Source of the DNA: Candidatus Heimdallarchaeota archaeon
GTDB taxonomy: Archaea > Asgardarchaeota > Heimdallarchaeia > Heimdallarchaeales > Heimdallarchaeaceae
DNA length: 7,476 nt
Assembly: GCA_030668875.1 (NCBI GenBank)
Contig: DAOVER010000092.1
Span: 1-7,476, forward strand
Direction: 5' to 3'
In this document: positions 1 through 7,476 of the stretch, one piece after another
How positions within the stretch are numbered: position 1 is the stretch's first letter
Layout: each line of letters begins with the position of its first letter
Notes under the pieces: generated by a model
Seen by the model: only the letters and a program-made list of their open reading frames with translations
Database searches by the model: none
Told to the model about the DNA's origin: nothing
Position numbers and translations under genes: made by a program

Positions 1-562
1 CTGGAGGTTCTGTTTCATTGAACAAGATGTGATTTGGATCTCCCTGAATTAGTTGATTGACAACTCTAAGGGGTGCTCTTTTCTTGAAAAGATCTTGGAC
101 AGCTTTGAGAATGCGTTCATGGCAATTTAATGGTATTTCATCCCAGACCATCTTATCTGCAATACCCCAAGGATCCTTTCTATCCTCCAAGAGATGTGGA
201 GGTCTAGGGACATCTTCTATTTCCTTATGAAAGGCTTCAAGAACTCTCCTCTTTTCGGGTAGACCTCCTTTGATAAGATTTCCAGGAAGAAAATAATATG
301 CGCTCCAGCCATCCTCAATATATCTGCCCTCCTTAGATTTTAGGTACTTTTGCACTCTAAATTTCTTAGATTCTATTGAATTAAGTAGATTAGATAACCA
401 ACTAGCCTCCTCCTCGCTTGTATCTGGAACATACTTTAGAACTATATCTCCTGCTTTGAAGCATCTATTTAAACCGCCATTCATTAACTGAAAGTCTTTT
501 TTAGCCCCAAATTTCTTTAAGACTTCCCTTGATGGTTTCAATCCTTCTTTAGGAACAAACAT
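1..562 (-). CDS. Aminoglycoside phosphotransferase/protein-kinase-like fold protein (TIGR02569-like), C-terminus beyond the window edge
   Basis: Not in the ORF track. Manual translation from ATG at 562 (in-frame TAA 8 codons upstream) is open to base 1: MFVPKEGLKPSREVLKKFGAKKDFQLMNGGLNRCFKAGDIVLKYVP...EGRYIEDGWSAYYFLPG...HKEIEDVPRP...DPWGIADKMVWDE...NQLIQGDPNHILFNETEPP. The GG..FKAGDIVLK, GRY..DGW.A, DPW.IAD..W.E and QL.xGD..ILF motifs follow the order I recall for TIGR02569-like APH kinases. Confidence 0.72.
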   Translation of the reverse strand, partial: MFVPKEGLKPSREVLKKFGAKKDFQLMNGGLNRCFKAGDIVLKYVPDTSEEEASWLSNLLNSIESKKFRVQKYLKSKEGRYIEDGWSAYYFLPGNLIKGGLPEKRRVLEAFHKEIEDVPRPPHLLEDRKDPWGIADKMVWDEIPLNCHERILKAVQDLFKKRAPLRVVNQLIQGDPNHILFNETEPP

Positions 563-645
563 GACAAATATGTTTGAAGTTACTTAGTCTAAAAACTTTA
601 TTCCACAGTTTAAGCCAGATTTTAGCTATCATGAGAAAGTGTATT

Positions 646-653
646 AAAAAAAA
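646..653 (-). terminator. Candidate archaeal oligo-T terminator for the yccF-like gene
   Basis: A8 on + (T8 on -) about 22 nt past the TAA of the 675-1058 gene. Confidence 0.4.
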
Positions 654-674
654 GAATTGAGGATGGATAGAGGC

Positions 675-1058
675 TTATTTTTTATCAATTATTGTAGTTC
701 CAAATGGCGCGAAAGCAATTCCAACCATTTTGAAATGTTGTTTTGCAAAAGGAATACCGATTATGGTTATTGCAAAAACAACACCTACTATTATGTGTGA
801 GATTGCAAGAACCAATCCGAAAATGATAACCCAAAGCAAATTGATAAGGAATCTTCCTGCTCCACCTTTATCACGCTTAACTTCTCTCCCAAAAGGCCAA
901 ACGACAAAACCCGCCATTTTAATACATTGAAGACCAAACGGAATTCCGATAATTGTTATACATAGAACAATCCCCACTGATCCCCAAGCTATTGCTGTTT
1001 CAAGACCTCCGAGAATGACCCAGAGAATGTTTCCCAGTAAATTTAGCGTTTTACCCAT
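675..1058 (-). CDS. yccF: YccF-domain inner membrane protein (two YccF repeats)
   Basis: Two internal repeats: LGNILWVILGG...LCITIIGIPFGLQCIKMAGFVVWPFG and LINLLWVIIFG...FAITIIGIPFAKQHFKMVGIAFAPFG. This is the typical YccF (PF03733) signature. SD-like AGGTG lies 5 nt before the ATG. Confidence 0.9.
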   Translation of the reverse strand: MGKTLNLLGNILWVILGGLETAIAWGSVGIVLCITIIGIPFGLQCIKMAGFVVWPFGREVKRDKGGAGRFLINLLWVIIFGLVLAISHIIVGVVFAITIIGIPFAKQHFKMVGIAFAPFGTTIIDKK

Positions 1059-1151
1059 AATTACACCTTATCCAAATAAGTTTTAGCTATCTTAATAATT
1101 AATCCTAAACGATGATTAGTTTTTCTCTTCTTAAATTTATTCTATAATTCC

Positions 1152-1213
1152 GTCTCGGGACAAAAACATTTTTATATTCCTCTGAACAATGTAATATTGT
1201 CTCGGGACAAAAA
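1152..1213. repeat. Two exact 15-bp direct repeats GTCTCGGGACAAAAA (1152-1166, 1199-1213); candidate operator pair
   Basis: Read directly from the sequence, 47 bp apart. The second copy extends to the near-perfect palindrome TTGTCTCGGGACAA (1197-1210; 6 of 7 pairs match). Confidence 0.85.
1161..1176 (+). promoter_or_regulatory. Candidate BRE/TATA promoter for the 1217-2125 gene (and possibly actin)
   Basis: A-rich CAAAAA followed by TTTTTATA (1169-1176), about 40-50 nt upstream of the start codons. SD-like GAGTGA at 1215-1220 precedes ATG 1226. Confidence 0.55.
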
Positions 1214-1216
1214 TGA

Positions 1217-2125
1217 GTGATGAACATGAAAAATGAAAAAAAGAAAAGCCCAGGAAGACCAAGAAAATATGATACTAACGCGGAACGAAAAAAGGCCTAT
1301 CGTGAGCGTAAGAAAGAAGCTCATAGCAATTTGGAAGAAAGGGCAAAAAGAATCACGGAATTAAAAGGAAGAATTGATAATATGGAAAGAAAATTGGTAA
1401 AATCGACTTACACGGATCAGCATGTACCTGAAGAAATATCAGAAATACATGAACAAATAAAAGATCGGTCTAGGAAATATGCTCCTTCAGAGCTAATGGA
1501 TTTAGAAATTCATGAGCTTAAACGTATACAATCTGGTATTCATTCTAGATATCATGGAAGCTATTACAACCCTCTACGTGCAGCTCTTGAAAGTGCCATA
1601 ATGCCATCTGTTGATAAAGAATTTGATTCTAGAAAACAGAGTTTAGGAGAAAAACCCTTCGAAGTTATAGTTAAAGAAAAATTAGCTAAACCGAGTGATG
1701 AAGTTACTCCAAAAGCAGATATGAAAACAGAAGAATATTTGCAGAAAGCTAAGGAAAAAGGTTTAGAGGTTTCTGCAGAGGATTTGTCTGTTAAACCATC
1801 CACGATGGAGAAGAAAAATATAACGAGTCCCAAACACTGGAAACATCTGAAAGATATATTTAGGACTGATCAATTATTCGAGGTTTTTCAAGAATTGATA
1901 CTTCTCTACACAGTAGAAGCAGAAATATCTAGACGAGAAAGAGAGGTTGTTCAAACAAAGGATATCGAGAGATTAGAAAGACGTCAAGAAGAACTTGAGA
2001 AAATCATGAAGGATGATAAACTTAGACATGTTAAGAAATTTGTTAACAAAGCAGAAAAAAAGAGGAAATTGATAAAAAATGAAAAGAAAGAAAATAATGA
2101 CGAAAACAATAATAAAGAAACCTAA
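1217..2125 (+). CDS. Hypothetical highly charged protein: N-terminal basic region plus zipper (bZIP-like, putative DNA-binding) and a C-terminal coiled coil
   Basis: 302-aa ORF; the real start may be ATG 1220 or 1226. N-terminus PGRPRKYDTNAERKKAYRERKK is followed by a heptad repeat (L39/I46/I53/L60). C-terminal helix EAEISRREREVVQTKDIERLERRQEELEKIMK. No recognisable enzyme motif. Confidence 0.8.
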   Translation: MMNMKNEKKKSPGRPRKYDTNAERKKAYRERKKEAHSNLEERAKRITELKGRIDNMERKLVKSTYTDQHVPEEISEIHEQIKDRSRKYAPSELMDLEIHELKRIQSGIHSRYHGSYYNPLRAALESAIMPSVDKEFDSRKQSLGEKPFEVIVKEKLAKPSDEVTPKADMKTEEYLQKAKEKGLEVSAEDLSVKPSTMEKKNITSPKHWKHLKDIFRTDQLFEVFQELILLYTVEAEISRREREVVQTKDIERLERRQEELEKIMKDDKLRHVKKFVNKAEKKRKLIKNEKKENNDENNNKET

Positions 2126-2144
2126 GAAATGTAAGATAGAGACC

Positions 2145-2152
2145 AAAGGAGG
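2145..2152 (+). promoter_or_regulatory. Shine-Dalgarno site for actin
   Basis: AAAGGAGG lies 8 nt before TTG 2161, which supports the TTG start. Confidence 0.75.
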
Positions 2153-2160
2153 CATCTAGT

Positions 2161-3297
2161 TTGTCGGACGAACTCCATACCAAACCTCTGGTCTTAGATA
2201 ACGGTACAGGATTTACTAAAAATGGTTTCGGTGGTGAAGATCAACCAAGAAGTGTTTTCCCAACAATAATTGGTTATCCTAAGAACCCCGTTGTTATGCC
2301 TGATGTAGAGGCCTATTTTAGAGAATTTTACATAGGTGAAGAAGCCATGAATATGAGAGGCATTCTAAAACTTCAGTATCCACTAGAACACGGACAAGTC
2401 AGAGACTGGGGTGCTATGGAAAACATTTGGCATTATACTTTCTATAATGATCTCAGAGTAAATCCAAATGAACATCCAATCATGCTTACTGAACCTCCCT
2501 TGAATGATAACAAGAATAAGGAGAAAATGGCTGAGATGATGTTTGAGACGTTCAACGTTCCTGCGTTGTATATCTCAATGCAAGCGATACTCTCTCTCTA
2601 TGCCTCCGGTCGAACGACAGGAATTGTAATTGATATAGGTGATGGTGTTACTCATATTGTGCCAATCTATGAAGGTTTTGCCATATCCCATGCTATTTAC
2701 CGAGCTGATATTGGTGGTCGTGATATCACCGATTATCTAAAAAGATTACTCCGTCAACGTGGGCACTCTCTTACAACTAGTGCAGAGCTGGAAATTGTTC
2801 GAGATATTAAAGAGCGTCTCTGTTACGTACCATTAGATCCTGAAAAAGATTTACGACTAGCTGAGAAAGTCTCTGGTATGGAAAAAACCTATACTTTACC
2901 TGATGGAGATAATCTGACTATTAGTTCTGAAAGATTTATGGCTCCTGAATTACTTTTCAGTCCAGGAGTAATTGGTTCTGAAGAAGCTCCTCTTGATGAA
3001 CTAATCTACAGAATGGTGCAGAATTGTGATGTAGATCTAAGAAGAGATCTGTTTTCAAACATAGTTCTTTCAGGTGGAACAACAATGTTTCCAGGACTTA
3101 AAGAAAGGTTGAACAAAGAATTAATTGATCTAGTTCCAGAAACAACAGAAGTGAAAATAATTGCTCCTCCTGAACGAAGATATTCTGTGTGGATAGGTGG
3201 AAGTATACTTAGCTCCTTGAAAACATTCAAGAAACTATGGGTAACAAAGAAGGAATACAAAGAAATTGGCCCTTCAGCTGTCTATCGTTGTATCTAA
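2161..3297 (+). CDS. Actin (Asgard archaeal, Lokiactin-type), 378 aa
   Basis: Colinear with eukaryotic actin throughout: DNGTGFTK (phosphate 1), YPLEHG, EHPIMLTEPPLN, FETFNVPALY, QAILSLYASGRTTG, DIGDGVTHIVPIYEG (phosphate 2), YTLPDG, VLSGGTTMFPG (adenosine), IIAPPERRYSVWIGGSIL, EYKEIGPSAVYRCI. The GYPK..VM.DVE.Y D-loop and ...RCI terminus resemble Asgard actins as I recall them. There are no introns and the gene has a prokaryotic SD. Confidence 0.97.
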   Translation: MSDELHTKPLVLDNGTGFTKNGFGGEDQPRSVFPTIIGYPKNPVVMPDVEAYFREFYIGEEAMNMRGILKLQYPLEHGQVRDWGAMENIWHYTFYNDLRVNPNEHPIMLTEPPLNDNKNKEKMAEMMFETFNVPALYISMQAILSLYASGRTTGIVIDIGDGVTHIVPIYEGFAISHAIYRADIGGRDITDYLKRLLRQRGHSLTTSAELEIVRDIKERLCYVPLDPEKDLRLAEKVSGMEKTYTLPDGDNLTISSERFMAPELLFSPGVIGSEEAPLDELIYRMVQNCDVDLRRDLFSNIVLSGGTTMFPGLKERLNKELIDLVPETTEVKIIAPPERRYSVWIGGSILSSLKTFKKLWVTKKEYKEIGPSAVYRCI

Positions 3298-3304
3298 CTC
3301 CTAA

Positions 3305-3326
3305 TTTTCTATTTTTTTCTTTTTTT
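3305..3326 (+). terminator. Candidate oligo-T terminator of the actin transcript
   Basis: TTTTCTA-T7-C-T7 starts 8 nt after the actin stop codon. Confidence 0.6.
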
Positions 3327-4634
3327 CCAAACATAACTTGTTAGTACAATTATTCCTAATAATACAACTCCAGCTGATGTTGAGCTGATAATAATCGTGA
3401 GACTATTTGATGTTCCATCAAAGATGTTCAAAGCTTTTGTCATACTATCTAGAAAACATTCAAAATCTTCCTCTAGAAAGCTATTAATTGCCTCTCGCTG
3501 GTATTTCTCAGATTTTGCTAGAACTCTTTCTGAATTGCTAGAAGATTGATCTCCAATCATTTCTTTATTATACTCCCAGATATTTTTCGTCAGATTAATT
3601 GCTTGGTCAAAATTGTTTTGCGTAGTCGTAGTCTGATAATAATCTATTGAACACCTATCTCCTACAATCCCCCATAGAACAGCAGGGTTTGTTGTTCCCC
3701 AATAAACAACCCATCCGTTATAGTGGCTCAAACCATTTTGAACACTTTGAGAATTTTCCTCACTTGGATTTATACAATAAGTAATTGTTGTTGAGTGAAA
3801 CGGCCAAGGTGTTTCACCACCTGTTGATTCTGACCTTACCTATCCATAAGGATGAAGGTAGAATTCGATAAGATAATGAATTAATGGTCCTATGAAAATG
3901 GATCGAGCAGGAATCCCAAGCGATCTTAGAAGAGCTACTGCTAGATTTGCTTTACCAACACAAACCCCCGACCCTTCTTGTAGAACTGTAAGAGCATCAT
4001 GGGCACTGCTGTAACCAAATATGACACCATTACCCGTGAAGTTAGATATAGTTTCAACAATAGTAACTGCGTTTGTGTCACTTCCAATAAGTTCTACAGC
4101 TTTTGAAGCTATCTCGGGATTATCGCTTTGGACATATTCTGTACTTTCCAGCCAGCCAATCACCTCTTCAGGCAATAGATACTCGGGAGTTATTGAAGCA
4201 TCGGAAGGTAAATCATCAAATTTATTGTACTCAATAAGAACTGGTACATTCCAGTAGATATAAACAACATCTGTGTTCTCTAGATTATTTATTGAAACTT
4301 CTAATAGCGAATTTCCAGAGGAATAATTGGATGATATTCTATAATCCTCTATAATATCTATTGGATTAGAATAAACTGAAAGAATAATTGGTGCTTGATT
4401 TAGATGAGCTATAGGTATGTGCATATAAATCTTAAAAGGACCAGTATCCGGTGATGCTGCTTGTATAGCAAAACACCCTGAAACGTTATACAAATAGACC
4501 TTTTTATCAACCGAAGTTGTTTGTTTGGTGCTGATTTCAGATGATTCTGGTGATAAATTTTGAGTTACAGTTAGTTGAATTCCTATTATCAAAATCACGA
4601 AAACAAATTTCCAAACATTTCTGGAACTACGCAT
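3309..4634 (-). pseudogene. Membrane-anchored/secreted transglutaminase-like (Cys-His) protein, 441 codons, interrupted by one in-frame TAG at 3840-3842
   Basis: ORFs 3840-4634 and 3309-3731 are in the same frame, and the 36 codons between them are open (VRSESTGGETPWPFHS...VQNG). Features: N-terminal signal peptide (RNVWKFVFVILIIGIQL); YVQSDNPEIASKA..L; TL..GSGVCVGKANLAVALLRSLGIPAR (catalytic Cys); IHYLIEFYLHPYG*VRSEST (His, then the G-W-x-x-x-D/E-x-T position); C-terminal TM helix plus KKRKK. It may be a true nonsense allele, a sequencing error or a readthrough gene. Confidence 0.8.
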
Positions 4635-4734
4635 ATCTGCTGTTCTTTTGATGCACTTATATCTATTTTCTATTTCTTTCTAACTTAGAGTAAAAGTTAT
4701 ATTCTTTAACTGTAAACAATCATATAGTGATTCT

Positions 4735-4917
4735 ATGTCAGTTTATAGACCAGATGCGTTTATCTGCAATAACTGTGGACACAGGTTCAATAATGAAGAA
4801 AAAAAGATTTTGAAAGAGCAAATTGATGGAATTTTCACAACAAAAACAGTTTGTCCCAAATGCCTATCTGCAGACATTAAAACAACAATAACAGGGCAAA
4901 GGGATCCTGATGATTAA
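4735..4917 (+). CDS. Small Zn-ribbon protein (CxxC-x25-CxxC), 60 aa
   Basis: FICNNCGHRF ... TVCPKCLSADI; ATG start, tandem TAA TAA stop. Confidence 0.75.
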   Translation: MSVYRPDAFICNNCGHRFNNEEKKILKEQIDGIFTTKTVCPKCLSADIKTTITGQRDPDD

Positions 4918-4987
4918 TAAAAGTGTATTACGAGAGTAATTTCCTTATCTTACCTATTTTATAATTAGAATTAGCTTATTTTTGAAT

Positions 4988-5161
4988 ATGCAACCAGAAA
5001 CTCTTATAGAAGATATGAACAAAATCTTGGGGAAAATGGATAAAGAATTGAAGGGTTTAAATCGCGAATTGGACAAGATTTTGAGAAAATATCCTCGATA
5101 TATAGAAGATGATGAAGCAAAATTAAAGTATGCTTATCGTAAATACAATCACGGAAAATAG
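4988..5161 (+). CDS. Small hypothetical helical protein, 57 aa
   Basis: Below the ORF-track cutoff. Manual translation: MQPETLIEDMNKILGKMDKELKGLNRELDKILRKYPRYIEDDEAKLKYAYRKYNHGK*. It has an amphipathic heptad pattern and fills an otherwise empty 380-bp gap. Confidence 0.6.
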   Translation: MQPETLIEDMNKILGKMDKELKGLNRELDKILRKYPRYIEDDEAKLKYAYRKYNHGK

Positions 5162-5249
5162 CAATCCTAAATTTGTGTTCAGCTGAAAATAATCCAATTG
5201 ATTATTTAAGGACCATAAATACATCAATAATTTGATTCAGAAATTTTGA

Positions 5250-5265
5250 CAAAAGAATTTTATAA
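5250..5265 (+). promoter_or_regulatory. Candidate BRE/TATA promoter for the DUF389 gene
   Basis: CAAAAGAA followed by TTTTATAA (5258-5265), about 30-45 nt upstream of GTG 5296 / ATG 5308. Confidence 0.45.
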
Positions 5266-5295
5266 TACAATTTTAATGTACTATCAATACCTCAC

Positions 5296-6366
5296 GTGGT
5301 TCACACTATGAAGGATGTTAAAATAATAATTCCAGCGGATAAGCTGGATATTGTTAAGGAGTTAGATGAAAAACTTGCAATTGTCTTCAATGTGACAATT
5401 TTCGAGGAAATCGCTACTCTCCATACAGTTGTAGAAAATCAACAAACCTCAATTTTACTTGAAGAATTAAAAGGGTTAGGCGTTGGGACAGTGTTTGGAA
5501 GTATAACAGTAACACCCATTGCTTTAACCATATCCTCTGACAAAAAGGAAGTTTCTGTAAAAGGAAGAGGGATAAGTACAGATGAAATGATTGCAGATAT
5601 CAAAGGTCTTGCCTTACTCAATCCTACTTTCTTAGCTCTAGTATTTTTAGCGGGGATTCTCTCATCCTTTGGTTTGATCTTCAACAATGTTATAATTGTT
5701 ATCGCAAGTATGATAATAGCTCCTCTGCTAGGTCCGATAGCACTAACAGTATTGGGCACTATGACTCCTAAGAATATTTATTCGAAAAAAGCAATATTGG
5801 CCGAATTAGTAGGATTGATGATTATCATCATTATAGGTTTTATCGTTGGTGCGATATATAATTGGACAGAACCGGGATCCATGCTTGTGTATGATGAGAC
5901 ACTTGAGATATTTACGATAGCTAGTGAGCAGATAGATATTAGAATCGATCCTGGTATTGGAGACATCATTTTTGCAATAGCTAGTGGCTTAGCTGCTGGA
6001 CTTTTTATTATCCGAGGTGAAAGTACATCTATCGTAGGAGTAGCAGTCGCTGCATCATTGTGCCCTCCAGCTGCTAATGTGGGTGTTCTCTTAGCAAATG
6101 TTGCCAACCCAGATTTCCAATTCCTTCAAGCTGCACTGGGATCATTGATATTGCTGATTTTGAACGTGATTTCTATCTATGCGTCATGTGCACTCATCTT
6201 CTGGGTCTCACAATCATTTGTAAGAGGAGGATCAGTATCAACAAGACAATTTAGAAAAATCAGTAAAATATACTTTACACAGATTGTACTGACTTTTCTT
6301 ATCCTAATGTTGATCATAGTGTTCATTATACTGGATAATCAATTTGGTTGGCTAAAGTTCAACTAG
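5296..6366 (+). CDS. TIGR00341 / DUF389 family multi-pass membrane protein
   Basis: N-terminal soluble alpha/beta domain (MKDVKIIIP...ILLEELKGLGVG..FGSITV), then IASMIIAPLLGPI, DIIFAIASGLAAG, IVGVAVAASLCPPAANVG and L..LNVISI, which are typical DUF389 motifs. The start may be ATG 5308. It ends TAG-TGA-TAG. Confidence 0.9.
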   Translation: MVHTMKDVKIIIPADKLDIVKELDEKLAIVFNVTIFEEIATLHTVVENQQTSILLEELKGLGVGTVFGSITVTPIALTISSDKKEVSVKGRGISTDEMIADIKGLALLNPTFLALVFLAGILSSFGLIFNNVIIVIASMIIAPLLGPIALTVLGTMTPKNIYSKKAILAELVGLMIIIIIGFIVGAIYNWTEPGSMLVYDETLEIFTIASEQIDIRIDPGIGDIIFAIASGLAAGLFIIRGESTSIVGVAVAASLCPPAANVGVLLANVANPDFQFLQAALGSLILLILNVISIYASCALIFWVSQSFVRGGSVSTRQFRKISKIYFTQIVLTFLILMLIIVFIILDNQFGWLKFN

Positions 6367-6371
6367 TGATA

Positions 6372-6397
6372 GTCTGATTTTTATGTCAGACGCTTTT
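6372..6397. terminator. Possible hairpin terminator between convergent genes
   Basis: GTCTGA (6372-6377) and TCAGAC (6386-6391) form a 6-bp stem with a T-rich loop, followed by GCTTTT, in the 29-bp gap between two stop codons. Confidence 0.3.
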
Positions 6398-6572
6398 ACC
6401 TAAAATGTTCAATCATTGATTTCATTATCATACTCACAGCAAACTGAGCTTCTTCAGAAAGGTCGTTAAATCCTTTTCCACACTTTGGACAAGCTTCATA
6501 CCCTTCTGGTTCACTTTTAGTAAATTTTTCACCACAAGCAAAACAATAGATTGTATTTGGTAGTTTACTCAT
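6396..6572 (-). CDS. Small Zn-ribbon protein (CxxC-x14-CxxC) with a C-terminal helix, 58 aa
   Basis: Below the ORF-track cutoff. Manual translation: MSKLPNTIYCFACGEKFTKSEPEGYEACPKCGKGFNDLSEEAQFAVSMIMKSMIEHFR*. Confidence 0.75.
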   Translation of the reverse strand: MSKLPNTIYCFACGEKFTKSEPEGYEACPKCGKGFNDLSEEAQFAVSMIMKSMIEHFR

Positions 6573-6693
6573 TTTATTCAGTTATACACTATTTTTTATC
6601 CAAATAAACTTTATTGCACAATTTATACTCAAATTTAATACAAGGAAAATATATATACAATTTCTACATACTAGCTGATTAGAACAAATATTT

Positions 6694-6698
6694 GGTGA
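6694..6698 (+). promoter_or_regulatory. Archaeal-type Shine-Dalgarno GGTGA
   Basis: GGTGA lies 4 nt before ATG 6703. A TATATATA box at 6650-6657 is preceded by AAGGAAAA. Confidence 0.6.
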
Positions 6699-6702
6699 AA
6701 AA

Positions 6703-7379
6703 ATGTTAATCAAGAAGAGAAAAAGTGTAGTAATGTTTGGATTTTTGTTATCTTTGTTCATATTTGGAGCAATTTCTGCATCAATAGTTTCAAATGCAGC
6801 CCAAAACGATATAGAAGAAACATATTCTGAACTTAATGAAGATTTGATAGATCATCCCCCAATAATAATAGCAAAAGATGCGGATTTTAGCTTATACAGT
6901 TTTCCTGGTTCTGGAACTCCAGCAGATCCTTATCTTATAGAGAATTATAATATAACTGGTCATCCAATTGGCATATCTATAGAAGGAAATGGATCAGTTC
7001 CTTTAACTATAAATTTCATTATAAGAAATTGCTTCATTCAAGCAGTGATACATGTATCAAAGTAGGTTATATGGGTCCTACTGCAGTAACAATAGATAAT
7101 TGCACTTGCGTAAATACATTTGCTGGCGACGGAACAGGGATTTATGTAATAGGTTGTGATGCACTGACGATAATCAACTGTAACTGCTATAATCATATTC
7201 ATACTGGAATTAGAACAGAATTTTGTGGAGGATTATGGTTAGAAAATAATACTTGCTACAACAATGCTGATGAAGGAATGTTCATAGACAATGCTTCTGA
7301 TAATGGAATGTTTAAGAGAAACTATTGTTATGGCAACGCACGTTATGAAACTTGGTTAAACTTGCCAAAGGCGGTCTAA
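6703..7379 (+). pseudogene. Secreted right-handed parallel beta-helix (NosD/CASH-like) surface protein, frameshifted near 7036-7045 and apparently truncated near 7340
   Basis: Signal peptide KKRKSVVMFGFLLSLFIFGAISASIV, then HPPIII..DADF...FPGSGTPADPYLIENYNI, an N-terminal cap common in archaeal beta-helix surface proteins. The coils (TIDNCTCVN, GIYVIGCDALTIINCNCYNHIHTGIRTE, LENNTCYNNADEGMFID) continue in the -1 frame (ORF 7029-7379). Confidence 0.75.
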
Positions 7380-7476
7380 CCGTCGTTTAAGTGGGTCCCC
7401 TCACGTGCGTTGAGGGGAAGAATCATGAGGATCATGATTGGGGAAGGAAGGAAGGGAGTGCGCATTTACTCCACCA
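7331..7476. other. Unidentified GC-richer, hairpin-dense element (possible mobile-element end or structured RNA), running off the right edge
   Basis: 74 of 146 bases are G+C by hand count (about 51%), against roughly one third elsewhere. It contains four local hairpins and one 10-bp long-range inverted repeat. Confidence 0.45.

Follow-up and report, generated by a model that had tools for sequence, protein, structure and literature searches.

Why should the same short sequence stand on both sides of the TATA box of an archaeal operon that encodes a putative regulator and an actin, and what might bind it there? The question is raised by a contig (C16) from a Heimdallarchaeaceae MAG (3.23 Mb, 34% G+C, 92% complete). 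The whole of this contig, 7,476 nucleotides in length, is the window analysed here, and its features are collected in Table 1. Two exact copies of the 15-mer GTCTCGGGACAAAAA occupy positions 1152-1166 and 1199-1213, 47 bp apart from start to start, within the intergenic region that separates yccF from the regulator gene bz. This region (positions 1059-1225, 167 nt) has a G+C content of 28%, compared with 34% genome-wide. The initial annotation of this DNA had reported an exact repeat in an AT-rich spacer, and the coordinates, the 47-bp interval and the base composition were all verified. None of 200 dinucleotide-preserving shuffles yielded two matches to GTCTCGGGACAAAAA, indicating that a two-copy repeat would not be expected by chance.

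Table 1. Features of the regulator-actin locus, with positions numbered from the first nucleotide of the window.
Feature	Positions	Strand	Basis or remark
yccF	675-1058	minus	divergent gene on the far side of the box-bearing spacer
Candidate operator box 1 (O1)	1150-1166	none	exact repeat and conservation
O1 core, GTCTCGGGAC	1152-1161		
O1 3' A-tract	1162-1166		doubles as BRE position
TATA box of the regulator-actin operon, TTTTATATT	1170-1178	plus	sequence; putative function, from archaeal consensus
Candidate operator box 2 (O2), TTGTCTCGGGACAA plus A-tract	1197-1213	none	exact repeat and conservation
O2 core	1199-1208		
Shine-Dalgarno-like GAGTGAT	1215-1221	plus	ahead of conserved start codon; putative role
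Regulator gene bz, 299 aa from conserved ATG	1226-2125	plus	
AT-hook-like PGRPRKY of bz	1250-1270	plus	
Basic helix plus heptads of bz (residues 18-63)	1277-1414	plus	
bz-actin junction (35 nt)	2126-2160	plus	no TATA
Shine-Dalgarno sequence in the bz-actin junction, AAAGGAGG	2145-2152	plus	
Actin gene, TTG start, 378 aa	2161-3297	plus	Pfam Actin PF00022, E 1.1e-130

Repeated sequences of this kind could be copies of a dispersed element or the scar of an insertion sequence, an outcome that the initial annotation had named as one that would undo its operator proposal. We therefore searched for the boxes elsewhere. The core GTCTCGGGAC and the looser pattern GTCNCGNGAC occur at only two sites in the 3.23-Mb genome, both of them at this promoter, and no further non-coding site within two mismatches of the box consensus TTGTCYCGRGACAA was found in the genome. 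When TGTCYCGRGAC was scanned against 24 genomes of the genus, all non-coding matches fell at promoters of bz orthologues (including a pair in genome G013 that belongs to an orthologue truncated by a contig end). The remaining matches, five in number, are all internal to long ORFs; reversing the pattern as a control yielded 14 matches in the same scan. Because the core and its near-variants are restricted to the two sites at this locus, the dispersed repeat and the insertion-sequence scar were both rejected.

Orthologues of bz were identified in 18 of the 23 genomes of the genus and in both genomes of the sister genus. Wherever the promoter could be read within the genus (g1), both boxes were kept upstream of the bz orthologue, so the motif passed the conservation check that had been proposed for it. 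Over 14 aligned orthologous promoters, mean pairwise identity was 0.83 for box 1, 0.84 for box 2, 0.86 for the Shine-Dalgarno-like GTGAT and 0.76 for the TATA box, with values of 0.49 for the spacer between TATA and box 2 and 0.29 far upstream. The arrangement of these elements is conserved along with their sequence. Either TTTTTATA or TTTTTAAA recurs at the same TATA offset in the orthologues; O1 starts 17 nt before the start of the TATA box, a distance that is fixed across orthologues, and the start of O2 follows that of the TATA box by 29-30 nt, which puts O2 20-21 nt beyond the TATA box. The distance between the two boxes is 46-47 bp in most species, and O2 begins ~27 nt before the conserved ATG (position 1226 in the window) in nearly all orthologues. 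Departures from this plan include two loci: L015 has ~75 nt inserted between TATA and O2, and L013 combines a variant O1 (GTGACGGGAC) with a 9-bp O2 (GTCTCAGAC).

The comparison of orthologues also altered two earlier assignments at the locus. The regulator had been taken to start at a GTG at position 1217; the alignment favours the ATG at 1226, and the GTG belongs to the conserved GTGAT, making it more likely that these nucleotides form part of a ribosome-binding site than a start codon. An effect of the boxes on the divergent yccF gene had been suggested as well, and this found no support. Linkage to yccF is confined to the four closest genomes, other species having other genes at that position, and the boxes follow the regulator gene. 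Since they stay with bz whatever the upstream gene, the module belongs to bz and not to yccF, and we rejected regulation of yccF as a conserved feature.

The symmetry of the boxes is less evident in the window than among its relatives. Both copies had been described as the dyad TTGTC-TCGG-GACAA, which is correct for copy 2; copy 1, CCGTC...GACAA, has arms of only 3 bp (GTC/GAC). Among orthologues, dyads of 14-18 bp are found for both copies, for example TTTTGTCCCGGGACAAAA, and some species have perfect 18-bp dyads. The consensus TTGTCYCGRGACAA is frequently extended to TTTT...AAAA, and its centre reads TCGG, CCGA, TCGA or CCGG depending on the species and box, with imperfect centres seen in both orientations. 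The Y/R flips are thus independent in each half, which makes the box a true dyad with a half-site GTCY on each side. Independent half-sites and imperfect forms in both orientations are what recognition by a symmetric protein dimer predicts.

The same variants bear on the idea that the boxes act at the level of RNA, for instance through a hairpin in the 5' leader with an effect on translation or stability. The predicted leader would include O2 in its first 15 nt, where the arms of the box could pair. However, the arms never covary, and the frequent CCGA centre would set C opposite A (a C.A mismatch). O1, being upstream of the TATA box, would be left out of a transcript from this promoter. The leader (positions 1195-1260) folds no better than shuffled sequences (-3.8 kcal/mol, z +0.73), and its MFE structure lacks the box hairpin. 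An Rfam scan of positions 1000-1400 found no family, with a best score of 23 bits (chance level) compared with a gathering score of 100. We regard an RNA element as scarcely credible.

If the boxes are read as DNA sites, their position relative to the core promoter becomes informative. The TATA box is centred near position 1174, from which transcription would be expected to start at approximately 1199-1203, within box 2. The two positional claims made at the outset agree with this geometry: the A-tract of copy 1 (1162-1166) sits where a BRE is expected, and copy 2 lies downstream of TATA over the predicted start. In archaea, sites downstream of BRE/TATA that overlap the start repress by blocking recruitment of RNA polymerase, and sites upstream of BRE/TATA go with activation (PMC4158304); these positional rules have also been stated in general form (PMC12993045). 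Because the expected start lies in box 2 and box 1 reaches the BRE position, negative autoregulation is favoured.

A different sign of regulation has to be weighed here. In a positive-feedback circuit or switch, bz bound at O1 would recruit TFB/TBP, and O2, filled at high protein levels, would cap expression. Such activation has precedents, as Ptr2, TFB-RF1 and TrmBL1/Tgr activate from sites upstream of BRE/TATA (PMC4158304). Moreover, one palindrome adjoins an A-tract plus TATA-like element in every subfamily of the bz family, and O1 tolerates more change than O2 (O1 centres TCTG and TCAG occur), so that the affinities of the two sites could differ. Set against this, O1 does not stand clear of the BRE position: its dyad, A-tract included, overlaps it, for which reason competition with TFB would be favoured over recruitment. 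We consider positive feedback unlikely.

The protein that the boxes accompany has features expected of a dyad binder. Its N-terminal head (Table 1) consists, in order, of a lysine-rich tail, an invariant G-R-P (within PGRPRKY), the motif [ND]AERKKAYRERKK and heptads, spaced as N18-x7-R26-x9-L36-x6-I43-x6-I50-x6-L57; one subgroup of the family has a one-residue shift after the first heptad. In an AF2 model built from 36 sequences, residues 1-17 form a disordered arm and residues 18-63 a single continuous helix (pLDDT ~80). By spacing and by model, the heptads are in register with the basic region on one helix. The middle part is helical and is followed by a long C-terminal helix (residues 210-298), giving an all-helical model with no strand. 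The middle domain is conserved. The head GRPRKY...KAYRERKK occurs in one protein in the whole genome.

Searches against known families placed this head close to, and below the thresholds of, the bZIP domains. A whole-protein Pfam scan of bz found no family above cut-off. The head scored 11 bits against bZIP_1 (PF00170; E 0.48-0.73), below the cut-off of 27.6, and the window protein was below the cut-off of bZIP_2 (PF07716) as well. When 21 heads from the family were compared with Pfam at E<=1, bZIP_1 was the family most often matched (14 of 21, best E 3.8e-5); bZIP_2 was matched by 9 of the 21 and AT_hook (PF02178) by 8, with a best AT_hook E of 0.0017. A profile of the same 21 heads (A5) found 7aw7_D as its best match in the PDB (E 2.3e-4, 24 bits), then Pap1 (1gd2_E, E 0.015), then generic coiled coils, all borderline matches to which composition bias may contribute. 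The A5 alignment runs from the basic region (A-Y-R-x-R-K-K vs A-F-R-x-R-K) into the zipper. Searched against the PDB as a profile, the full-length alignment (A2) gave no significant match, and a Foldseek search of the AF2 model against the PDB gave none at E<=0.001. Prediction of two copies of residues 1-72 from alignment A2 scored 0.10 relative to a mark of 0.42, which is evidence neither for nor against a dimer. Among ten longer proteins with a head-like motif, Pfam annotated one, a GntR/FCD regulator with a C-terminal AT-hook, and no known family for the bz head was recovered through these ten proteins.

The comparison with bZIP factors can be made for the protein and for the DNA. Like the Pap1/Yap bZIP proteins (1gd2, 7aw7), bz has a basic helix that appears to continue into a heptad coiled coil, and like CRE/PAR-type bZIP sites its boxes are even-length 10-bp palindromes with a central CG; the box of the sister genus, GTAACGTTAC, has an ACGT core. 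Unlike bZIP proteins, bz carries an AT-hook-like arm ahead of the basic helix, its half-site is longer (TTGTCYC), and the remaining ~230 aa have no bZIP counterpart. The window protein has the signature bZIP asparagine (N18...R26); most orthologues have Asp in its place, and several subfamilies a different residue. Because the Pfam cut-off was not reached and the signature Asn is mostly Asp, we have not filed the head as a bZIP domain; we describe it as bZIP-like with an AT-hook-like arm, a likeness that may reflect either homology or convergence with bZIP domains. The initial annotation had judged the neighbouring protein to be a plausible dimeric binder, and the arm, the long basic helix with heptads and the solved bZIP domains as top profile matches fit that judgement.

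Of 82 Heimdallarchaeia genomes covered by a class-wide search, 35 encode members of the bz-like family, and the number of paralogues in one genome reaches nine. Members occur in genera g1 and g2 (one taxonomic family) and g17 (another), with a few matches in g14; the family is restricted to Heimdallarchaeia and uncharacterised. The G-R-P of the arm is invariant across it, and boxes are flanked by TTTT/AAAA. This breadth allowed each head from g1, g2 and g17 to be compared with the 170 nt that precede the gene encoding it. Family members from all three genera have a pair of palindromes in the promoter of their own gene, and the class of half-site tracks position 5 of the basic region (K22 in the window protein). 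Proteins reading R-K-[KR]-A-Y-R at positions 4-9 (the bz orthologues, L027, L054 and L067) are paired with GTC-N4-GAC. Two subfamilies of 207 and 202 aa that read R-Q-[KR]-A-Y-Y are paired with GTA-N4-TAC (e.g. GTAATATTAC, GTATAAATAC), and those with R-S-R-A-Y-Y or R-Y-K-A-Y-Y with GTG-N4-CAC (GTGTTATCAC, GTGTTAACAC). The sister-genus orthologue L022, with K-Q-K-A-Y-R-Y, has the box cited above twice, bracketing its TATA.

L027, a g2 paralogue, has a box 1 plus TATA identical to those of the window. L054 and L067 are distant 197-aa paralogues from another taxonomic family; they have K at position 5 and GTC-N4-GAC in their promoters. As background, 170 nt contain GTC-N4-GAC at a frequency of 0.007, and palindromes of this kind at 0.007-0.04. 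Exceptions were found: L026 has one box, which is degenerate, only a half-palindrome (GTCCCGAGTC) is seen in L055, L062 and L064, L058 and L063 have no box, and the AYH subfamily has a hybrid GTAGTRAGAC beside TATA plus a distal GTCTCGGGAC.

A maximum-likelihood tree was built from 48 full-length members. Along it, residue 5 switches on three branches, and on those branches the palindrome class switches too; these three independent switches are the entire basis of the covariation. Part of the association between protein and box is shared descent, as duplicated genes inherit their promoters. Position 5 would correspond to a base-contacting position of the bZIP basic region, as in the complexes of GCN4 and Pap1. 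The suggestion of autoregulation gains independent support from sequence comparison, in that three concordant switches couple a change in a paralogue's basic region to a change of the palindrome in its own promoter.

The covariation also speaks to whether bz is the binder at all. The boxes might serve another dimeric transcription factor encoded elsewhere, and bz does belong to no curated DNA-binding family at Pfam thresholds. But the boxes travel with bz through changes of both neighbouring genes, and the 24 genomes contain no non-coding box away from bz promoters; for a factor acting in trans, a single target that always stands beside one gene family is unlikely. Paralogue subfamilies, in addition, keep distinct and well-preserved palindromes that track their basic regions. 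Few as the concordant switches are, new palindromes specific to each subfamily are not what an unrelated factor acting in trans should generate. We judge the involvement of a separate factor to be quite improbable.

We then considered what lies downstream of bz. The bz-actin junction, with its Shine-Dalgarno sequence, TTG start and lack of a TATA box, recurs in eight further species, and L016 and L017 show an 8-nt overlap between the bz and actin ORFs. The conserved junction without a TATA and the overlap argue for co-transcription of bz and actin, and the comparison supports this in about nine species. Actin is found downstream of bz in nine species; in 5 of the 14 assessable species DUF389 or other genes are found instead, with the boxes kept, and in the sister genus actin is reduced to an internally deleted remnant. 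A second close actin paralogue, 83% identical, is encoded on contig C78 of the same genome as the window; it has a TATA of its own and lacks the box. The genome also contains a more distant actin-family gene. Because the boxes persist where the actin linkage has been lost, they would be primarily the regulator's own operators. Where the genes are linked, the boxes would also control one of the two actin paralogues.

The pairing of a candidate DNA-binding protein with an actin recalls plasmid R1, in whose ParR-parC-ParM system repeats flank the promoter of an operon for a DNA-binding adaptor and an actin-fold ATPase, and binding also autoregulates the operon. By analogy, the boxes could be a centromere at which bz couples DNA to actin filaments, promoter repression being secondary; the similar layout, the long C-terminal helix and the conserved middle domain of bz could be counted in its favour. 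However, the window has only two palindromes, whereas R1 parC has an array of ten direct iterons, and the gene order is reversed relative to R1 par. The actin is eukaryote-like and canonical (PF00022, E 1e-130), not ParM-like, the match to MreB_Mbl reaching only E 4e-4, and the setting is chromosomal, as is the context of the contigs that carry the locus. The losses of actin linkage weigh against a centromere as well: boxes are retained in the 5 of 14 assessable species without actin after bz, the sister genus has the actin remnant only and boxes of different sequence, and no link to actin is seen in paralogues whose promoters share the layout. A centromere-like role is in our view very improbable. 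Assignment to the type II (ParMRC) partition loci was likewise rejected, given two palindromes, an all-helical model as opposed to the RHH ParR, and a PF00022 actin.

Taken together, we propose that the repeats are the operator pair of the regulator-actin promoter, bound by a dimer of the bz protein, and that the circuit is most likely one of negative feedback; we hold this to be a likely reading. It draws on what the comparison shows, namely the repeats themselves, their uniqueness in the genome, their conservation, a geometry fixed with respect to TATA and start codon, and boxes that covary with the protein family. From these we infer that the protein binds, that it does so as a dimer, where transcription starts and in which direction expression is changed. 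The public sequencing runs that were found are of marine-sediment and cold-seep DNA. In each operator, a longer TTTT...AAAA dyad would enclose the 10-bp core palindrome GTCYCGRGAC, and a dimer of the bz product would most likely occupy the site. On each side, the GRPRKY arm would sit in the flanking A/T minor groove, and the bZIP-like basic helices, with the coiled coil next to them, would read the invariant GTC/GAC half-sites in the major groove.

Protein bound at O1, against BRE/TATA, would meet or displace TFB/TBP, its role there being competition with TFB or, less likely, TFB recruitment. Protein bound at O2, over the expected start, would block recruitment of RNA polymerase. The outcome would be negative feedback on bz and, where the genes are linked, on the actin paralogue that follows it. 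With 46-47 bp from centre to centre, the two sites would lie on roughly opposite faces of the helix, so cooperative looping between them is not obviously favoured.

The layout proposed here is of a known kind, a classical archaeal operator beside TATA. The TGM sites of TrmBL1/Tgr and the sites of MDR1 and Phr are likewise short palindromes set against the core promoter (PMC4158304), and the known archaeal cases include a regulator that controls its own promoter. The differences lie in the protein and in the reach of the regulation. TrmBL1/Tgr, MDR1 and Phr are winged-helix/HTH proteins, whereas bz appears to be all-helical, combining an AT-hook-like arm, a basic helix and a coiled coil; and, set against those archaeal systems, the bz regulon appears to be a single promoter. 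The candidate bZIP-like binder family is one of three unusual aspects, the others being the matched protein and site variants of its paralogues and the actin target. The candidate differs from the bacterial-type HTH regulators that dominate archaeal regulation, and its head most resembles eukaryotic bZIP domains. Full-text literature searches found no description of the bz regulator, of its boxes or of an Asgard bZIP-type factor.

Looking forward, the matched variants of protein and site across paralogues constitute a natural specificity-swap series. In the code that they suggest, K, Q or S at position 5 would pair with half-sites GTC, GTA or GTG. Because the operon carries one actin paralogue in many species, the boxes may also provide a handle on the regulation of an Asgard cytoskeletal gene. 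Heimdallarchaeia are close archaeal relatives of eukaryotes. It is possible, though we put this forward as a doubtful and tentative extension, that they hold a genuine bZIP-type family with a readable DNA code, one member of which is a dedicated, autoregulated controller of an actin paralogue. If this were true, bZIP factors would gain a prokaryotic root, and the bz protein and its boxes would be the first cis/trans pair for the regulation of an Asgard cytoskeletal gene.

A DUF389 gene lies directly 3' of the regulator gene in species without the actin, and the actin of the window, along with two minus-strand genes (3309-4634), is therefore a presence/absence block between the regulator gene and DUF389. 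Both genomes of the sister genus (loci L021 and L022) carry an actin remnant 3' of the regulator orthologue, an internal deletion that fused the first ~20-37 codons to the last ~31; the operator sequence at these loci is altered to GTAACGTTAC. At the orthologous loci L016 and L017 the regulator ORF contains, 8 nt inside its 3' end, the start codon of actin (..AAAGATGACAGTTGA..), and this overlap suggests that translation of regulator and actin is coupled there. The genome of the window encodes two close actin paralogues (83% identity), of which the copy on contig C78 has a TATA-like element of its own and is without the box, as well as a third, more distant family member.

Coordinates of regulator-linked features and actin genes
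Feature	Location	Strand	Remark
Actin paralogue	window 2161-3297	+	one of the close pair
Actin paralogue	C78:7349-8458, genome of the window	-	other of the close pair
Actin-family gene, third	C29:32203-33435, genome of the window		more distant than the close pair
DUF389 gene	window 5296-6366	+	
Regulator/actin ORF overlap	L016:1470-1485		
Regulator/actin ORF overlap	L017:2360-2372		
Actin remnant	L021:2403-2540	+	sister genus
Actin remnant	L022:1338-1470	-	sister genus
Paralogue cluster	G077:C13:12356-18753 (L068)		genus g17
Paralogue cluster	G075:C345		genus g17
Paralogue cluster	G074:C96		genus g17

The regulator promoter is locally rearranged in three species. A tandem duplication of ~100 nt upstream has created a second box 1 and TATA (L016), a short duplication (13-nt repeat TTATATTGTCTCG) an extra half box (L014), and a ~75-nt insertion in the TATA/box 2 interval has shifted box 2 far from the TATA (L015). 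One further species (L013, 2350-2485, minus strand) has a box 2 of odd length, 9 bp (GTCTCAGAC), a variant box 1 (GTGACGGGAC) and a basic region that is changed as well (AKERKRAYRERKK); this even/odd pair of sites is reminiscent of those of bZIP factors, CRE and AP-1.

Within box 2 of the window begins an upstream ORF of 7 codons (1213-1236; ATG at 1213, TGA at 1234). It is not conserved in the orthologues, which read AAAATAAAGTGAT at the corresponding place, so it is probably meaningless.

Several paralogues of genus g17, which belongs to another taxonomic family, are clustered within a few kb of one another, with 54-56-aa head-only versions among them. At four loci of this genus (L045, L047, L048 and L051) an exact TTTTGTCTCGGGACAAA box lies in a divergent spacer ~153 nt upstream of an AYHERKK-type paralogue. 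Close to its TATA, this paralogue itself has a hybrid box, GTAGTRAGAC, joining a GTA half to a GAC half. This juxtaposition of exact and hybrid boxes hints that paralogues cross-regulate one another or form heterodimers.

Follow-up and report, generated by a model that had tools for sequence, protein, structure and literature searches.

The window analysed here, the whole stretch of 7,476 nucleotides, corresponds to one entire contig of 7.5 kb (G000:C16) from a metagenome-assembled genome of the Heimdallarchaeaceae. The sequencing runs containing positions 1100–3400 or 1226–2400 were all DNA metagenomes, from marine sediment and cold seeps. Its central part carries a regulator-like gene, here called reg, followed on the same strand by an actin gene, here called actin-2, with the features listed below.

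675–1058, minus strand: YccF gene, the upstream neighbour of reg
1151–1162, no strand assigned: putative distal operator, imperfect 12-nt dyad CGTCTCGGGACA (consensus TGTCYCGRGACA), from sequence and ortholog conservation
1169–1176, plus strand: TATA box TTTTTATA, from sequence; it has the same place between the dyads in the orthologs and in a paralog operon of the sister genus g2
1198–1209, no strand assigned: putative proximal operator TGTCTCGGGACA, from sequence, repeat family and ortholog conservation
1215–1221, plus strand: Shine–Dalgarno (SD)-like GAGTGAT, 4 nt before ATG 1226
1226–2125, plus strand: reg, regulator-like gene, 299 aa, from the gene-caller product P0001 and the ortholog starts
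2126–2160, plus strand: intercistronic gap of 35 nt, from sequence, with GGAGG at 2148–2152, 8 nt before the actin-2 start
2161–3297, plus strand: actin-2, 378 aa, TTG start, from the PF00022 match
3309–3731, convergent to actin-2: membrane-protein gene
3312–3326, plus strand: two T7 runs (3312–3318 and 3320–3326), a likely oligo-T terminator by inferred function

The preliminary description of this DNA had read the region as an operator pair with a TATA box, a gene, a gap, an SD, actin and a T-tract, and every one of these elements was located where it had been placed. In detail, the 35-bp gap contains neither a T5 run nor a TATA-like word, GGAGG provides the strong SD that had been noted before actin, and the T7 runs behind the actin-2 stop likely represent an archaeal oligo-T terminator. 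On the minus strand, these T7 runs code for KKRKK, the tail of the protein made from the convergent gene. The layout recurs across the genus (g1), indicating that it is not a product of chance, and the flanking YccF, Zn-ribbon and DUF389 genes are syntenic across species.

The longest open reading frame of reg starts at GTG 1217, and its stop codon ends at 2125. The length of 302 aa that had been given for the protein holds for this frame, but the likely product has 299 aa from ATG 1226, because the ortholog start regions, in which (G)GTGAT is followed by 4–6 nt and then ATG, agree with the gene caller on this start. The same SD-like signal, in the form AAGTGAT, lies upstream of the core actin gene.

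The reg promoter is marked by a sequence, GTCTCGGGACAAAAA, that occurs in exactly two copies, at 1152–1166 and 1199–1213 (repeat family D1), while 0.02 copies were expected by shuffling and none of 200 shuffles reached two. Within each copy lies a dyad of 12 nt with the pattern TGTC-N4-GACA, and the TATA box is placed between the two. The A-rich 3′ flank of the distal dyad, extending to 1166, reaches the predicted BRE position. From the TATA centre to that of the proximal dyad, which lies downstream, the distance is ~30 nt, and the proximal operator would therefore cover the transcription start expected from the usual archaeal TATA-to-start distance. The predicted sites thus overlap both the BRE/TATA region and the start of reg's own promoter, a geometry suited to promoter occlusion.

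Comparison of the 13 g1 orthologs with complete upstream sequence showed that the operator–TATA–operator layout is kept in all of them, with the dyads spaced by 44–47 nt. In these promoters both TTGTCYCGRGAC(A/G)AA dyads flank TTTTTA(T/A)A even at ~50% protein identity, and the symmetry is maintained at the variable positions inside the dyads. The exact TGTCYCGRGAC is present in 17 of the 24 genus genomes, mostly at the reg promoter only; the stray sites are few and solitary, with no second copy, TATA box or reg gene close by. Genome-wide scanning for a wider regulon with up to two mismatches gave 100 dyads against 136 for the reversed control, and no site at this threshold was found at the core actin locus.

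Actin-2 lies directly behind reg in all nine genomes that have it and is never found away from reg, which answers the synteny check suggested in the preliminary description for the 9 of 24 species where actin-2 occurs. The SD block GACCAAAGGAGGCATCTAGT of the gap, together with the spacer before TTG, is conserved in seven of the nine loci, and the remaining two (G009 and G001) show an 11-nt overlap of the actin-2 ATG with the reg stop. The 140-nt stretches upstream of actin-2 were free of TATA-like words and T5 runs at all nine loci, whereas the core actin has a BRE/TATA, itself conserved, about 90 nt before the gene. Consistent with the single bicistronic unit proposed earlier, these features suggest that reg and actin-2 are most likely co-transcribed. 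A second unit pairing the two families occurs in g2 and is described below.

The product of actin-2 matched PF00022 with 436 bits (E 1e-130) over residues 6–376, that is, as a full-length family member. In the search of PDB chains the closest hits were all actins, with the 9wc4 'HC1 actin', a Heimdall-type actin, as the closest solved chain (E 7e-184) and eukaryotic actins at about 1e-155, and the actin-2 fold aligns with these over its full length. Every genome of the genus also encodes a core actin, which in the window's genome is found at G000:C78:7343–8467 and is 83% identical to actin-2. On average, the core actins are 98.8% identical to one another and the members of the actin-2 clade 88.5%. 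The actin-2 proteins are monophyletic (support 83/90) and fast-evolving, and 23 fixed differences distinguish them from core actin, with clusters at residues 2–7 and in the D-loop (residues 42–51).

These comparisons indicate that actin-2 is an accessory eukaryote-like actin paralog and not the main actin of the cell. Two parts of the preliminary description had to be revised. Its regulator of 'the' Asgard actin should be narrowed to a putative regulator of a dispensable paralog, since the gene pair holds the accessory actin and the core actin has its own promoter with no dyad operator. The TTG start was discarded as a device tuning actin expression, as the core actins of the window's genome and of four relatives also start with TTG and two actin-2 genes start with ATG.

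The reg protein begins with an AT-hook-like GRP core and an AYRERKK basic helix; a short heptad coil and a conserved middle part follow, and the last part is a long C-terminal helix. Five residues are invariant (G10, R11, P12, A24 and K30) and two nearly so (Y25 and R28), and the heptad positions I43, L46, I50, M53 and L57 are conserved, with L46 and M53 invariant. The structure model is all-helical, with a mean pLDDT of 67 and a pTM of 0.33 for the whole protein. It predicts residues 18–62 as one continuous helix (pLDDT about 88), so that the basic region would run into the heptad zipper on a single helix. The coil is short, comprising only about three heptads. The G-R-P core with basic flanks that characterizes an AT-hook is present in the form (K/R)GGRPRKY across orthologs and paralogs. 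Distant homologs pass the Pfam AT_hook model (PF02178; P0094 with 18.5 bits and P0105 with 18.0 bits, cut-off 17.4), and this family was not listed in the Pfam results for the window's own reg protein.

Searches with reg did not place it in a known family. The Pfam scan returned noise only, with no bZIP family at E ≤ 0.1; Foldseek of the model against PDB gave nothing at E ≤ 0.001; the profile search of PDB sequences gave nothing below E 0.07; and the best score in the ESM Atlas feature search, 0.83, was under the useful range. The bZIP_1 model (PF00170) has a cut-off of 27.6 bits, of which the match (C16:1259–1363) reached 8.8 (E 7.3), and membership of this family was rejected. The Asn of the bZIP signature N-x7-R is likewise not general: among the 22 orthologs, 16 have Asp and five Asn at position 18 (299-aa numbering), the window's protein having N18, while R26 is invariant. 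The label 'basic zipper' in the preliminary description therefore stands for the layout of the protein and not for Pfam bZIP membership. As in the eukaryotic bZIP proteins (Yap/Pap1, PAR; PF00170), the basic region runs into a heptad coil on one helix, and the AYRERKK core resembles the Yap-type AFRERK; unlike them, reg fails the Pfam model, has mostly Asp for Asn and has a coil of only ~3 heptads.

The remaining ~240 aa are conserved and helical, without an explained function. The reg orthologs carry a ~90-aa insert that the paralogs unlinked to actin do not have. RPEL repeats (RPxxxEL) were found in none of the 22 orthologs and LKKT/V was not found either, in agreement with the earlier statement that the protein has no RPEL or WH2 motif. 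By this RPEL test reg does not qualify as an MRTF-like G-actin sensor, and a WH2-like LKRI at residue 98 was also dismissed, being unconserved and unrelated to the presence of actin-2.

Orthologs of reg were identified in 17 of the 24 g1 species genomes, as one further contig-end fragment, and in both genomes of g2. The family as a whole is tiny, with 48 proteins at E ≤ 1e-10 among 1.84 billion representative proteins, and among 399 Asgard genomes it is confined to g1, g2 and g15 (one genus of another Heimdall family), plus N-terminal fragments in g14. Its members share the invariant GRP, the A-Y-x-E-R-K-K basic helix, the short heptad coil and the long C-terminal helix. Reg and its relatives form a very small family without a name, which combines an AT-hook with a basic coiled coil. 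Most of the paralogs have about 200 aa and adjoin TPR proteins of about 610 aa. Beyond this group, the N-terminal module also turned up in small proteins, two of which (P0110 and P0118) are high-GC metagenome sequences of possibly bacterial origin. Because of this occurrence, convergence or an older prokaryotic module appears more likely than bZIP ancestry, and caution is needed against regarding the reg family as a bZIP ancestor.

Every group of paralogs carries, next to its TATA box, dyads of TGT-N6-ACA type that are particular to that group. In the g2 ortholog the basic region is altered (AEKQKAYR) and GTAACGTTA(C) sites stand on either side of the TATA box, and the g2 paralog regB keeps a g1-like basic region, AERKRAYRERKK, together with the layout TGTCTCGGGACA/TATA/TGTCCCGAGACG. 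The site of one paralog group, GTTACGTAAC, fits RTTAYGTAAY, the PAR-type bZIP consensus. Operator sequence and basic region thus change together in the paralogs, from which we infer that reg binds its own promoter; among the sequence comparisons made, this co-variation offers the best support for such binding. The autoregulatory layout of operators and TATA box that had been proposed is accordingly conserved across the genus, near-unique in each genome and co-varying with the protein.

The history of the locus is one of repeated loss. Behind reg in g2 there is a deletion relic, a fusion of 21 N-terminal actin-2 codons with the C-terminal end in a different reading frame. Among the other genomes, G021 retains the SD block, followed by a TnpB-like gene, and G017 the first five actin-2 codons, while in G007, G023, G012 and G008 reg leads straight to the terminator and Zn-ribbon gene that in G009 are located past actin-2. 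The reg tree, in which regB is sister to the orthologs, requires at least four changes in actin-2 presence, and at least five independent losses of actin-2 were counted, with reg retained intact. These results indicate that the reg/actin-2 pair is ancestral and that actin-2 was lost repeatedly.

At least seven species have deleted actin-2 yet keep reg intact, and the operators are kept too. This retention argues that reg has a role beyond actin-2, so that control of this gene is not its sole role, and it qualifies the earlier reading of reg as a regulator of actin. Another g2 unit, which has the same operator pair, groups orf172 and regB with a divergent actin whose gene overlaps regB by 8 nt. 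This actin is 39% identical to core actin and has no ortholog elsewhere, and the unit represents a second pairing of the reg and actin families.

Based on these observations, it is probable that 1151–3326 forms one autoregulated unit, in which a reg dimer on the dyads would control its own gene and actin-2. In this model, the N-terminus of reg (GRP, AYRERKK basic helix and heptad coil) would bind the TGTCYCGRGACA dyads as a dimer. Binding to both the distal operator, next to the BRE, and the proximal operator, which covers the expected start, would then switch reg and actin-2 transcription off or modulate it, repression being the sign favoured by the geometry. Actin-2 would be translated from its strong internal SD, or via the start/stop overlap in some species, and the ~240-aa helical remainder of reg would be a candidate sensor of a signal or a partner surface. 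The distal operator sits at a place where archaeal activators bind too, which weighs against fixing repression as the sign.

The dyads might instead be bound by another transcription factor, with reg serving as a coiled-coil structural or scaffold protein without specific DNA binding. Its richness in long helices and the fact that neither Pfam, PDB nor Foldseek recognised a DNA-binding domain would agree with such a role. However, we regard this as unlikely, as the operator and the reg basic region change together in the paralogs, an invariant GRP and a basic motif mark the extreme N-terminus of the family, and the near-confinement of the site to the reg promoter would leave a trans-acting factor with a regulon of one promoter that always travels with reg. 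It is very unlikely that the locus holds two transcription units, with an actin-2 promoter within the 3′ end of reg and an adjacency that is positional only. Although internal promoters are common in archaea and the A-rich 3′ end of reg could hide a weak, non-canonical one, the 140 nt upstream contain no TATA-like word at any of the nine loci, unlike those of core actin, two species show the start/stop overlap, and an SD as strong as this one is what an internal cistron would typically have.

Another explanation is that reg is mainly a physical partner of actin-2, either a DNA-to-filament adaptor resembling ParR/parC–ParM or a DNA binder that actin monomers or filaments would switch, the MRTF-like idea of the preliminary description. 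Two independent pairs of the reg and actin families, both with overlapping or tightly coupled genes, actin-2 never occurring without reg, the unexplained helical ~240 aa and the ~90-aa insert missing from paralogs unlinked to actin are all in line with it, and the position of the reg sites on both sides of the promoter recalls that of parC in plasmid R1. In contrast, reg stays intact after at least five independent actin-2 losses, most members of the family are partnered by TPR proteins and not by actins, RPEL and LKKT/V are missing and LKRI does not track actin-2, and only two sites are present at a locus that is chromosomal and syntenic. The complex prediction for actin-2 with reg, with a median of 0.53 versus 0.44 for the one control used, weighs on neither side. 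We consider this explanation quite unlikely. The same low probability applies to its fuller form, in which the reg family would couple DNA to actin: reg would bind both the dyads and actin-2, as monomer or filament, and the state of actin-2 would feed back on the operon or serve a chromosomal ParR/ParM-like positioning of DNA. The regB/divergent actin pair of g2 would then represent this device in a second, diverged copy. That reg senses actin is pure speculation.

The type II partition system ParMRC comprises an actin-fold gene and a small DNA-binding protein in one operon, with sites that flank the promoter. The present locus is alike in having an actin-fold gene and a small putative DNA binder in one predicted operon and in its promoter-flanking sites; it differs in that the gene order is reversed and that actin-2 is truly eukaryote-like, at 83% identity to a housekeeping actin. 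Assignment as a ParMRC partition system was rejected, as there are two dyads only and no array, and the flanks are syntenic and chromosomal, with no plasmid or mobile context.

The autoregulated unit proposed here can be compared with several archaeal regulators. Lrp-type and TrmB-type proteins, MDR1 and Phr are promoter-occluding archaeal autoregulators with helix-turn-helix (HTH) or winged-helix domains. The reg locus is similar to theirs in that the dyads overlap BRE/TATA and the start and that the putative regulator comes first in its own operon; it differs in that reg has no HTH or winged helix but an AT-hook-like GRP, a basic helix and a coil that belong to no named family. GvpE is another archaeal regulator of zipper-like type. 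For AmzR, an archaeal zipper-like factor, paired basic helices on DNA have been proposed instead of helix-turn-helix (bioRxiv 10.1101/2025.05.05.652248). With its PAS and GAF sensor domains, this protein is roughly double the length of reg (bioRxiv 10.1101/2025.05.05.652248). Similar to AmzR and GvpE, reg is putatively zipper-like and without HTH, and no sequence relation to either was found in the Pfam scan and the representative-protein search.

No paper describing an Asgard actin regulator or an Asgard bZIP was found in the literature. The control of the eukaryote-like cytoskeleton in Asgard archaea is essentially unknown, and this locus is a candidate for the dedicated control of an archaeal cytoskeleton gene. 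It offers a candidate cis/trans pair, composed of the 12-nt dyad and the 299-aa protein, together with a natural specificity swap between TGTCYCGRGACA in g1 and GTAACGTTAC in the sister genus g2. The reg family would add unnamed zipper-like putative DNA binders to the short list of non-HTH archaeal regulators. For the organisms themselves, the locus indicates that some Heimdallarchaeaceae keep, beside a nearly frozen core actin, a second actin that has an altered D-loop and is presumably expressed conditionally.

The genes encoding the accessory actin paralog (actin-2) and the putative regulator (reg) directly preceding it yielded trees of conflicting topologies. The actin-2 of genome G011 paired with that of G009 (support 100/95) in the actin-2 tree, whereas the reg of G011 fell with the clade of the window genome, G000, in the reg tree, and this conflict may stem from actin genes having recombined or undergone gene conversion. 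In G021, the actin-2 position of close relatives is occupied by another gene, with the actin-2 Shine–Dalgarno (SD) block retained immediately upstream:

L043 (G021:C25), 3772-5337, - strand: TnpB/Cas12f-like gene, 521 aa (PF07282, E 6e-16)

A pairing of a reg-family gene with an actin gene was also found in the sister genus g2:

L044 (G024:C35), 1901-4396: three-gene unit of a 172-aa ORF, a 246-aa reg paralog (regB) and a divergent actin

The 172-aa ORF is without family, and the divergent actin, for which no ortholog was found elsewhere, shares 39% identity with the core actin, the near-invariant main actin. The unit is preceded by TGTCTCGGGACA, a TATA box and TGTCCCGAGACG, the same promoter layout as that of reg in the window. 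In the window genome, the core actin lies at a separate locus:

L021 (G000:C78:5343-10467), locus 1998-3134, - strand: core actin

Downstream of it on that strand lie the gene for a prefoldin beta subunit (PF01920, E 2e-19) and a small gene whose match to DUF3194 is weak and below threshold (E 0.0045). A strongly conserved block, ACTATCAAAACATTTAATA, is located ~90 nt upstream of the core actin start.

Among the ORFs of the window beyond actin-2 are:

3309-3731, - strand: membrane ORF, 140 aa
3840-4634, - strand: transglutaminase-like ORF
6703-7065 and 7029-7379, + strand: overlapping pair, repetitive Cys/Asn-rich sequence

The first two share a common frame, separated by a lone TAG at 3840-3842. 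The surrounding HPYG*V motif suggests that Trp (TGG) would be expected at the stop, and 3309-4634 could be one 441-codon gene with a single in-frame stop, arising as a pseudogene, a sequencing error or read-through. The overlapping pair, which looks like a beta-helix repeat protein in sequence, may be a single gene broken by a frameshift. A large protein similar to these ORFs is encoded downstream of reg in g2 (L018).

Reg-family members of ~200 aa (L045-L054, L062) are almost always partnered by a TPR protein of ~610 aa with a MalT-like TPR region, and the pair looks like a recurrent, putative two-gene module. The N-terminal module consists of GRPRK(Y/W)-x3-AER-x2-AYRERK and, after it, a coiled coil. 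Many proteins of 50–150 aa carry this module (including P0110, P0118, P0094 and P0105), among them one protein from a Promethearchaeota genome and two high-GC metagenome sequences, possibly bacterial. It appears to be an unnamed small module with a predicted DNA-binding role.

What the first reader, a model, noticed from the sequence alone, without database searches (positions are those of the whole stretch)
1250..1396. bZIP-like basic-leucine-zipper segment in an archaeal protein
Residues 21-60 fit the eukaryotic bZIP spacing N-x7-R-x9-L-x6-Phi-x6-Phi-x6-L exactly: N21, R29, L39, I46, I53, L60. NAERKKAYRERKK also lines up with the Yap1/PAP-type basic region (NRAAQRAFRERK), including the A-[F/Y]-R-E-R-K core. 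An AT-hook-like PGRPRK precedes it. bZIP factors are generally regarded as eukaryotic, so an Asgard candidate would bear on their origin. Caveats: the best hydrophobic a/d register (I46/L49/I53/M56/L60) is shifted from canonical bZIP; GRPRKY...A.R..AYR.R motifs also occur in small prokaryotic and plasmid proteins; and charged helices can mimic the pattern.
Basis: partly seen in the sequence, partly recalled or inferred. Interest (0 to 1): 0.8.

Follow-up and report, generated by a model that had tools for sequence, protein, structure and literature searches.

The report
bZIP-like head of Heimdallarchaeal autoregulator
The segment is the probable DNA-binding head (AT-hook-like GRPRKY, a basic helix and a short coiled coil) of an uncharacterised regulator family found only in Heimdallarchaeia; it looks like a eukaryotic bZIP but fails bZIP membership tests, and its basic motif also occurs in bacterial and phage proteins.

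Summary
Residues 21-60 match N-x7-R-x9-L-x6-Phi-x6-Phi-x6-L, PGRPRKY precedes them, and AlphaFold2 predicts one helix over 21-64.

The bZIP reading is only partly supported.
- For: Decoys show the signal depends on residue order in the basic region.
- Against: no member reaches Pfam's cut-off (window protein 9.6 bits against 27.6). N21 is Asp in 22 of 30 orthologs. The heptad phase is shifted and carries indels. Pfam bZIP_1 gives weak hits in all 14 prokaryotic control genomes.
- The same GRPRKY..[ND]AERxxAYRERKK motif occurs without a zipper in bacterial, plasmid-type and phage proteins, with far stronger statistics.

The family is confined to a few genera of one Asgard class (35 of 399 genomes).

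Most family genes carry paired TTYGT-N6-ACRAA dyads around their own TATA box. The centre of the dyad changes with the subfamily's basic region. In this genome the core occurs only at these two sites.

Best reading: a dimeric autorepressor that works like a bZIP but is built on a prokaryotic motif, possibly co-transcribed with actin.

An earlier scan note (e1-2482448) describes the same promoter layout in another genome.

The parts
1226..2125 (+). All-helical. Single copy in this genome.
   Evidence: ORF list and translation. 53 orthologs at 52-100% identity, all from Heimdallarchaeia-labelled bins. M4 is invariant. AF2 mean pLDDT 75.6, helices only. No second copy in the own genome.
1250..1270 (+). 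AT-hook-like PGRPRKY (residues 12-18). G13, R14 and P15 are invariant.
   Evidence: Alignment A1. Pfam AT_hook exceeds its cut-off in relatives P0063 and P0070 (19.0 against 17.4 bits) and P0168 (18.1). The window protein itself gets no hit at E<=0.05.
1277..1315 (+). Basic helix NAERKKAYRERKK (residues 21-33). This is the part that resembles the Pap1/Yap basic region and also the prokaryote/phage GRPRKY..AYRER motif.
   Evidence: R24, K25, A27, Y28, R29, R31 and K33 are invariant in 30 orthologs, while N21 is not. HMMER alignments to 7aw7_D and 1gd2_E. Bacterial and phage carriers of the motif.
1331..1399 (+). Short coiled-coil segment (residues 39-61). Hydrophobic seam: L39, I46, L49, I53, M56, L60, V61.
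   Evidence: Column statistics. AF2 predicts a single helix over residues 21-64 with pLDDT about 90. Indels in this stretch among orthologs.
1862..2119 (+). Conserved C-terminal module: RTDQL.EVFQEL.LLY.VEAE.SRRERE followed by a long charged helix. It is shared with the 180-245 aa paralogs and may be a second dimerisation element.
   Evidence: E236 and R240 are invariant across 44 family members. AF2 helix over residues 218-301. No Pfam, NCBIfam or fold match.
1149..1165 (.). Operator site 1: TCCGTCTCGGGACAAAA (core GTCTCGGGAC at 1152-1161), abutting the upstream side of the TATA-like box.
   Evidence: The equivalent site is conserved in orthologous loci.
1169..1178 (+). TATA-like box TTTTTATATT between the two operator sites.
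   Evidence: Read directly from the sequence. The same ATTTTTATA/ATTTTTAAA box lies between the sites in orthologs. Its role as a promoter is inferred.
1196..1212 (.). Operator site 2: ATTGTCTCGGGACAAAA (core at 1199-1208), about 25 nt downstream of the TATA-like box. That places it over the expected transcription start or 5' leader.
   Evidence: GTCYCGRGAC occurs at only these two places in the 3.23-Mb genome.
2161..3297 (+). Actin homolog 35 nt downstream on the same strand, with an AGGAGG Shine-Dalgarno box and a TTG start. Possibly co-transcribed with the regulator.
   Evidence: Pfam Actin E 1.1e-130. The gap holds no TATA-like box, and T-tracts follow the actin gene. Actin follows at -4 to 78 nt in 11 of about 19 long orthologs.

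Best explanation
Residues 12-61 are the DNA-binding and dimerising head of a transcription regulator family found only in Heimdallarchaeia. The head has three parts: an AT-hook-like GRPRKY, a basic helix (AERKKAYRERKK) and a short coiled coil continuous with that helix.

The proposed mechanism is inferred, not shown. Two chains pair through the coil, and perhaps also through the conserved C-terminal helices. Each basic helix reads one 5-bp half of a 10-bp dyad (GTCYC|GRGAC). The GRPRKY arm lies in the minor groove of the flanking A/T tract (TTT...AAA). Two such dyads, 47 bp apart, bracket the gene's own TATA box. Occupancy would therefore block TBP/TFB or RNA polymerase and repress the gene itself, and probably the actin gene 35 nt downstream.

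In architecture and likely docking geometry the head works like a bZIP. By descent, its basic motif belongs to a GRPRKY..[ND]AE[RK]x[RK]AYRER motif that is widespread in bacterial, plasmid-type and phage proteins. In this archaeal lineage that motif has been joined to a coiled coil.
For: Shown by tools:
- AF2 predicts one continuous helix over residues 21-64 at pLDDT about 90, starting right after GRPRKYDT.
- The basic motif is the best-conserved part of the protein (G13, R14, P15, R24, K25, A27, Y28, R29, R31 and K33 are invariant in 30 orthologs).
- Of 48 distinct family genes from many genomes, most carry two TT[TC]GT-N6-AC[AG]AA dyads 41-47 bp apart around a TATA-like box (a few, such as L032, L042 and L046, show none). 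The dyad centre is subfamily-specific and tracks the basic region:
  - [ND]AERKKAYRERKK goes with GTCYCGRGAC.
  - NAERYKAYYERKK goes with GTGTTAACAC.
  - xADRSRAYYERKK goes with GTGTTAGTAC / GTGTTATCAC.
  - NADRQRAYYERKK goes with GTAAC[GA]ATAC.
  - [QR]S[EA]RQKAYHERKK goes with GTAGT[AG]AGAC.
  - VAEKQKAYRYRKK goes with GTAACGTTAC.
- Several variants are perfect palindromes, so both half-sites changed together, as expected for a homodimer.
- By my grouping of the table, subfamilies with Arg at position 29 have a central CG in about 7 of 7 groups, and those with Tyr or His in about 1 of 5.
- The sites travel with this gene while the upstream neighbour differs (YccF, beta-helix, lactamase_B, DUF1295, Zn-ribbon).
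- GTCYCGRGAC occurs only at 1152 and 1199 in the 3.23-Mb genome. I estimate about 2 occurrences genome-wide from base composition, and both lie within 47 bp.
- The motif is shared with prokaryotes. Examples are Oligella P0183 (E 1.9e-6 in a 5.8-billion-sequence library), Rhodococcus P0224, Acidobacteria P0222, and P0232, whose motif is followed by a stretch with a weak, sub-threshold Pfam match to plasmid regulator RepB (15.8 bits against 21; I read that stretch as ribbon-helix-helix-like by eye). Two IMG/VR phage contigs carry it next to terminase genes. PHROGs 28252 and 10506 hit at E 2.8e-5.
- bZIP-like similarity in register: PDB profile hits 7aw7_D E 5.8e-5, Pap1 0.0027, CREB 0.025. The signal is order-specific: 0/3000 full shuffles and 0-3/3000 shuffles of the basic region alone reach the real score.
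Against: - No binding or dimerisation was demonstrated.
- Pairing of operator centre with basic region could partly reflect co-inheritance of gene and promoter. The subfamilies are few and not fully independent.
- Subfamilies with His29 have non-palindromic centres (GTAGTAAGAC), which does not fit a simple homodimer.
- The zipper is very short in the paralogs (two 'd' leucines).
- In the window's orthologs the zipper is out of canonical phase with the basic region. One-residue insertions in two clades leave the same operator unchanged. This is awkward for a rigid continuous-helix reader.
- The window protein's own GRPRKY does not score as a Pfam AT_hook.
- Some members (114-aa forms L032 and L042; L046) show no upstream dyads.
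Confidence: 0.6

Rival explanations
1. It is a genuine homolog of eukaryotic bZIP factors of the Pap1/Yap type. It was either inherited from the archaeal ancestor of eukaryotes or acquired from a eukaryote, and it binds DNA exactly as a bZIP dimer does.
For:
- hhalign against the Pap1 fragment gives probability 60%, P 8.6e-5.
- 22 of 31 members give bZIP_1 hits. Every one of the 7 hits I checked that reaches the basic region places position 21 on the same profile column. I believe that column is the bZIP Asn, but that assignment is from memory.
- Short paralogs have hydrophobic residues at R+7, +10, +14 and +17. From my knowledge of GCN4, that is the canonical bZIP a/d phase.
- The operators are 10-bp dyads with abutting half-sites and a central CG when Arg29 is present. 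From the GCN4 and CREB literature, the conserved Arg contacts the central CG. That point comes from my own knowledge, not a tool.
- The host class is the archaeal group usually placed closest to eukaryotes (also my own knowledge).
Against: - No member passes Pfam's cut-off. The best scores are 25.0 against 27.6 bits (bZIP_1) and 18.4 against 22.3 (bZIP_2). The window protein scores 9.6.
- The hallmark Asn is Asp in 22 of 30 orthologs, and Arg is the commonest residue there in paralogs.
- The zipper has 2 heptads in paralogs and is phase-shifted with indels in orthologs.
- bZIP_1 gives E<=1 hits in all 14 prokaryotic control genomes. This gene is not among its hits at E<=1 in its own genome.
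- A reverse search with the Pap1 fragment is not significant.
- The same basic motif, at higher identity, occurs without a zipper in bacteria and phages, which gives a nearer source.
- The family is present in only 35 of 399 Asgard genomes, in a few genera of one class.
Confidence: 0.12
2. The segment is a generic charged helix in a structural or cytoskeleton-associated coiled-coil protein, for example a partner of the neighbouring actin. The upstream dyads are bound by some other regulator.
For: - The protein is all-helical with long charged helices, and fold searches return only long helical proteins.
- Many unrelated coiled-coil Pfam families hit at the same weak level as bZIP: ADIP, CENP-F_leu_zip, LRIM1_dimer.
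- The gene sits next to actin in many genomes. A paralog sits next to a different actin homolog.
Against: - The most conserved part is the basic motif, not the coil. That motif recurs in small bacterial and phage proteins with no coiled coil.
- The dyads follow the gene across different neighbourhoods, and their centres change with the basic region.
- Mini-ORFs of 50-56 aa consist of the head alone and still carry their own operator pair.
- The actin linkage is absent in several clades and in most paralogs.
Confidence: 0.12
3. The basic motif is an RNA-binding arginine-rich segment. The protein autoregulates translation through the palindrome in its 5' leader.
For: Site 2 (1196-1212) probably lies in the 5' leader, just upstream of the Shine-Dalgarno-like box. 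Arginine/lysine-rich helices can bind RNA (my own knowledge).
Against: - Site 1 lies upstream of the TATA-like box and would not be transcribed, yet it is as well conserved as site 2.
- A 10-nt palindrome can form at most a 3-bp stem (read from the sequence).
- The sites have dyad symmetry with A/T flanks, which is typical of duplex DNA sites.
Confidence: 0.05

Closest known systems
Pap1/Yap-type bZIP transcription factors (PDB 1gd2 Pap1; 7aw7 'BZIP domain-containing protein'; Pfam bZIP_1 PF00170)
   Same: - A basic helix runs straight into a heptad coil.
- The A-[YF]-R-E-R-K core and a Leu 10 residues after the Arg align in register.
- Short paralogs share the a/d phase.
- The probable targets are 10-bp dyads with abutting half-sites.
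   Different: - Scores are below every Pfam cut-off.
- The hallmark Asn is not conserved.
- Positions +3 and +4 after it are R-K instead of small residues.
- The zipper has only 2-3 heptads, phase-shifted in the window's orthologs.
- An AT-hook-like arm is fused directly in front.
- A conserved, unrelated helical C-terminal module follows.
- The host is prokaryotic, with a narrow distribution.
Unnamed prokaryotic/phage GRPRKY..[ND]AE[RK]x[RK]AYRER motif proteins (some resembling Pfam RepB-RCR_reg PF10723; PHROGs 28252, 10506, 6334, 9651)
   Same: The motif is nearly identical over about 22 residues. For example, phage L068 has GRPRKYATNADRQKAYRERKK, and Oligella P0183 has GRPRKYANQAERQRAYRQR. 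These matches are statistically far stronger than the bZIP matches.
   Different: - Those proteins lack the coiled coil.
- The motif can sit at the N-terminus, the middle or the C-terminus.
- In at least one protein (P0232) it is followed by a stretch I read as ribbon-helix-helix-like.
- None has the Heimdallarchaeal C-terminal module.
- The full-text search found no paper describing the prokaryotic motif; the only GRPRKY hits were plant AHL AT-hook papers.
AmzR of Methanosarcina (bioRxiv 10.1101/2025.05.05.652248) and GvpE of haloarchaea (PMC2241852): archaeal regulators described as bZIP-like
   Same: They are archaeal regulators proposed to grip DNA with paired basic helices held by a coiled coil. 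They are described as analogous to bZIP and bHLH.
   Different: AmzR carries PAS and GAF ligand-sensing domains and has no recognisable DNA-binding sequence motif. Here there are no PAS or GAF domains, and the head does have sequence-level, in-register similarity to a bZIP subfamily plus an AT-hook-like arm. Homology to either protein was not tested directly.
AT-hook (Pfam PF02178), including the plant AHL R-G-R-P-R-K-Y type
   Same: The GRP core is flanked by basic residues, and GRPRKY is the literal AHL-type string. Relatives pass the Pfam cut-off. The operator flanks are A/T tracts.
   Different: There is a single copy, fused to a helix. The window protein itself does not score. Minor-groove binding is inferred only.

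Membership tests
bZIP (Pfam bZIP_1 PF00170 / bZIP_2 PF07716) | Score at or above the curated gathering cut-off | tested here: not met
   Window protein: bZIP_1 9.6 bits against 27.6. Best family member: 25.0 bits (P0063). bZIP_2 best: 18.4 against 22.3. A six-frame search of 5 genomes found none over the cut-off, and this gene is not among the hits in G000.
bZIP (Pfam bZIP_1 PF00170 / bZIP_2 PF07716) | Near-invariant Asn in the basic region (the N of N-x7-R/K) | tested here: not met
   Position 21 is D22/N7/A1 in 30 orthologs and R23/N17/D10/Q4 in 64 short paralogs.
bZIP (Pfam bZIP_1 PF00170 / bZIP_2 PF07716) | Conserved Arg/Lys eight residues after the Asn | tested here: inconclusive
   R29 is present in 30 of 30 orthologs but in only 26 of 64 paralogs (H24, Y12, L2).
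bZIP (Pfam bZIP_1 PF00170 / bZIP_2 PF07716) | Fixed spacing from the basic region to a zipper of at least 4 heptads with Leu at 'd' positions | tested here: not met
   - Leu at R+10 is kept (100% and 98%).
- In the window's orthologs the seam is 39, 46, 49, 53, 56, 60 = a, a, d, a, d, a.
- There are 1-residue insertions in two clades and one 7-residue insertion.
- Paralogs have the canonical phase but only two 'd' leucines.
bZIP (Pfam bZIP_1 PF00170 / bZIP_2 PF07716) | One uninterrupted helix through the basic region and zipper | tested here: met
   The AF2 model has a helix over residues 21-64 with pLDDT about 90. This is a prediction, not a measurement.
bZIP (Pfam bZIP_1 PF00170 / bZIP_2 PF07716) | Parallel dimer through the zipper | not testable with these tools
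SEC-MALS, CD or a structure is needed.
bZIP (Pfam bZIP_1 PF00170 / bZIP_2 PF07716) | Best profile relatives are bZIPs rather than unrelated coiled coils | tested here: inconclusive
   The top PDB hits are bZIPs in register (E 5.8e-5 and 0.0027), and the signal is order-specific. However, bZIP_1 gives E<=1 hits in all 14 prokaryotic control genomes, and the bacterial/phage motif matches are much stronger.
Prokaryotic/phage GRPRKY..AYRER motif proteins (unnamed) | Motif G-R-P-[RK]-x-[YH], then 2-3 residues, then [ND]-A-[ED]-[RK]-x-[RK]-A-Y-R-x-R | tested here: met
   The window has GRPRKYDTNAERKKAYRERKK. The N-terminal profile finds Oligella P0183 (E 1.9e-6) and other bacterial proteins in a 5.8-billion-sequence library. 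It also finds two IMG/VR phage loci (E 2e-9 and 6e-8 among candidates) and PHROG families.
AT-hook (Pfam PF02178) | GRP core with flanking basic residues scoring over 17.4 bits | tested here: inconclusive
   Relatives pass the cut-off (19.0, 19.0 and 18.1 bits). The window protein residues 6-30 give no hit at E<=0.05.
AmzR-type archaeal zipper-like regulators | PAS/GAF sensor domains behind an N-terminal basic coiled coil | tested here: not met
   There are no PAS or GAF hits on the protein even at E<=10. The architecture described in 10.1101/2025.05.05.652248 differs.

The most novel reading that the evidence does not exclude
The GRPRKY..[ND]AExQ[RK]A[YF]RERK motif of prokaryotic mobile elements is the evolutionary source, or a true relative, of the Pap1/Yap-type bZIP basic region. 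Heimdallarchaeia would then preserve the intermediate step in which it was joined to a leucine-zipper-like coil. In that reading, this family is a prokaryotic proto-bZIP that also acts as a dedicated regulator of an Asgard actin operon.
Probability: 0.12. Interest if true: 0.85.

Novelty: new variant of a known kind. Interest (0 to 1): 0.55.

Why it matters
Archaeal genomes appear short of recognisable transcription factors, and bZIPs are treated as a eukaryotic invention. This family gives a concrete, testable example of a basic-helix-plus-coiled-coil regulator in the archaeal class usually placed nearest to eukaryotes.

It comes with a built-in assay. Each subfamily carries its own operator variant, so a residue-to-base recognition code can be tested by swaps.

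The work also names a widespread, undescribed prokaryotic and phage DNA-binding-type motif (GRPRKY..AYRER).

The family should not be counted as a eukaryotic signature protein on present evidence.

The recurrent placement directly upstream of actin homologs suggests the first candidate dedicated regulator of an Asgard actin. That is relevant to how these cells control their cytoskeleton.

Tried and rejected
- Homodimer prediction of the full-length protein with alignment A3 (complex prediction): no verdict (score 0.02). I do not use it either way.
- Foldseek of the AF2 model against the PDB and the ESM Atlas shape search: only long helical proteins, nothing meaningful.
- ESM Atlas feature search of residues 1-70: best score 0.84, below the usable range.
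- NCBIfam: nothing.
- tblastn of a paralog head against the phage and plasmid collections: no match. The low-complexity filter probably masks the query, so I do not read this as absence.
- Reverse search of five Heimdallarchaeal genomes with the 47-residue Pap1 fragment printed: best E 0.35-1.0, not significant. Only in G084 was the top hit a family member.
- Literature: no paper links bZIP and Asgard archaea. GRPRKY appears only in plant AHL papers.
- Sequencing runs: no RNA holder is listed, so expression and co-transcription with actin could not be examined.
- A perfect Pap1-type site GTTACGTAAC lies upstream of the AFR-type paralog in L060. It is not reproduced upstream of the related P0075 gene in L070, which has only an AACGTT core. 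I dropped it as evidence.
- A regulon beyond the gene's own promoter: no further GTCYCGRGAC site exists in the genome.
- Mobile-element context for the paralog clusters: L055 neighbours are TPR, beta-propeller and hydrolase genes, with no viral or plasmid hallmarks.
Full report
**What is there**

The finding (nt 1250-1396) lies at the start of a + strand ORF, 1217/1226-2125.

The true start is probably ATG 1226. M4 is invariant in orthologs. The database gene call is 299 aa. A GAGTGAT Shine-Dalgarno-like box lies just upstream.

The next gene, 35 nt downstream, is an actin homolog (Pfam Actin E 1.1e-130). Orthologs of the ORF are labelled Heimdallarchaeaceae or Heimdallarchaeota, so the window comes from an Asgard archaeon. 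DNA runs holding the stretch are marine-sediment and cold-seep metagenomes.

**Is the pattern more than chance?**

The strict pattern N-x7-R-x9-L-x6-[LIVM]-x6-[LIVM]-x6-L occurs 4 times in 2566 ORFs of at least 120 aa in the own genome. Residue-shuffled ORFs give 0-3. Only this match is in a basic context, and no shuffle of the first 75 residues (0 of 200,000) reproduces it. AlphaFold2, run with a 44-sequence alignment, predicts one uninterrupted helix over residues 21-64 at pLDDT about 90, beginning right after GRPRKYDT.

**Conservation**

There are 53 orthologs at 52-100% identity. A full HMMER scan of 1.8 billion representatives adds a set of 180-245 aa paralogs. These share the N-terminal head, a 'TPSEIA.M' stretch and a C-terminal 'LLYL.EAE.A.R.R' helix.

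In 30 orthologs, G13, R14, P15, R24, K25, A27, Y28, R29, R31 and K33 are invariant. N21 is Asp in 22, Asn in 7 and Ala in 1. In 64 short paralogs, position 21 is R23/N17/D10/Q4 and position 29 is R26/H24/Y12.

L39 (R+10) is kept everywhere. In the window's orthologs the hydrophobic seam is 39, 46, 49, 53, 56, 60. Two clades have one-residue insertions in this stretch, and one sequence has a seven-residue insertion.

The short paralogs have hydrophobic residues at R+7, +10, +14 and +17. From my knowledge of GCN4 this is the canonical bZIP phase, but the coil stops after two 'd' leucines.

**Is it a bZIP?**

Evidence for:
- A profile of 64 short-paralog heads (A4) improves this to 5.8e-5 and 0.0027, followed by CREB and GCN4.
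- hhalign of A2 against the Pap1 fragment gives 60% probability, P 8.6e-5.
- 22 of 31 members give bZIP_1 hits. The 7 hits I checked that include the basic region all place position 21 on the same profile column.
- A decoy test shows the signal is not compositional. No full shuffle (0/3000) and almost no shuffle of the basic region alone (0-3/3000) reaches the real score. Shuffling the Pap1 zipper within heptad classes often does (543/3000). The similarity therefore resides in the order of the basic region plus a generic heptad pattern in the right register.

Evidence against:
- No member reaches a Pfam cut-off. The window protein scores 9.6 against 27.6 bits, and the best relative scores 25.0.
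- The hallmark Asn is not conserved.
- The zipper is short or phase-shifted.
- A reverse search with the Pap1 fragment is not significant.
- Pfam bZIP_1 gives E<=1 hits in all 14 prokaryotic control genomes, and this gene is not among its hits in its own genome. Family members are, however, the top hits in three other genomes. They are also nearly the only hits there that extend into the basic-region part of the profile.

Membership is therefore not established.

**A nearer relative of the motif**

The head profile finds small bacterial proteins with the same motif but no zipper. Examples are Oligella (GRPRKYANQAERQRAYRQR, E 1.9e-6 in a 5.8-billion-sequence library), Rhodococcus and Acidobacteria. 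In P0232 the motif precedes a stretch with a weak, sub-threshold Pfam match to RepB-RCR_reg (15.8 bits against 21). I read that stretch as ribbon-helix-helix-like by eye.

Two IMG/VR phage contigs carry the motif in small ORFs next to terminase genes, for example GRPRKYATNADRQKAYRERKKGER at the C-terminus of a 73-aa protein. Four PHROG families match the head at E 3e-5 to 1e-3. These matches are several orders of magnitude better than any bZIP match.

The basic motif therefore belongs to a prokaryote-wide, undescribed module (no paper found). What is particular to Heimdallarchaeia is its fusion to a coiled coil and to the C-terminal module.

The full family is confined to 35 of 399 Asgard genomes, all in one class and mostly in three genera. 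One of these genera carries up to six copies per genome. All 120 listed hits of the wide protein search carry Asgard labels, no label, or what I take to be mis-binned labels (Zixibacteria, Bathyarchaeia).

**What it probably does**

Upstream of the gene, GTCTCGGGACAAAA occurs twice (cores at 1152-1161 and 1199-1208), on either side of TTTTTATATT. The degenerate core GTCYCGRGAC occurs nowhere else in the 3.23-Mb genome.

The same layout holds in orthologs from other genomes, with perfect palindromes in several (GTCTCGAGAC, and TTGTCCCGGGACAA in L006). It holds although the upstream neighbour gene differs.

Across 48 distinct family genes, most have two TT[TC]GT-N6-AC[AG]AA dyads 41-47 bp apart around a TATA-like box. 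The central hexamer is subfamily-specific and changes with the basic region:
- AYR-type heads go with ..CYCGRG.. or AACGTT.
- AERYKAYY mini-proteins go with GTGTTAACAC.
- ADRSRAYY goes with GTGTTAGTAC.
- RQKAYH goes with GTAGTAAGAC.

By my grouping of the table, Arg at position 29 goes with a central CG in about 7 of 7 subfamilies. Tyr or His does so in about 1 of 5. My Fisher calculation on those counts gives P of about 0.01, but the groups are few and related.

Symmetric change of both half-sites, sites that travel with the gene, and a site found only at the gene's own promoter together point to a homodimeric autoregulator whose basic helix reads the dyad. The A/T flanks fit a minor-groove role for GRPRKY. 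All of this is inference; no binding was measured.

**The actin link**

The 35-nt gap to actin holds a strong AGGAGG box and a TTG start but no TATA-like box. T-tracts follow the actin gene. Actin follows at -4 to 78 nt in 11 of about 19 long orthologs.

In another genus, a 246-aa paralog with the same operator type is followed at 23 nt by a different actin homolog (Pfam Actin 7e-78, 33-36% identical to the window's actin). This agrees with an earlier scan note (e1-5449694) proposing an autoregulated regulator-actin operon. Transcription data could not be obtained.

**Comparison and verdict**

In architecture and likely mode of action this is closest to Pap1/Yap-type bZIPs. By descent of the motif it is closest to the unnamed prokaryotic GRPRKY..AYRER proteins. 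It also joins two archaeal regulators already described as bZIP-like by analogy: AmzR (10.1101/2025.05.05.652248) and GvpE (PMC2241852).

I file it as a new variant of the basic-helix-plus-coiled-coil kind, not as a bZIP family member. The reading that it is a prokaryotic relative or precursor of bZIPs is not excluded, but I give it about 12%.

Noticed in passing
L071 2024-2764 and 2691-3896 (G011:C35); also L045, L056: A 246-aa paralog of the regulator (SAERKRAYRERKK head, GTCTCGGGAC-type operator) is followed at about 23 nt by a second, divergent actin homolog (Pfam Actin 7e-78, 33-36% identical to the window's actin). In that genome the 299-aa ortholog (9251-10150) is not followed by actin. 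Two regulator subfamilies are thus each paired with a different actin.
   Followed up: partly
L055 1057-1221; L058; L061; L059; proteins P0150, P0168: There are stand-alone mini-ORFs of 50-56 aa that consist only of the head (GRPRKY, basic helix and 2-3 heptads). Most have their own pair of perfect GTGTTAACAC dyads at about -56 and -98. In L055 the mini-ORF is followed by a 611-aa MalT-like TPR protein.
   Followed up: partly
L068 2854-3075 and L069 about 757-831 (IMG/VR phage contigs): Small phage ORFs carry the same GRPRKY..A[ED/A][RK]QKAYRERKK motif without a coiled coil. They sit between terminase small-subunit-like and large-subunit-like genes of GC-rich phages. Assigning those neighbours as terminases is my reading of the ORF translations, not a family search. 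This points to an undescribed phage DNA-binding module.
   Followed up: partly
window 6703-7065 and 7029-7379: A beta-helix (NosD-like) gene appears as two overlapping ORFs in different frames. In relatives it is one 386-755 aa gene. This may be a frameshift or an assembly error.
   Followed up: no
window 4735-4917, 4982-5161, 6396-6572(-): Three small ORFs of 58-60 aa flank the DUF389 gene. Two are zinc-ribbon-like. Their order is conserved in all related loci examined, so they are likely real genes.
   Followed up: no
L003 about 3955-3975: In this ortholog locus the two operator copies are only 17 bp apart and are separated by NNN. This is probably an assembly gap or masked bases that hide the TATA region.
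   Followed up: no
L060 about 995-1006: A perfect GTTACGTAAC palindrome lies 29 nt upstream of the AEKQKAFRE-type paralog. From memory, this is the sequence known as the Pap1 site. It is not reproduced upstream of the related gene in L070.
   Followed up: yes
control genomes: Pfam bZIP_1 gives E<=1 hits in all 14 well-known bacterial and archaeal control genomes and exceeds its cut-off in one. This is a caution for any claim of a prokaryotic bZIP that rests on weak Pfam hits.
   Followed up: no
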